A DNA stretch of 64,000 nt from an uncultured Actinomycetota bacterium (GTDB lineage Bacteria > Actinomycetota > Actinomycetes > JAHEKZ01), in the NCBI GenBank assembly GCA_963743915.1, contig CAVURN010000001.1:512001-576000 (forward strand), read 5' to 3'. Below, piece by piece: positions 1-64,000 of this stretch. The notes beneath the pieces were generated by a model. The model saw only the letters and a list, made by a program, of their open reading frames with translations. It did no database searches and had not been told where the DNA came from. The position numbers and the translations under genes were made by a program. The stretch's first letter is position 1. Each line of letters starts with the position of its first letter.

Positions 1-18
1 TCTGGAGATGCGTCATGA
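1..18 (+). CDS. 3' end of upstream gene, probably ECF sigma factor SigR/SigH (partial)
   Basis: Frame ...SGDAS* ends in an ATGA overlap with the rsrA start; identity inferred only from the usual sigR-rsrA gene order. Confidence 0.4.
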   Translation, partial: SGDAS

Positions 19-311
19 GCAATGGCGACGCCCACGAGCTCGACTGCTCCGACGTCGTGGAGGCGGTGTACCTCTACCTCGACGGGGAGCTGGCGACCGA
101 GGCGATCGAGGAGATCAAGCAGCATCTCGACGAGTGCTCGCCCTGCCTGCGCGAGTACGGCGTCGAGCAGGAGGTCAAGTCCCTCATCGCCAGGAGCTGC
201 TGCGAGTCGGCCCCGGAGCAGCTGCGGGTAGCGATCCAGCAGCGGCTCGAGGTCGTCCGGACGCAGATGTCGTACACCGAGGTCACCACCTACCGACCCC
301 TGACCGACTGA
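15..311 (+). CDS. rsrA: Zinc-binding anti-sigma factor RsrA/RshA (mycothiol system)
   Basis: ZAS motif C-x..HLDECSPC, YLDGE, SCCESAPEQLR; 98 aa. Confidence 0.92.
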   Translation: MSNGDAHELDCSDVVEAVYLYLDGELATEAIEEIKQHLDECSPCLREYGVEQEVKSLIARSCCESAPEQLRVAIQQRLEVVRTQMSYTEVTTYRPLTD

Positions 312-335
312 GCGGGTCCCCCCGTTCGGCGATCG

Positions 336-410
336 TCAGGCGGTGGGGCGGTTGCCGTGGTTCGCGCTCTTCTTCTTGCGGTCGCGGCGCTTGCGGGCGC
401 GCTTGCTCAT
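336..410 (-). CDS. 50S ribosomal protein bL37
   Basis: Not in ORF track; reads MSKRARKRRDRKKKSANHGNRPTA (24 aa) with AGGAG RBS; matches the actinobacterial bL37 pattern and its position next to rsrA. Confidence 0.9.
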   Translation of the reverse strand: MSKRARKRRDRKKKSANHGNRPTA

Positions 411-485
411 GATCACTCCTGGTCGTCGGGGGCAGCCGCACAGCGGATGATCGCGGCGGCGACCCCATGATTCCACACGCGACGC

Positions 486-1181
486 TCAGGGACCCAGCCG
501 ACGGTTGACGGCGGCGAGCACGGCCCGCGCCACCGCATCGGTCTCGTCACCTCGCACCACCGCGCTGCCCGCCACTGACTGCGCACCGAGACGGGGCACC
601 GAAAGCGTGAGCACGACCAGCGCGACGGCGTGTGATCCGGTCTCGACGACGGCGGCACTCTCGACCGCTGCCGGGATACCGAGCAGCTCGTCGAGCGCAC
701 TCATCGTGGCGGACGCCACCAGGCGCGGGCGGGCGCTGGCGGCAGCGGCTCCGCGCTCGATCCCCACGAAGGTGTCACCGTCGAGGGTCAGGCGGACCTC
801 GACCTCGATCTCGGCGCCGGTGCTGCGCACGCCGATCTCGGTGATCTCGGGACGCGCCTGCGCCTCGATCTCCTCGAGCACCTGCACCGTCTCCTCGACG
901 TCCTCGTCACCGGCAGGAGAGGGCTCGAGGACGCTGGTCGCTCCCGGATCGTCCTCGATCTGCACGACGCTGACGATGCGGTGGTCCAGGTCGATGTCGA
1001 ACTGGGCCATCGCCAGCGACTGCACGTCGCGCACGACCTGCTTGGCGGGCTTTCCCGGCGCAGCCAGCACGTGGACCTCGGTGGGGTTCGCCTGGGCATC
1101 GGTGACGACGCTCACGGCGCGGACGCCGGGGATCTGCCGGATCGACTCTTCGAGGTCGGGAAGCAGGCGCAGGCTCGGCAT
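486..1181 (-). CDS. Uncharacterised two-domain protein (N-terminal 'EVHVLA..PAKQVVRDVQS' domain; C-terminal domain reminiscent of the LeuA allosteric domain)
   Basis: Start MPSLRLLPDLE after GAAGGA RBS; protein-like composition; ends DAVARAVLAAVNRRL. Confidence 0.75.
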   Translation of the reverse strand: MPSLRLLPDLEESIRQIPGVRAVSVVTDAQANPTEVHVLAAPGKPAKQVVRDVQSLAMAQFDIDLDHRIVSVVQIEDDPGATSVLEPSPAGDEDVEETVQVLEEIEAQARPEITEIGVRSTGAEIEVEVRLTLDGDTFVGIERGAAAASARPRLVASATMSALDELLGIPAAVESAAVVETGSHAVALVVLTLSVPRLGAQSVAGSAVVRGDETDAVARAVLAAVNRRLGP

Positions 1182-1254
1182 GAAGGTCAGTCCTTCTCGG
1201 GTCAAGGTCATCGTCGGGATCACCGTGGGGGGTCGGGTGTCGGTCATGGGCAGC

Positions 1255-1705
1255 TCAAGGAAGGGTCCCACGGCGGGGGCCGTCAGGAAGCGGGCGGAGT
1301 CCGGCGACGAGCAGCCGCCGCGAGTGCAGGTCGACGGGCGGGACGGGCTCGTCGGAGTCGTCAGAGTCGCCGGAGTCGTCGGAGTCGTCAGCAGCCGGGG
1401 CTGCGGTCGCGGCGCGCCCGTCGGCGGTCTCCTGGTCGGGCAGCTCCGCCACGCCCCCGGTGAGCTCCCCCTCGAGGGCCACGAGGGTCGCGGGCAGCAC
1501 CGCTCTGGCATGGTCCACCAGCCGGCGCACGGACTCTCGCTGCAGCCATCGGAGCCGTCGGGCCTGTTCGGGGGTCAGCGACCCCTCGGCGACCGCGGTG
1601 TCCAGCGCGCCGTCGAAGGTGGCGGAAGGGGTCGGGTCGGAGAGGTCGAGCAGGGCCGCGACAAGGTCGGCGTACGCCGCCAGGCCGTCCGGCTTCGGTG
1701 CTCAA
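1255..1705 (-). CDS. Hypothetical protein, apparent frameshift just after the TTG start
   Basis: GGGGAGGGGG RBS then TTG at 1705; shifted frame reads DGLAAYADLVAALLDLSD...LRWLQRESVRRLVDHARAVLP...; acidic DDS repeats. Confidence 0.55.
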
Positions 1706-1870
1706 CGTTCCCCCTCCCCGGTCGTCGGTGCCGATGGTCGGTGCGCCCCCGCTCGACACCCCCGCCCCCCTGCCTGCAGCAGGCTACGGCGTGCGGGAAA
1801 CTGCCCGGGGAGCACTCTCCGGACACATGCTCCGAACGTGTCCACAATGGTCAGGTAGTGCTACAGGTAC

Positions 1871-1886
1871 TAGCCCGTTCGGGCTA
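1871..1886. promoter_or_regulatory. 16-bp palindrome, BldM-box-like operator
   Basis: TAGCCCGTTCGGGCTA; core matches the Streptomyces BldM homodimer consensus TCACcCgnncGgGTGA. Confidence 0.35.
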
Positions 1887-1916
1887 ATCAAGGGCACAAT
1901 TCGGCCGCGAGTGACA

Positions 1917-2154
1917 GCCGTCCTTGACGGCCACACCCGTCACACCCTTCACTTCCGTAGCGGCGGTGCTCGGCCTGACGGACACCGCCGCAGACAACTG
2001 CAGAGGGCGGATCCGGGATCGGCAGCGGGTGAGGAGGCTCGGAGCGGGCGCGAGACGCCCTGCTCCCACAGCTTCAACGCGCACGAAATCCCGTTCACAG
2101 GGATCAACTTCGAAGCGGAGCGGATGCTGCGCGAGCCATTCAGCGGGGCTCGCG
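1917..2154 (+). ncRNA. Candidate structured 5' leader / cis-regulatory RNA
   Basis: Five stem-loops at 1917-1931, 1960-1991, 2041-2066, 2088-2104 and 2130-2154 in a non-coding stretch before the small ORF. Confidence 0.35.
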
Positions 2155-2184
2155 ACATCACGTGCGAGGGGTGATTCCCACAAC

Positions 2185-2250
2185 ATGAGCAAGGTTGTTT
2201 CCGCGGTAGAGCGTTTCCTGTCCAGCGGCGCTGGTTGGTCGTGGCACTAG
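2185..2250 (+). CDS. 21-aa small peptide MSKVVSAVERFLSSGAGWSWH
   Basis: ATG at 2185, GAGGGG upstream, TAG at 2248-2250; lies 56 bp upstream of the HD-GYP gene. Confidence 0.65.
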   Translation: MSKVVSAVERFLSSGAGWSWH

Positions 2251-2306
2251 AGACTCGTCGGCTGCCGGTCCCGGATCCTCCCTCACTTCCCCCAGGAGTC
2301 GCTGGT

Positions 2307-3746
2307 ATGCAGCAGCTGCGTCGCGCAGCGGTCGTGTACGTGGCCGTCGTCACGGCTGCCGCGGTCGCTGCGCTGGTTGCTGCCCTCATCGAGGTCACCG
2401 ACAATCCCGATCACCTCGGGGTCGTGGCGGTGCTCGCTCCCATCTTCGTGCTGTCGGTCTACCTCAAGTCGCGGATGACGCAGGAGGTCGACCTCTCGGC
2501 CAACGTGCCCATGCTGATCGCCGCCTACCTGATCGGCGGATGGTCGGTCGCCTGTCTGGTCGGCGTCTCGGCGATCGTGCTCGACCGCCACCGCGCCTGG
2601 TCGCGGCTGCTCTTCAACAATGCCCAGTGGGTGCTGATGGGACTGGCCGGCGGGCTGGTCTACCAGGCCATGGGCGGGAAGCTCATGCAGGACCTCACCC
2701 CCACCGGCTTCACGGAGGATCTGCTGCCGCCGATCATCGTGTCGATCGGGGCCGTCATCGCCGTCAACGCCGCGCTGATGCTCGGGATCCTGGCCTTCCA
2801 GGAGCACATCCGTCCGGCGACGATCCTGCGCAGCATGGTGCTGACCACCGTCGGTCCCTACTTCGCGTACGGACTCCTCGGGCTGCTCATGGCCGTGCTC
2901 TGGTCCATCGGGAGCGGCTTTGCTGCTGTGCTCGTCCTGATCCCACTTCTCGTGGCTCGTTGGGCGTTCGAGCAGTACGCCGAGCAGCGCGTGGCGTACG
3001 AGGCCACCATCCGGTCGCTGGTGCAGGCGGTCGAGACCAAGGACCACTACACCCGTGGCCACAGTGAACGCGTCTCCCGCGCCTCGGTGCTCATCGCGCG
3101 CGTTCTCAGCATGCGCGAAGACCGGGTGGAGGCGCTGCGGTACGCGGGCATCCTGCATGACGTCGGTAAGCTCGGCGTGCCCACGCGGGTGCTGCAGAAG
3201 AGTGGACCGCTCAGCGACCAGGAGTTCGCCGCGATCCAGCTGCACCCGGTGCGCGGCACGGAGATGGTGCGCGGCATCGCCTTCCTGGAGGAGGCGTACA
3301 CCGGCATCCTCCACCACCACGAGCGGCTCGACGGCCGGGGATACCCGAGTGGTTTGTCGGGCGCGGACATCCCCGAGTTCGCCCGGATCATCGCGGTGGC
3401 GGACGCCTTCGACTCGATGACGTCCACCCGCTCGTACCGCGGTGCGCGGGACGTGCCGTCAGCGCTCGAGGAGCTGGAACGCTGCATCGGCACCCAGTTC
3501 GACGAACCGATGGTGCGGGCCCTGATCACCGCACTCGAGCGTGAGCCGTGGACCACTGTTGCAGCCGCCGAGCAGCGTGAGCTGGACGTCGAGCTCGTCG
3601 CCGGCAGCTACGACCACGACGACCCCACGGTCGAGCAGCCCACCGGTCACGACGCCGACGTGGCGGCGGAGGCTGCCCGCGCCGAGGCCCTCGAGCAGAA
3701 GCTTCTCCACGGTCGTGACGTCCTGGACCGGGGGGGCTGGTCATGA
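2307..3746 (+). CDS. Membrane HD-GYP c-di-GMP phosphodiesterase (HdgA-like; multi-TM sensor N-terminus)
   Basis: AGGAG RBS then ATG 2307; ~7 hydrophobic helices, then ETKDHYTRGHSERV, LHDVGK, HPVRG, HHHERLDGRGYP, VADAFDSMTSTRSYR. Confidence 0.93.
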   Translation: MQQLRRAAVVYVAVVTAAAVAALVAALIEVTDNPDHLGVVAVLAPIFVLSVYLKSRMTQEVDLSANVPMLIAAYLIGGWSVACLVGVSAIVLDRHRAWSRLLFNNAQWVLMGLAGGLVYQAMGGKLMQDLTPTGFTEDLLPPIIVSIGAVIAVNAALMLGILAFQEHIRPATILRSMVLTTVGPYFAYGLLGLLMAVLWSIGSGFAAVLVLIPLLVARWAFEQYAEQRVAYEATIRSLVQAVETKDHYTRGHSERVSRASVLIARVLSMREDRVEALRYAGILHDVGKLGVPTRVLQKSGPLSDQEFAAIQLHPVRGTEMVRGIAFLEEAYTGILHHHERLDGRGYPSGLSGADIPEFARIIAVADAFDSMTSTRSYRGARDVPSALEELERCIGTQFDEPMVRALITALEREPWTTVAAAEQRELDVELVAGSYDHDDPTVEQPTGHDADVAAEAARAEALEQKLLHGRDVLDRGGWS

Positions 3747-5038
3747 GGTCCACATGGGCGCAGGAGTTCTCCGGCGGCTCGGTGCTCGTCGTCGTGGGCG
3801 GCCTGCTGCTGGCGGTGGCGGGGGTGGCCTCCGCGGCCACCGGGGACATCGTGGATCCCACGATCGCCGTCGGCTTCGGCGCACTGATCGCCCTGGGTGA
3901 GCTGGTGCGCGTCAACCTTCCGGGAGACCGCTCCGCAGCACCACTCGGGGCAGCGGCGGCCCTGGCCTACGCCCTGCTCGGATCCTTCCGACAGCTCAGC
4001 GGCACGGTAGAGCAGACGGAGTACGGCGTCCTCCAGGTCGTCGCCGTCTGCACCATCGCCGTCATCGTGGGTGCCGTTCCGCACATGGCGGTCGGGCATC
4101 CGCCACGGCTGGAGTCGTTGGCGCGCCGCGTGCTCGTGGCCGGCCTGGCCGCGCTGCTGTTCCGACCCCTCTACACCAACGGCAAGCTGGAAGGGATCAC
4201 TGACGGCGGCTGGCAGCTGCCCGCTCTCATGCTCGTCATCGTGCTGGTCTGCGGTGTGGCCGACGCGCTGCTCGCCGCGCTCGCGCGCGCCGGCCGCGAG
4301 AGCATGCCGTTCGGCGCGGCGGCGCGTGACGAGTTCCGCGCGCTGCTCGGGATCGGCTCGGCCATCGGCGCGACCGGTGTCCTCATCGCCCTGGCGGCAG
4401 GGGTGATGGGCTTCTGGGCGTTGCCGCTGTTCATGCTGCCGCTGCTGGCTGCCCAGTTCTCGTTCCGGCGGTACGCCAGCATCCGGGCGACCTACTTGCA
4501 GACCATCCGGGCGTTGTCGCGCGTGACCGAGGTCGGTGGGTACACCGAGAGCGGTCACGCGCAACGCGTGGCACGCCTGTCGGTCGCAGTCGGACGTGAG
4601 ATGGGCTTGTCGGAGGCAGACCTCGTCGATCTCGAGTACGCGGCTCTCATGCATGACATCGGGCAGCTCTCGCTCACCGACCCGATCCCCGGAGGTGCGA
4701 CCGTGATGGTCGCTCGCGACGAGCAGCGACGCATCGCCGAGCTCGGCGCCGAGGTGATCCGGCAGACCGGTGTCATGGATCGCGTCGCGCACATCGTGGA
4801 GCAGCAGGCCGAGCCGTTCCGGCGTCCTGGTCAACCCTTCGACGCAAGCGTCCCGGTCGCGAGCCGCATCATCCGCGTGGTGAACGCCTACGACGACCTG
4901 GTGGGTGGCTCCCTCGACACCGATCGACGGATCGCGGCGCTGGACCGGTTGCGGCTCGGAGTCGCCTACGAGTACGACCCGCACGTGGTCGATCTCGTCA
5001 GTCGCGCGGTCGAGCGCACCATGCTGGTCGACGCCTGA
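3743..5038 (+). CDS. Membrane protein with degenerate HD-GYP domain (HdgB-like)
   Basis: ATGA overlap; multi-TM N-terminus; GHAQRV and MHDIG retained, but HHE and GYP replaced (VEQQAEPFRRP). Confidence 0.88.
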   Translation: MRSTWAQEFSGGSVLVVVGGLLLAVAGVASAATGDIVDPTIAVGFGALIALGELVRVNLPGDRSAAPLGAAAALAYALLGSFRQLSGTVEQTEYGVLQVVAVCTIAVIVGAVPHMAVGHPPRLESLARRVLVAGLAALLFRPLYTNGKLEGITDGGWQLPALMLVIVLVCGVADALLAALARAGRESMPFGAAARDEFRALLGIGSAIGATGVLIALAAGVMGFWALPLFMLPLLAAQFSFRRYASIRATYLQTIRALSRVTEVGGYTESGHAQRVARLSVAVGREMGLSEADLVDLEYAALMHDIGQLSLTDPIPGGATVMVARDEQRRIAELGAEVIRQTGVMDRVAHIVEQQAEPFRRPGQPFDASVPVASRIIRVVNAYDDLVGGSLDTDRRIAALDRLRLGVAYEYDPHVVDLVSRAVERTMLVDA

Positions 5039-5053
5039 CCTGCCCACAGTCCT

Positions 5054-5770
5054 TTGACAGAGTTCCTGCTGCTCGCTGCGGCGACGGCAGCGGCCGGGAT
5101 GCTCAGCGCCGTCACCGGGTTCGGTGGCGCTGTCATCGTGACTCCCCTCTTCGTGGCGGTCCTGGGTGTCCGAGATGCCGTCGCAGTCCTGACCGTCGTC
5201 CAGCTCGCGAGCAACGTGAGCCGTGTCGCCTTCAACCGCCACGACGTGGACCGGTCGATCGTGCTCGCCTTCAGCGCTGGCGCCGTGCCCGCCGCGGTGG
5301 TCGGCTCGTTGCTCTTCGCCGTCGCCCCCGTGCCGGCCCTGGTGCGGGCCGTCGGCGTCTTCCTGCTGGTCGCCGTGGTGTGGCTGCGGCTGGCCCCGTC
5401 GATGCCTCGGCTCGGCGGTCCGGCGTTCGCGGGGCTCGGGGCCGCGTCCGGACTCGGTTCGGCGCTGGTGGGCAGCGTCGGCCCGTTCGTGGCCCCCTTC
5501 TTCCTCTCTCAGGGGTTGGTGCGCGGCGCGTACATCGGCACCGAGGCCGCGTCCGCTGTCGTCATGCACCTGGTCAAGCTGGTCGTCTACGGAGCCGTGG
5601 CCGTGCTGACGACGAGCGGTCTGCTGTACGGTCTGGCGCTCGCACCGGCGAGTGTGGCGGGATCGTGGATGGGACGTCGCGTGGTCGATCGCATGCCGGT
5701 CGCCGTCTTTCGCGCCGTGGTGGAGGTCGGCCTCGTGGTGGCGGGGCTGCTCCTGATCCTGCGCGGATGA
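5054..5770 (+). CDS. Sulfite exporter TauE/SafE family protein
   Basis: AGMLSAVTGFGGAVI, GSVGPFVAPFF; ~8 TM. Confidence 0.85.
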   Translation: MTEFLLLAAATAAAGMLSAVTGFGGAVIVTPLFVAVLGVRDAVAVLTVVQLASNVSRVAFNRHDVDRSIVLAFSAGAVPAAVVGSLLFAVAPVPALVRAVGVFLLVAVVWLRLAPSMPRLGGPAFAGLGAASGLGSALVGSVGPFVAPFFLSQGLVRGAYIGTEAASAVVMHLVKLVVYGAVAVLTTSGLLYGLALAPASVAGSWMGRRVVDRMPVAVFRAVVEVGLVVAGLLLILRG

Positions 5771-5822
5771 GGCAGCGGAGGGTGCGTGGTTGGATGGAGC
5801 GTCGCGCGGGAGGGAGTGTCAG

Positions 5823-6038
5823 GTGACCGAGCAGATCCGGGCCGAGATGGTGGCCAACGTGATGTCCCTGCTCGTGTCCGACGGAGACCTGGTCGAGCCC
5901 GGTCAGGCCGTGGTGATCCTCGAGTCGATGAAGATGGAGATCCCGGTCCTGGCCGAACGCGGGGGGACGGTCGTCGCGGTCTCGGTCAGCGAAGGTGAGG
6001 TCGTCCAGGAGGGCGACGTCATCGTGGAGCTGAGCTGA
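5823..6038 (+). CDS. Stand-alone biotin/lipoyl carrier protein
   Basis: LESMKMEIPV biotinylation motif; GGAGGGAG RBS. Confidence 0.9.
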   Translation: MTEQIRAEMVANVMSLLVSDGDLVEPGQAVVILESMKMEIPVLAERGGTVVAVSVSEGEVVQEGDVIVELS

Positions 6039-6063
6039 CCCCGAAGGACTAGCCCGCCCGGCC

Positions 6064-6090
6064 TAAAGGTCGGCCCCGGTGGGGTCGAAG
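6064..6090 (+). promoter_or_regulatory. Putative sigma28 (WhiG/FliA)-type promoter for pilT
   Basis: TAAA-N16-GTCGAAG ending 8 bp before the GTG start. Confidence 0.45.
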
Positions 6091-6098
6091 CCTCCCTC

Positions 6099-7298
6099 GT
6101 GGAGACCTCTGAGTTCACAACCGACGCCCTCGGGAGCGCCGACGTCATGGATGTCGACCTCCCCGAGTCCGCTGCCGACCCCCTGCCCGCGCCGGCACAG
6201 ACCCAGCAGACGGGGCCGCTGTCGGTCGAGCCCTACCTCCGTGCGCTGGTCGAGGTGGGTGGCTCGGACCTGCACTGCAAGACCGGGTCGCCGCCACGGG
6301 TCCGGATCGATGGTCGACTGCGCAAGCTGCAGGCCCCGACCCTCACCGCCACCGACACCGAGCACATGGTCGGTGAGGTGCTGCGGGACCGTCCCGACCT
6401 CTGGCAGGAGTTCCTGGCGACCAACGAGGCGGACTTTGCGCACTCGATCCCCGGCGTCGGCCGCTTCCGCGTCAACGCCTTCCGGGCGCGTGGCTCAGCG
6501 GGGCTGGTCTTCCGCCGCGTCTCCGTCGGGGCGATCGGGCTCGAGGACCTCGGACTGCCGCAGGTCGTGTCCGCGCTGTCCATGGAGCCGCGCGGCCTGG
6601 TGCTCGTGACGGGACCGACGGGCTCGGGCAAGACGACCACGCTCGCGGGCATGATCGACGAGATCAACAACAACCGCGAGGTGCATGTCGTCACGATCGA
6701 GGACCCCATCGAGGTCCTGCACTTCGACAAGCTCTCGATGATCAACCAGCGCGAGGTGAAGCTCGACACCTCCGGCTTCCACACCGCGCTGCGCGCCGCG
6801 ATGCGGCAGGACCCCGACGTGATCCTCGTGGGTGAGATGCGTGACTCCGAGACCGTCAAGGCTGCGCTCGCCGCGGCCGAGACCGGTCACTTCGTGCTGT
6901 CGACTCTGCACACGACGGACGCGGCTGAGACCGTCAACCGCATCATCGACTTCTTCCCGCCGCACGAGCAGAAGCAGATCCGGATGACACTCTCGGAGTC
7001 GCTGCGGGGGATCCTCTGCCAGCGGCTGGTGCCCCGGTCGGACGGGTACGGCCGGTGCGTCACCATGGAGGTCCTCGTCAACACCGGCCGGATCGCCGAC
7101 GCCATCGCCGACCCCGAGAAGACCGGCACGATCACCCAGCTGATCAGCGAGGGCTCGTACTACGGGATGCAGACCTTCGACCAGCACCTGGTCTCGCTCA
7201 TCCGAGACGGCGTCATCACGCTGGAAGCGGCGATGCTGGCGTCGAGCAGCCCGCACGACCTCACCGTCGAGCTGCGTCGCCTGGGCCTGGTGGCCTGA
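6099..7298 (+). CDS. pilT: Type IV pilus retraction ATPase, PilT/PilU family
   Basis: GSDLH, GRFRVNAFR, GPTGSGKTTT, TIEDPIE, RQDPDVILVGEMRD, TGH..STLHT, GMQTFDQHL. Confidence 0.92.
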   Translation: METSEFTTDALGSADVMDVDLPESAADPLPAPAQTQQTGPLSVEPYLRALVEVGGSDLHCKTGSPPRVRIDGRLRKLQAPTLTATDTEHMVGEVLRDRPDLWQEFLATNEADFAHSIPGVGRFRVNAFRARGSAGLVFRRVSVGAIGLEDLGLPQVVSALSMEPRGLVLVTGPTGSGKTTTLAGMIDEINNNREVHVVTIEDPIEVLHFDKLSMINQREVKLDTSGFHTALRAAMRQDPDVILVGEMRDSETVKAALAAAETGHFVLSTLHTTDAAETVNRIIDFFPPHEQKQIRMTLSESLRGILCQRLVPRSDGYGRCVTMEVLVNTGRIADAIADPEKTGTITQLISEGSYYGMQTFDQHLVSLIRDGVITLEAAMLASSSPHDLTVELRRLGLVA

Positions 7299-7388
7299 CC
7301 GAGGCACTCTGCCGCGGCACCGACCCACCGGCTGAAGCCTGTCCGTCCTCGCTCTGCGGGAACTCGCCGATCCGCCTAGCCTGACGCC

Positions 7389-7775
7389 ATGGCGCTCGAG
7401 GTAGGACTTCAGGCGGCGTTGGTCCACACGGTCGCCGCTGACGACACCGCGGAGGCCGTCGGCAGCGGCGACGTACCTGTGCTGGCCACCCCGCGGCTGC
7501 TCGCCCTGGCCGAGGCGGCCTGCATCGCCGGCCTCGGCGACGGGGTGCTGGCAGCCACGAGCACCACGGTAGGCACCCGCGTCGAGCTCGAGCACCTGCT
7601 GGCACTTCGGGTCGGCGAGACCGTCCGGGTGGCTGCCCGCCTCGATCACCTCGACGGGCGGCTGCTCCGCTTCGAGGTGGTGGCCACCGACGACGGGGAC
7701 CGCCTCGTGGGACGGGCGGTCATCACCCGGGTGCTGGTCGACCGCGAGCGTTTCCTGGCCCGGACACGCCACTGA
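7389..7775 (+). CDS. Hotdog-fold thioesterase (FlK-like)
   Basis: GSGDVPVLATPRLLALAE, TVGTRVELEHL. Confidence 0.85.
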   Translation: MALEVGLQAALVHTVAADDTAEAVGSGDVPVLATPRLLALAEAACIAGLGDGVLAATSTTVGTRVELEHLLALRVGETVRVAARLDHLDGRLLRFEVVATDDGDRLVGRAVITRVLVDRERFLARTRH

Positions 7776-7832
7776 CCCGGTGCTCCGGAGAGCAGCCGGG
7801 TCAGTGGAGGGGGAGCGGGTGCCCGCATGGCG

Positions 7833-8003
7833 TCACGAGATCCCGAGGCGGCTCCACGCCAGGGCGTCCTCACGCCAGTCGTCGGAGGGTCCCGGAGGGG
7901 TCGCCGGGCGGTCCTGCCGGATCAGCCGGACGATGGCGAGGGTGACGCCGGCGAAGCTGGCGGCCATCAGCAGAAGCAGGAACAGGGAGCTGAGCGCGTT
8001 CAT
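7833..8003 (-). CDS. Small single-TM protein (56 aa)
   Basis: Not in ORF track; MNALSSLFLLLLMAASFAGVTLAIVRLIRQDRPATPPGPSDDWREDALAWSRLGIS; GAGAGGA RBS. Confidence 0.65.
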   Translation of the reverse strand: MNALSSLFLLLLMAASFAGVTLAIVRLIRQDRPATPPGPSDDWREDALAWSRLGIS

Positions 8004-8022
8004 GGTGGTGTCCTCTCGAAGG

Positions 8023-8166
8023 TCAGGAGTCGTCGGCGAGGCCGAGGAACGTGTCGGTGGACGCGGGGCGCGACCGCCGGTGCGAGGTGCGGACCCGGCG
8101 TCGCCGGGCCGGCGGGGCGGTGGTGAGCAGGTGCAGGGCCACTGGGCTGGGGCTGAACTGGTACAT
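8023..8166 (-). CDS. Possible small leader ORF (47 aa, Arg-rich)
   Basis: MYQFSPSPVALHLLTTAPPARRRRVRTSHRR...; divergent from the AraC gene. Confidence 0.35.
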   Translation of the reverse strand: MYQFSPSPVALHLLTTAPPARRRRVRTSHRRSRPASTDTFLGLADDS

Positions 8167-8246
8167 GGCAGTAAGTTTGCGGGAAGTCAGTTCCTGCCAA
8201 CAGTGGCACTCTTGACATGGTTCGTAAACTTCCTGCCATAATGGCC
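8165..8246. promoter_or_regulatory. Divergent promoter region with repeated TGGCA(G) boxes (probable autoregulatory sites)
   Basis: TTCCTGCCA twice; inverted pairs TGCCAacagTGGCA and GCCATaATGGC; TTGACA 8212-8217; CATAAT 8237-8242, 6 nt before the ATG (leaderless). Confidence 0.5.
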
Positions 8247-8248
8247 CC

Positions 8249-9199
8249 ATGTTGCAGAACGTGGTCGCGCTCGCCCTGCCCGGAGTGGCGCCGTTCGAGC
8301 TGGGAGTCGTCTGCGAGGTCTTCGGGATCGACCGCAGCGACGTCGGACTGCCGGCCTTCGACTTCGCTGTGGTCTCCGAGGACGGCGCGCCGGTGCAGTC
8401 CTCCATCGGGTTCACCATTGCGCCGACGGACGGCCTCGAGCGGGCCGCACAGGCCGACCTGGTGTGTGTCCCGGCGTCCTCCACCGACCGCGAGGTGACG
8501 CCGGCGGTTCGTGAGCTGCTGCAGCAGACCGTGGCCCGTGGGGGACGAGTGCTCAGCGTCTGCAGCGGCGCGTTCACGTTGGGTGCTGCCGGGCTGCTCG
8601 ACGACCGACCCTGCACCACGCACTGGTTCCACGTCGACGAGCTGCGTGAACGATTCCCGAAGGCACGTGTCGTCCCCGACGTCCTCTACGTCGACGACGA
8701 CCTCGTCATCACCAGTGCAGGGACCGCCGCAGGCATCGACGCCTGCCTGCACCTGGTCCGCAAGGAGCTCGGAGCCGAGGCCGCCAACGGCATCGCCCGA
8801 CGCATGGTGGTGCCGCCGCACCGGGAGGGTGGCCAGGCGCAGTACGTCCAGCGTCCGGTCGCGGCGTGTGAGTCCGAGGCCATGAGTCCAGTCGTGGACT
8901 GGATGCTCGAGAACCTTGACGCCGATCTCACCATCGACGACCTGGCCGCGAAGGCGCACATGTCACCGCGAACCTTCGCCCGCCGGTTCAAGGCAGAGAC
9001 CGGCAGCACCCCGCACGCCTGGCTCACGGCGCAGCGCGTGCTGCACGCCGAGCAGCTGCTCGAACAGACCGACGACTCGATCGAGCGGGTGGCCGAGCTG
9101 GCCGGCTTCGGCTCGGCGACGCTGCTCCGTCACCACTTCGTGCGCGCCCGCGGCACGACACCTCAGTCGTACCGTCGCACCTTTCGTCAGAGTGCCTGA
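8249..9199 (+). CDS. GlxA/AdpA-family regulator (DJ-1/PfpI + AraC HTH)
   Basis: FELGVVCEVFG, SVCSGAF, TSAGTAAGID, PPHREGGQAQY, MSPRTFARRF. Confidence 0.92.
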   Translation: MLQNVVALALPGVAPFELGVVCEVFGIDRSDVGLPAFDFAVVSEDGAPVQSSIGFTIAPTDGLERAAQADLVCVPASSTDREVTPAVRELLQQTVARGGRVLSVCSGAFTLGAAGLLDDRPCTTHWFHVDELRERFPKARVVPDVLYVDDDLVITSAGTAAGIDACLHLVRKELGAEAANGIARRMVVPPHREGGQAQYVQRPVAACESEAMSPVVDWMLENLDADLTIDDLAAKAHMSPRTFARRFKAETGSTPHAWLTAQRVLHAEQLLEQTDDSIERVAELAGFGSATLLRHHFVRARGTTPQSYRRTFRQSA

Positions 9200-9222
9200 G
9201 GTGTCCGCGTAGCCTCCCGGTC

Positions 9223-10125
9223 ATGCGGTTCTCCGTGTGGCCCGACCAGGCCCGACCCTGGAACGAGGTCGCGGCCATCGCAGACCACGCGGAGCGGTCC
9301 GGGTGGGACGGGATCTACGTCTACGACCACTTCATGCCCGGAGAACCGTCCGACGTGGTGAGGGATGGTCCGGTCCTCGAGGGCTGGACGGTGCTCACCG
9401 CCCTCGCCTGTCGCACCGAGCGGCTGCGTCTGGGAACCCTGGTGCTGGGCAACCTCTATCGGCACCCGGCGGTGGTGGCGAACATGGCGGCGACACTCGA
9501 CCACATCAGCAACGGACGCCTCGTGCTCGGGCTGGGAGCGGGGTGGCAGCAGAACGAGCACGACGCGTACGGCATCGCACTGCCGCCGCCACCCCAGCGC
9601 CTCGACCAGCTCGACGAGGCCCTGGCCGTGATCTCATCCCTGCTGCACGAGCAGCGCACCACGTTTCACGGCCACTACTACGACGTCGAGGACGCGCCCT
9701 GCGACCCGAAGCCGCTCCAGCGCAGGCTGCCCATCCTGGTGGGCAGCAGCGGGGAGAGGCGCGGTATCCCGTTGGCCGCACGGTGGGCCGACGAGTGGAA
9801 CGCGTGGTCGACACTCGAGACGTTCCGTCGGATGTCCGGGGTGCTGGACGCGTCGGCGGAGGCGGCGGGTCGCGACCCCGCGTCGATCGCGCGCTCGACC
9901 CAGGCCGAGGTGGTCCTCGCACCCGGCGACGCGTCCCCCGCGTTCGACACCGACCAGACCCTCGGGGGCAGCGTCGAGCTCGTGGTGGACACGCTGGGAC
10001 GTTACGAGGAGGCAGGGCTCGATGAGTTCATCGTCCCCGACGACGCAGCAGTCCCGATCGAAGAGCGCCTGCAGCTGCTGGAGCAGTTCCGTTCTGAGGT
10101 CGTCACACGTCTCAGGCCGGGCTGA
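9223..10125 (+). CDS. LLM-class (probably F420-dependent) oxidoreductase
   Basis: YDHFMP, LEGWTVL, YRHPAVVANMAATLDHISNGR, GAGWQQNEH. Confidence 0.88.
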   Translation: MRFSVWPDQARPWNEVAAIADHAERSGWDGIYVYDHFMPGEPSDVVRDGPVLEGWTVLTALACRTERLRLGTLVLGNLYRHPAVVANMAATLDHISNGRLVLGLGAGWQQNEHDAYGIALPPPPQRLDQLDEALAVISSLLHEQRTTFHGHYYDVEDAPCDPKPLQRRLPILVGSSGERRGIPLAARWADEWNAWSTLETFRRMSGVLDASAEAAGRDPASIARSTQAEVVLAPGDASPAFDTDQTLGGSVELVVDTLGRYEEAGLDEFIVPDDAAVPIEERLQLLEQFRSEVVTRLRPG

Positions 10126-10621
10126 CCGGGCAGCGCGAGACCAGCAGCAGGACGTGCGGCACCGGCTTCCAGTCCCGGTCCGGAACACGCTCGTACCCGA
10201 GTGCGCGGTAGAAGGATGCAGCTCGTTCGTTGGAGTCGATCACCGACAGCACGACGGCCGCGTACCCCTCGGTCGCGGCGGTGGCGCGCGCATGCGCCAT
10301 GAGAGCGGTGCCGACGCCCGAGCGCTGGACGGTCGGATCCACCGCCAGCATCCGCACCTCGAGCTCGTCGGCCGATGCGATCTCGGCGTACGGCGTGCCG
10401 GGACGACAGAGGGTGATGGTGCCGACGACGACGTCGTCGCGGACCGCCACGAGCAGCTCAGCGTCGCTCGCGCGCCCGGCGGAGTCGGCCAGCGTCGCGC
10501 GGTACGGGTCGTCGTCGCCGTACTTCAGGGCCGGCAGGTACGCCGCCAGAGTGAGCGCCGTGATGCGGGACAGGTCCTCGGGCCGCGCCGCCCGGATCTC
10601 GACGGGGCGGATCTGCTCCAC
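10112..10621 (-). CDS. GNAT N-acetyltransferase
   Basis: RMLAVDPTVQRSGVG, FYRALGY. Confidence 0.85.
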   Translation of the reverse strand: MEQIRPVEIRAARPEDLSRITALTLAAYLPALKYGDDDPYRATLADSAGRASDAELLVAVRDDVVVGTITLCRPGTPYAEIASADELEVRMLAVDPTVQRSGVGTALMAHARATAATEGYAAVVLSVIDSNERAASFYRALGYERVPDRDWKPVPHVLLLVSRCPVSPA

Positions 10622-10631
10622 GGGGGCGGCG

Positions 10632-10877
10632 TCAGACGTTGGTGCGCAGGCGGTTGCGCCGCTTCAGGGCGCGCCGCTCGTCCTCGGACATGCCACCCCA
10701 GACCCCCGCGTCCTGGCCGGTCTCGAGCGCCCAGGCCAAGCAGGGCTCGATGACCTCGCAGCGACGGCAGACCGCTTTGGCCTCTTCGACCTGCAGCAAC
10801 GCCGGTCCGGTGTTGCCGATCGGGAAGAAGAGCTCGGGGTCCTCGTCACGGCAGGCGGCACGGTGGCGCCAGTCCAT
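10632..10877 (-). CDS. whiB1: WhiB-family Fe-S transcriptional regulator WhiB1
   Basis: MDWRHRAACRDEDPELFFPIGNTGPA..C..CRRC..C..GVWGGMSEDERR. Confidence 0.95.
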   Translation of the reverse strand: MDWRHRAACRDEDPELFFPIGNTGPALLQVEEAKAVCRRCEVIEPCLAWALETGQDAGVWGGMSEDERRALKRRNRLRTNV

Positions 10878-11039
10878 GCGGATGCACACTCCTTGCAGAT
10901 CACAGTGCGCCCACCGGTGTCCCGGCCCGCGCACATCCGCCTCGGTCCCTCGGGGGGTGGGGGCCGAACGGCTGATCTAGCCTTTCAGATGGTTGAACGG
11001 TCCACAAGACGAGCGAGGGCGCGACCTGGCTCCCTGCCC

Positions 11040-11055
11040 TGTCAGATGCGTCACA
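11040..11055. promoter_or_regulatory. CRP/GlxR binding site upstream of whiB1
   Basis: TGTCA-GATGCG-TCACA against consensus TGTGA-N6-TCACA; whiB1 is a known CRP target in mycobacteria. Confidence 0.7.
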
Positions 11056-11087
11056 TTGCCGCAGGTCAGACCGTGGGTGACCCGCGG

Positions 11088-12017
11088 TCACACGACCACG
11101 CGGAGCGCCTTCGGGACCGAGACCAGGGTGACCCGCTCGCGCTCGCCGAGGTAGTCACCGTCGACCTGGAAGGCGACCGGTTCGGCTGCGGTGACGGTGA
11201 GTCCGGCGACGTCATGGCGGTGGATGACGTTGCCCCCGCGGGGCGGCCGGGGCCGAGCGGAGAGCATGCGACCGGCGGTCAGCACGGTGCCGGGCAGCCG
11301 CACCCGGCGAAGGGCGAGCAGATCGAGGCCGAGGTCGAACGAGGCGCCGGGGAACGGATCGAGCGGGAGCCGACCGAGGTACGTCCACGGGGACGTGTTG
11401 CCGACCAGGACAAGCGCCACGGGTTCTTCAACCGGGTCCTCGAGGTCGGCGAGCTGAAGGGGTGCCGCCCGGCGTGCCTCCCGTCCGGCCATCGTGCGCA
11501 GGGCGGTGCGGACGTAGAGCGCGTGCGTGGAGCGGCGTCCCCCCTCGCGCTTCCGTTCGACCTGCGCGACGACGTCGGCGTCGAGGCCGAGGCCCGCGGT
11601 GAAGGTGAACCAGCGCTGGTCGGCACGACCGAGGCCGAGGGAGCGCTCGCGCCCCGCGCGCAGCGCCTCGAGCAGGTGCCCCGTGGCCTCGACATGGTCG
11701 TCGGGCATCCCGATGGCGCGCGCGAAGACGTTGGTGCTGCCACCCGGGACGACGGCCAGCGCCGGAGCACCGACGTCGACCCCATCGGCCAGCAGCCCGT
11801 TCACCGCCTCGTTCACCGTGCCGTCGCCGCCGAGGACGATGACCAGGTCGACGCCGGATCGAGCCGCGTCAAAGGCCAGCTCTGCCGCATGCCCACGGGC
11901 GCGCGTCTCGAGGACCTCGAGGTGCAGCTCGGACGAGAGCGCCTGACTGAGGACGTCGCGGGCACGGGGGCTGGTGGAGGTGGCATGGGGGTTCATCACC
12001 AGCCGGGCCCGCTGCAT
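11088..12017 (-). CDS. Diacylglycerol/lipid kinase family protein
   Basis: NPHAT, LGGDGTVNEAVNG, PGGSTNVFAR, FQVDGDYLG. Confidence 0.9.
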   Translation of the reverse strand: MQRARLVMNPHATSTSPRARDVLSQALSSELHLEVLETRARGHAAELAFDAARSGVDLVIVLGGDGTVNEAVNGLLADGVDVGAPALAVVPGGSTNVFARAIGMPDDHVEATGHLLEALRAGRERSLGLGRADQRWFTFTAGLGLDADVVAQVERKREGGRRSTHALYVRTALRTMAGREARRAAPLQLADLEDPVEEPVALVLVGNTSPWTYLGRLPLDPFPGASFDLGLDLLALRRVRLPGTVLTAGRMLSARPRPPRGGNVIHRHDVAGLTVTAAEPVAFQVDGDYLGERERVTLVSVPKALRVVV

Positions 12018-12053
12018 GAGCGTCAGCGTACGCCGACGGTTACGCTCGCCGCC

Positions 12054-12485
12054 GTGACGACTGACCCCGGCGAACCGGCTCTCGAGGCAGCCGCACCCCT
12101 GCCTGCCCCGGTGCGTCTGCTGTCGGTGCTCGTCGCCGTGCAGGCGGTGCTGATGGTGACGTACCTGGCGGTGGACGTGGTGTCGGCGATCCGCAGCTCC
12201 GGGGCGGAGTGGGGGGCCGTCTGGTTCGCGCTGGTGGTGCTCGGCCTCTGGAGCGTGGGCCTGCTCTGGGTGTCCCGTGGGGTGCTGGCCGGCAAGCGGT
12301 GGGCCTTCACGCCGATCCTGTTCACCCAGCTGATCTTCGGCGCCGTGGCCATCAGCGTCTTCGGTGCGGCGGACACCGTGGCCAAGATCGTGTGGGCGTT
12401 GGTGGTGGTGTATGCGGTGGTCGTCCTCCGGCTGCTCTTCAGCGGGGAGGTGCGGCAGCACCTGGTGTACTCGTCAGCCGACTGA
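12054..12485 (+). CDS. 4-TM membrane protein
   Basis: Hydrophobic C-terminal part of ORF 10230..12485; usual neighbour of the DAG kinase. Confidence 0.7.
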   Translation: MTTDPGEPALEAAAPLPAPVRLLSVLVAVQAVLMVTYLAVDVVSAIRSSGAEWGAVWFALVVLGLWSVGLLWVSRGVLAGKRWAFTPILFTQLIFGAVAISVFGAADTVAKIVWALVVVYAVVVLRLLFSGEVRQHLVYSSAD

Positions 12486-12586
12486 CCGGGGAGCCCCCGC
12501 GTCCTGAAGGTTGGGTGCAGTATCGGGCGCTCTGGCACCACTTTCTGCACCCAACCGCGGCCATTGCGTCGTCGGGGGTGTCCGAG

Positions 12587-13133
12587 TCAGACCGCCTCGG
12601 GGTCGCCGGTGTCGTCGAACTGCCCCCGGGCCAGGCGCTCGAGCGCCGGACCGGTGAGGCGGTTGACGGTCCAGTCGTCCATCGAGATCGCGCCGATCCG
12701 TTTGTAGAACTCGACGGCGTGGATTCCAGTCGAGCACCCACCAGTCGAGCCGGGGATAGCCGCGTTCGACACAGATCTGCGCGAGGTGCTGCAGGAGCGC
12801 CTTGCCGTAGCCGAGCCCGCGGTACTGCTCGCGCACGTAGAGGTCGTCGAGGTAGATCGAGTGCTTCGCGGTCCAGGTGAAGAAGTTGCGGAACCAGACC
12901 GCCATGCCGGCGATCTCCCATCCAGGCGCGTCCGTCGCGGCCCCGTCGTCGGGATGGTGCTCGAGGATGGTGGCCCACACCGCTGGGTCCTCGCAGAAGA
13001 GCGCCTCGGCGAAGAGCGCCTCCGTCGACTGCACCTCGTGCCGCGCCTTCTCGTACTCGGCGAGCTCGCACACCATCGCGAAGATCTCCGGCACGTCGTC
13101 GGGGACCGATGGGCGGATGCGAAAGCTCGTCAT
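12587..13133 (-). CDS. GNAT acetyltransferase (SSAT-like), frameshift near 12722
   Basis: ELAEYEK, YLDDLYVREQYRGLGYG, WWVLDWN / AVEFYKRIGA continues in another frame. Confidence 0.8.
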
Positions 13134-13936
13134 GCAGGTGAACCCTTCGTGGCGCGTCGGATGCGGACGTCGCCACTCACCGTATTGACCTTGAGGTCGA
13201 GCGGAGGCACATCCCCCGTGCCCGGCGTCGGAGAGATGTCGAGCTCCGAACGCGTCTCGCCGGACAGCGAGGAGACATCGAGGAGGGCGGGGACACCGGG
13301 AGCGATCCCCACCTCGACGTCGCCCGACACCGCCTGCACCGCAAGCGAGTGCGGCTCGGCACGGTGGATGACGACATCACCGGAGAGGCTGGTGATGGAG
13401 CTCTCGCCGGCAAGGGTGCCGAGGGCGATGTCACCAGATGCGGTCCGCACGGTTGCGCCGCCGACGACGCTGTCGGCAAAGACGTCCCCGGAGGCCAGGT
13501 GCACGCGCAGCTGGCCTCCGACGTGTCGGACCCGGACATCTCCCGACGCGCCCTTGACGACCACGTCGTCCGCGACGTCATCGAGTCGGGCGTCGCCGGA
13601 GCCGGAGGCGAACCGGAGACCGGCCACCCGGCCCCTGCTTCGCAGGTCGACCGCACCGCCGTCGATGTCGAGGGTCGTCTGCGCGGGGGTGTCGACGGTG
13701 ATGTCGAGGCCCTTGCGTCGCTTCCAGCCGGAGATGCCGCGACGGCGCTCGGTGACGGTAATGCGCAAGGAGCCGTCGGACTCCTCGGAGCTCTCGATGG
13801 TGACCTGATCGGGGTCCTGCTCCCCGGTCACTCGCAGGCTGACCGCACCCGCCTGCTCGCGGACGCGGACGTCGCCGGCCCCGATGGAGATCTCGAGGGT
13901 GACTGCACCTGGCGCGGGGAAGGTCATGGCCTCCAT
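13130..13936 (-). CDS. DUF4097 beta-strand repeat protein
   Basis: Repeated (S/A)GDV motifs; AAGGAG RBS before MEAMTFPAPG. Confidence 0.82.
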   Translation of the reverse strand: MEAMTFPAPGAVTLEISIGAGDVRVREQAGAVSLRVTGEQDPDQVTIESSEESDGSLRITVTERRRGISGWKRRKGLDITVDTPAQTTLDIDGGAVDLRSRGRVAGLRFASGSGDARLDDVADDVVVKGASGDVRVRHVGGQLRVHLASGDVFADSVVGGATVRTASGDIALGTLAGESSITSLSGDVVIHRAEPHSLAVQAVSGDVEVGIAPGVPALLDVSSLSGETRSELDISPTPGTGDVPPLDLKVNTVSGDVRIRRATKGSPA

Positions 13937-13947
13937 GGGGTGCTCCT

Positions 13948-14415
13948 TCAGCCTTGGACGAAGCCGGTGATCCGGCGACCGGTGGACACCGGGCCCCTGC
14001 GGGGACCGGTGGTGGGGGAGAGGTGGTGCCGCGCGGCGGCGACGAGCCAGGCATTGGTTGAGACGCCCTCCGCGTCGGCCGCGGCCTCGATCGACGCCTT
14101 GAGCGCCTCGGGCATGCGGACCGTGAGTCGCGCGGTCTCCGATCCCTCGTCGACCGGCGTCGGCGCGTCGACCCCGGGCTCGGGGCGGTAGACGAGCACC
14201 GCGTCGCGTCCGGCGAGCTGCAGGTCGAGCCGACCCTCCGGCAGCTGACGAGACGCCTCGAGCGCCACCTCCCCGAGCAGGTCGAGCAGCTGGAGGTGGA
14301 GCGCCGGAGTGAGCGCCGTGGCCATGCGGTGGGCGAGGGCCTGGGCCTGCTCGTCGTCCCCGGCGACGGCCTCGAGGGCCTCGCGGATGGCGGTGACGTG
14401 CGGGGTGGTCTCCAT
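13948..14415 (-). CDS. RHH-containing HicB-like regulator/antitoxin
   Basis: TARLTVRMPEALKASIEAAADAEGVSTNAWL; usual partner of DUF4097 genes. Confidence 0.8.
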   Translation of the reverse strand: METTPHVTAIREALEAVAGDDEQAQALAHRMATALTPALHLQLLDLLGEVALEASRQLPEGRLDLQLAGRDAVLVYRPEPGVDAPTPVDEGSETARLTVRMPEALKASIEAAADAEGVSTNAWLVAAARHHLSPTTGPRRGPVSTGRRITGFVQG

Positions 14416-14552
14416 CAGGACAGGTCGCTCCTCGGGGCGGCGCGGAAGAGGGTCTCGTCACGCCGCGACGCGCGGCGCCGATCTGCTCGGCGGGGCTGCC
14501 GGAGGGCGCTCTCGCGCTGTGCGGCGAGCTCGGAGCTGACGAACGGGTTCAT
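14415..14552 (-). CDS. Small upstream ORF (45 aa)
   Basis: MNPFVSSELAAQRESALRQ...; GAGGAGG RBS; TGATG overlap with the next gene. Confidence 0.5.
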   Translation of the reverse strand: MNPFVSSELAAQRESALRQPRRADRRRASRRDETLFRAAPRSDLS

Positions 14553-14579
14553 GCCTGCCTCCTCGGCTCGACGTCGAAG

Positions 14580-14649
14580 CGACGCCTCAGTGGTGCCTTG
14601 ATGATGCCTTGATGACGTCACTATGACGTCACACTGCCATCGTTGTCAA
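14580..14649 (-). promoter_or_regulatory. sigma70-type promoter overlapped by an 11-bp repeat operator array
   Basis: TTGACA-N18-CATAGT on the minus strand; repeats tggtgccttga/tgatgccttga/tgacgtcacta/tgacgtcacac. Confidence 0.65.
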
Positions 14650-14679
14650 GAGGGCGACGGCGATTCGCGTCCGGAGACG

Positions 14680-14713
14680 CCGACGGCCCCCTCCACGGGG
14701 AGGGGGCCGTCGG
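14680..14713 (-). terminator. Intrinsic terminator hairpin after sodN
   Basis: 15-bp perfect stem CCGACGGCCCCCTCC/GGAGGGGGCCGTCGG with a 4-nt loop. Confidence 0.7.
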
Positions 14714-14739
14714 GGCAGTGCAGGGTGTCAGGCGGGGTG

Positions 14740-15132
14740 TCAGGCCTTCTTGGTCTCCCAGAAGATCGTCGCGATCTCGTCGATCTTGCCGAGGAGCTGG
14801 TCGGCGACGGCCACGTCGTTGGTGCCCTTGGTGCCGGCGGCACCGGCCAGCTTGGTGGCGTCGTTGAACAGCTCGTGCAGCTGCGGGTACTTCTCGAAGT
14901 GCGGGGGCTTGAAGTAGTCGGTCCACAGCACCCAGAGGTGCTCCTTGACCATGGTGGAGCGCTGCTCCTTGATGGCGACCGCGCGGGCCTTGAAGTCGGC
15001 GTCGTCACTGCCGGCGTACTTCTGCATGCAGGCCTTCACCGACTCGGCCTCGATCTTGGCCTGGGCCGGGTCGTAGACGCCGCAGGGCAGGTCGCAGTGG
15101 GCACGGACCTCGGCGATGAGCCGCAGAGCCAT
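14740..15132 (-). CDS. sodN: Nickel superoxide dismutase precursor
   Basis: Ni-hook HCDLPCGVYDP after an 11-aa prepeptide; LWVLWTDYFKP. Confidence 0.97.
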   Translation of the reverse strand: MALRLIAEVRAHCDLPCGVYDPAQAKIEAESVKACMQKYAGSDDADFKARAVAIKEQRSTMVKEHLWVLWTDYFKPPHFEKYPQLHELFNDATKLAGAAGTKGTNDVAVADQLLGKIDEIATIFWETKKA

Positions 15133-15181
15133 GAGTCGGTCCTTTCGACGGGGGTGGGCTATGTCGGCGACACTACCCCCC

Positions 15182-15536
15182 ATGTCGGACCCGCGCAGAA
15201 GGCCCTCGGAGCGCCGTTCCGGCCTCGGCCTGCTCGCTGGCCGGACGCGCCCTCGTGCGGGTGCAGGGGGCGTCCATGGAACCCACCTTGCGGTCGGGGG
15301 ACGTGCTTCTGGTCCGTGCCGGGGCGCTGCCGAAGGCGGGGGACCTGGTGGTCGTGCGGCTTCCGGAGCGATCGGGCCTGGCGGTGAAGCGTGCCGTGCG
15401 GCAGGAGCCCGGCGGTTGGTGGGTCGAGCGCGACAACCCCCGCGAGGGCGTCGACTCGTGGTCCGTCGGCGCGATCCCCGACGGCGACGTGGTGGCGCGG
15501 GTCGAGCGGCGGCTGTGGCCGATCCGGCGTGCCTGA
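15182..15536 (+). CDS. sodX: NiSOD maturation protease (S26-like), probable frameshift near 15250
   Basis: VQGASMEPTL, VKR, WWVERDNP..DSW; divergent from sodN. Confidence 0.85.
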
Positions 15537-15595
15537 GTCCCCGTCCGGCTGTGGAACCATGGCCCAGTCCCTCACCCAGCGGAAGAGTGCGTGCC

Positions 15596-16771
15596 GTGAC
15601 CGCGTCCGACCTGCCCGTCGATCCCGTCTTCGCCATGCACCGGGGCGGCAAGATCGAGATGCGCTCGACGGCGCGAGTGCGCGACCGCGAGGGGTTGGCG
15701 CTGGCGTACACACCAGGCGTGGCCCGGGTGAGCGAGGCCATCGCCGCTGATCCCGGTCTGGCCGACACCTACACGTGGCGGTCGCACGTCGTCGCCGTGG
15801 TGTCCGACGGCACGGCGGTGCTGGGGCTGGGAGACATCGGCCCCCTCGCCGCGCTGCCGGTGATGGAGGGCAAGGCGCTGCTGTTCAAGGACTTCGGCGG
15901 CGTGGACGCCGTGCCGCTGGTCCTTGACACGACCGACGTCGACGAGATCGTCGACACCGTCGCGCGGGTGGCGCCCAGCTTCGGTGGCATCAACCTGGAG
16001 GACATCAGCGCTCCGCGCTGCTTCGAGATCGAACGCAGGTTGCAGGAGCTGCTGGACATCCCGGTCTTCCACGACGACCAGCACGGCACCGCGATCGTCG
16101 TGCTGGCCGCGCTCGAGAACGCCGCACGGCTGATCGATCGTCCACTGTCCGATCTCCGCGTGGTCGTGTCCGGTGCCGGTGCGGCCGGTGTCGCAGTGAC
16201 GAAGATCCTGCTCGAGGCGGGGATCGGGGACATCGCCGTCGGCGACAGCAAGGGAATCATCCATTCCGGTCGCACCGACCTCAACGAGATGAAGCGTCGT
16301 ATCGCTGACGCCACCAACACCGCGGCACTCACAGGGTCGATCGAGAGTGCCATGCGCGGGGCCGACGTGTTCGTCGGCGTCTCGTCCGGAACCGTCTCCG
16401 AGGCGGCAGTGGCATCGATGGCCCAGTCGTCGATGGTCTTCGCCCTGGCCAACCCGGTTCCCGAGGTGGACCCGGTGGTGGCCGCCCAGTACGCGCGCGT
16501 CGTGGCGACCGGGCGGAGCGACTACCCGAACCAGATCAACAACGTGCTGGCCTTCCCCGGCATCTTCAAGGGTGCCCTCGAGAACAACGCCACCGAGATC
16601 ACCAAGCGGATGAAGCTGGCCGCGGCTGACGCGTTGGCGAAGGTGGTGGGCGACGACGTCGCCGACGACCACGTGATCCCCAGCGTCTTCGACCAGCGCG
16701 TGGGTCCGTCGGTCGCCGAGGCGGTGGGCAAGGCGGCGCGGGAGGATGGCGTCATCCGGCGTCACCACTGA
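15596..16771 (+). CDS. NAD(P)-dependent malic enzyme
   Basis: [45 protein letters not shown]. Confidence 0.95.
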
Positions 16772-16777
16772 GGCGGG

Positions 16778-17251
16778 CTACGCGGCGTCGGTGATGTCGG
16801 CGACCTGGGCTTCGAGTGCTGCGAGGGCCGCATCGGCGTCGACGCCGATCGCGACGTCGTGCTCCCCGGCACCGAGCGTGACCCACCTCGCCAGCATCCG
16901 TTCGTCCGCGACCACCGGCAGCGCGGTGCGTGCGCCGAACGGGGTGATCGTGCCGCGTGGGTAGCCGGTCACAGCCAGCGCCTCGTCGGCGTCCGGCATC
17001 GACAACCGGTTGACACCGAGCAACGCCCGCAGCTTGGGCCAGCTGATCACCCGGTCACCGGGGACCAGCGCGAAGAGGTAGTCGCCCTCGCCTCGGCGCA
17101 CCACCATGGTCTTGACCACGTCAGCGGGCTCGACGCCGCGGGCCGCCGCCGCCTCGATGAGGCTCCGCACGGGCTCGTGCCGGATCACGGTGTGCTCGAG
17201 ACCCAGCCGTTCCACGGCCGCAATCGCCGGGGTGCCAGGGGCGTCGGGCAT
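16778..17251 (-). CDS. YbaK/EbsC aminoacyl-tRNA deacylase family
   Basis: VVKTMVV, TGYPRGTITPFG. Confidence 0.87.
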   Translation of the reverse strand: MPDAPGTPAIAAVERLGLEHTVIRHEPVRSLIEAAAARGVEPADVVKTMVVRRGEGDYLFALVPGDRVISWPKLRALLGVNRLSMPDADEALAVTGYPRGTITPFGARTALPVVADERMLARWVTLGAGEHDVAIGVDADAALAALEAQVADITDAA

Positions 17252-17358
17252 GGGGGAAGGCTAGTCCTGTCTCCGGGCCTTTCGGCCGCTGTGCGCCCGC
17301 ACCGGGTGCCGGTACGGTCGCACTGTCTCTGCAGGGGGGCGGATCACGGGGGTCGACC

Positions 17359-18546
17359 ATGCGCCGCACCGCTGCCGTTCTCTCGCTCGTCCTGGCCGTC
17401 GGGGCTGCCCTCCTTGCCGGAACGGGCACCGCTCATGCCGCCACTGCGACGTCGGAGTCGCTCTTGGACGGCCTCGCGGTGGAGAGCTGGGGGGCCTGCG
17501 AGATGCCGGATGGATGGGTCTTCGTCCATCACGACGGACGGACGTCCGCCGGCGTGGCGATCGGGATGCGTCTGTTCGAGGGCTCCGATGCCGACGCGAC
17601 GGTGACGCGGACCTGGCCGCGCACCTCCCCGAGCGGTCGCGTGCCCGACCGGCACCACTGCGTGTCGGCGGACTTCGACCAGAACGGGTTGACCGACTTC
17701 TACGTGACCGCCGGTCGAGGCGGGAACAACGGCACCAAGGTGAACGGGCGAGGGAACGAGCTCTGGCTGCAGGTGTCGGAGGGGGTCTTCGAGAACCGGG
17801 CAGCGGCGTGGGGCGTCGAGGACGTCTGCGGGCGCAGTCACTACGCCGCCACCGCCGACTTCGACGGTGACGGGTGGGCCGACCTCTACGTGGGGAACGC
17901 CGTCCCCCGCGCCGTCACCCCCGACCCGTGCGACGCACAGCCTGGCAGCGAGCTGTCCCACCTCTACCTCAACGCGGGGGGCTCGGGGTTCGTGGACGCG
18001 ACGAGTGACTGGGGTCCCGCCCACAACGGTGGGGTCCGTTGTGCGGTGGCCGGACAGTTCCTGGGCGATCCGGCCCCCGACCTCGTCGTGTGCCGTTCGG
18101 CGGGACTGCTCGTGCTCGAGAACGTCCCCGGCCAGGGGTTCGTCGACCGTCGGGCCTCCCTGGGCCTCCCCGCCACCGACTGGCGGCAGGCCACCGTGGG
18201 AGATGTCACCGGGGACGGAGTGCCGGACCTGGTCGCTGCGACCGGAACGGCCGTCCGGGTCTGGTCGTCGATGCGCGGGACACCCCGCGTCGTCCTGACG
18301 TCCACCGCGCTGCGGGGGGTGGCGGTGAATCCGGCAGGGGACATCTACGCGCTCCGGTCGGCGGCAGCCACGAATCCGCAGGACGTCGTCCTCGTGCGGA
18401 ACGCGACGGGCTGGGCACCGGCTTGGGTGCCCAACGCCGGTGGGAAAGGCGACTTCGTGGTGTGGCTCGAACGGGCGGACGCCTGGTTGGTCGGCAACGG
18501 TCTCGACGACCACCTCGGTCCCATGCAGCTGGTGCAGGCGGAATAG
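17359..18546 (+). CDS. Secreted FG-GAP/VCBS-repeat protein
   Basis: Signal peptide ending AHA; ADFDQNGLTDFY, ADFDGDGWADLY, GDVTGDGVPDLV. Confidence 0.8.
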   Translation: MRRTAAVLSLVLAVGAALLAGTGTAHAATATSESLLDGLAVESWGACEMPDGWVFVHHDGRTSAGVAIGMRLFEGSDADATVTRTWPRTSPSGRVPDRHHCVSADFDQNGLTDFYVTAGRGGNNGTKVNGRGNELWLQVSEGVFENRAAAWGVEDVCGRSHYAATADFDGDGWADLYVGNAVPRAVTPDPCDAQPGSELSHLYLNAGGSGFVDATSDWGPAHNGGVRCAVAGQFLGDPAPDLVVCRSAGLLVLENVPGQGFVDRRASLGLPATDWRQATVGDVTGDGVPDLVAATGTAVRVWSSMRGTPRVVLTSTALRGVAVNPAGDIYALRSAAATNPQDVVLVRNATGWAPAWVPNAGGKGDFVVWLERADAWLVGNGLDDHLGPMQLVQAE

Positions 18547-18570
18547 CGACGGAGGGGCGCCCGGAGAGCG

Positions 18571-19609
18571 TCAGCGTGAAGCGGGCACCACGTCGGCGAC
18601 GAGCCGAGCGAACGAGTCGACGTCGTCCTCGGTCGTGTCCCACGAGCACATCCACCGCACCTCGTGGCGCGCAGCGTCCCACTCGTAGAACGGGTACGCC
18701 TCCTGCAGCTTCGGGATTGCCTGCTCGGGAAGCCGGGCGAAGACGCCGTTGGCCTGCACCGGCTGGGTGATCTCGACGCCTGGGACCTGGACGACCGCGT
18801 CGTGCAGGCGTCGGGCCATGGCGTTCGCGTGCGCAGCGTTGTGACGCCAGAGGTCACCGTCGAACAGGGCAAGGAACTGCGCGGAGATGAAGCGCATCTT
18901 GCTCGCCAGCTGCATCTGCTGCTTGCGGATGTTCGGAGTGTGACGAGCGAGCTCCGGGCGGAAGAAGACGACCGCCTCCCCACCCATCAGGCCGTTCTTG
19001 GTGCCGCCGAACGACAGCACGTCAACGCCCACGTCAGCGGTCGTCTCCCGCAGCTCGACCCCCAGTGAGGCGGCCGCGTTGCAGATGCGGGCGCCGTCCA
19101 TGTGCAGGTACATGTCGAGCTCGTGCGTGGTGTCGGCAATCGCTCGGAGCTCGTCCAGCGAGTACAGCGTGCCGAGCTCGGTGGACTGGGTGATCGAGAC
19201 GACGGTGGGCTGCACGTGGTGGACATCTCCGCGTCCGACGAAGTTCTCGCGGATGAGCTCAGGAGTGAGCTTGCCGTCCTCCGTCGGTACGTCGACCAGC
19301 TTGCTGCCGAGGAACCGCTCGGGTGCCCCCGCCTCGTCCCAGTTGATGTGCGCAGTCTCGGTGCAGATCACGTTCTGCCACGGATGAAGCAGCGACTGCA
19401 GTGCGGTGACGTTCGCCCCGGTGCCGTTGAACACGAAGAAGACCTCGACCTGATCCCCCAGGAGCTCGCGAAACCTCGCCACGGCCTCCGCGGTGACGGG
19501 ATCGTCGCCGTACGAGGTCACGTGGCCCGGCGTTCACCGCGGCGAGGCCGGCCAGCACGTCGGGGTGGACGCCGGCGTAGTTGTCGCTGGCAAAACCGCG
19601 GTGGCTCAC
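18571..19609 (-). CDS. ltaE: Low-specificity L-threonine aldolase family (PLP), frameshift near 19525
   Basis: FASDNYAG / YGDD, NGTGAN, HMDGAR, SFGGTKNG. Confidence 0.88.
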
Positions 19610-20329
19610 GAGGGACCTCCGGAGTAGAGGCGGATGCGTTGCCCGTTCATCTTGGCCGCTGCGTCTGAGGACACGTGCACCAGGGCCTCGGCGATGTCCT
19701 CTGCGGGAACGAACGCACCCCAGTCCTTGTCCGGGTCCTTGGCCCGCATGGCGGGGGTGAGGATGGCCGGCACCACGACCACGTTGGCGGTGGCCGTCGT
19801 GCCCTTGAAGCCGTTGGCCAGCGCCAGGACGACGGCTTCGGCGGCCGCCTTGGCACTGGCGTACGCGGCGTTCTTCGACGTCGGTGCCTGGGCCTCCTTG
19901 GCCGAGATGATGGCCAGACGTCCGTGCGGCGAGGACGTCAGTGTCGCGGCGAACGACCGCGCCACGTGCACGGTGGTGCGCACGAGGAGGTCGTGCAGCC
20001 AGTCCCAGTCCTCGAGCGGCTGCTCCGGAAGTGGGGTGCCGCCTCGCCAGCCACCGACGAGGTGCCAGACGGCATCCACCGGTGCGGGCGCTGACAGCTC
20101 GGCGGCAAGTCCGTCGACAGCTGCGGGGTCGAGCAGGTCGACGACCTGTGTCGCCTCGACGCCGGAGGCCGCCGGACCGAGTGAGGCGACCAGGGTCGTC
20201 GAGGCGCTCCTGTGAGACGTCGACCAGCACGACCCGCGCGCCCTCGGCCAGTGCGGCCGAGACGACCGTGGGACCGAGTCCACCCGCCGCCCCGGTCACC
20301 AGGACCCGACGGCCGGCGAGCCGGCTCAT
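19606..20329 (-). CDS. SDR oxidoreductase, frameshift near 20205
   Basis: TGAAGGLG, HLVGGWRGG, AYASAK. Confidence 0.85.
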
Positions 20330-22413
20330 GCCGCGTCCTCGATGCTGGTGCGCGCGATGACCGGGCCCAGCTTGGCGCCCAGCGACTGGTAGAACATGCT
20401 CAGCGGGAACTCGTCGGGATTGACCAGGTCCACCCACGCCTTGTGGTCGCCCTCGTCGCGCCCGGCGCGAGCGTCCGGCGTCCACTGCGACGCGAGGTTG
20501 GGCTGCACGTACCGGCTGACCAGGTCGTGAGCGGCGATCCAGTAGCGCACCTTCGAGGTGCTGATGCCGGTGCGGTAGAGGTCCTCGATCTCCAGGCGGA
20601 GGGCATCGACACCCTGAGGAAGCCGCTCCCAGTCGACGGTGAGCGTGTTGTTGCGCCACGTGATGATGCCGGCTCGGTGCAGGTGCCCGAAGAGGATCTG
20701 ACCTGCGAGACCGTCGTAGTTGCGGACGCGGCTGCCGGTCAGCGGGAAGCGGAAGAGCCGGTCGAACAGGACGCCGTACTGGACGTACTCGGCGAACGGA
20801 AACTCCCTCGACAGCTCGCCGGCCTGGTGGAAGGCGGTGAGGTCGCAGCGAAGCTCCTCCAGGGAGTACATCCAGAAGGGCAGCCGCTGACGAATCATGA
20901 AGGGGTCGAAGGGGAGCTCGCCGTGGCTGTGAGCACGGTCGTGGATGAGGTCCCAGAGCTCGAACATGTCGCGGGTCATCGGCTCACTCGCGAGCAGCGC
21001 CGTGATGTGCGGAGGCAGGTCGAGCTGGGTGAGGGACACGGCTGCTGAGACGACCCGCTGGTAGCGCTCGGCCTCGCGGTCGCAGAAGATCCCGCCGAAG
21101 GTGTTGGCCGCCGGACCCACCACGCTCACCGTCTCGGGGAAGAACACCGCGCACTCGCTGTCGTAGCCGGCGGTGTTGTCGACGAGGTGGACCGGGACGA
21201 ACTTGTCGTTCGGGAACTGCGCCGACTCCAGCTCGGCGATCCACGCCGGCCACGGCACCCGCACGATCAGCGCCTCGAAGCGGACGTCGAGGGAGCCGTT
21301 GGGCGTGTACATCGGGAAGACGGCGAGGTGCTCGATGGCGTCGGTGCGCTGCAGCTCGGGTCGGAAGAGCGCCAGGGAGGCGCCGAAGTGCGGCTTGCCA
21401 CAACCTTCGTCGACCCACCGCGCCAGGTCCGACGTGACCTGCTGCAGGTACTCGGCCTGGTGGGGGAAGTGCGGTGCGAGGCCGTCGATGGAGGACGTCA
21501 TCCGCTCGGCGATCGCCCGGACGCGCTCGGCCGGAACGGTCGCCAGGTCGACGGTCGCATCGGCGGCCTGCAGGGCGCGCAGCTCCTCGGTCGCTGCCTT
21601 GAGCGACGCCCAGTGCGGATCCGCTGCTGCTGCAGACTGTGGGTGGTCGACCTGGGCGGCGAATGCGGGCAGCGCCGTCCAGTAGGCGATGTTCTGCCAC
21701 AGCTGCGCGTGGTCGAACGCGTCGATGCAGTCGTCGCCGAAAAGGTCGGAGTCGGAGGCGACGACGACGCGTCCCCGCCCGTACTCGGCCGCCGCCAGCA
21801 GCGGTGCGGATGCAGGAGCGGCGGACTCGGCCGAGGTGGCGAGCACGGACACGTCGTCGGCAGGGGACAGCACGCCCGCGCGGTAGAAGACCGCACGCTC
21901 GACGCCGCTCAGCAGCGGGTGCTGCGCGGTCAGGCGTGCTTCGACCCAGCTGGGCGCCTGGTGGTGGCGGGCGTAGTCCTGGACGGTCGCGTGCTCGACG
22001 GCGATGCCGAAGCCCGCCGCGATCTCGGCGAGGTTGGAGCCGTACTTGTCCTGCTCGGACTCGGCGAGGATCACCAGCCCGCCTCCGCTCTCGACGAAGG
22101 AGCGGATGGTCTCGAGCTCGCTCTCGTCGTAGCGGGCCGAGCCGACACCGGTGGTGGCCTCGAACTTGGGGGTGCTCGCGTGCGGAAGCACGAGCACCGC
22201 GACGTCACGGAGCACCTCGGCTGTGATCAGGCCCTCGACGAGCGGCTCGACGGCGAAGTCGCGCCGGCGGAGCAGCTCGGCCGCCTTGGCGTACGAGCTG
22301 TCATGGGGATGGGTCGGCTGCATCTGGGTCGCCAGCTCCGGTCGAATGGTCCAGGCCTGCTGGTGGGCCTCGTCGACCAGAATGCGCAACGCGGGGGGAC
22401 GGACGACGGTCAT
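20326..22413 (-). CDS. DUF6421-family protein fused to an N-terminal class-I GATase-like (DUF4350-like) domain
   Basis: N-terminus ILVDEAH, GGGLVILAE, GRVVVASDSDLFGD; C-terminus FPMYTPNGS, WDLIHDRAHSHG, LEELRCD, NYDGLAGQ. Confidence 0.75.
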   Translation of the reverse strand: MTVVRPPALRILVDEAHQQAWTIRPELATQMQPTHPHDSSYAKAAELLRRRDFAVEPLVEGLITAEVLRDVAVLVLPHASTPKFEATTGVGSARYDESELETIRSFVESGGGLVILAESEQDKYGSNLAEIAAGFGIAVEHATVQDYARHHQAPSWVEARLTAQHPLLSGVERAVFYRAGVLSPADDVSVLATSAESAAPASAPLLAAAEYGRGRVVVASDSDLFGDDCIDAFDHAQLWQNIAYWTALPAFAAQVDHPQSAAAADPHWASLKAATEELRALQAADATVDLATVPAERVRAIAERMTSSIDGLAPHFPHQAEYLQQVTSDLARWVDEGCGKPHFGASLALFRPELQRTDAIEHLAVFPMYTPNGSLDVRFEALIVRVPWPAWIAELESAQFPNDKFVPVHLVDNTAGYDSECAVFFPETVSVVGPAANTFGGIFCDREAERYQRVVSAAVSLTQLDLPPHITALLASEPMTRDMFELWDLIHDRAHSHGELPFDPFMIRQRLPFWMYSLEELRCDLTAFHQAGELSREFPFAEYVQYGVLFDRLFRFPLTGSRVRNYDGLAGQILFGHLHRAGIITWRNNTLTVDWERLPQGVDALRLEIEDLYRTGISTSKVRYWIAAHDLVSRYVQPNLASQWTPDARAGRDEGDHKAWVDLVNPDEFPLSMFYQSLGAKLGPVIARTSIEDAA

Positions 22414-22485
22414 GGCAGGCTCCTCGGCGAAAGGATGACGCTCGATGCGAATGGTCACCGGCAATTCTTCTGAGATCAGCGTATC

Positions 22486-22506
22486 TGACGGGAGATTCTC
22501 CCGTCA
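22486..22506. promoter_or_regulatory. Perfect 21-bp palindrome, candidate operator
   Basis: TGACGGGAGA-T-TCTCCCGTCA, about 70 bp upstream of the DUF6421 start. Confidence 0.45.
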
Positions 22507-22524
22507 CCCTGCTCAGATCCCAAC

Positions 22525-22589
22525 GAGTTGATCTTGAGGTTGGGGGCAACCACGCCGGGCGAGTCTGCCCCCAGGCTCAAGATCAACTC
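22525..22589. repeat. REP/MITE-like inverted repeat
   Basis: GAGTTGATCTTGAG...CTCAAGATCAACTC outer arms with TGGGGGCA/TGCCCCCA inner arms. Confidence 0.6.
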
Positions 22590-22653
22590 ACCATCGCTCG
22601 ATGCGGGGCGCCCCCGGGCCGCCGCCGGGCCGCCGCCGGGCCAGCCGGTTCGG

Positions 22654-22830
22654 CTACTCGTCGTCGTCCTCGAGCCGCGCCAGCCAGGTGGCGAGCCGCT
22701 CGATCTGCGTCTCGAACTCGGGGTTCAGGTCGACGAAGACCTGCAGCTGGTCGGCGAGCCAGGCGAGGGTCACCTGCTCGTCGCCGCGTCGGCTGACCAG
22801 CTCCTCGAGACCACGGTCGGTGAAGTACAT
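22654..22830 (-). CDS. DUF6104-family small protein
   Basis: Not in ORF track; MYFTDRGLEELVSRRGDEQVTLAWLADQLQVFVDLNPEFETQIERLATWLARLEDDDE, directly downstream of kgd. Confidence 0.85.
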   Translation of the reverse strand: MYFTDRGLEELVSRRGDEQVTLAWLADQLQVFVDLNPEFETQIERLATWLARLEDDDE

Positions 22831-22839
22831 CCGCCGACC

Positions 22840-25800
22840 TCAGCGGGGAGCGAAGGCGGACTCGACCAGGGCGCGCTGCTCGCGCTCATGAGCCTGGGCC
22901 GAGCCAGTGGCCGGTGCCGAGCTCGCCGGACGGGTGATCGGGATGAGGGGCTGACCCAGCGCCTCGGCGAGGTTGAGTCCCATGAAGGGCCACGCCCCCT
23001 GGTTGGCGGGTTCCTCCTGCACCCAGCGCAGCTCCGCCTGCCCGTACCGGGCGATCGCGCTGAACACCTCGTTCGTCGGGAGCGGGTAGAGGCGTTCGAC
23101 GCGGACGATGGCGGTGTCCGTGGCGCCGGTCTCCTCCCGGTGCTTGAGCAGGTCGTAGTAGACCTTCCCCGCGCAGAGCAGCACCCGCCGGACGCCGTCC
23201 GCCGGGATGGTGTCGGGGAACACGGGCTTGAAGTGTCCTGACGTGAACTCGGAGGTCGCGGAGGCCGACGCCTTCAGTCTCAGCATCGACTTGGGGGTGA
23301 AGACCACAAGCGGACGTCGCACCGGTGAGAGCGCCTGCCAGCGCAACAGGTGGAAGTAGTTCGCCGGTGTGGTCAGGTTCGCGATCGTCATGTTGTCCTG
23401 CGCGCACAGCTGGAGGAACCGCTCCAGCCGTGCTGACGAGTGGTCCGGACCCTGACCTTCGTGGCCGTGCGGGAGCAGCAGCACCAGACCGCTCTGCTGG
23501 CCCCACTTCTGCTCACCGGACGCCAGGAACTCGTCGATGATGGTCTGGGCACCGTTGGCGAAGTCGCCGAACTGTGCCTCCCACAGGACGAGCGCCTCCG
23601 GACGCGCCACGCTGTAGCCGTACTCGAAGCCCATCGCTGCGAACTCCGACAGCGGGGAGTCGTAGACGTAGAGCTTGGCGCCCTTCTCGTAGCACCGCTT
23701 GAGTGGCTTGTAGGCCCAGCCGGTGGCCTTGTCGATGATGACCATGTGGCGCTGGCCGAAGGTGCCGCGGCGGGAGTCCTGACCGGCGAGCCGGACCGAG
23801 ATGCCGTCGGTGAGCAGCGACCCGATGGCGAGCGTCTCGCCCATGGCCCAGTCGATCGTGTCGTCCTGGACCATCTGAGCCCGGCGCTGCAGCTGCGGTG
23901 CGAGCCGGTGGTGGACGGTGAAGCCCTCGGGCAGCTGGAGCTGGCTCTGCACCACCCGGTCGACGGTCTCGGCGCTCACGGCGGTCGGGACGTCTCGCTC
24001 CGGGGTCTGCGGGGCCAGGGTGACCTCGCCGCGCTGCTCGACCTCGGTGATGGGCTCAGGGGTGTGCTCGGGATGCTCGGCGGCGTCCCGCGTCTCGCGG
24101 AACACCTTCTCCAGCTGCTCCTGGTAGTCGCGCAGCGCGGCCTCGGCCTCCTCGACGGAGATGTCGCCACGCCCGATGAGCGCCTCGGTGTAGAGCTTGC
24201 GGGCCGAGCGCTTGGAGTCGATGACCTTGTACATCAGCGGTTGCGTCAGCGACGGGTCGTCCGCCTCGTTGTGCCCGCGTCGTCGGTAGCAGATGAGGTC
24301 GATGACGACGTCCTTCTTGAAGGCCTTGCGGAACTCGAAGGCCTCCTGCGCGACGCGGACGACCGCCTCCGGGTCGTCGCCGTTGACGTGGAAGATCGGC
24401 GCCTGGACCGTTCGCGCGACGTCGGTCGCGTAGACGCTGGAGCGGGCGGCCGCCGGGGCGGTGGTGAACCCCACCTGGTTGTTCACGACCACGTGGATCG
24501 TGCCACCGGTGCGGTACCCGCGAAGCTGTGACAGCTCGAGCGTCTCCGCCACCACGCCCTGACCGGAGAACGCCGCATCACCGTGCAGCAGCACGGGAAG
24601 CACGGTGAATCCCGACTCGCCGAGCCCGATCACGTCCTGCTTGGCGCGGGCGAATCCCTCCAGCACCGGGCTGACGGCCTCGAGGTGGCTGGGGTTGGAG
24701 ACGAGGGAGACCGCGATCGACGACCCGTCGGGCGCCTTGAAGGTCCCCTCGGCGCCGAGGTGGTACTTCACGTCGCCGGAGCCCTGGACCGCCTCGAGGT
24801 CCAGGTTGCCCTCGAACTCGCGGAAGATCTGTCCGTACGACTTTCCGACGATGTTGGCCAGGACGTTGAGCCGCCCGCGGTGCGGCATGCCGATCGCGAC
24901 CTCGTGCAGCCCCTGCTGAGCCGCAGAGGTGAGGATCTCGTCGAGCAGGGGGATGACCGACTCGCTGCCCTCCAGGGAGAAGCGCTTCTGCCCGACGTAC
25001 TTGGTCTGCAGGAAGGCTTCGAACGCCTCGGCGGCGTTGAGTCGACGCAGGATGTGCATCTGGTCCTGCGGGCTGGGCCGCTCGTGCGCGCGCTCGAACC
25101 GGGTCTGGATCCACGCGCGCTGCTCGGGGTCCTGGATGTGCATGTACTCGATGCCGAGGGTCCGCGCATAGGAGTCCCGCAGCACGCCGAGGACCTCGCG
25201 CAGGCTCATGAGCGGCTCGTCCGCCGAAACCGCCGGTCGCGAACTCACGGTCGAGGTCCCACAGGGTGAGCCCGTGGTTGACGACGTCGAGGTCGGGGTG
25301 GCGTCGCTGCCGGTACTCGAGCGGGTCGGTGTCGGCCATCAGGTGGCCGCGCACGCGGTAGGCGTGGATCAGCTCCTGGACGCGGGCGGTCTTGTTGACG
25401 TCGTCCTCGTGCGAGGCGCTGATGTCGTGGACCCAGCGGATGGGCTCGTACGGGATCCGCAGCGCGGTGAAGATCTCGTCGTAGAAGTCCTGCTCACCGA
25501 GGAGCAGCTCGCTCAGGCGGCGGAGGAACTCGCCCGACTGCGCCCCCTGGATGATCCGGTGGTCGTAGGTCGACGTCAGGGTCAGGATCTTGCTGACCGC
25601 CAGCCGGGCCAGCGTCTCGGGGGACGCCCCCTGGTACTCCGCCGGGTACTCGAGGGACCCGACGCCGAGGATCGCCCCCTGGCCCTGCATGAGGCGCGGC
25701 ACCGAGTGGGACGTCCCGATGGTGCCCGGGTTGGTGAGACTGATCGTGGTGCCCACGAAGTCGTCGGCCGTGAGCTTTTGGGCCCGTGCTCGCCGGATGA

Positions 25801-26494
25801 GGTCCTCGTAGGCCGACCAGAACCCAGTGAAGTCCATCGTGTCGGCCGCCTTGACGGCCGGAACGAGGAGCTGGCGGGTTCCGTCCGGCTTGGTGAGGTC
25901 GATCGCGAGCCCGAGGTTGACGTGGTCGGGGCGCACGACCACGGGCTTGCCGTCCACCTCGGCGTAGCTCGCGTTCATCTCCGGGAGGCCCTGCAGGGCC
26001 TGCACGACCGCCCATGCGATCAGGTGGGTGAACGAGACCTTGCCGCCCCGGCTGCGCCGCAGGTGGTTGTTGATGACGGTGCGGTTGTCGATCAGCAGCT
26101 TGGCGGGGATTCTCCGGACGCTGGTGGCCGTCGGAACCGCCAGCGAGGCCTCCATGTTGGTGACGACCCGCGCGGCGGGGCCGCGCAGCACCTGGGCCTC
26201 GGCGTCCTCGGCCACCGTGGTCGGAGCAGTCGGCGCAGCGGGTGCCGGCGGCGGCACCGCGGGTACGGGCTGCACCGGGACCGGGGCGGGCTCGATGTGG
26301 ACGGCGGCGGCGTCCGGCGGCGGCGTGGGCACGGCCGATGGCCCGCCTGCCTCGCCGGGCCGGTAGTCCTCGAAGAACCCGTGCCAGGCCGGGTCGACGG
26401 AGTCGGGGTCGGCCAGGTACTGCTGGTAGAGCTCATCCACCAGCCACTGGTTGGGTCCGAACTGCGCGGTCGTGGACTGCTGCTGGCTGGTCAC
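22840..26494 (-). CDS. kgd: Multifunctional 2-oxoglutarate decarboxylase/dehydrogenase Kgd (E2+E1), frameshift near 25220
   Basis: [68 protein letters not shown]. Confidence 0.95.
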
Positions 26495-26653
26495 CGTGCG
26501 CTGCTACCCCTTGAGTCGGCCCTCGAATCGGCGTGACGCCTGCCAGCGTATCCCCGATCCCAGGTGGGTACCGGACCGGATGTCCCTGGATTTGCGGGTC
26601 GAGGTACGGGGCCGCACCGTGGACCTGTGGCGACAGGTGGCGGGGACGGAGCG

Positions 26654-27370
26654 GTGGACGGGAGCGGGCTCGCACTGGTCACCGGTGGCAGCCGCGGCAT
26701 CGGCCGAGCCGCGGCCGAGGGGCTGGCGCAGGCGGGGTTCACGGTCGTGCTGGTCGCGCGGGACCGTGACCGCCTCATGAGCGCCGTGCGGCAGCTCGTC
26801 TCCCGGGACCACGACGTCGTCGGCGTCCCGTGCGACGTCAGCGCACCCGAGCAGGTGGCGTCGTTGCAGCAGCACCTCGAGCGCCTGGGGCCGGTGGAGG
26901 TGGTGGTGAACAGCGCCGGGGTGATGTCCGAGCGGATGTCCAAGACGCTGCGAGCGTCCCCGCAGGAGTGGCGGCGCGTCCTCGACGTGAACCTGCTGGG
27001 GGCGGCGCACGTCATCTCCACCGTCGGGCCGGGGATGGTGGCGCGGCGGCGCGGTCGGATCGTGAACGTCTCGGCCTGCATGGGTCGGTTCACCGGGTCG
27101 GGTCTGTCGGGCGGTCTGGCCCCCTATCGCGTCAGCAAGGCCGCGCTCAACGCCCTGACCCGCAACTTCGCTGCGGAGACAGGTTGGGGGCGGCGCGGAC
27201 TCCTCGTGGACGCCATGTGCCCGGGACACTGTCGCACCGACATGGGGGGCGCGGACGCGCCACGCAGCCCCGAAGAGGGCGCCGACACCATCGTGTGGCT
27301 CGCGACGCGGGAGGCCGCGGAGGCCGAGACCGGACGGATGTGGGAGGACCGTTCACCCGTCCCCTGGTAG
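26654..27370 (+). CDS. SDR (carbonyl reductase-like)
   Basis: TGGSRGIG, YRVSK, CPGHCRTDMGG. Confidence 0.88.
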   Translation: MDGSGLALVTGGSRGIGRAAAEGLAQAGFTVVLVARDRDRLMSAVRQLVSRDHDVVGVPCDVSAPEQVASLQQHLERLGPVEVVVNSAGVMSERMSKTLRASPQEWRRVLDVNLLGAAHVISTVGPGMVARRRGRIVNVSACMGRFTGSGLSGGLAPYRVSKAALNALTRNFAAETGWGRRGLLVDAMCPGHCRTDMGGADAPRSPEEGADTIVWLATREAAEAETGRMWEDRSPVPW

Positions 27371-27373
27371 CAG

Positions 27374-28447
27374 TCAGCGACCGGACTCGAGCCCCTCGAG
27401 GGTGGCGAGGACGAGGCCGCCGAGGGACGGCAGGTGGTACCCGCCCTCCTGCACGGCCACCGTGGGCAGGCCGAGCGCCGCCAGCCGCTCGCCTGCTCCG
27501 CGGTACCCGTCGACGGTGATCTGCAGCGGGCTCTCCGGGTCGTCGATCGCCGCATCCACGCCGAGGGAGACCACCAGGGCGGTCGCACCGTGGGTGTGGA
27601 CGTCGGCCGCGAGCTCGGCCACCGCGTCGAGCCACGCGTCGTCCGGTGTGCCCTCGGGGAGCGGGAGGTTGCGGTTCGCGCCGGCGCCGTCATCTCGTCC
27701 GGTCTCGTCGGCGTGCCCCACGTAGTGCGGGAACCACCCTGCCCCCGGGTCGACGTGCACCGAGCCGTAGTAGACGTCGGCCCGGTCGTAGAAGATCGCC
27801 TGCGTGCCGTTGCCGTGGTGCGCATCGATGTCCACCACCGCCACGCGCTCGTGGCCGGCGCGGCGAAACGCCTCGGCTGCGGCCGCGGCGTTGTTCAGGT
27901 AGCACGAGCCGCCGTAGCCCCGCCGGGTCGCGTGGTGGCCGGGAGGCCGGGTGAGGGCATAGGCCACCTGGTGCTCCCCCGACGTGACCAGGTCGACCGC
28001 CGTCAGGGCCGCGTCCACGGCACCGCGTGCTGCCTCCCAGGTGCCAGGCCCGATGAGAGTCATCGTGTCGTAGGCGAAGCGCCCCGCGCGTGCGTGCACC
28101 GCGACGGGTGAGCGCAGCGGCATGCCCGACAGCATCGCCTCGGTGGGAAAGACGTACGGCACCACGCGATCCTGGCCCGGGTCGACGGGGTATCCGGCGT
28201 CCTGCCATTCGGGCACGCAGGTGCGCAGCCAGTGGACGAGTGCGGCGTCGTGAACGACCTCCAGGACGGCGTCATCGTGCGCGGACGCCTCGGTGACGCC
28301 CGCGCCGGCCCCTTCGAGCGTCGCCCGGATGACCTCGGCCCGGGCCCGCACCTCGGTGCCTTCGATCGTGACGCCAACCCAGACCTCACCCTTCGGCTCG
28401 TGCAGCAGGCTGCTGTCGGACCAGACCACCGGAGTTCGTAGTGACAT
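27374..28447 (-). CDS. HDAC-family / acetylpolyamine amidohydrolase-like protein
   Basis: RPPGHHA, CYLNN, DIDAHHGNGT, SLGVDA, QEGGY. Confidence 0.9.
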   Translation of the reverse strand: MSLRTPVVWSDSSLLHEPKGEVWVGVTIEGTEVRARAEVIRATLEGAGAGVTEASAHDDAVLEVVHDAALVHWLRTCVPEWQDAGYPVDPGQDRVVPYVFPTEAMLSGMPLRSPVAVHARAGRFAYDTMTLIGPGTWEAARGAVDAALTAVDLVTSGEHQVAYALTRPPGHHATRRGYGGSCYLNNAAAAAEAFRRAGHERVAVVDIDAHHGNGTQAIFYDRADVYYGSVHVDPGAGWFPHYVGHADETGRDDGAGANRNLPLPEGTPDDAWLDAVAELAADVHTHGATALVVSLGVDAAIDDPESPLQITVDGYRGAGERLAALGLPTVAVQEGGYHLPSLGGLVLATLEGLESGR

Positions 28448-28448
28448 G

Positions 28449-28465
28449 CGTGGAATGATTCCACG
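28449..28465. promoter_or_regulatory. Symmetric bidirectional leaderless promoter candidate
   Basis: CGTGGAAT-G-ATTCCACG fills the 18-bp gap between the divergent start codons. Confidence 0.55.
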
Positions 28466-29551
28466 GTGCCTCGCTTCCGTGACCTCGATGCCGCCATCGG
28501 CGTGCTGCCCACCGGACCGACCAACTCCATGCTCGACGTGCCTGGAGTCGGCGTCGGTCACGCCAGTGTGTGGCGTGACGAACCAGAGCCTCCGGAGGGT
28601 CGTGGCGTCGCCCGCACCGGAGTGACCGTCATCGATCCGGGCGGTGACTGCTTCGGCGCTCCCGTGCCGTTCGGGGCGGTGGCGCTGAACGGGGCCGGCG
28701 AGATGACCGGGTTCATCACGGCGGGGGAGTGGGGGCTGCTCGAGTCGCCGGTGTTCCTCACCTCCACCATGCAGCTCGGTCGCGTGTACGACGCGGCGTG
28801 CCGGCTGCTGATGGCCGAGAACGCCGAGGTCGGAGCCGAGGACGTGATGATCCCGGTCGTGGCCGAGTGCGACGACTCGTTCCTCAACGAGGCGCGCGCG
28901 ATGCAGGTGCAGGAGTCGGACGTGGCAGCGGCGCTGGCGGCGGCGCGGGCCTCGATCGGGGCGTCGGAGCCCCCGGCCGAGGGCGCGGTCGGCAGCGGCA
29001 CCGGAATGGCCTGCCTCGGCCACAAAGGAGGCATCGGGACGTCGTCCCGGGTGCTCCCCTCAGGGCACACGGTGGCGGTGCTGCTGATGTCGAACTTCGG
29101 TGACTTCGCTCGGCTCACGGTCGACGGGGTCCCGGTGGGTCGCCGGATCCCCAACCCGGCCGACGCCGCCCCGGACGTGGCAGCGGACCCTGGGCCGAAG
29201 GGGTCCTGCATCGTCGTCGTCGCCACGGATGCGCCGGTCGACCATGCGGGTTGCGAGCGGCTCGCCCGGCGCGCGGGTCTGGGGCTGGCGCGCACCGGCT
29301 CGACGGCGCACCACGGCAGCGGTGAGATCTTCATGGCGTTCGCCACCGGGCTGCGCGAGGCGCGAGGTGTGGCGCCGACGGCGGTGCCCTTGGTCGGGCG
29401 CGACCTCGACCCCCTCTTCGAGGCGGTCGTCGACGCCACCGAGGAGTCGGTGCTCAACTCGATGCTCATGGCGCCCACGGTGGTCGGGCGACGGGGGAAC
29501 ACGCTCTACGGAATCGACGCTGACGTCGTGCGCGACCTGCTGCAGCGTTAG
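28466..29551 (+). CDS. P1/S58 family peptidase (DmpA-like)
   Basis: DVPGVGVGH, VVAECDDS, GSGTGM, KGGIGTSSR, KG|SCIVVVATDAP, SGEI. Confidence 0.9.
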   Translation: MPRFRDLDAAIGVLPTGPTNSMLDVPGVGVGHASVWRDEPEPPEGRGVARTGVTVIDPGGDCFGAPVPFGAVALNGAGEMTGFITAGEWGLLESPVFLTSTMQLGRVYDAACRLLMAENAEVGAEDVMIPVVAECDDSFLNEARAMQVQESDVAAALAAARASIGASEPPAEGAVGSGTGMACLGHKGGIGTSSRVLPSGHTVAVLLMSNFGDFARLTVDGVPVGRRIPNPADAAPDVAADPGPKGSCIVVVATDAPVDHAGCERLARRAGLGLARTGSTAHHGSGEIFMAFATGLREARGVAPTAVPLVGRDLDPLFEAVVDATEESVLNSMLMAPTVVGRRGNTLYGIDADVVRDLLQR

Positions 29552-29562
29552 CGACGTGCACG

Positions 29563-30036
29563 TCACACCTGGTGCGTGGAGGGCGTGACGCTGGGCGTAC
29601 CGCTGCGCAGGACCTTCGGCGCTCGCCAGACGCCGATGGCCGCGGCGAGAAGACCGGGCACGGCGACGAGCTGGACCCAGTCTGCTGGCGTCTCCAGGAG
29701 CTGGATCAGGTCGTCGTCGTCACTCCGCCCGAAGAGCCACCACACGGTCGTGGCCACGACAAGACCGGACACCACCCCGCTCACCAGACGAGCGACCGTG
29801 GTGGTCACGTCAGCGAGCGACAGCAGCACTGCGCCCATGGCGCCGACGAGTCCGGTGACCACCCCCACGAGGAGCCCGATCGTTCCGAAGAAGAGCGCGA
29901 CGACAGGCAGGGACTCGAGATCCTCGGCGTCCGGCCCGGCGAGGAACATCATGAGGAGTCCGTAGAGGGCCGCGCCGCCGGCGCCCCACGCGATCGCCTC
30001 GCCCAGCGCTCGCAGGCCGACTCGAACGTGCCGCAT
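29563..30036 (-). CDS. 4-TM membrane protein
   Basis: Hydrophobic helices; protein-like ORF. Confidence 0.6.
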   Translation of the reverse strand: MRHVRVGLRALGEAIAWGAGGAALYGLLMMFLAGPDAEDLESLPVVALFFGTIGLLVGVVTGLVGAMGAVLLSLADVTTTVARLVSGVVSGLVVATTVWWLFGRSDDDDLIQLLETPADWVQLVAVPGLLAAAIGVWRAPKVLRSGTPSVTPSTHQV

Positions 30037-30103
30037 GCCCACCTCCGTCTGGGTTGTACCACGACCTCACCGCGCTGAGCGTGCGCTGCTAGCGTCCAGG
30101 CTC

Positions 30104-32197
30104 ATGGTCCAGCCGCCCCTCGCCCCTCAGCACCCGCACGTCCACACCGAACACGGAGTCGAGCGCCCCGACCCGTTCGCATGGCTCAAGGACAAGTTCG
30201 GCGACGAGTCATTGGCCTACCTGCGCGCGGAGCGCGCGTACTACGACGCGGAGATGCGGCCGCTCGAGGTGAGCGTCAACGAGCTCACGGCCGAGATGGC
30301 GTCACGCGTCGCCCCCGTCGAGGAGTCGGCGCGCTGGCGTGAAGGGGAGCACGACTACTTCACCCGTACTCCCGAGGGGAGTGAGCACGGGCAGCTGTGG
30401 AGGGTCGGCGCTGACGGGGTCGAGGTGCTCCTGCTCGACCAGAACGACCTGCGGGGCGACTCGCCGTACGTCGAGGTCGGTGTCTCGTTGGTGAGCCCGG
30501 ACGGACGCCTGCTGGCGTTCTCCGTGGACGTCACCGGCGACGAGGTGTACGAGCTGCGATTCCGCGACCTCACCACCGGTGCCGACCTGCCCGACCAGGT
30601 GGCGCACACGTACTACGGCGGCGCCTGGTCCCGGGACGGCTCCACCTTCTTTTACGTGGTCCACGACGACGTGTACCGCCCGTACCAGGTGTGGCGGCAC
30701 CGCATCGGCACGCCGTCGTCCTCGGACACCCTGGTGTTCGAGGACCTCGACCAGCAGTACGACGTCGTCGTGTGGGCCGACCGCGCGGGCCACTACGTGG
30801 TCATCCACACCTCCAACCGCAACACGTCGGAGGTGTGGCTCGTCGATGCACACCGTCCTGACGCACCGGCGCGGGTGGTCAGCCCTCGACGACGGGGCAC
30901 CGAGTACCGCGTCGCGCACGTGCCGGGCACCGACCACGACCTTGGCGATGGCGCCGGCCACCTGCTCGTGGTCACCAACCACGGTGCCGAGGAGTTCCGG
31001 CTGATGCGCGCCCCCATCGACTCCTCCGACCTGGACCAGTGGCACGAGGTGCTGCCGGAGTCGCCCGACACCCGGCTGCACGACGTGGATGTCTTCGCCC
31101 GGCATGTCGTGCTCTCGACCGTGCGCGGTGGACAGCAGCTGCTGCAGGTGCTGCCGCTGTCCGCGTTGGACGCCCGGACGTCGCTCGAGGAGGCTCTCGT
31201 CGTCGACGCCGGGATCCCCGGGGGACTGCTGACGCTGTGGCACAACGAGGAACCGGATGTCGGCGACGTCCTCATCGAGGTCGAGTCGTACGTCCAGCCA
31301 GCACAGTGGTGGCGGGTTGCGCTCGACAGCGGCGAGCGCACGCTGGTCAAGAGCACCGAGCTGCCCCACTACCGTCCCGACGACTACGTGCTCGAGACCC
31401 GATGGATCACCGCACGCGACGGCGAGCAGGTGCCCGTCAAGCTCGCCAGACATCACGACACTCCGCTCGATGGCACCGCACCGGTCCTCCTGTACGGGTA
31501 CGGGGCCTATGAGAGCTCGTTCTGGCCGGGGTTCGACGTCGCGATCCCGAGCCTGCTCGACCGTGGCGTGGTGTTCGCCCACGCGCTCATCCGCGGAGGT
31601 GGCGACATGGGGCGTCGCTGGTACGTCGCCGGACGACTGCTCACCAAACGCAACTCGTTCACCGACTTCATCGACGCAGCCGACCAGCTCGAGGCGCAGG
31701 GTCTCGTGGACGGCTCCCGCATCGTTTCGCGCGGGCTCTCGGCAGGCGGGCTGCTGCAGGGTGCGGTCTACGCGCTCCGTCCGGATCGCTGGCGCGCCGT
31801 GGTGGCCGAGGTCCCGTTCGTCGACGTCGTCACGACGATGTTCGACCACGACGTCCCCCTCACGGTGGGCGAGCTCGACGAGTGGGGCGACCCGCGCAAC
31901 AAGGACGAGTTCGACTACCTCGTCTCGTACAGCCCGTACGAGAACGTGCCGGAGCGCAACCGTCCGGAGCTGCTCGTCACGGGGGCGCTGCACGACCCGC
32001 GGGTGATGATCCACGAACCGGCCAAGTGGGTCGCCAGGATCCGCAGCACGGCGCAGCCCGGTGATACCCGCACCCTCTTCCGCGCCGAGCTCGGCGAGGG
32101 TGGCCACACCGGACCGACCGGTCGCTACGCCCACCTCGCGTACGAGGCGGAGGTCGCCGCCTTCATCCTGCACGCGGTAGGCAAACTGACTACCTGA
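30104..32197 (+). CDS. ptrB: Oligopeptidase B (S9A)
   Basis: YGYGAY, IRGGG, GLSAGG, HDPRV, GGH triad motifs. Confidence 0.92.
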   Translation: MVQPPLAPQHPHVHTEHGVERPDPFAWLKDKFGDESLAYLRAERAYYDAEMRPLEVSVNELTAEMASRVAPVEESARWREGEHDYFTRTPEGSEHGQLWRVGADGVEVLLLDQNDLRGDSPYVEVGVSLVSPDGRLLAFSVDVTGDEVYELRFRDLTTGADLPDQVAHTYYGGAWSRDGSTFFYVVHDDVYRPYQVWRHRIGTPSSSDTLVFEDLDQQYDVVVWADRAGHYVVIHTSNRNTSEVWLVDAHRPDAPARVVSPRRRGTEYRVAHVPGTDHDLGDGAGHLLVVTNHGAEEFRLMRAPIDSSDLDQWHEVLPESPDTRLHDVDVFARHVVLSTVRGGQQLLQVLPLSALDARTSLEEALVVDAGIPGGLLTLWHNEEPDVGDVLIEVESYVQPAQWWRVALDSGERTLVKSTELPHYRPDDYVLETRWITARDGEQVPVKLARHHDTPLDGTAPVLLYGYGAYESSFWPGFDVAIPSLLDRGVVFAHALIRGGGDMGRRWYVAGRLLTKRNSFTDFIDAADQLEAQGLVDGSRIVSRGLSAGGLLQGAVYALRPDRWRAVVAEVPFVDVVTTMFDHDVPLTVGELDEWGDPRNKDEFDYLVSYSPYENVPERNRPELLVTGALHDPRVMIHEPAKWVARIRSTAQPGDTRTLFRAELGEGGHTGPTGRYAHLAYEAEVAAFILHAVGKLTT

Positions 32198-32285
32198 GCC
32201 GCCGATCAGCCGGACAGTATGTGCACCGTGCTCGACGTGTTGGTCAACTCTTGTCGTGCCGGCTGCGGAGGCCCACCCTGGCCGC

Positions 32286-33176
32286 ATGTTCGAGGAGGCC
32301 CAGCTGTACGCCCCGGTGACCCGCGAGGACGGCGAGGTCACGGTGCACCTGGCGGCCGACCACCCCGGAGTGGCCGACCCTGAGTACCGCGCCCGGCGCA
32401 ATGCGATCGCCGAGGCCGCCTTGGACTGGACCCCGGGCCAGCCGCTCCCGGAGATCGCCTACACCGACGAGGAGCACCGCGTCTGGCAGCTGGTCGCCCG
32501 TGAGCTGCACGCCAAGCACCAGCACTTGGCGCCCCGCGAGGTCGTCGAGGCCGGAAAGCGCCTCGGGCTGCCCGCGGACCACATCCCGCAGCTGTCGGAG
32601 GTCAACGACCTGCTCGCACCGCACACCGGCTTCCGCTACCAGCCGGCGGCGGGCCTGGTCCCGCTCGCCGAGTTCTACGGATCGCTGGCCGACCGCCGGT
32701 TCTGGTCGACGCAGTACATCCGGCACGCCTCCCTGCCGCTCTACACCCCCGAGCCGGACGTCATCCACGAGGTCGTGGGCCATGCCACGACGCTCGCCAG
32801 CCCACGGCTCGCGGCGCTCTACGAGGCCGCCGGCGGCGCGGCGCGGCGCTGCGAGTCACCGGATGCGCTGGAGTTCGTGAGCAAGGTCTTCTGGTTCTCG
32901 CTCGAGTTCGGCGTGCTGCGGGAGAACGGACATCCCAAGGCGTACGGCGCCGGACTGCTGTCCAGCTACGGCGAGATCGAGGAGTTCCAGGGGGCCGAGC
33001 TCCGCCCCCTGGACATCCCCGCCATGGGCACCACCACCTATGACATCACGCACTACCAGCCCGTCCTGTTCTGCGGCGAGTCGCTCGAGCACGTCGAGGA
33101 CGTCGTCGGAGGCTTCTTCGAGAGTGCCGACGACGAGCTGGTGCGCCGACTGGGGGCGTTGCAGCACACCGCCTGA
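32286..33176 (+). CDS. phhA: Phenylalanine 4-monooxygenase
   Basis: STQYIRH, YTPEPDVIHEVVGH, FSLEFG, AYGAGLLSSYGE. Confidence 0.93.
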   Translation: MFEEAQLYAPVTREDGEVTVHLAADHPGVADPEYRARRNAIAEAALDWTPGQPLPEIAYTDEEHRVWQLVARELHAKHQHLAPREVVEAGKRLGLPADHIPQLSEVNDLLAPHTGFRYQPAAGLVPLAEFYGSLADRRFWSTQYIRHASLPLYTPEPDVIHEVVGHATTLASPRLAALYEAAGGAARRCESPDALEFVSKVFWFSLEFGVLRENGHPKAYGAGLLSSYGEIEEFQGAELRPLDIPAMGTTTYDITHYQPVLFCGESLEHVEDVVGGFFESADDELVRRLGALQHTA

Positions 33177-33216
33177 CCGTTTGGCAAAGGTGACGCACCG
33201 CTCTGTGCGCGGGAGG

Positions 33217-34968
33217 ATGGCGGGCGTGACTGCCTCCCCCGCCACGTTCGCCGAGCTCGGTCTGCGACCTGAGCTGCTCGACGCGCTCACCGGGCTCGGC
33301 TACGAGGAGCCCACCCCCATCCAGCGCGAGGCGATCCCACCCCTTCTTGCGGGGCACGACCTGCTCGGCCAGGCGGCGACTGGCACCGGCAAGACCGCCG
33401 CCTTCGCGCTGCCCCTGCTCAACCGGCTTCCGGACGGACAGCGGGGAGACCGCCCGTCGGCACTTGTCCTGGTTCCGACGCGCGAGCTCTGCGTGCAGGT
33501 GTCCGAGGCCCTGCACCGCTACGGACGCGGCCGCGAGGCGCGCGTGCTGCCCATCTACGGCGGCCAGCCGATCGTCCGGCAGCTGCGCGAGCTCAAACGT
33601 GGCGTCGACGTCGTCGTCGCCACCCCGGGTCGCGCCTTCGACCACGTGAAGCGCGGCACGCTCGACCTGTCCGAGGTCGACGTCATCGTGCTCGACGAGG
33701 CGGACGAGATGCTCGACATGGGCTTCGCCGAGGACCTCGACGGCATCCTGTCCACGGCGCCTCACCCGCACCAGACCGTCCTGTTCTCCGCCACCATGCC
33801 GTCCAAGATCGGCAAGATCGCCCGCACCTACCTCAACGACCCGGTGCGGATCGAGATCGAACGCGAGTCCGTGCCGGCCGGCGAGACGCCACGCGTCCGG
33901 CAGTCCGCCTACATCGTGTCCAGGTCGCACAAACCTGCGGCGCTGGGGCGGATCCTCGACATCGAGTCGCCGACGGCGGCCCTGGTCTTCTGCCGCACGC
34001 GTGCCGAGGTGGAGTCGCTGGCCGAGTCGCTCAACGGACGCGGCTACCGGGCCGAGGCGCTGCACGGCGGCATGGACCAGCACCAGCGTGACCGGGTGAT
34101 GAACCGGCTGCGCTCAGGAGCCGCCGACCTGATCGTCGCCACCGACGTGGCGGCGCGAGGACTCGATGTCGAGCAGCTCACGCACGTCGTCAACTACGAC
34201 GTCCCTTCTGCGCCGGAGTCGTACGTGCACCGGATCGGTCGGGTGGGACGCGGCGGTCGCGAGGGTGTCGCCGTGACCTTGGCCGAGCCCCGTGAGCACC
34301 GCATGCTCAAGACGATCGAACGGGTGACCCGCAGCAAGATCACGGTCGAGAAGGTGCCGACCGTCGCCGACCTGCACGCACGTCGCCTCGAGGTCACCCG
34401 CGCTGCGCTGGAGGAGGTCCTCCTCGCAGGCGACCTCGACCACGTGGGCGTCGTCGTCGAGTCCCTGACCGACCAGTTCGACGTCGTCGAGGTGGCGATG
34501 GCGGCGGTCAAGCTGGCCCACGAGGCGGTGGCCGGTCCAGCCGACGACGAGGAGATCCCCGAGGCGTCGGCACCGAAGGATCACGCGCCCGGAAAGGGGG
34601 GCAAGGCGCACCGACCCGACGCAGCGGGCCGCGAGCGCAGGAAGACCGCCACCGGTCGCGGACCGGGCGACGGCGCCACCGCCCGCGTGTACGTGGCGGC
34701 GGGACGGGCGGCAGGCGTCCGACCACAGGACCTCGTGGGCGCGGTGGCCGGCGAGACGCGCCTGACCGGTCGCGACGTCGGGGCCATCGAGATCACCGAC
34801 CGGTTCTCGCTGGTCGAGGTCCCCGCAGACGCCGTCGACGAGGTGGTCGACGCGCTTCGCGCCACCCGCATCAAGGGCCGCAAGGTGCAGGTGCGCCGTG
34901 ACCGGGAGGGCGGACGTCCCGCGGGACGCGGTGCCCCCCGGCCCCGTGGCAGCCGGTCGAAGCCGTAG
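33217..34968 (+). CDS. deaD: DEAD-box RNA helicase with DbpA RNA-binding domain
   Basis: PTPIQ, ATGTGKT, PTREL, DEADEM, SAT, HRIGRVGR, RPQDLVGA. Confidence 0.93.
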   Translation: MAGVTASPATFAELGLRPELLDALTGLGYEEPTPIQREAIPPLLAGHDLLGQAATGTGKTAAFALPLLNRLPDGQRGDRPSALVLVPTRELCVQVSEALHRYGRGREARVLPIYGGQPIVRQLRELKRGVDVVVATPGRAFDHVKRGTLDLSEVDVIVLDEADEMLDMGFAEDLDGILSTAPHPHQTVLFSATMPSKIGKIARTYLNDPVRIEIERESVPAGETPRVRQSAYIVSRSHKPAALGRILDIESPTAALVFCRTRAEVESLAESLNGRGYRAEALHGGMDQHQRDRVMNRLRSGAADLIVATDVAARGLDVEQLTHVVNYDVPSAPESYVHRIGRVGRGGREGVAVTLAEPREHRMLKTIERVTRSKITVEKVPTVADLHARRLEVTRAALEEVLLAGDLDHVGVVVESLTDQFDVVEVAMAAVKLAHEAVAGPADDEEIPEASAPKDHAPGKGGKAHRPDAAGRERRKTATGRGPGDGATARVYVAAGRAAGVRPQDLVGAVAGETRLTGRDVGAIEITDRFSLVEVPADAVDEVVDALRATRIKGRKVQVRRDREGGRPAGRGAPRPRGSRSKP

Positions 34969-35025
34969 GGCAGACTCGGTCTGCAGGCCGGCGACGGCTG
35001 CTGAACCGATGTCTTCGGAGGAGTC

Positions 35026-36483
35026 ATGACCCACCGCATTGCGCTGCCCGCCGAGGGCGTCACCCCCGTCCCGATCGCCGGGGAGGCCGTGACCGGCACC
35101 GAGAGCTCGCAGGTGAACTCCCCGTTCAGCGGCGGACGCGTCGGGGACGTTCCGTTCTTGGGGCAGGCTGAGGTCGACCGGGCGGTCGCCGCCGCCAAGA
35201 GCGCGCTGCACAACGAGCCGTTGCCGCCGTGGCGGCGCGCGGAGATTCTCGACAAGGCTGCTGCCCTGCTGCGTGAGCGGCAGGAGGAGTTCGCGCAGAT
35301 CATCGCGCACGAGGCGGCCAAGCCGATCAAGACGGCGCGGGTCGAGGCGGACCGAGCGATCGGCACCTTCACCTTCGCCGCGGTCGAGGCGCGCAAGCTG
35401 GCCGGAGAGGTGGTCCCGATCCAGGCCGCCTCAGGCGGCGACACCAAGGTCGCGTACACGATGCGCGTCCCCATCGGCGTGGTCGGGGCGATCAGTCCCT
35501 TCAACTTCCCGCTCAACCTGGTGGCCCACAAGGTGGCACCGGCGATCGCGGCGGGCTGCCCGGTGGTGCTCAAGCCCGCCGGCCAGACGCCCTTCAGCGC
35601 CATCGCCCTCGCCTGGCTGCTGATCGAGGAGTGCGGCTTGCCGGCGTCCTACCTGTCGGTGGTCACCGGGCCCGGCTCGGTCGTCGGCAACGCGCTGGTC
35701 GACCATCCCGACGTGGCGCTCATCACGTTCACCGGCTCACCCGAGGTCGGCTGGGGGATCAAGGCACGTGCGCCGCGCAAGCACGTCGGTCTCGAGCTCG
35801 GGAACAACGCCCCCGTCATCATCGCCGAGGACGGCGACTGGCAGAAAGCGGCGGACAAGATTCGGGTAGCGGGCTTCTCGCACGCCGGCCAGTCGTGCAT
35901 CTCGACGCAGCGGGTCTTCGTCCACGAGTCGGTGGTCGCCGACTTCACGGCGCGATTGAAGGCAGGCGTCGAGACGCTCGTGGTCGGTGACCCGCTCGAC
36001 CCGGAGACCGACGTTTCCGCGCTCATCTCCGAGAGTGAGCGGGACCGGGTCAAGACCTGGGTGGACGAGGCCGTGGCGCAGGGCGGCGAGATCGTGACCG
36101 GGGGACGACTGGATGACAACGGGGTCCTGATGCCGACGATCATCGGCAACGCCAAGCCCGAGATGCAGGTGTGCATCAAGGAGGTGTTCGGCCCCGTCGT
36201 GGCGATCCAGTCGGTCGACTCGGTCGACGAAGGCCTCAAGCTCGCGAACGACACGGCGTATGGCCTTCAAGCGGCCATCTTCACCCGCGACCTGTCGACG
36301 GCATTCGAGGCCGTGCACACCCTCGACTTCGGTGGCGTGCTCGTCAACGAGGTGCCCACGTGGCGCGCCGACCAGATGCCCTACGGCGGCATCCGTGACT
36401 CCGGCAACACCCGCGAAGGTCCTGCCTACTCGGTCCGCGAGATGACCGAGACCCGTCTGGTGCTCATCGAGACGGCGCGCTGA
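35026..36483 (+). CDS. Aldehyde dehydrogenase family
   Basis: PFNFP, FTGS, LELGNN, AGQSC, EVFGP. Confidence 0.93.
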   Translation: MTHRIALPAEGVTPVPIAGEAVTGTESSQVNSPFSGGRVGDVPFLGQAEVDRAVAAAKSALHNEPLPPWRRAEILDKAAALLRERQEEFAQIIAHEAAKPIKTARVEADRAIGTFTFAAVEARKLAGEVVPIQAASGGDTKVAYTMRVPIGVVGAISPFNFPLNLVAHKVAPAIAAGCPVVLKPAGQTPFSAIALAWLLIEECGLPASYLSVVTGPGSVVGNALVDHPDVALITFTGSPEVGWGIKARAPRKHVGLELGNNAPVIIAEDGDWQKAADKIRVAGFSHAGQSCISTQRVFVHESVVADFTARLKAGVETLVVGDPLDPETDVSALISESERDRVKTWVDEAVAQGGEIVTGGRLDDNGVLMPTIIGNAKPEMQVCIKEVFGPVVAIQSVDSVDEGLKLANDTAYGLQAAIFTRDLSTAFEAVHTLDFGGVLVNEVPTWRADQMPYGGIRDSGNTREGPAYSVREMTETRLVLIETAR

Positions 36484-37369
36484 CCCCCACCCTCCGGTGA
36501 GCCAGCTCCACAGCGCGTGAACGGGGGCCGAGCACGGCCTGCAGCGACCTGAGCATGGCCGAGCAGGCCAGCTGGTCACTGCGCTGGACCACCGACGGAC
36601 GTGGCCGCGAACCCAGTGCTTCGTGCGCCCACGGCGGGAGCAGGTCGGCGGCCGCGCGCACGAGCACCTCGTAGGCCGGCCACGCGCCTACAGGCAGCGC
36701 TCGCCCCGGGAAACGCAGGAAGCGCGCGACCGCCTGAGTCTCCAACCCGCCTCCGACCTCGGCGGTGAAGGACGCGATGGCTGCCTGCAGCTCGCGGACC
36801 GTCCGCGGTGGTTCCGGCACGCCCAGCGCACGTGCGAGTACGCCCATCTCGTCGACGTACCGGTCTGCGTCGACCGTGCCCGTGCCGTACCGCTGGTACG
36901 CGAGGAGCATCGACTCAGTGAGACCGACGTGCACCCACAGCAGCAGCCGGGGGTCCTGGGCCGAGTACGCACGACCGTCGGGCGCGATGCCGACGACCCG
37001 CTCGTGGACCCGGCGGACCATGGCCGCTGTCTGCTCGGCGAGCTCGGTGGTGCCGAACGTCGAGGTGGTCACGTACAGGTTGGTGCGCTGGAGCCGACCC
37101 AACGGGTCCTCGCGATAGCTGGAGTGCTGTTCGACTCCCGCCAGTGCGAGGGGGTGGCACGCCTGCAACATCAACGCTCGGACTCCCCCGACGAGGGTGG
37201 CCAGGCTGCCGTTGACCTCCCATGCCGCGCTGTCAGGGCCGAACCAGCCGGCGTCCCCGGGGCGTCCGATGGCTTTCACCCAGGGAGGCTCTCCGTCGGG
37301 GTCACCGGACAGGATGACGCGGAAGTTCCGTCGAACGGCGTCGGCGCCCGGCAGTGGCAGGATGCTCAC
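36464..37369 (-). CDS. Oxygenase MpaB/DUF2236 family
   Basis: GWFGPDS, ALMLQACHP, DPLGRLQRT, LLWVH. Confidence 0.85.
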   Translation of the reverse strand: MSILPLPGADAVRRNFRVILSGDPDGEPPWVKAIGRPGDAGWFGPDSAAWEVNGSLATLVGGVRALMLQACHPLALAGVEQHSSYREDPLGRLQRTNLYVTTSTFGTTELAEQTAAMVRRVHERVVGIAPDGRAYSAQDPRLLLWVHVGLTESMLLAYQRYGTGTVDADRYVDEMGVLARALGVPEPPRTVRELQAAIASFTAEVGGGLETQAVARFLRFPGRALPVGAWPAYEVLVRAAADLLPPWAHEALGSRPRPSVVQRSDQLACSAMLRSLQAVLGPRSRAVELAHRRVGVSAPSR

Positions 37370-37434
37370 CGCACCAGCATGCCGTCCGACCGCGGTCGGC
37401 GCAGGTCGAGGTGCCCGGAACGAGGAGGGGGCGC

Positions 37435-37899
37435 ATGCACCCGAGCAACATCCGTGTGCAGGAGTCGCTGGCCGCGGCCGGGGTCGAGGCGCACGTGCGG
37501 CGACTGCCGGAGTCGACGCACACGGCTGCAGCGGCGGCCGAGGTCCTGGGGTGCTCCATCGGAGCCATCGCCAACAGTCTGGTGTTCATGGCCGACGACG
37601 CACCCATCCTGGTGATGGCCAGTGGGGCGGCGAAGGTCGACACGGCTCTGCTCGCCACGCTCATCGGCGTCCGCGAGGTCCGTCGGGCCAACGCCGACGA
37701 GGTGCGCGCGGCGACCGGGTTCCCGATCGGGGGCGTGGCCCCCGTCGGACACCCGAAGTCGCTGCGGACGTGGATCGACGTCGAGCTGGAGCAGTATCCG
37801 GAGATCTGGGCTGCCGGCGGCACGCCGGACAGCATCGTCGGGCTGACCTATGAGGGACTGCTGACGGCAACAGGCGGAACGCCTACGCGCGTCCGCTGA
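37435..37899 (+). CDS. YbaK/EbsC family protein
   Basis: IANSLVF, TGFPIGGVAPVGH, WAAGG. Confidence 0.9.
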   Translation: MHPSNIRVQESLAAAGVEAHVRRLPESTHTAAAAAEVLGCSIGAIANSLVFMADDAPILVMASGAAKVDTALLATLIGVREVRRANADEVRAATGFPIGGVAPVGHPKSLRTWIDVELEQYPEIWAAGGTPDSIVGLTYEGLLTATGGTPTRVR

Positions 37900-37940
37900 T
37901 CCGCGGGGACGTCGAGTCCCCCGGCTGCCACGTGTCCGGC

Positions 37941-38696
37941 TCATCCGTCCGGCTGCGCCGCGATCGTGTCCAGGTCGCGCAGAGCGAAGCGGAGGTGCTC
38001 CCACTCCTCCTCGAGGATCACGTGCAGGCACGACAGCACCGTCTCCTCGTGCTCGGGGGCATGGGGATTTCTCCTCGGCTCGGCCAGCACCTCCGGTGTG
38101 ACGGTGGCCAGGAAGTCGTCCACCATCTTCACGCGACCCGCCCGGACTTCGAGCACCTCGGCATAGGCAGGGATGACGGTCGTGAAGATCGACAGGTCGT
38201 GGCCGTCTTCCCCGAAGCCGGCATCTGCTTGACCGATGGGGTGGAACGGCTGCTCGATCTCCAGGATCGACCGGCCCAGCCATGCGTCCGTGGCGAGCAC
38301 CAGGTGCCGCAACGTCTGCGCGAACGACCACTCGCCACCGACCGAGACGTCGACGGTGCCGGGAGGCATCGACGCGACCCGATCGAGTGTCGTCGTCCAG
38401 CTGCCCTGCAGGGTGACCCAGGCCTTTCGCAGGCCGTGCGGGTCCTCCGCGCGACGCTCCACCCGGCCGGGAAAGCGCCGGTTGAGCTCGGCCTCGACCA
38501 GGGGGACCACGTCGACGCCGTTGACCACCAAGCCCGCACCCTCGGAGAGCCACGGCGCGTCGATATCTGCCCCCGCCAGGTCGACGCCACGCATGACCAC
38601 CCCCGACAGGTCCGCCGCGACGAACCGGGCTCCGCGCAGATTCACGTCCCTGAACTCCGACGCTTGCAGGTCGTCGGAGCGGCTGAAGGTCACCAT
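37941..38696 (-). CDS. DinB-family protein with N-terminal pentapeptide repeats
   Basis: LRGARFVAADLSG, WSFAQTLRHL, EEWEH. Confidence 0.85.
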   Translation of the reverse strand: MVTFSRSDDLQASEFRDVNLRGARFVAADLSGVVMRGVDLAGADIDAPWLSEGAGLVVNGVDVVPLVEAELNRRFPGRVERRAEDPHGLRKAWVTLQGSWTTTLDRVASMPPGTVDVSVGGEWSFAQTLRHLVLATDAWLGRSILEIEQPFHPIGQADAGFGEDGHDLSIFTTVIPAYAEVLEVRAGRVKMVDDFLATVTPEVLAEPRRNPHAPEHEETVLSCLHVILEEEWEHLRFALRDLDTIAAQPDG

Positions 38697-38707
38697 CGGC
38701 TCGTCCT

Positions 38708-39577
38708 CTAGCTCTGGAGCGCGCTGATCACGTCGACCCCGACCTTGAGGAAGTCCTTCCGCTGGTCGCTCGTGGGGGGGTAGAAGATGAACTCGGTGAA
38801 ACCGAGCGGCGCGAACCTCTCCACGAGCCGGGGAACTGCCGAGTGGTCGCTCCACGCGTCGAAGGCCTCGTCGAAGGCGAGCAGCGAGCGGGTGAGGCTC
38901 GTTGGATCGCGACCGATTTCGGCGAGGTAGTCGTCGAGCATCGCGCAGCGTTCGCTCATGCCGCGGTGGAACTCGTCGATGTCGGTGATGTCGATCCAGG
39001 CATTCCAGGTGTCGGCCGCCCGAGCCGCCATCTTGGCGATGCGCGGACCGTTGCCGGCCAGGGCGATCGGCAACCGAGGCTGCTGGACGCAGCCCGGCGC
39101 CATGGCCGCGTTGGTGTACTGGGTGAATGTCCCGCTGAAGTCGCTCGTGTCCTGACGCAGCAGACGGTCGATGACCGCGGTGCCCTCCTCCAACCGGTCG
39201 ACGCGCTCCTTGGCCGACATCTCGTGCACGGTCCGGCCCGCCATGAGCTGGTCGTCCACCTGCCCACAGCCCAGCCCGAGCACGAACCGCCCGTTGCTCA
39301 GCTGGTCCACCGTCATGGCGAAGCGGGCCACCTGGACGGGGTCGCGCCAGGCGAGGTTGGTGACGAGCATCCCCAGCTCCAGGTCCTCGGTCTCCGAGGC
39401 CAGGGCACCGAGCGTGACCCACGGGTCCAGCAGCGGGGCGGGCCGGTCACGCCAGTCGCCCAGGGTGTCCCCGACCCACGCCGTGTCGAACGCGGTGTCC
39501 TCCATCCGCATGGCGAGGTCACGGCTGTGCTTGGTGTCGCGCGGGATGATGTACACGCCGAAGGAGAGGTCCGCCAT
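38708..39577 (-). CDS. LLM-class flavin-dependent oxidoreductase
   Basis: LLDPWVTL, TVDQLSNGRFVLGLG. Confidence 0.85.
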   Translation of the reverse strand: MADLSFGVYIIPRDTKHSRDLAMRMEDTAFDTAWVGDTLGDWRDRPAPLLDPWVTLGALASETEDLELGMLVTNLAWRDPVQVARFAMTVDQLSNGRFVLGLGCGQVDDQLMAGRTVHEMSAKERVDRLEEGTAVIDRLLRQDTSDFSGTFTQYTNAAMAPGCVQQPRLPIALAGNGPRIAKMAARAADTWNAWIDITDIDEFHRGMSERCAMLDDYLAEIGRDPTSLTRSLLAFDEAFDAWSDHSAVPRLVERFAPLGFTEFIFYPPTSDQRKDFLKVGVDVISALQS

Positions 39578-39672
39578 GCCCGTGATCGTGCCACAGGGCT
39601 GGGCAGGCACACTCGAACCCATGCGGCTGCGCCACCTGATCGACCGGCGCTGACACGGGCCGACTGCGCCGG

Positions 39673-41658
39673 CTAGCGGGACAGCTCGGGCAGGTCGCGG
39701 AACGCGTCGAGCGACTCGGGGTTGGCGAGGGCCTCGCGGTTGCGCACCTCGCGTCCGTGGATCACGTCGGCCACGGCGAGCTCGGCCAGCTTGTTGCTTC
39801 GGGTGCGCGGAAGGTCGTCGACGGCCACGATCCGGGCCGGCACGTGGCGGGGCGAGCAGTTCTCCCGCAGCGTGCGCTTGATGGTGGTCACGAGGGAGTC
39901 GTCGAGCTCACGCCCGTCGGCCAGCCGGACGAACAGCACGATGCGCGTGTCGTCGTCCCACGCCTGCCCGACGGCCAGAGCCTCGACGACCTGGGGCAGC
40001 CGCTCGACCTGCCGGTAGATCTCGGCGGTGCCGATCCGGACGCCGCCGGCGTTCAGCGTCGCGTCGGAACGACCGTGGATCACCAGTCCGGCATGCGGCG
40101 TCCACGACGCGAAGTCACCGTGCGCCCACACGCCGGGGAAGCGGTCGAAGTACGCACCGTGGTACCGCTCGCCCGTGGGGTCGTTCCAGAAGCTGACCGG
40201 CATCGACGGAAAGGGCACCGTGCAGACCAGCTCGCCGTGCCTGCCTGGCTCACCCTTGAGCGAGGCGCCCGTCTCGTCGAAGACGTCGACGGCCATGCCG
40301 AGCACGGGTCCTTGGATCTCGCCGCGGTAGACCGGACGGGTGGGGTCACCGGCGACGAAGCAGCCACAGATGTCGGTGCCGCCCGAGATCGAGGCCAGGT
40401 GCACGTCGGACTTGATCGACCCGTACACGTACTCGAAGCCCTCGTCCACCAGCGGAGAGCCGGTCGACGCGATGGTGCGGAGCGTGCTGAGCCGGTGTGT
40501 GCGCAGCGGGTGGAGGTCTGCCTTGCGTGAGGCGTCCAGGTACTTGGCGGAGGTGCCGAACAGGGTGATGCCGAGCTCGTCGACGAGGTCCCACAGCCGT
40601 TCCGGGTGAGGGTGGAACGGTGACCCGTCGTAGAGAACCAGCGATGCGCCGCAGGCCAGTGCCGACATCAGCCAGTTCCACATCATCCAGCCGCACGTCG
40701 TGAAGTAGAAGACGACGTCGCCCGGCCCGACGTCGCAGTGCAGCCGCTGCTCGACCGCGTGCTTGAGGGTCAGGCCGGCGCCGCTGTGCACGATGCACTT
40801 GGGGGCCCCGGTGGTCCCTGAGCTGTAGAGGATGAATCCCGGTGCATCGACAGGGAGTCGCAACGGCGCGCTGGGTGCGGTCGACGCGCCACTGGCCAGA
40901 GCCTCGTCCCACCCCGTCGCCACAGGGATGCCGTCGAGCGAGGGGTTGGGTTCCAGCTCACCCACGACGACGGTCGCGCGGACCGAGGGAAGCCCGGCCA
41001 CGACCTCGGCGAGCCGGTCGATGCGCGGTTGGTGCTTTCCGGCGTAGACGTAGCCGTCGGTGCCGACGAGCACCGTGGGCTCGACCTGCCCGAACCGGTC
41101 GAGCACCCCCGCGACCCCGAAGTCGGGTGACGTCGAGGTGAAGACAGCACCGACCAAGGACGTCCCGAGCATCGCCACCAAGACCTCGGGGGTGTTGGGC
41201 AGCCACGCAGCGACGCGGTCACCGGGCTGGACGCCGTGCGCCAGCAGGAAGCCGGCGAAGGCGTACGCCTGAGCCTCCAGCTCCGCCCACGTGAGGGTGC
41301 GTCGGACGTCGTCCTCCCGGACGAACGTGACGGCGGTCGTCGCGGAGTCCACCCCGGCGCGCTCGACGCCGTGCAGCAGGTTCTCGCCGTAGCAGACCCG
41401 GGCACCGGGAAAGAAGCGGGCGCTCTCCATGCCGTCGGCGCCCTCGGTACAGGCGGGGCCGTCGCCGCGGTCTCCGACGACCCAACGCGCGAACACGCTG
41501 TCCCAGAAGTCGCCGGGGTGGTCGACCGACCACCGGTGCACGGCTTCGGAGTCAGGGAGGGCGAGCCCGGTCGACTCCGCGACGGCGCGTCGGAAGGCGT
41601 CGAGCTGGGTGGCGGCGACGCGGTCAGGCGCCGGCGTCCAAAGAGGGGTGTCGGTCAC
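39673..41658 (-). CDS. Acetoacetate--CoA ligase
   Basis: YSSGTTGAPK, FTTCGWMMWNW, SISGGTD, GRSDATLN. Confidence 0.92.
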   Translation of the reverse strand: MTDTPLWTPAPDRVAATQLDAFRRAVAESTGLALPDSEAVHRWSVDHPGDFWDSVFARWVVGDRGDGPACTEGADGMESARFFPGARVCYGENLLHGVERAGVDSATTAVTFVREDDVRRTLTWAELEAQAYAFAGFLLAHGVQPGDRVAAWLPNTPEVLVAMLGTSLVGAVFTSTSPDFGVAGVLDRFGQVEPTVLVGTDGYVYAGKHQPRIDRLAEVVAGLPSVRATVVVGELEPNPSLDGIPVATGWDEALASGASTAPSAPLRLPVDAPGFILYSSGTTGAPKCIVHSGAGLTLKHAVEQRLHCDVGPGDVVFYFTTCGWMMWNWLMSALACGASLVLYDGSPFHPHPERLWDLVDELGITLFGTSAKYLDASRKADLHPLRTHRLSTLRTIASTGSPLVDEGFEYVYGSIKSDVHLASISGGTDICGCFVAGDPTRPVYRGEIQGPVLGMAVDVFDETGASLKGEPGRHGELVCTVPFPSMPVSFWNDPTGERYHGAYFDRFPGVWAHGDFASWTPHAGLVIHGRSDATLNAGGVRIGTAEIYRQVERLPQVVEALAVGQAWDDDTRIVLFVRLADGRELDDSLVTTIKRTLRENCSPRHVPARIVAVDDLPRTRSNKLAELAVADVIHGREVRNREALANPESLDAFRDLPELSR

Positions 41659-41679
41659 GGCTCCATCTTGCCGTGAGGG

Positions 41680-41955
41680 TCACCGCAAGGGGCGCAACGG
41701 GATCAGAAGACTGCGGATGACCGGCGGGTCGGGGTACCGGACCTCCTGCACCGTCATGTGTCCGGTGGGGGTGTCGGTGCCGGAGTGCGGCGACTCCACC
41801 CCAGAGGTGGAGAGCCAGAAGTCGACCATCTCGTCGAAGGCGGTGGCCTGGTCCTCGTCGATCAGGTTGCGCACCCCCGAACGAGGGTCGACCCAGCCGA
41901 TGGCCCGCCCCCGGTCGTCCAGCACGTCGATGCGGTCAGCCACAGGTGGCGTCAT
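41680..41955 (-). CDS. Hypothetical protein (91 aa)
   Basis: MTPPVADRIDVLDD...; purine-rich RBS; sigma28-like promoter upstream. Confidence 0.55.
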   Translation of the reverse strand: MTPPVADRIDVLDDRGRAIGWVDPRSGVRNLIDEDQATAFDEMVDFWLSTSGVESPHSGTDTPTGHMTVQEVRYPDPPVIRSLLIPLRPLR

Positions 41956-42006
41956 GGCGCACCCCTTCCGTCCCCCTGCTGAGCATTGCCCACTTCCCTT
42001 CGATGG

Positions 42007-42034
42007 TTGTCGGCGCGACACACCACCGAGTTGA
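42007..42034 (-). promoter_or_regulatory. Putative sigma28 (WhiG/FliA)-type promoter
   Basis: Minus strand reads TCAA-N16-GCCGACAA. Confidence 0.55.
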
Positions 42035-42134
42035 TCCCACGCCGGCCCGAGGGTTGCGCCGATCGGGTGACACGCCCGAAGGAGCAGGCGGTGCCAGGCC
42101 GATCTCCTGGCCAGACAACATCCCTGGAGGTCCT

Positions 42135-42704
42135 GTGGCCGCACGCAAGAACCCGGTCGTCATCGACGATGCCCCGGGGGACGTGGCGGACGTCCCGGTC
42201 CCCGAGCTCGACGACGTCATGACCGATGCGTCCGCCGTCGACGCCGAGCTGCCGTCGGACGAGGGCGATACCGGCGCCGACGCGAGCAGCGACACGCCCG
42301 CCGAAGGTCGGCGCAGGGGTCGGGTCGTGGTGCTGGCGATCGCCGCGGTGCTCGCCGCGTCCGGCGCGATCTGGGCAGCGGGCAGTCTCGGGGAGCCGGA
42401 TCCGCAGGGCCTGCCCCCGGCCATCTCCGACCCGGCCGTCGTCGTGTCGGCACTCGACGCGGGCGGGATCTCCTGCACCGGTTCGGTCGTCAGCGGTGAC
42501 GTTGCCACCTGCAACGCGACCGTGGCGGTCCGTGTGTTCGACTCCGAGGACGCGGCGGACGCCTGGGTCACCGACCTGCTCGACGACCCGCTGACGAGCT
42601 CGGCCTTCGGATGGGTCCAGCACGGCAACGTCGTGGTGTCGGCCCCGCTGAACGCCGCACCGGACGTCGCCGCGGCCCTCGGCCCCGCCGCGACCGTCCG
42701 CTGA
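42135..42704 (+). CDS. Membrane-anchored hypothetical protein
   Basis: GGAGG RBS; acidic N-terminus, one TM, extracytoplasmic domain with two Cys. Confidence 0.7.
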   Translation: MAARKNPVVIDDAPGDVADVPVPELDDVMTDASAVDAELPSDEGDTGADASSDTPAEGRRRGRVVVLAIAAVLAASGAIWAAGSLGEPDPQGLPPAISDPAVVVSALDAGGISCTGSVVSGDVATCNATVAVRVFDSEDAADAWVTDLLDDPLTSSAFGWVQHGNVVVSAPLNAAPDVAAALGPAATVR

Positions 42705-42792
42705 CGAGTCCGACCGTCCGACCGCGCACTCGACCGCTCCCGCCCGCTCGCGCCTCCCGGGTGTTGTCAGCAGCGCTGGGTACCGTCCCCAT

Positions 42793-44012
42793 ATGCGGCT
42801 GCTGCACACCTCCGACTGGCACCTGGGACGCGGCCTGCACGGTGTCGACCTGCACGTCGCCCAGCAGCACGTGCTCGACCAGATCGTGGCGCTGGTGGCC
42901 AGTCGCGGCGTCGATGCCGTCCTGATCTGCGGTGACGTGTTCGACCGGGCGGTGCCCCCGGTTTCCGCCGTCCAGCTCTGGGACCGGACGCTCCGCGCAC
43001 TGTGCGAACAGGTGCCCGTCGTCGTCATCCCCGGCAACCACGACTCCGCGCCACGGCTGGGGGTCGGCGCCGACCTGTTCCGGAGCGGCGTCCACGTCGT
43101 GGCCGACGTCGACGCGGTGGGGACGCCGGTGACCCTCCACGACGACCACGGTGCCGTGCGCATCTACCCGGTGCCCTTTCTCGACCCCGACGTGGCCAGG
43201 CACGCGTTGGCGGGGGCGAGTGACACCCCGCTCCCGCGTTCGCACGAGGCGGCGATGGCGGCGGCGATGGCCCGCATCCGTTCCGACCATGCCCGACGCT
43301 CTCAGGACGTCCCGGCGCGCATCGTCGTGATGGCGCACGCCTTCGTCGTGGCCGGAGCGGCCGGCGCGCTCCCCGCGGGCGACGGGGCGGGGGGTGGTGA
43401 GCCCCAGCGCAGCGACAGCGAGCGCGACATCCGGGTCGGTGGCGTCGACAGCGTGCCTGTCGACGTGTTCGACGGCATCGACTACGTGGCCCTCGGCCAC
43501 CTGCATGGCGCCCAGCGGGTCGAGGGGCCGCAGCGCAGCGGACGCGTCCGGTACAGCGGATCCCCCCTGCGCTACTCCTTCAGCGAGGCGGCGCAGCACA
43601 AGCAGGTGGCCATGGTCGATCTCTTGGCCGACGGCTCGGTCGAGGTCGAGACCGTCGAGCTCGAGCAACCCCAGGGGATGTCCGCCGTTGCCGGCTCGCT
43701 CGAGCGCTTGCTCACCGACCCCGGGCTCACCGAGGTCGAGCGGTGCTGGGTCCAGGTGACGGTCACCGACCCCGCCCGACCGCCCCAGATGGTCCCCCGC
43801 GTCAAGGAGCGCTTCCCGGACGCGCTGGTGGTGCGGCATGTCCCCGCCACGGGTCCGCTCGCGACCAGCAGCCATGTCGGCGTCCCGGCGTCCCCACTGG
43901 AAGTCGCCGAGTCGTTCGTGCGCTACGTGACCGGTGGCGACATCACCACCGTCGAGCTCGACGTGTTCCGTGACGCGTACGAGCAGGTGCTCGCGTCGGG
44001 CCGTGAGGCCTG

Positions 44013-44013
<1 letters not shown>
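42793..44013 (+). CDS. sbcD: Exonuclease SbcCD subunit D
   Basis: HTSDWHLG, GDVFD, GNHD, ALGHLH, YSGSPLRYSFSE. Confidence 0.95.
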
Positions 44014-47020
<3,007 letters not shown>

Positions 47021-47024
<4 letters not shown>

Positions 47025-47782
47025 GCGCCGGCCGACAGACACCACCCCCACGGCTGCGCAGCAAGGTCTCGGCGCAGGAGCGCGCCCTCATCACCGATGC
47101 CGTGGGTCCGCTCGCCGACGACCGTCTGGTGCGCGCCGTGCGCGACGGCCGGGGGCGTGAGTTCCAGCGCTTGGAGTTCCTCGGCGACTCGGTGCTCGAC
47201 CTGGTGCTCGCCGCCCATCGGTGGGTCGAACCGACATGCCGTGCGTGTCGCGACGCCCCGCAGGTGGCCAGTGACCGTCATCTCGCACAGGTCGCCAGAG
47301 CGGCGGGGCTCGGCGCCTGGCTCGAGTGGGACGCCTCCGACGACCGCATCGCCGATCTTGTCGAGACGTGCGTGGCCGCGACCTGGCTCACCGGTCGCTG
47401 GCCACGAGCGGTGGGGTTCGCGGCGAGAGTCGTGCACCCGTTCGGCGACGCCACTGGCCGGCTGCTCGCGGCCGGGGGACAGAGCCTGCCGCCGGGCCGT
47501 GAGGCGCGCAGGGTGGGGGCGGCCGTCCTCGAGCTCGCGGCCGCCTCGGGGTTGTTCGACGAGCTGGCGCTTGCCGACGAAGGTGAGTTGTCGCGTCGAC
47601 GCGCACTGCTCCATGAGGCCGACCAGGTCGCCGCGCGGGTGAGGCAGCGGCAGCAGGTCGGCGGTGACGTGGAGACCGTGGTCAGTCGGGTCGAGGACGC
47701 GCTCGCGGCGCAGCTCGCCGACGTCGGAGCGGATGCCGCGCTCACCGCTGCGCGACCCTTGCTGGGGTTCGCGGGCGGCTAG
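47021..47782 (+). CDS. Tandem RNase III-domain protein (one intact, one degenerate; no dsRBD)
   Basis: QRLEFLGDSVL..ADLVET; second repeat EARRVGAAVLEL..DEGELSRRRA..SRVED; GTGA overlap with sbcC. Confidence 0.75.
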
Positions 47783-47792
47783 GCTGCGCGCC

Positions 47793-48647
47793 GTGGCCGA
47801 CTACGTGTACCCACCTGTCATCGCAGCGGTCTCGGGGGCGTTCAAGGCACTCGGCCTGGCGATCCGCGTCGAGGGCGGTCACCACGTGCCCACCAGCGGG
47901 CCGGCGGTGATGGCGTCCAACCACATCAGCCACCTCGACTTCATCTTCGTCGGGCTCGGCGCGCGTGGCTCACGGCGCTACGTGCGTTTCATGGCGAAGG
48001 AGTCGATCTTCGCCCACCGGGTCGCCGGGCCGCTGATGCGCGGCATGCACCACATCTCGGTGGACCGCGAGGCAGGACTGCAGAGCTTTCGCGACGCGAT
48101 GGCTGCCCTGAAGGCGGGGGAGGTCGTCGGGCTCTTTCCCGAGGCCACTATCAGCCGGTCGTTCGAGCCCAAGGAGTTCAAGTCCGGCGCCGAGCGGCTT
48201 GCCAAGGCGACCAAGGCGCCACTGATCCCGGTCGCGGTGTGGGGCAGCCAACGCCTGTGGACGTACGACGAGCGGGCCACTCTCCGGCAGCGTGGCGTGC
48301 CGGTGAGCATCTACGTCGGAGAGCCGATCGATCCGACGCTGCGCGGCGAGGCGGCCAGCGACGAGCTGCGAGCCCGCGTGATCGAGCTGGTGCGCCGCGC
48401 CCAGGACGAGTACCCCGAGCCGGGCACCGGTCAGTGGTGGCAGCCGACCCGTCTCGGTGGCACGGCACCGCCCCCCGGCGACTTCGACGAGCGGCGCGCC
48501 CGACACCTGCAGGCCCGCCAACGCCAGGACCGCCACGGTCACGCCGCAGGACGCCTGGGATCGGGGCGGTCCAGCGGCGGTGGGGCTCAGGTCAGGCGGC
48601 CCCACCGATCGGGCCGGCGTGCGCAGCCTCGTCCTTGCTCACCTTGA
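47793..48647 (+). CDS. Lysophospholipid acyltransferase (PlsC family); 3' end uncertain
   Basis: SNHISHLD, FMAK, FPEATISR. Confidence 0.85.
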   Translation: MADYVYPPVIAAVSGAFKALGLAIRVEGGHHVPTSGPAVMASNHISHLDFIFVGLGARGSRRYVRFMAKESIFAHRVAGPLMRGMHHISVDREAGLQSFRDAMAALKAGEVVGLFPEATISRSFEPKEFKSGAERLAKATKAPLIPVAVWGSQRLWTYDERATLRQRGVPVSIYVGEPIDPTLRGEAASDELRARVIELVRRAQDEYPEPGTGQWWQPTRLGGTAPPPGDFDERRARHLQARQRQDRHGHAAGRLGSGRSSGGGAQVRRPHRSGRRAQPRPCSP

Positions 48648-50160
48648 TGGCGAACAGCGTGATGAAGAAGGCGAGGATCATCAGGCCCGCCGACACCTGG
48701 AACGCCGCGGTCCAGCCGTCGACGGTCGCGGTCACCGTGGCGGCCTGGACCTGCTGCTCCGTGGGCTGGGCTCCGCCGGAGACGATCGCGGTCAGGGCGT
48801 CGTCGAGGTTGGTCGACAGCACCGTCACGAAGACGGTCGTCAACGCCGCCAGACCGATCGAGCCACCGATCTGCTGGCTGGTGTTGAGCACGCCCGACGC
48901 GATGCCGGCGTCCCCTTCGTCGATCTGCGACACGGCGGCCAGCGTCAGCGGCATGAAGGTGAAGCCCATGCCGAGCGCGAAGACCACCATCGGGCCGAGC
49001 AGTCCGGTGACGTAGGTGGAGTCGGGCTCGATCTGGGCGAGCCAGATCATGCCCACCGAGGCCAGAGCGGTACCGAGCAGGGCCAGAGGCTTGGCCCCGA
49101 CCCGGGTGATCACCTGGGACGCGGTGCCGGCCGACAGGATGATGCAGACGCTGACCGGAAGGAAGGCGAAGCCGGCCTGGATCGGGCTGTAGCCCAGGAT
49201 CTCCTGCACGAACTGCGTGAGGTAGAAGAACATTCCGAACATGCCCGCCCCGATGATGAGCATGACGCCGTAGGCGCCCGCCCGGTTGCGGTTCTCGAAG
49301 ATGCGGAGCGGCATCAGGGCATGCCGGCTGCGGGCCTCGAGGATGAGGAACACGACGAGCAGGACCACTGACACGCCGATGAGCGCCAGGTTGGTGCTGT
49401 CGGTCCATGCAGCAGTGGCCGGCGAGTCGACGCCCGCGGTCGCGTTCTCGCCGATGTCGGTGGCGATGCGGGTGAGGCTGTAGACCAGCAGGGCCAGTCC
49501 GGCCGTGGCGGTGATCGCGCCGGGCAGGTCGAACTTGCCGGTGTGGCGCTCGGTCTCGTGCAGCGCCCGCGGGGCGACGAGCGCGATGAAGATGCCGATC
49601 GGGACGTTGACGAACATGACCCAACGCCAGTCGATCTCGGTGAGGAACCCACCGAGGATCAGGCCAACCGCTGCGCCCGCGCCCGACATGGCGGCATAGA
49701 CGCCCATGGCCCGGTTGCGCTCCTTGCCCTCGGGGAACTCGGTGGCGATCAGCGACAGGGCGGTCGGTGCAGCGATGGCGGCGCCCAGGCCCTGGAGGGC
49801 GCGGAAGGCCAGCAGCGACCCTTCGCTCCAGGCGAAGCCCCCGCCGAGCGAGCCGATGGAGAAGAGCCAGATGCCGAAGATGAAGACCCGGCGGCGTCCG
49901 AGGATGTCACCGGCACGTCCGCCGAGCAGCAGGAACCCGCCGAAGGCGAGCGTGTAGGCGGTGAGTACCCACTGCAGGTTGGCCGGCGTGAAGCCGAGGT
50001 CCTCCTGGATGCTCGGCAGCGCGATGTTCACGATCGTCGCGTCGAGCACCACCATGAGCTGAGCGGTGCAGATGACCACCAGCGCGAGCGCCAAGTTCTG
50101 TGCCGGGGCGATGTGGTGCTCCTCGGCCCCTTCGGTGGTGGTGCGGTCGGGGGTGGACAT
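48592..50160 (-). CDS. MFS drug efflux transporter (DHA2, 14 TM)
   Basis: LDATIVNIALP, GGRAGDILGRRR, WRWVMFVNVPIG. Confidence 0.92.
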   Translation of the reverse strand: MSTPDRTTTEGAEEHHIAPAQNLALALVVICTAQLMVVLDATIVNIALPSIQEDLGFTPANLQWVLTAYTLAFGGFLLLGGRAGDILGRRRVFIFGIWLFSIGSLGGGFAWSEGSLLAFRALQGLGAAIAAPTALSLIATEFPEGKERNRAMGVYAAMSGAGAAVGLILGGFLTEIDWRWVMFVNVPIGIFIALVAPRALHETERHTGKFDLPGAITATAGLALLVYSLTRIATDIGENATAGVDSPATAAWTDSTNLALIGVSVVLLVVFLILEARSRHALMPLRIFENRNRAGAYGVMLIIGAGMFGMFFYLTQFVQEILGYSPIQAGFAFLPVSVCIILSAGTASQVITRVGAKPLALLGTALASVGMIWLAQIEPDSTYVTGLLGPMVVFALGMGFTFMPLTLAAVSQIDEGDAGIASGVLNTSQQIGGSIGLAALTTVFVTVLSTNLDDALTAIVSGGAQPTEQQVQAATVTATVDGWTAAFQVSAGLMILAFFITLFAIKVSKDEAAHAGPIGGAA

Positions 50161-50195
50161 GCAACTCCTTGGGTGGGTTGGGGGGAGCGGGTGGG

Positions 50196-50810
50196 CTAGG
50201 AGACGGTGTGGGGCGAACCAGACGTGAGCAGCGGCAGCCAGATCTCGTCGACCAGGCGCGTGAGGTACGCCTCGTCGACGGGGTGCGGGGTGAGCAGGTG
50301 CCGGAACACGAGCATGCCGGGGACGACGTCCACGAGGAACTGAATATCGGTCGCCTCTGACACCTCGCCCCGCCGCTGGGCGCGTCGGACGATCGCCAAG
50401 GCGAGGTCGCGTTTGTGGCTGATGATCTGGCTCTGGAACGCGCGCGCCATCTCCGGGTCGGTGGCGCAGGCCGACACCATGCCGCGAATCACGCAGAGCT
50501 GCTCCTCCGCCCCAGGGCCGTGGGTGCCGAGGAGCAGCGCCAGCAGGTCCCCGCGCAGGGTGCCGGTGTCGGTCGAGGTCTCGTCGGGGGCGTCGCCGAG
50601 CAGCCTGATCGCGTCGACGACGAGGTCTGCCTTGGACGGCCAGTGCCGGTAGAGCGTGGCCTTGCTGGCTCCGGCGCGCCGGGCGACGGCGTCCATCGTC
50701 ATCCGGTCGTAGCCGACCTCCTGCAGCTCGGCCAGGGCGGCTCGAAGGATCTCGCCGTGCCGGCCCGCGTCGAGGCGCCGCAGTCGGGCGGCGACGGCTT
50801 GAGGCGTCAT
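50196..50810 (-). CDS. TetR/AcrR regulator
   Basis: TMDAVARRAGASKATLYRHWPSK. Confidence 0.92.
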   Translation of the reverse strand: MTPQAVAARLRRLDAGRHGEILRAALAELQEVGYDRMTMDAVARRAGASKATLYRHWPSKADLVVDAIRLLGDAPDETSTDTGTLRGDLLALLLGTHGPGAEEQLCVIRGMVSACATDPEMARAFQSQIISHKRDLALAIVRRAQRRGEVSEATDIQFLVDVVPGMLVFRHLLTPHPVDEAYLTRLVDEIWLPLLTSGSPHTVS

Positions 50811-50851
50811 GGGCGGGGCTCCGGGATGTCAGCAACGAGAACGCAGCGAAA

Positions 50852-50869
50852 CGAAACGGTATCGTTTCG
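50852..50869. promoter_or_regulatory. TetR operator palindrome
   Basis: CGAAACG-GTAT-CGTTTCG upstream of tetR. Confidence 0.6.
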
Positions 50870-50941
50870 CAGGGAAACTACTCCGGGGGACTGGCGACGT
50901 CAACCCCCGGCGTGAGGCGCGGCACTGGTTGGATGGCCCGC

Positions 50942-52596
50942 ATGTCATCTCCCGAGCTGGTCTTCGTCGGCGGTCGCCTCTTCACCGGGCTCGGTGTCCG
51001 ACCGAGCCCGGGCGCGGTGGCGGTGACCGGTGGTCGCATCAGTGCCATCGGCAGCGACGCCGACGTGCGCGCCTTGGCGGGATCGGCCACCGAGGTGGTC
51101 GACATCGGCGAGGGGCTGCTCTGTCCGGGCTTCCAGGACGCGCACGTCCACCCGGTCTACGGCGGCACCCAGATGTCGCAGTGCGACCTGCACCACGTCG
51201 TGACCTCCGACGAGAGCGTCGCGACTGTCGCCGCCTACGCGGCCGCTCACCCCGACCTGCCGTGGATCCTCGGCGGCGGGTGGTCGATGGAGGCCTTCCC
51301 CGGCGGCACCCCCACCAAGGAGCTGCTGGACGCGGTGGTGCCGGACCGACCGGTCTTCCTGCCCAACCGTGACGGGCACAGCGGCTGGGTCAACTCGCCG
51401 GCGCTGGCGGCGGCCGGCATCACCCGTGACACCCCAGATCCCGACGACGGAAGGATCGAACGGGACGACGCGGGGGAGCCGACTGGATGCCTGCACGAAG
51501 GCGCGATGGCGCTGGTGAGCCGGCTGGTCCCGCCCCCCACGGACGCCGACTACGACCGCGCGCTCGACCTCGCGCAGGAGTACCTGTTCTCGCTGGGCAT
51601 CACCGGCTGGCAGGACGCGATCGTCGGTGAGGTCAACGGCCGTCCCGACAACCTGCAGGCGTACCTGCGCGGCGACGCCGACGGACGCCTGAAGGCGCGC
51701 GTCGTGGGTGCGCTCTGGTGGGACCGGTCCCGTGGGCTCGACCAGGTGGCCGAGCATGGTCGCACGCCGCGACGCAGGGGCCGGCAACCGGTTCCGCGCG
51801 ACCAGCATCAAGATCATGCAGGACGGCGTCGCCGAGAACTTCACCGGAGCGATGATCTCCCCGTACCTCGACGGCTGCGGCTGCCAGACGGAGAACGCCG
51901 GGTTGTCGTTCGTGGACCCGGAGGTGCTGCGCGAGGCGGTGGTCGCGCTCGACGCCGAAGGCTTCCAGGTGCACTTCCACGTGATCGGCGACCGCGCGGC
52001 CCGCGAGGCGCTGGACAGCATCGAGGCAGCCCGGCGCGCCAACGGCATGAACGACCTGCGCCACCACCTGGCCCACATCCAGGTGATCCACCCGGACGAC
52101 GTTCCACGGTTCGCCGCTCTCGGCGTCGGCGCGAACATGCAGCCCCTGTGGGCCTGTCACGAGCCGCAGATGGACGAGCTCACGATCCCCTTCCTCGGCG
52201 AGCCGCGGTGGCGGTGGCAGTACCCGTTCGGCGACCTCGAGCGGGCGGGTGCGCGGCTGGTCGGCGGCAGCGACTGGTCGGTGAGCAGTCCTGACGTGAT
52301 GTGGGGCGCTCACGTGGCGGTCACCCGGATGCCACCACCGGACGGGGACGACCACTCGGGCAAGGAGCCCTTCCTGCCCGAGCAGGCGATCTCCCTCGAG
52401 TCCGCGCTCACCGCGTACACGCAGGGCTCGGCGTGGGTGAACCACCTCGACGACGTCACCGGGACGCTGGAGGTGGGCAAGTACGCCGACCTCGCGCTGC
52501 TCGAGCGCGACCCGTTCGCGGGTGACTCCGGCGGAGATCGGCACGACCCGCGTGGCCCAGACGTTCGTCGAGGGCGAGCGGGTCTTCGCGCGCTGA
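50942..52596 (+). CDS. Amidohydrolase_3 (YtcJ-like), frameshifts near 51757 and 52530
   Basis: PGFQDAHVH, DGH, KIMQDG, HVIGD, HHLAH, GSDW. Confidence 0.85.
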
Positions 52597-52643
52597 GCTG
52601 CCCGCTCGGTCAGGACGGGTGACCGTGCGGGACGGGTGACCGA

Positions 52644-53492
52644 TCAGGTCAGCAGATCCGTGAGCCATCCGGGACCGACGACGGACGCACGTCCGTGTCC
52701 GACGTCGCCGACGCGTCGACGCAGCTCGCGGTCGCTGGTCACCACGACGATGTCGGTGTCCGCCGCGGCCAGTGCGGAGACAGCCGCGACCACCGCGTCG
52801 TCCCCCGACCCAGGTGCACGCACCGTCGTCACCCCCTTGGGCAGGGACGCCTCGCGGGCCTGACCCTCGACGACGACGTGCAGCGTCGTGACGACGCCGA
52901 CCCGGTCGCCGACGTGGACCGTCGATGTGCGCAGCGGAGCGAGCTCGGCACCCCAGCGCTCTGCCGCGCCGCGCCGGTCCTTCCACCAGCCGTCAGGTCG
53001 TGAGCCCATGACGTTGGCGAGATCCACGACCACCGCGAGTGGGCCGAGCCTGACCCGCGGCCACGTGTGCCCGAAGCCGGGATGGAGCGGCAACGCGTCG
53101 ACCCGCGTGACCGGCACCCACTCGAGGGCGGCCGACTCGTCGTTGGGCACGGTGTCGAGCGCGGTGACGGCGTCGCCGTACACCGTCGTGTAGCTCCAGC
53201 CGCCGTGGTCGTCGACGAAGGTGTGGCGCGTCCTCACCTGTGTCACGTCGAGGGCGGTCTCCTCGGAGGCCTCACGCAGCGCGGCCTGCTCGACCGTCTC
53301 GTGGCTGTCCCGCGCTCCGCCGGGCAACCCCCAGGTTCCGCCGTGGTGGCACCAGTCGGCGCGGTGCTGCAGGAGCAGGCGCAGAACCCCGTCGTCGTCG
53401 ACGGAGTGGACGAGCAGGCCGGCCGCTCCGTGCCGGCCCCAGTGACGGTGGCCCTGGTCGCACTCGACCCAGCCGTTGCCGTCGCGTTCCAC
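52644..53492 (-). CDS. NUDIX hydrolase fused to a NYN/PIN-like domain
   Basis: GGARDSHETVEQAALREASEET; VVDLANV..GDD..VVTSDRELR. Confidence 0.82.
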   Translation of the reverse strand: MERDGNGWVECDQGHRHWGRHGAAGLLVHSVDDDGVLRLLLQHRADWCHHGGTWGLPGGARDSHETVEQAALREASEETALDVTQVRTRHTFVDDHGGWSYTTVYGDAVTALDTVPNDESAALEWVPVTRVDALPLHPGFGHTWPRVRLGPLAVVVDLANVMGSRPDGWWKDRRGAAERWGAELAPLRTSTVHVGDRVGVVTTLHVVVEGQAREASLPKGVTTVRAPGSGDDAVVAAVSALAAADTDIVVVTSDRELRRRVGDVGHGRASVVGPGWLTDLLT

Positions 53493-53546
53493 GCCTCCTG
53501 GCTATCACGCCCATGCTCGGCCCACCACCAAGGGCACCGCTCGGGG

Positions 53547-53967
53547 CTACTGGTGCAGGTCCCACCAGAGGGTGGCCGCGGCTACGGGTGCCTCGAGCTC
53601 CGGCCGACCGGTACGTGGCGATGGCCGGTTCGTCCCCAGCCTCGACCGGCACCCACATCCCGGAGCACCCGCGCTCGCGGGCGAGCTCGGCGAGGGCAGT
53701 GACCAGGGCGCGGCCGATGCCCTGACGGCGATCGGGCTCGTCGACGCCCAGCTCATACAGCAGCATCTCGGTCGGCTTGTCCGGGTGGGCGACCTCGATG
53801 CCCGAGACGAACCCGACGGCTCGCCCCTCGCGTTCGGCGAGCAGCAGGTGGTGTCCCTCCCGGGAGAGGAAGTCGTCGGTTGCCGTGGTCGTGGGGGGAT
53901 GGTCGAAGAGGTGGCCGGCGGCCAGCACGACGGCGGTCTCACCGGTGCCGACGCGGACGATGCGCAC
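53547..53967 (-). CDS. GNAT acetyltransferase, frameshift near 53600
   Basis: LYELGVDEPDRRQGIG. Confidence 0.78.
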
Positions 53968-53995
53968 GCCGGAAGGGTAGCCGGGTCTCGTTCTC

Positions 53996-54037
53996 TAGAC
54001 TACAAAGAACCCTTTGCAAAGGTTCCTTTGTGGTCTA
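53996..54037. promoter_or_regulatory. Long imperfect palindrome, ArsR-type operator
   Basis: TAGACtaCAAAGaaccCTTTGCAAAGgttcCTTTGtgGTCTA; two CAAAG-N4-CTTTG units. Confidence 0.65.
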
Positions 54038-54048
54038 CCCTGGGAGGC

Positions 54049-54633
54049 ATGAGCCGACCCGACCCCACGTCGACGTACGAGGTGGACGACGCCCGCGCGC
54101 TCCGCGCCCTGGCCCACCCCCTGCGCGCACGGCTGCTCGGCGAGCTCCGCCTCCGCGGAACGGCGACCGCCTCCGAGCTCGGCCGCCGGCTGGGCGAGTC
54201 GAGCGGGGCCACGAGCTACCACCTGCGTCAGCTCGAACGCTTCGGCTTCGTGGCCGAGAGTGACGAGCAGCCGTCGCGCCGCGAGCGTGTCTGGCAGGCG
54301 TTGCACGCGTCGACGCGGCTGGACCCGTCGCGATTTACCGGCGAGGGCGTAGGTGAGCTCGACGACTTCACCGCGATGAGGCTGGGTCGTCTCGTCGAGC
54401 TGGCCGAGCGCTGGCCGGGTGAGCGGACGCAATGGTCGCCGGAGTGGGTGTCGGCCAGCGGGCTGAGCGACGCCGTGGCCCGCCTGTCGCCAGAAGCGGC
54501 TCGACAGCTGCACGACGGTCTCGGCGACCTGCTGGAGCGCCTGGAGCAGGAGTCGGCAGGCGCGGAGGACACCGCCTGGGTGACCGTTCACCTCCACTCG
54601 GTCCCTCGCCGCGACGACGAGGCCGCCTCATGA
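54049..54633 (+). CDS. ArsR/HTH_20 regulator
   Basis: LRALAHPLR, ESSGATSYHLRQL. Confidence 0.88.
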   Translation: MSRPDPTSTYEVDDARALRALAHPLRARLLGELRLRGTATASELGRRLGESSGATSYHLRQLERFGFVAESDEQPSRRERVWQALHASTRLDPSRFTGEGVGELDDFTAMRLGRLVELAERWPGERTQWSPEWVSASGLSDAVARLSPEAARQLHDGLGDLLERLEQESAGAEDTAWVTVHLHSVPRRDDEAAS

Positions 54634-55914
54634 CCTCGCTGTCCCGCCGTTTCGTGGCGCTCTCCGGCCTGCGCTGGTTCCCCATCGGGCTGATCGTCCC
54701 GGTGCTGGTGCTGGCGTTCACCGCGCGCGGCCTCGACCTGCCGACCATCGGACGCCTCATGGCGCTCTACGGGGTCGTCACGCTGGCGCTCGAGCTGCCC
54801 ACCGGTGGGCTCTCCGACGTCGTCGGCCGACGCTCGGTGCTCGCCCTCGGCTCGGTGGCCAGCGGGGTGGGCGCAGCCGTCGTCGCTCTCTCGTCCGCGC
54901 CTGCCCGGCTTCGCCCTCGGCGTCGTCGCGATGGCGGTTGGCCGCGCCCTGGGGTCCGGTCCGCTCGAGTCCTGGTACGTCGACACCAGTCGCGCGCTCG
55001 ACCCGGAGACGGACATCGGGCCGGGCATCGCTCACGCACAGGCGGCTGACGGCATCGGCCTCGGCGTCGGGTCACTCATCGGCGGAGCGTTGCCCGCGGC
55101 GGCTGCCACGCTGTGGCCGGCACTTCCGGACGCCGGTGGCGCTGCGCTCATCACGTTCTCGGTGCCGTTGCTGGTCGCCGCCCTGCTGTTCGGGGTCCAC
55201 GCCGTGGCGGTCGTCCTCTTCGTGCACGAGTCCGAGCGTCCGCCTGTCGCCTGGCGACGGCTGACCGGGTCCGTCACCAGCACGGTGATGGAGGGGGCAC
55301 GGCTCGTCAGGCACTCGTCGACGCTCCGCCGGCTGGTCGGCTACTCGGTGGTGCTCGGCGTCACGATGGGGGGCGTCGAGCTCGTCGCACCCGGTGCGTT
55401 CGCCTCGATGCTCGGTGGCGGGGAGAAGGGCAGCGCGGCCTACGGCGTCCTGGTCGGCGTCGGCTTCGGCGTCTCGGCCCTGGGTGCCGTGCTTGCACCG
55501 CGTGTGGCGCGTCGGCTGGGCACGTCGCAGCGGGCAACGCGTCTGGTGGCGCTGCTCGTCGTGCCGGCCGTCCTGTTGATCGGCGTTCCGTGGTTCGGTG
55601 CCGCAGCGTTGGCGTACACCGTCCTGTACCTGCTGCTGGGCGTGAACGGACCGCTGCTCGCCACTCTGCTGCACGACGAGGTGACAGCTGCCGCACGCAA
55701 CACCGTGCTCTCGGTCGACTCGCTGGCGATCCAGGCAGGCGGCATCGCGTCCTCACTGCTCATGGGCTCGCTGGTCGGTGCGACGAGTGCTGCCGCCGGC
55801 TTCGCCGTGATGTCAGTGGTGGCTGCACTCGGCACCCTGATGCTGTGGCAGATGCACCAGTCACGTGCCGTGCCGGCCGTCGCCTCCGAGGAGGCGCCCG
55901 GCATCCCTGACTAG
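54630..55914 (+). CDS. MFS transporter, frameshift near 54895
   Basis: ELPTGGLSDVVGRR, GRALGSGPLESW; ATGA overlap. Confidence 0.82.
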
Positions 55915-55924
55915 CCTTCGCTCC

Positions 55925-56720
55925 ATGACGTCGATCGCCCTACGCACCGTGCAGGGCTTGCGGTACGTCCTCGCCTTGCGCGAGGGCGGCTCGCTGCCGG
56001 GTCTGGTCGAGGCCAACGACCTCGGCACCTACGTGGTGAAGTTCCGCGGTGCCGGACAGGGTCTGCGCACCCTGGTCGCGGAGGCCGTGGTCGGAGAGCT
56101 CGCGCGTGGCCTCGGGCTTCCGGTGCCGGAGCTCGTCGTCGTCGCCATGGACGCACACATGGCCAGCGCCGAGCCGGACGAGGAGGTGCAGGACCTGCTG
56201 CGCTCCAGCGGCGGGACGAACCTCGGGATCGACTACCTCCCCGGAGCGCTCGGCCTCGAGCTGTCGGCGGACGCCGGCTCTGTCGTCGACGCTGACCTGG
56301 CCGCCGACATCGTGTGGCTCGACGCCTGGACGATGAACGTCGACCGGACGTGGCGCAACCCCAACATGCTGGTCTGGCACGGGACGCCGTGGCTGATCGA
56401 CCACGGAGCGGCGCTCTACTTCCACCACGACTGGGCGACGTCTTCGGCGACACTCGCCAAGCCGACCCCACTGATGTCCGAGCACGTGCTGCTGCCGATC
56501 GCGGGCGACCTGCATGCAGGCCCACGCGCGACTTGCTGCCCTCGTCACCGACGACGTCCTCGACCACGCGGTCTCGGCGCCGCCGGACGAGTGGCTGGCC
56601 GACGCGTCGCCGGACGTCGACGAGGCACGACTTCGGTACCGTCACGCACTGCAGCAGCGCCTGGCGTCCCCGGATGTCTGGCTCGAGCCCGTGGAGGTGG
56701 CACGTGCCGCACGTCTATGA
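55925..56720 (+). CDS. HipA-like kinase (HipA_2 type), frameshift near 56519
   Basis: REGGSLP, VVKFRGAGQG, NVDRTWRNPNML, LIDHG. Confidence 0.85.
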
Positions 56721-57090
56721 GTGGTCGGTGCTGCGCGCTGTTCCCCGCGTGGAACGCTGCGAGTTCGTCAACGTCGGCGTGCTCGTCTACTGCCAGATGC
56801 TCGACGCCCTGCTCTGTCAGGTGGCCGAGGACCTGTCACGGGTTCATGCGCTCGACCCGGAGGCCGATGTCGATGCCATTCGACGACACCTCGAGGGCAT
56901 CGACCGGGTGTGCCGCGGTGACGCAGCCGGCGGGGAAGCGGCGCTGCGTCCGCTCGGCGAACGCTTCCGCTGGCTCATCGCACCACGCAGCACCGTCGTT
57001 CAGACGTCACCGGTGCACACCGGCATGACCGACGACCCAGTCGCAGAGCTCGCCGACCTGGTGGCCCGGATGGTGGACCCGCCGCGCTAG
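56704..57090 (+). CDS. DUF3037 protein
   Basis: LRAVPRVERCEFVNVGV, ERFRWLIAPRST..SPVHTG. Confidence 0.85.
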   Translation: MPHVYEWSVLRAVPRVERCEFVNVGVLVYCQMLDALLCQVAEDLSRVHALDPEADVDAIRRHLEGIDRVCRGDAAGGEAALRPLGERFRWLIAPRSTVVQTSPVHTGMTDDPVAELADLVARMVDPPR

Positions 57091-57110
57091 TTCTCCAGTG
57101 TCCCTGGCGT

Positions 57111-58319
57111 TCAGGGCCCGCGAGGTCGGCTCACCAACCGTTGGTTGCGCGGACCCTGGAAGGTGACTGGTCCGTCGGCACCTTCGGGACCCACGTGGAT
57201 CGTCCAGCCGCCCTCGTGGACCAGGCGGTGATGGAAGCGGCAGAGCAACAGTCCGTTGACCACGTCAGTGCTGCCGCCGTCGAGCCACGACAGGACGTGG
57301 TGGGCGTCGGTGAAGGAGGGAGGTCGGTCGCAGCCGGGGAAGCGACAGCCGGCGTCGCGGACGGCGAGGAAACGGCGCTGTGCAGGGGAGAAGAGACGGC
57401 TGGTCCGACCGAGCTCGACCGGGATCCCGTCCGGTGACAGCAGGACTCGCGTCACCCCGGCGTCGCAGGCGACGCGTCCGACGGAGACAGGATGCAGGAG
57501 CGCATCCGGACCAGGAACCTGCGGCAGGACACCCGCCGCACCAGGCTGCGCCGCCCATGTCACCTGCAGGTGTGGGCGCTCGGCGGCGATCTCGGGAAGG
57601 AGGCGGTGGTCGCAGGCCGCCCGGACGATCTCGACCAGCCCGTCGGCCCGACGCTGTGCCGCACCGCGAAGGTCCTCCGGCCCGTGGGGGACGAGGAAGG
57701 GCTCGAGTGCGGCGCTGAGCAGCGACGCCGACTCCGGGTCGAGGAGTCCCTCGACGGCGGTCATGCCGTCGAGCAGCGGGGAGAGGCTGAGATGCCGTCG
57801 CTCGTACTGCTGTTCGGCCTCGCGGAAGGTTCCGTCAGGATCGGTGACGAACCGCAGATGGCGCCCTGCGGTGCGGACGGCTGTGACGTCGCTCTGCGTG
57901 GCGAGACCCGTGAGCACCGCGGCCGTCGCGGGCTGGGCTCACTGCTTGCCGAGTGCGGAGCTGGGTGCGTTCCGGGAGCGTCGAGTGCGGAGCACTCGAC
58001 TACGGGAGGCAGCACCCAGCTCCGCACTCGGCGGGCTTTGTGACCCACTCGAAAGAAGTTCGCCGGGGGCGACCCCGAGGGCTCCCCGCAGCCAGCTCTG
58101 GGTGCTGGCGGCGCCGTGCAGGATCTCGCCATCACCGGCAGCGTCGAACGACGCGACGGCACCGAGCATCACCGCGTCGACCGCGTCGCGCAGCTGCTGA
58201 AGTCCTGCGACCCACGCCGCCCGGTCGTCGGGGGTGGTGCCCAGGGGTTGGCCCATCCACGCGCGTACGTCGCCGAGAACCGCCATAAGCGGTTCGGGAA
58301 GTACGGGGGGTTGGAACAC
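57111..58319 (-). pseudogene. DUF222/HNH (13E12-type) endonuclease gene, interrupted and probably internally deleted
   Basis: N-fragment (STQSWLR) stops at 57939; C-fragment has QRRADGL, RVACD, RDAGCRFPGC, HHVLSW..GG.T..NG..LCRFHH. Confidence 0.78.
57948..58032. repeat. Nested inverted-repeat (REP/MITE-like) element
   Basis: 21-bp perfect arms GCCGAGTGCGGAGCTGGGTGC; inner hairpin GTCGAGTGC-GGA-GCACTCGAC. Confidence 0.72.
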
Positions 58320-58397
58320 GGCTGGCGACCCTTCGACGAGAGACGGTGGATTCGCCGTGGGTCGATGGGTCTGTCGCTACGTGTCCGTCACGCTGAT

Positions 58398-58413
58398 TCG
58401 AACGTATGTTCGA
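58398..58413. promoter_or_regulatory. LexA (SOS) box
   Basis: TCGAAC-GTAT-GTTCGA, a perfect actinobacterial consensus, upstream of DUF222/HNH. Confidence 0.85.
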
Positions 58414-58530
58414 GTGTACGGGTGATGAAGCGCCGGGTCAACCGCTGGGGCCAACAAGTTCTTGAAATCGGTGCCGCGGACGGCGGTGTCTGGGGCTGCC
58501 AGCGCTTCGCCGATCGACGGCGCGCCGGGG

Positions 58531-59076
58531 TCAGGGTCCCCATAACTCCGCCGGCCGCAGCGGCGGGGCCCACTGCACGCGCACGCCGTCGAGTCTGCCG
58601 CGGGTGATGTCCGGGATCGGTGTGAGCCACAACGACTGCCACGCCCAGTGGTGCTCGGCGGCGAGGGCCACTGGGGGCCACGGGCCGTGCGGCATCCGTG
58701 CGACAAAACCGAATCGACCGTAGTAGCGCGGATCACCGAGCACGCAGACGCAGTCGGTCTCGCGGTCGCGAGCGGCCTCGAGCGCGAACCGGGTGACGGC
58801 ACCACCGAATCCGCGGTTCTGATGGGCCGGCAGCACCGCCAACGGGGCCAAGATGCTGAACCGCACGTCGGGCACCCCTGGGGCATGCCCGCTGGTCAGC
58901 AGCACGTGCGCCACGACGCCGGCGTCGGTCTCCGCGACCACCGACTGACGAAGGGAGGCGTCGGCGGAGGCCAGCAGTTCGGACACGAGTCGCGGTTCGA
59001 CGTCGGAGTCGAACGCCGCCCGGTGCACCTCGAGAATGGCGCCGAGGTCGGCGGAGAGGGCGTGACGAACGATCAC
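58531..59076 (-). CDS. GNAT acetyltransferase (YhbS-like)
   Basis: LAPLAVLPAHQNRGFG, VLGDPRYYGRFGF. Confidence 0.85.
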   Translation of the reverse strand: MIVRHALSADLGAILEVHRAAFDSDVEPRLVSELLASADASLRQSVVAETDAGVVAHVLLTSGHAPGVPDVRFSILAPLAVLPAHQNRGFGGAVTRFALEAARDRETDCVCVLGDPRYYGRFGFVARMPHGPWPPVALAAEHHWAWQSLWLTPIPDITRGRLDGVRVQWAPPLRPAELWGP

Positions 59077-59079
59077 GTG

Positions 59080-59673
59080 TCAGACCAGCAGCTCGCGCTC
59101 CACGACGCCGCGCAGCGCCGCCCGGAGCCGCCAGCGGTTCTCCAGCGAGGGCTGCAGCAGCACCTGGATGCCGAGCCCGTCGAACAGCCCCGCGAAACGG
59201 AGGGCGAAGTCGGCGGCGTCCACCTCGTCGCGGAACTCGCCCGCGCGCTGACCGTTGCGCACGATGGTCTCGATCATGCCGACCCAGCGCGTGTAGATCT
59301 CGTGGTTCCGCTCGCGCAGCTCGTCGCGGCGTCGCGCCTCGTTCCAGAACTCCAGCCAGATGCACCACTCGTCGGCGACGTCGGCGTCCGGGATCTGCAG
59401 GTCGATCAGCCGCAGCAGCTGCTCACGCGGGTCGGAGAGGGTGATGAGCTCGGCGCGGTGGCGGGCGTGCGAGCGCTCGGACGCGTGCTGGAGCGCGGCG
59501 TCGAGGACGTCGACCTTGGTGGGGAAGTAGTAGTGGACGGTGCCGGTGCTGGTGCCGGCCAGTGCGGCGATGTCCGAGACCCGGGCCGCCGCGTAGCCGC
59601 GCTCGACGACCACCGAGACGGCGGCATCCAGGATCGACCGTCGCTTGTCGTCCTCGACGGGGGCCACACTCAT
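59080..59673 (-). CDS. TetR regulator (BetI-like C-terminus)
   Basis: VSDIAALAGTSTGTVHYYFPTK, FDGLGIQ. Confidence 0.9.
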   Translation of the reverse strand: MSVAPVEDDKRRSILDAAVSVVVERGYAAARVSDIAALAGTSTGTVHYYFPTKVDVLDAALQHASERSHARHRAELITLSDPREQLLRLIDLQIPDADVADEWCIWLEFWNEARRRDELRERNHEIYTRWVGMIETIVRNGQRAGEFRDEVDAADFALRFAGLFDGLGIQVLLQPSLENRWRLRAALRGVVERELLV

Positions 59674-59685
59674 GCCGGCATCCTA

Positions 59686-59699
59686 ACTGATGCGTCAGT
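59686..59699. promoter_or_regulatory. Candidate TetR operator
   Basis: ACTGA-TGCG-TCAGT; related TGAC-N6-GTCA at 59761-59774. Confidence 0.45.
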
Positions 59700-59812
59700 C
59701 GAGCGCCATGGGCTACCGCAAAGCACCGTTCTACGTGCTGAAATGGATGAGCAACCTGTTTGACTCGCGCGTCAGATGGAGGGCATCATGGCGCGAGACC
59801 CCTGGAGGACCG

Positions 59813-61003
59813 ATGCTGCGTGACCTGCCGACCGAGCTGGTGCCGCTCACCGACGAGCAGCAGGCGATCGTCGAGCTCACCCGCGCCTTCGCCGAGCGTG
59901 AGATCCGGCCGATCGCGCGCGAGGTCGACGAGGCCGACACCGAGACGCCCTGGGGCATCTGGCGCAAGGCGGCCGAGGTCGGCATCACCGGTTTCATGCT
60001 GCCCGAGGAGTACGGGGGCGGCGGCTTCACCGACGTCTTCAGCCAGTGCCTGGTGCAGGAGGAGCTCTGCGCCGGTGACCCCGGTATCGGCAACCTCGTG
60101 GCGTCCAACGGGTTCTTCTCGCACCCGGTGATGGAGCTCGGCACCGACGAGCAGAAGCAGCGGTGGCTGACACCCCTCGCAGGCACCGACACCCCCATGA
60201 CCTCGCTGGCGGTCACCGAGCCCGACGTCGGCTCCGACTCTGCGGCGATGACGACGCGGGCGGTGAAGGTCGACGGCGGGTACCGGATCACCGGGCAGAA
60301 GACGTGGATCAGCAACGGCGGCGCGGCCGAGTTCTACGTGGTGTTCGCCAAGACCGACCCTGACCAGCGTGCCAAGGGTGTCACCGCCTTCATGCTGAAG
60401 AAGGGCGCAGAGGGTCTGTCGTTCGGCCAGCCCATGAAGAAGATGGGTCAGCGGGCGCTGGTGAACACCGAGGTGTTCCTCGACGACGTCTTCGTTCCCG
60501 ACGAGGACCGGCTCGGTGACGAGGGCCAGGGCTTCTACGGGCTCATGCACACGTTCGACGCCTCACGCGCCATCCTCGGCGCCGCTGCGGTGGGCGCTGC
60601 GCGTGCAGCCACCGAGTACGCGCTCGACTACGCCAAGGAGCGCAAGCAGTTCGGCAAGCCGATCATCGAGCACCAGGCGGTCGCCTTCCGGCTCGCCGAC
60701 ATGGCCACGCGCGTCGAGCAGGCCCGGCTGATCGTCTGGCGCGCTGCCAAGCGGCTGGACGCCGGGCTGGACGCCGCCGCGCTCTGTGCGCAGGCCAAGC
60801 TCGCGGCGTCCGAGACCGCGATGTTCTGCACCTGGGCCGCGGTGCAGACTCTGGGCGGCTGGGGCTACTCGCGCGAGTTCCTGGTCGAGAAGTGGATGCG
60901 GGACGCCAAGCTCGAGGAGATCGAGGAAGGCACCTCCGACATCCAGCGCCTCATCATCTCCCGTCGCCTGGCCGCGACCCCCACGATCGGAGCCCTCGCA
61001 TGA
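59813..61003 (+). CDS. Acyl-CoA dehydrogenase
   Basis: VTEPDVGSD, KTWISNG, RKQFGKPI, GGWGY, EEGTSDIQ. Confidence 0.93.
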   Translation: MLRDLPTELVPLTDEQQAIVELTRAFAEREIRPIAREVDEADTETPWGIWRKAAEVGITGFMLPEEYGGGGFTDVFSQCLVQEELCAGDPGIGNLVASNGFFSHPVMELGTDEQKQRWLTPLAGTDTPMTSLAVTEPDVGSDSAAMTTRAVKVDGGYRITGQKTWISNGGAAEFYVVFAKTDPDQRAKGVTAFMLKKGAEGLSFGQPMKKMGQRALVNTEVFLDDVFVPDEDRLGDEGQGFYGLMHTFDASRAILGAAAVGAARAATEYALDYAKERKQFGKPIIEHQAVAFRLADMATRVEQARLIVWRAAKRLDAGLDAAALCAQAKLAASETAMFCTWAAVQTLGGWGYSREFLVEKWMRDAKLEEIEEGTSDIQRLIISRRLAATPTIGALA

Positions 61004-61809
61004 GCAGCACGAGCACCGTCGACCCGCAGCAGTTCGCCGGTCAGGTCGCCGTGGTCACCGGTGGTGGCAGCGGCATCGGCCTCGGGATCGCCCACCGGCT
61101 CGCGGCAGGTGGTGCGAGCCTGGCGCTCATCGGTCGCGACCCCGACAAGCTCGCGAACGCGGCCGCGCAGCTGCCGGGACGGGTCACGACACGCTCGCTC
61201 GACGTCCGCGACCACGACGCGGTCGACGAGGCCTTCACCTCGATCACCGACGAGCTGGGCGGTCTGCACCTGCTGGTGAACAACGCGGCCGGCAACTTCG
61301 TCGTCCCCGCCGAGGACATGAGCCCACGGGGGTTCAAGGCGGTCGTCGACATCGTGCTCAACGGCACCTTCTTCTGCTCACACGCCTTCGCGAACCGCGT
61401 CAAGGACCAGCCGCACGGCGGCGCGATCCTCAACGTCATCGCCACCTACGCGTGGACCGGACACCCCGGCGTGGTGCACAGCGCGGCGGCCAAGGCCGGC
61501 GTCCAGGCGATGACGCGCACGCTCGCCGTCGAGTGGGCCCGCTACAGCATCCGGGTCAACTGCATCGCGCCGGGGCCGACCGAGACCGAGGGCGCCGGAG
61601 CCGCGCTGTGGCCGACCGAGGAGGACCGACGGAGTCTCACGGCGTCGGTACCCCTCAAGCGCTTCACGACGCCCGAGGAGGTCGCCGTCTCCGCGGCCTT
61701 CCTGCTCTCCGACGACGCCGCGTACATCACCGGTGACACCCTCGTGGTGGACGGCGGACAGTGGCTGGGCAAGCAGGTGTACGGCTTCTCGGCGGCCCGG
61801 TCGTGGTGA
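61000..61809 (+). CDS. SDR, 2,4-dienoyl-CoA reductase-like
   Basis: TGGGSGIG, NNAAGNF, HSAAAKAG, IAPGP. Confidence 0.88.
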   Translation: MSSTSTVDPQQFAGQVAVVTGGGSGIGLGIAHRLAAGGASLALIGRDPDKLANAAAQLPGRVTTRSLDVRDHDAVDEAFTSITDELGGLHLLVNNAAGNFVVPAEDMSPRGFKAVVDIVLNGTFFCSHAFANRVKDQPHGGAILNVIATYAWTGHPGVVHSAAAKAGVQAMTRTLAVEWARYSIRVNCIAPGPTETEGAGAALWPTEEDRRSLTASVPLKRFTTPEEVAVSAAFLLSDDAAYITGDTLVVDGGQWLGKQVYGFSAARSW

Positions 61810-63437
61810 CGAGCCTCTCCGGGGTCACCGGGGGAGAGGTCGTCGTCGCGGCACTGGCGCTGCACGACGTCGGTGTGGTGTTCGGCATCCCGGGGACGCA
61901 CAACCTCTCCGTCTTCGACGCCCTCACCCGCTACGGCGTCCGCACGGTGGCGACCACGCACGAGCAGGGTGCGGGCTACGCGGCTGACGGATACGCGCGC
62001 ACGAGTGGACGTCCCGGCGTCGCTGTCGTGACCAGCGGTCCGGCCGTCTACAACGCCGCGACCGCCGTGGCGCAGGCGTACTCCGACTCGATCCCGGTGC
62101 TGCTCGTCAGCCCAGGCATGCCACGCGACCTGCCGGTGGGTGGTCCGGGCAGCGGCTACCTGCACGAGGCCAAAGACCAGCCAGGCGCGATGGAGCGCAT
62201 CGCGGCGCGCGTGCTGCGCCCCACCACGCACCAGGAGATCGCCGATGCGGTGACCGACGCGTTCACGACCTTCGCAACCGGACGCCCGCGCCCGCTGCAC
62301 CTCGAGGTGCCGCTCGACCTGCTCGACGAGGTCGGCGACGCGGAGCTGCGACGGGCGGCCGTCCCTGAGCGGGCGCGCGCCGACGAGGCTCAGGTCACCG
62401 CGGCTGCCCGATTGCTGGCGGAGGCGCGACGACCGATGGTGGTCGCCGGCGGCGGAGCGCGCGGGGCGTCCGAGCCGCTGACCCGCGTGGTCGAGCGTCT
62501 GAACGCACCGGTCGCGACCACCATCAACGGCAAGGGGGTGCTCGAAGAAGGCCATCCGCTCGCCCTCGGGGCGCGCCTGGGGACCACGGCCGTTGTCGCT
62601 GCCGCCGACGCCGCCGACGTGCTGCTCGTGGTCGGGGCCGAGCTCGGCAACTCGGACATGTGGCAGGGCATGCTGCGTCCGGCCGGTCACGTGGTGCGCG
62701 TCGACGTCGACCCGGACATGGCGGCGGTGAACCTGCAGGCCGACACCATGCTGGTGGGCGACGCAGCGGTGGTCCTGGGACAGCTCGCCGACGTGCTGGA
62801 CGCTGATCGCGATGCTTCACCCGGTGCGACGACGCCCGCCTGGGTGTCCGAGCTGCGCCGCGAGGCGTCCACCGAGGCACGCCAGGCAGGGGCGAGATGG
62901 ATGCCCTGGGTCGCGGCGATCGACGCAGGACGCGCACCGGACGCGGTGGTCGCCACCGACAACGCGATGTGCGTCTACTTCGGCGCGATCGGCAACCTCC
63001 CGATGGCCCGGCCGTCGAGCTTCCACTTCCCCACGGGTTTCGGCACGCTGGGCTTCACCGTCCCCGTCGCCATCGGCGCCGCGTTGGCGGCGCCGGACCG
63101 CCCGGTGATCGGCATCAGCGGGGACGGCGGACTGCTCTTCACCGCGACCGAGCTCGCCACGGCGGCCGCTGAGCATCTCCCCGTGGCGATCGTCGTGTTC
63201 GACAACAGCGGCTACGGAGAGATCCGCGCCGAGATGCTCGAACGCGCCGAGAAGCCGCTCGCGGTGGACGCCCCGCCGCGCGACCTCGTGCTGCTCGCGG
63301 AGGCTCTCGGTGCGCACGGCGTCCGGGTCGAGACGCCCGAGCAGCTGGTCGCCGAGCTCGGCGCCGCGCCCTCGCGACACGGTCCCACCGTGATCGTCGT
63401 CCCCGAGCCCGCTCCACCGGAAGGATCTCCCCGTTGA
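61806..63437 (+). CDS. ThDP-dependent 2-oxoacid decarboxylase (AruI-like)
   Basis: FGIPGTHNL, HEQGAGYAADGYAR, GFGTLG, GDGG..N. Confidence 0.85.
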   Translation: MTSLSGVTGGEVVVAALALHDVGVVFGIPGTHNLSVFDALTRYGVRTVATTHEQGAGYAADGYARTSGRPGVAVVTSGPAVYNAATAVAQAYSDSIPVLLVSPGMPRDLPVGGPGSGYLHEAKDQPGAMERIAARVLRPTTHQEIADAVTDAFTTFATGRPRPLHLEVPLDLLDEVGDAELRRAAVPERARADEAQVTAAARLLAEARRPMVVAGGGARGASEPLTRVVERLNAPVATTINGKGVLEEGHPLALGARLGTTAVVAAADAADVLLVVGAELGNSDMWQGMLRPAGHVVRVDVDPDMAAVNLQADTMLVGDAAVVLGQLADVLDADRDASPGATTPAWVSELRREASTEARQAGARWMPWVAAIDAGRAPDAVVATDNAMCVYFGAIGNLPMARPSSFHFPTGFGTLGFTVPVAIGAALAAPDRPVIGISGDGGLLFTATELATAAAEHLPVAIVVFDNSGYGEIRAEMLERAEKPLAVDAPPRDLVLLAEALGAHGVRVETPEQLVAELGAAPSRHGPTVIVVPEPAPPEGSPR

Positions 63438-64000
63438 CCACCCGTGACCCCTATCTCGAGGTGACCTGGACCGATGAGGTCACCGGCGTCAAGGGCTACG
63501 TCGTCATCGACACCCTGAGCCGCGGCGTGGCCGGTGGTGGACTCCGCATGCGCGAAGGTGTGACCCTCGCCGAGGTCCGCGACCTGGCCCGCGCCATGAC
63601 TCTGAAGGAGGCCGTCGTCCACACCGAGGGCGACAGGTACGTGCCTCTCGGTGGCGCCAAGGGTGGCATCGACTGTGACCCGTACGACCCCCGCGCGCGT
63701 GAGGTGCTGGCCCGCTTCGGCCGCGCCACCAAGCCGTTGATCCAGTCCCTGTTCGCCACCGGAGAGGACTTCGGCGTCCGCCAGGAGGTCATCGACGAGG
63801 TCTTCGCCGAAGAGGGCATCCGCTCGTCCGCGGAGTCGGCGTTGGCGCTGGTCGAGGACGGGGCGGATGCGGCGCACGAACGGCTCAAGGTCGCCTTCGC
63901 CCAGGACGTCGACGGCGTCGGGCTCGGCGAGCTCGTCGGTGGGTACGGCGTGGCCGAGACGGCCTTGGCGGCACTGGAGTTCCGTGGTCTGGTCCCGGCG
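63434..64000 (+). CDS. Glu/Leu/Phe/Val dehydrogenase family (partial, runs off the window)
   Basis: TTG start overlapping the previous stop; GGGLRM, MTLK, GGAKGG, TGEDFG. Confidence 0.85.
   Translation, partial: MTTRDPYLEVTWTDEVTGVKGYVVIDTLSRGVAGGGLRMREGVTLAEVRDLARAMTLKEAVVHTEGDRYVPLGGAKGGIDCDPYDPRAREVLARFGRATKPLIQSLFATGEDFGVRQEVIDEVFAEEGIRSSAESALALVEDGADAAHERLKVAFAQDVDGVGLGELVGGYGVAETALAALEFRGLVPA

Follow-up and report, generated by a model that had tools for sequence, protein, structure and literature searches.

The hdgA/hdgB Gene Pair and Its Neighbourhood

The gene pair considered here is itself already known, as hdgA and hdgB were named in Streptomyces, and both the name hdgA and the MASE9 assignment follow published descriptions, within their available portions (PMC6205966, PMC13232838, and a preprint by Galperin and Chou). 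For Streptomyces venezuelae, these portions describe an intact membrane HD-GYP protein followed by a membrane paralogue without GYP, probably encoded in one operon near rsrA, and report low expression of hdgA/hdgB (vnz24090/vnz24095; PMC6205966, PMC13232838). The same organisation was observed in the present locus; however, the available portions of these publications mention no upstream ORF or leader RNA, unlike the situation found here, in which a conserved 21-codon gene placed in a folded leader before hdgAB points to an undescribed layer of c-di-GMP control.

In the window, i.e., the whole stretch of 64,000 nucleotides that was analysed, the hdgA-like gene (2307-3746, + strand) encodes a 479-aa protein with a multi-TM N-terminal domain and an intact HD-GYP domain, which matched Pfam HD_5 with 130 bits (E 8.9e-38, cut-off 27.2) and preserved both the HD and HHHERLDGRGYP motifs. 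The hdgB-like gene (3743-5038, + strand), which overlaps it by 4 nt (ATGA), encodes 431 aa with a multi-TM N-terminal domain and a degenerate HD-GYP domain (HD_5, 53 bits), in which HD was retained and the HHxxxDGxGYP block was replaced. A Kyte-Doolittle scan placed 5-6 hydrophobic segments within the first ~230 residues of each protein. These motifs and family scores bear out the original prediction of an active/dead membrane HD-GYP pair, which corresponds to hdgA/hdgB beside rsrA, and the features that it named (the small ORF, the gene pair and the divergent genes) were all found where it had placed them.

The comparisons covered 158 loci, all from Actinomycetes. One hdgA-like gene per genome was found in 74 of the 151 class genomes, and an hdgB relative was present in 110/110 related loci. 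The gene for the anti-sigma-R factor, rsrA (15-311, + strand; NCBIfam TIGR03988, 100.5 bits, cut-off 62.5), is a context marker of the conserved sigR-rsrA/hdgAB neighbourhood and lay inside the flank at 71 of these 110 loci. Streptomyces-like genomes, which form one family, kept hdgAB with the small ORF (sORF) absent upstream (4/4), and in genome G047, whose flank was covered in full, rsrA directly adjoins hdgA. The sORF/leader element belongs to Actinomycetes other than this family.

A Conserved Small ORF Upstream of hdgA

The sORF (2185-2250, + strand) comprises 21 codons and a TAG stop, which is separated by 56 nt from the hdgA ATG (2307). It is preceded by an extended Shine-Dalgarno (SD)-like run (2168-2175, + strand) that ends 9 nt before its ATG and presumably complements the 16S 3′ end, and one of two near-identical forms of this SD was present in every sORF-upstream stretch compared. 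A census of the distinct hdgA-like loci for which 330 nt or more of the upstream region was available (n = 98) revealed an sORF ending in the same motif, G-hydrophobic-S/G/A-W-x(-W-x)-stop, ahead of hdgA in 85 of them, whereas the motif was found in 0/98 reverse strands and 0/98 mononucleotide shuffles, in agreement with the predicted conservation of a small ORF upstream of orthologous HD-GYP genes.

The sORF also evolves as a coding sequence, as had been anticipated. Among codon differences within the helix-type clade, the synonymous share was 0.50 in the reading frame, compared with 0.17 and 0.08 in the other two frames; within the loci L001-L014, the values were 0.74 against 0.13 and 0.04, and for the last 9 codons of the Streptosporangiales-type sORF, 0.42 against 0.14 and 0.09. 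Variable sites numbered 11, 10 and 18 of 20 at codon positions 1, 2 and 3, respectively, and homologues differed in length by whole codons only, with all indels in frame. It could be argued that the sORF is an untranslated chance frame in a conserved non-coding region, since this region is conserved as RNA as well; however, an in-frame synonymous share three to ten times the out-of-frame share, the whole-codon indels, the retention of the sORF in lineages with leaders of unrelated sequence, and the two empty census controls make this explanation extremely improbable. The sORF is best explained as a real upstream ORF that is translated and constrained at the peptide level, and that opens a sORF-hdgA-hdgB unit as its first cistron. 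This unit is widespread in Actinomycetes. The peptide matched no NCBIfam model, although this library recognises the 24-aa bL37.

The Structured Leader RNA

In the source lineage, the sORF is built into a structured leader of ~330 nt. Neither this leader nor its cover in RNA libraries was part of the original prediction. Upstream, a promoter-like pair conserved in the upstream alignment (1924-1953, + strand) is formed by TTGACG (1924-1929) and TTCACT (1948-1953) with an 18-nt spacer; it may act as a promoter, and one RNA contig begins shortly downstream, at 1968, whereas a consensus scan found no sigma-70-type site. In the MFE fold, the helix P1 encloses the sORF with 29 bp and three single-nt interruptions, its 5′ arm (2003-2033, + strand) pairing with a 3′ arm (2254-2284, + strand) that begins just a few nt beyond the sORF stop, a pairing also obtained with RNAalifold from 19 sequences. 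Among the P1 pairs counted (n = 21), 14 showed compensatory changes and 7 were invariant, with 97.0% of cells paired. The 3′-arm motif was located 5-14 nt after the sORF stop in 23 of 26 loci, and at 17, 28 and 29 nt in the rest. Inside P1, alignments revealed a hairpin region varying in length and sequence between lineages (2034-2113, + strand), followed by a 12-nt single-stranded core motif (2114-2125, + strand), 11 of whose 12 positions were invariant (alignments A1 and A3), and by the 7-bp hairpin P3 (2130-2154, + strand; 2130-2136 pairing with 2148-2154). In the core, a 5-nt unit occurs twice in tandem, and it occurs once more in the P3 loop. Compensatory changes affected 6 of the 7 P3 pairs among 28 sequences, and 98.5% of P3 cells were paired in A1; for P1 and P3 together, 97.4% of cells were paired and 20 of 28 pairs showed compensatory changes, a covariation that 0/500 shuffles reached, with slid controls pairing at most 46%.

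The leader structure was found to be conserved, exclusively linked to hdgA and present in RNA libraries. The 12-nt core served as the anchor of a covariance model (R1), and 55 matches to the leader core were found in 54 of the 151 class genomes, i.e., in 54 of the 74 with hdgA and in none of the 77 without it. The core was single-copy and occurred only upstream of hdgA, always 100-350 nt away. A comparison with Rfam 15 gave no match in 1600-2400 (E ≤ 1) or in six related loci (E ≤ 0.1), and the whole window contained none that reached the gathering score. The leader revealed neither a Rho site nor terminator logic, nor any significant structure sequestering either SD site, the local MFEs being those of shuffles.

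Metatranscriptome contigs from three studies covered positions 2026-2268 (+ strand). Those at 2026-2267 (242 nt, 0 differences) came from runs X3 and X5 of two studies, that at 2033-2268 from run X14 of a third, and run X8 supplied contigs at 1968-2128 and 2099-2252. Within 1500-3100, no flanking cover was found except for one 172-nt piece (X3), and 16 RNA runs each contained a fraction of 0.36-0.46 of the words sampled from 1900-2400. This cover gives a weak hint of a candidate discrete RNA of ~240 nt, made up of the sORF and its 5′UTR. The contigs end inside both P1 arms, and that at 1968-2128 runs through the 5′ arm, which fits a precursor and its product; relative to the P1 pairing, their ends leave a 6-nt 3′ overhang, and contigs cannot define RNA ends.

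The Divergent Genes geneB and geneA

On the opposite strand, geneB (486-1181, − strand) encodes the 231-aa ‘PAKQVVRD’ protein, its start (MP[ST]LRLLP) being conserved in, and supported by, the orthologues. The protein matched no Pfam or NCBIfam family. Its AF2 model (pLDDT 86) comprises an N-terminal α-β-β-α-β domain and a C-terminal domain of two β-β-β-α units; the best Foldseek match was the LeuA/citramalate-synthase regulatory domain (E 1.7e-5, TM 0.61 to 3f6h_B), and the modelled C-terminal domain resembles a small-molecule-binding regulatory domain, whereas matches to dsRBDs were weaker (TM-scores near 0.2). For the recurrence in other phyla that had been proposed, the only hint is a set of ESM-Atlas clusters that resemble the geneB protein and are labelled Gemmatimonadota, for which genomic context is lacking. 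The uncharacterised geneA, which precedes geneB in this divergent unit (~1255-1705, − strand), appears to be frameshifted near 1683 in this assembly: its stop-to-stop frame spans 1255-1701, and the N-terminus of the orthologues can be read only from a TTG at 1705-1703, in another frame. Relatives of geneA were found at 36 of 110 loci, all with the helix-type leader.

Strong geneB orthologues were detected in 53 of 54 core-positive genomes against 0 of 97 core-negative ones, and the core-negative genomes without geneB include families keeping a similar sORF, one of which also keeps a P1-like inverted repeat. By these counts, the ‘PAKQVVRD’ gene is indeed a conserved divergent neighbour of hdgAB, as had been proposed, but only in the subset of Actinomycetes with this leader type.

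The tracking of the core by geneB, the adjacency of an invariant single-stranded core to covarying helices, the single-copy occurrence always upstream of hdgA, the absence from Rfam 15 at the thresholds searched, and the restriction of the RNA contigs to the leader would suit an RNA-centred element, namely a riboswitch-like ligand- or protein-binding RNA, or a stable small RNA with a dual function, cut out of the P1 stem. The core and the P3 loop would then constitute a binding site, possibly for the products of geneB or geneA, to which the regulatory-type domain and the weak dsRBD-like matches of geneB lend themselves, and the sORF would be an expression platform or a secondary cargo. However, the sORF is under clear peptide-level selection, and therefore RNA alone does not explain the element; the sORF persists in lineages without the core and P1; the co-distribution of geneB and core may reflect a single clade, because related genomes are not independent; and the dsRBD similarity is slight on the TM-scores given above. 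An RNA-centred element was considered improbable.

Peptide Forms and a Possible Membrane Partner

Across orders, only the last 4-6 residues and the adjoining stop are common to the sORF peptides. The peptide of the source locus is a 21-aa amphipathic helix with a mid-helix Glu-Arg, too polar for a classical TM segment, and is conserved as a whole within the helix-type clade, of which four lineages carry a 4-residue insertion (one helical turn) and two have TM-like versions. A 13-aa form was found in five small genomes. Most Nonomuraea peptides are TM-like, with 30-40 aa, other Nonomuraea and Streptosporangium peptides are charged or 16-24-aa forms, and those of Actinomadura and Spirillospora share a conserved Met encoded 8 codons upstream of the stop, the sORF at one locus of this type consisting of 8 codons alone. 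The Trp-to-stop register is W-x-W-stop in some clades and W-x-W-x-stop in others, and the stop codon may be TAG, TAA or TGA.

It had been proposed that the peptide could be a ligand or membrane subunit of the sensor domain. It would act in trans as a membrane-interface helix with a C-terminal Trp anchor, bind the MASE9 domain of HdgA and/or HdgB and modulate phosphodiesterase activity, while the leader and P1 would only set the stoichiometry, with much peptide and little enzyme. The peptide chemistry (basic N-terminus, amphipathic or hydrophobic helix, Gly-rich turn, W-x-W), the one-turn insertions and TM-like versions, the strong conserved SD, and the sORF RNA in libraries without the hdgA body agree with this role, as does the ligand binding inside the membrane proposed for MASE9 in the available part of the Galperin and Chou preprint. 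When HdgA residues 1-235 were modelled in complex with the peptide, the median ipSAE was 0.57 (runs 0.44, 0.61 and 0.57) against 0.00 for the best of 3 controls, with a partner pLDDT of 70-75 and contacts agreeing by at least 98% between runs. The verdict was ‘weak support’: in the calibration, whose chains all had at least 30 residues, 116 of 157 solved complexes and 2 of 215 mismatches attained the mark, with values of 0.60 or less in only 18 of the 157 but in both passing mismatches. However, besides this weak pass by a peptide outside the calibration range, forms of 8-13 residues and with charged non-hydrophobic N-termini occur even within one genus, so that a membrane helix is not a universal feature; where the conserved Glu of the peptide has been lost, the HdgA membrane domain shows no accompanying change at any conserved charged residue, a comparison of two related lineages only and without statistical power; and the Streptomyces-like family dispenses with the sORF in all 4 genomes compared. 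What stands of the proposal is the weakly predicted binding, whereas conservation extends universally only to the C-terminal end and stop. A peptide partner of HdgA/HdgB is somewhat unlikely, although it is a serious rival to the cis-acting reading set out below.

A Proposed Cis-Acting Leader Peptide Coupled to P1

The favoured mechanism, to which a probability of about 45% was assigned, is a cis-acting leader peptide coupled to the formation and processing of P1. The sORF would act mainly in cis, its functional part being the conserved C-terminal end directly before the stop. A ribosome reaching, and perhaps dwelling at, this stop would sit 5-14 nt from the P1 3′ arm, so that its occupancy would decide P1 closure. 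Closed P1 would offer a double-stranded processing site, at which cutting would split a stable, abundant sORF RNA of ~240 nt from the hdgAB message and keep HdgA/HdgB low, and an occupied stop would keep the transcript intact. In Streptosporangiales, which lack P1, the peptide ends 16-21 nt before the hdgA start (the stop-to-start distance at most Nonomuraea loci), so that termination at the sORF would have a direct effect on the ribosome-binding site of hdgA. Putative parts of this scheme are the stalling itself, the cutting of P1 by a dsRNA nuclease, the direction of regulation and whatever signal might be sensed.

The census, the coding signal in both the helix-type and the Streptosporangiales-type sORF, the strongly supported P1 and its start shortly after the sORF stop, the fixed spacing at most Nonomuraea loci, and the contig ends inside both P1 arms count for the cis-acting leader peptide, and the limitation of conservation to the C-terminal end and stop fits it at least as well as a ligand or subunit. 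The poor hdgA/hdgB expression in the available S. venezuelae descriptions fits tight control only loosely, because Streptomyces-like genomes lack the sORF. Against this mechanism count the unfixed Trp-stop register, unusual for a termination-arrest peptide, the variable stop codons, and the lack of a significant SD-sequestering structure. Whole-peptide conservation and one-turn insertions are more easily reconciled with a free helix than with a chain bound in the tunnel, the strong SD and abundant sORF RNA would also suit a peptide that is itself the useful product, the predicted HdgA-peptide complex weighs weakly in the same direction, and the 6-nt overhang of the contigs, which cannot define RNA ends, does not match the 2-nt stagger of RNase III.

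Comparison with Known Leader, Micropeptide and Stem Systems

KdpF, MgrB and AcrZ are small membrane proteins that partner sensors or pumps. They share with the sORF peptide a very small size beside a membrane protein, a basic N-terminus, a hydrophobic or amphipathic helix and interfacial Trp residues, as well as partner binding, which is predicted here with weak in-silico support; in contrast, the source-locus peptide is too polar for TM insertion, and many homologous sORFs are too short or charged. The long stems of rRNA precursors and of the actinobacterial pnp leader are cut by double-strand-specific RNases. As in these cases, a helix of 20-30 bp formed by arms ~230 nt apart brackets a stable RNA, and contig ends fall inside both arms; however, these ends lack the 2-nt overhang of RNase III, and cleavage of P1 is presumed.

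TnaC and SpeFL are ligand-sensing leader (arrest) peptides acting at their own stop codon. They resemble the sORF in being short ORFs in the leader of the regulated operon, with peptide selection, stop-adjacent conservation and a conserved Trp; however, the Trp-to-stop register of the sORF shifts by one residue between clades, stalling on it is conjectural, and it is enclosed by a 29-bp helix without detected Rho or terminator logic, whereas TnaC and SpeFL have no enclosing helix. The Mg2+-responsive mgtA leader holds mgtL, a short translated ORF inside a long, conserved, structured 5′ leader, in which, as here, translation and folding can interact. The two leaders have no sequence or Rfam relationship, and they differ in that, at the present locus, conservation extends to the sequence of the peptide and not just to certain codons, and a long duplex, perfect apart from its three interruptions, brackets the ORF.

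The hdgA/hdgB locus and its neighbourhood

The window opens with rsrA (15-311, plus strand; TIGR03988), followed on the minus strand by a two-gene unit divergent from hdgA, composed of geneB (486-1181), which encodes the 'PAKQVVRD' protein and whose start was set by orthologues, and its uncharacterised partner geneA (approximately 1255-1705). Beyond a 480-nt spacer, three plus-strand ORFs are found: a short ORF of 21 codons (sORF, 2185-2250), an hdgA-like gene (2307-3746) and an hdgB-like gene (3743-5038), the last two overlapping by 4 nt and encoding paralogous proteins of 479 and 431 aa. The coordinates of all features named in the original prediction were borne out by translations and profile searches. 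A TauE/SafE-type sulfite-exporter family gene lies 3′ of hdgB (5054-5770, plus strand; PF01925, E 4e-27); since it was found at this place in only 5 of 110 loci, the window's included, it is probably outside the hdgAB unit.

Translation and Pfam searches revealed that the HdgA-like protein joins a multi-TM N-terminus, in which residues 1-223 contain five to six hydrophobic segments, to an intact HD-GYP domain (PF13487, HD_5/HD-GYP type, 130.1 bits against a cut-off of 27.2). It carries the HD dyad and the HHExxDGxGYP block, as well as the metal-binding Asp further on, and H284, D285, H336-H338, E339, D342, G343, G345, Y346, P347 and D366 are invariant in 13 orthologues; by domain and motifs, this is a predicted HD-GYP c-di-GMP phosphodiesterase. 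The HdgB-like protein retains the HD-GYP fold (HD_5, 53.1 bits), and pairwise alignment indicated that it keeps the HD while its HHHERLDGRGYP block is replaced. The proposed pairing of a predicted active with a degenerate membrane HD-GYP protein is supported by sequence, with the HdgA-like motifs intact and the HdgB-like protein devoid of the His cluster and GYP.

The gene pair is the hdgA/hdgB arrangement as named in Streptomyces venezuelae (PMC6205966, PMC13232838; passages of the preprint by Galperin and Chou), and proteins of this type are conserved across many Actinomycetes. The HdgA membrane domain was later given the name MASE9, as passages of the same preprint state, and the N-terminus of the HdgA-like protein is putatively assigned to MASE9 via orthology to S. 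venezuelae HdgA. According to these papers, the signal of HdgA/HdgB-type MASE9 HD-GYP proteins is not known, and the sole model studied showed no phenotype.

Three side observations were made. The ORF between rsrA and geneB (336-410, minus strand) encodes the 24-codon bL37 (NF047428 of NCBIfam, 46.2 bits against a cut-off of 30), which is highly basic and easily missed by gene callers. geneA is apparently frameshifted in this assembly at about 1680-1705 on the minus strand: its N-terminus, conserved in orthologues, is readable from a TTG at 1705-1703, and about seven codons past this TTG the conserved sequence shifts frame, with one extra base near 1683, which could be either a MAG assembly error or a real lesion. 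Finally, the same genome encodes, outside the window, one more protein with an HD-GYP domain (E 5e-19), the third in all and not related to the pair.

A conserved short ORF precedes hdgA

It had been predicted that a small ORF would be conserved upstream of orthologous HD-GYP genes. A protein search of 41 related genomes yielded 28 loci with a full-length HdgA relative (26 tabulated together, with L022 and L026 inspected separately), and a short ORF ending in Trp plus zero to three residues was found just 5′ of hdgA in 28/28. A scan of species-representative genomes added 80 further named loci, from Nonomuraea, Actinomadura, Spirillospora, Nocardiopsis, Thermomonospora and Streptosporangium, as well as from MAGs labelled Acidothermaceae, Sporichthyaceae and Nanopelagicales. 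A census was then restricted to the 98 distinct hdgA-like loci for which 330 nt or more of upstream sequence was available, and scored ORFs of 10 codons or longer that end in G-x-[SGA]-W-x(0-1) or W-x-W-x(0-1). Such an ORF was present on the sense strand in 85 of the 98 loci, against 0/98 both on the reverse strand of the same stretches and in shuffled stretches, which upholds the prediction. Among the 13 misses, six were near variants of this ending, two carried the motif three residues short of the stop, one had it deep within a longer frame, and four displayed no motif-like ORF upstream. In the loci examined, the sORF was placed 16-160 nt from hdgA on the same strand.

Codon-level comparisons agreed with the purifying-type selection expected for a translated ORF. 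Among 20 distinct 21-codon sORFs, 11, 10 and 18 of 20 sites were variable at codon positions 1, 2 and 3, respectively, and the synonymous share of pairwise codon differences was 0.50 in frame versus 0.17 and 0.08 out of frame, reaching 0.74 versus 0.13 and 0.04 within L001-L014. In 40 distinct sORFs of the Streptosporangiales type, the final nine codons gave corresponding values of 0.42 versus 0.14 and 0.09. Moreover, length differences corresponded to whole codons in every case. Selection acts at the amino-acid level, most strongly near the C-terminus and the stop.

Within the Streptosporangiales-type sORFs (L042-L110), the Ser codon of G-V-S-W was TCC in 39 of 40 distinct sequences, and the flanking Gly and Val codons vary freely. 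This bias suggests that the Ser codon is further constrained, either at the nucleotide level or by a specific tRNA.

Forms of the peptide and its possible modes of action

The 37 distinct peptides of the window's clade follow the pattern M-x-K-[IVL]-x-x-A-[VL]-E-x-[FML]-L-x-x-G-x-G-W-x-W-(x), in which M1 and the last Trp are invariant and K3 and E9 occur in at least 90%. Across orders, only a C-terminal G-hydrophobic-[SGA]-W-x followed by the stop is common, corresponding to the last four to six residues. Most Nonomuraea encode TM-like peptides of 30-40 residues that end in P-P-G-V-S-W-T and lie 16-21 nt 5′ of the hdgA start; other Nonomuraea and Streptosporangium present charged or 16-28-residue peptides with an unchanged ending. 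Actinomadura and Spirillospora have in common a Met eight codons from the stop, and one locus consists of that eight-codon ORF alone. An identical 13-residue peptide was observed in five small genomes carrying a window-type leader. In a probably Streptomyces-like family with genomes of 7.5-9.2 Mb, no sORF was seen in 4/4 genomes examined, and in one of these (G047), inspected over the full upstream flank, rsrA adjoins hdgA directly.

A second mini-ORF occurs 3′ of the first sORF in several families (L022/L036, L145 and L147-L149), with 9-10, and up to about 30, codons and a W-K-W or W-N-W type motif at the stop. The L022 variant comes from an unpublished genome (G033), and the same variant is found in the public record L036.

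The sORF is best read as encoding a cis-acting leader peptide, to which we assign a probability of about 0.45. This reading is favoured by the universality of the PTC-proximal residues and stop alone, by the existence of very short peptide forms, by the duplication in some families of mini-ORFs with the same ending, and by the presence of a short same-strand ORF in the 5′ leader close to hdgA in 85/98 loci. The stop is also tightly spaced from the 3′ arm of a long-range helix (P1, described below) or, in Nonomuraea, from the start of hdgA. However, neither a terminator-like site nor a significant hairpin sequestering the Shine-Dalgarno (SD) sequence was found in the leader. An SD-sequestering hairpin 5′ of the sORF, first read from the alignment, was discarded: when each sequence was folded separately, local MFEs were no better than those of shuffles, and just 16 of 28 sequences had 75% or more of the SD core paired.

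That the product acts in trans as a micropeptide is somewhat unlikely, and several features of the window's clade would fit it: the whole peptide is conserved there, four lineages carry a 4-residue, one-turn insertion in its helical part, its chemistry resembles that of a membrane interface, and a strong SD is accompanied by apparently abundant sORF RNA. The peptide had been envisaged as a ligand or membrane subunit of the sensor domain. Its binding to the neighbouring membrane protein received from complex prediction a grade of weak support, with a median ipSAE of 0.57 versus 0.00 for the best of three controls; every chain used for calibration is longer than this peptide. In the calibration, 116 of 157 solved complexes attained the mark, as did 2 of 215 mismatches, while at an ipSAE of 0.60 or below it was attained by no more than 18 of those 157 and by both mismatches that passed. 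A hydrophobic span long enough for a small membrane-protein partner was not found: the window peptide places Glu9-Arg10 mid-helix, TM-like forms are limited to some lineages, and homologous peptides of 8-16 residues and charged ones also occur.

An intramembrane salt bridge between the peptide Glu and a conserved charged HdgA residue was considered and found unsupported, in a test without statistical power. Among 51 distinct HdgA N-terminal domains, the conserved polar positions were N104, N154 and R218 only, and these were unchanged in both lineages without the peptide's Glu.

A long-range helix encloses the sORF

The upstream regions of the window's clade contain blocks conserved in all three frames, and folding of an alignment of 19 leaders predicted two helices, the long-range P1 and a 7-bp hairpin, P3. 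P1 pairs a stretch about 180 nt 5′ of the sORF with a stretch starting just past its stop, the 3′ arm beginning 5-14 nt past the stop in 23 of 26 loci. Over the 28 pairs counted, 97.4% of 532 cells were paired, and compensatory changes were observed in 20 of the 28 (14/21 in P1 and 6/7 in P3), values that none of 500 shuffles matched; with the 3′ partner slid by 1-3 columns, the paired share fell to 31-46%. The window's own P1 is formed by 2003-2033 with 2254-2284, giving 29 bp that include an 18-bp perfect segment with G-U pairs, which makes it an RNA rather than a DNA feature. Its length reaches the approximately two helical turns or more of a dsRNA-processing stem, and in other loci the arms pair over about 20-30 bp according to our own reading of per-locus duplexes.

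Duplex folding indicated that the conserved arms pair in 35 of 36 distinct loci, the optimum in L020 being another pairing. As a statistic, per-locus duplex energies were set aside, and support for P1 was taken from the alignment-based pair count, since over stretches this long the energies of L008, L020 and L058 could not be told clearly apart from those of 20 shuffles.

Between P1 and the sORF lies a hairpin region variable in length and sequence. The leader also contains a single-stranded core of 12 nt (2114-2125), with 11 of 12 positions invariant and two tandem copies of a 5-nt unit, and P3 (2130-2136 with 2148-2154), whose loop is a third copy of the same unit. Searches against Rfam 15 returned no match in 1600-2400 at E≤1, no family at gathering score anywhere in the 64-kb window and no match at E≤0.1 in six related loci. 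Two further candidates were rejected: another small ORF, whose start would lie inside the core motif and which is restricted to the window's clade, the ATG being absent in other clades, and a BldD-box or SigR-type promoter in the conserved block at 1924-1960, which is not palindromic and does not match the consensus sequences.

Metatranscriptome libraries indicated that this leader, including the sORF, is transcribed. In 16 RNA runs from at least six studies, covering sediment, freshwater sediment, river and soil, 0.36-0.46 of the sampled words of 1900-2400 were present. Contigs of four runs from four studies were compared with 1500-3100. Runs X3 and X5 each provided a contig of 242 nt spanning 2026-2267 with 0 differences, X14 covered 2033-2268, X8 covered 1968-2128 and 2099-2252, and X3 contributed an additional 172-nt piece (2453-2624). 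Apart from this piece, 1500-1967 and 2269-3100 had no cover in any of the four runs, and this unevenness argues against DNA carry-over. Shorter contigs with differences corresponded to leaders of relatives.

In three studies, the contig ends (2026 or 2033; 2267 or 2268) fell inside the P1 arms; as contigs cannot define RNA ends, this is a weak hint. The leader probably accumulates as a discrete species of about 240 nt. The X8 contig starting at 1968 crosses the P1 5′ arm and begins just 3′ of a conserved promoter-like pair (1924-1953). The contig ends would imply a 3′ overhang of 6 nt (X3 and X5) or 14 nt (X14), not of 2 nt, so that processing by RNase III is only a guess.

The leader core, hdgA and the divergent unit occur together

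The distribution of the leader was examined in 151 genomes of the class, counting one unpublished genome (G050), with an 82-position covariance model extending from the core to the sORF start. The core was detected in 54/151 genomes (34 of 102 genera), an hdgA relative at E≤1e-60, one in each genome, in 74, and a strong geneB orthologue, at its own threshold of about E≤1e-45, in 53. All 54 core-positive genomes were among the 74 with hdgA, and the core was found in 0/77 genomes without it. The model matched once per genome, with one fragmented assembly showing a second match at a contig end. Coordinates compared by eye showed that the core and hdgA share a contig, the core lying 100-350 nt 5′ of the gene; in two fragmented assemblies that contig carries just the N-terminal part of hdgA.

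Twenty genomes were hdgA-positive and core-negative. Twelve of them have the sORF (six Streptosporangiales-like, the rest belonging to three further families with two, one and three genomes), as does G033 with locus L022; five lack it (four Streptomyces-like and one other), and two loci end at contig edges. An inverted-repeat search of five loci disclosed, in one of the core-negative families, a P1-like repeat of about 30 nt around the sORF. As a separate observation, a same-genus assembly holds a second leader copy with geneA and geneB at a contig end (L113, G007:C33:1-1690), in which the last Trp of the peptide is replaced; this could be MAG strain heterogeneity or a decaying duplicate.

Co-occurrence of geneB with this system had also been anticipated, and it was found to follow the leader core: strong orthologues were present in 53 of 54 core-positive genomes (the one miss being a 60% complete genome) versus 0 of 97 others, in a sample whose related genomes are not independent. 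Beside hdgA, geneA and geneB were found in loci with a P1-type leader only. As a lead, tempered by the same non-independence, geneA/geneB and the RNA core may belong together.

geneB belongs to no Pfam or NCBIfam family (no Pfam family at E≤0.01). An AF2 model (pLDDT 86, 17-sequence alignment) predicted, with confidence, an a-b-b-a-b fold for the N-terminal domain and two b-b-b-a units for the C-terminal one. The best Foldseek matches were to the leucine/isoleucine-binding regulatory domain of LeuA/citramalate synthase (3hpz_A, E 1.7e-5; 3f6h_B, an isolated domain, TM 0.61), and weaker ones were to double-stranded-RNA-binding domains, with TM near 0.2. The model thus suggests a LeuA_dimer-type fold for the C-terminal domain, which Pfam does not assign to that family by sequence. 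When PDB sequences were searched with a geneB profile, LeuA was not among the matches; the only two, a PdxS chain (E 2.9e-4) and TFIIE (0.31), were judged meaningless. The weaker geneB matches among genomes are paralogues of the C-terminal domain, one of which is encoded elsewhere in the window's genome (E 8e-23); the coordinates of this paralogue and of the third HD-GYP protein, both outside the window, are given jointly as G000:C1:444266-444664 and G000:C1:425205-425771.

A regulator centred on the leader RNA, possibly read by the geneB product, is improbable, and less likely than the cis- and trans-acting readings. The cis-acting, trans-acting and RNA-centred readings are not mutually exclusive. 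A further, unlikely reading would have an abundant micropeptide of 8-40 residues, with its Trp-containing C-terminal motif as the recognition element, dock in the MASE9 domain of HdgA/HdgB and switch phosphodiesterase activity, its supply being set by the new structured and processed leader RNA read by the divergent LeuA-regulatory-like protein. If true, this would represent a three-part control module of peptide, RNA and protein for a second-messenger enzyme.

Comparison with known systems

In the literature searched, none of the papers listed joins HD-GYP with a uORF, leader peptide or small protein, MASE9 occurs in a single relevant text, and both conserved 12-nt leader motifs turned up in unrelated papers alone. 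The conserved partner ORF and leader RNA offer a first concrete handle on when and how HdgA/HdgB are made or activated, and the leader constitutes a well-supported structured RNA motif that is missing from Rfam and found in metatranscriptomes of several habitats. Whether as a nascent-peptide sensor, under the preferred cis-acting reading, or as a micropeptide ligand, the sORF would feed into c-di-GMP turnover in a way that is new in type. Precedents exist for leader peptides, for structured leaders and for small membrane-protein partners; the novelty lies in the sORF/leader family, in how strictly it is linked to a pair of c-di-GMP phosphodiesterase genes and in an unusual architecture, with a duplex of two to three turns around a presumably translated, peptide-conserved ORF.
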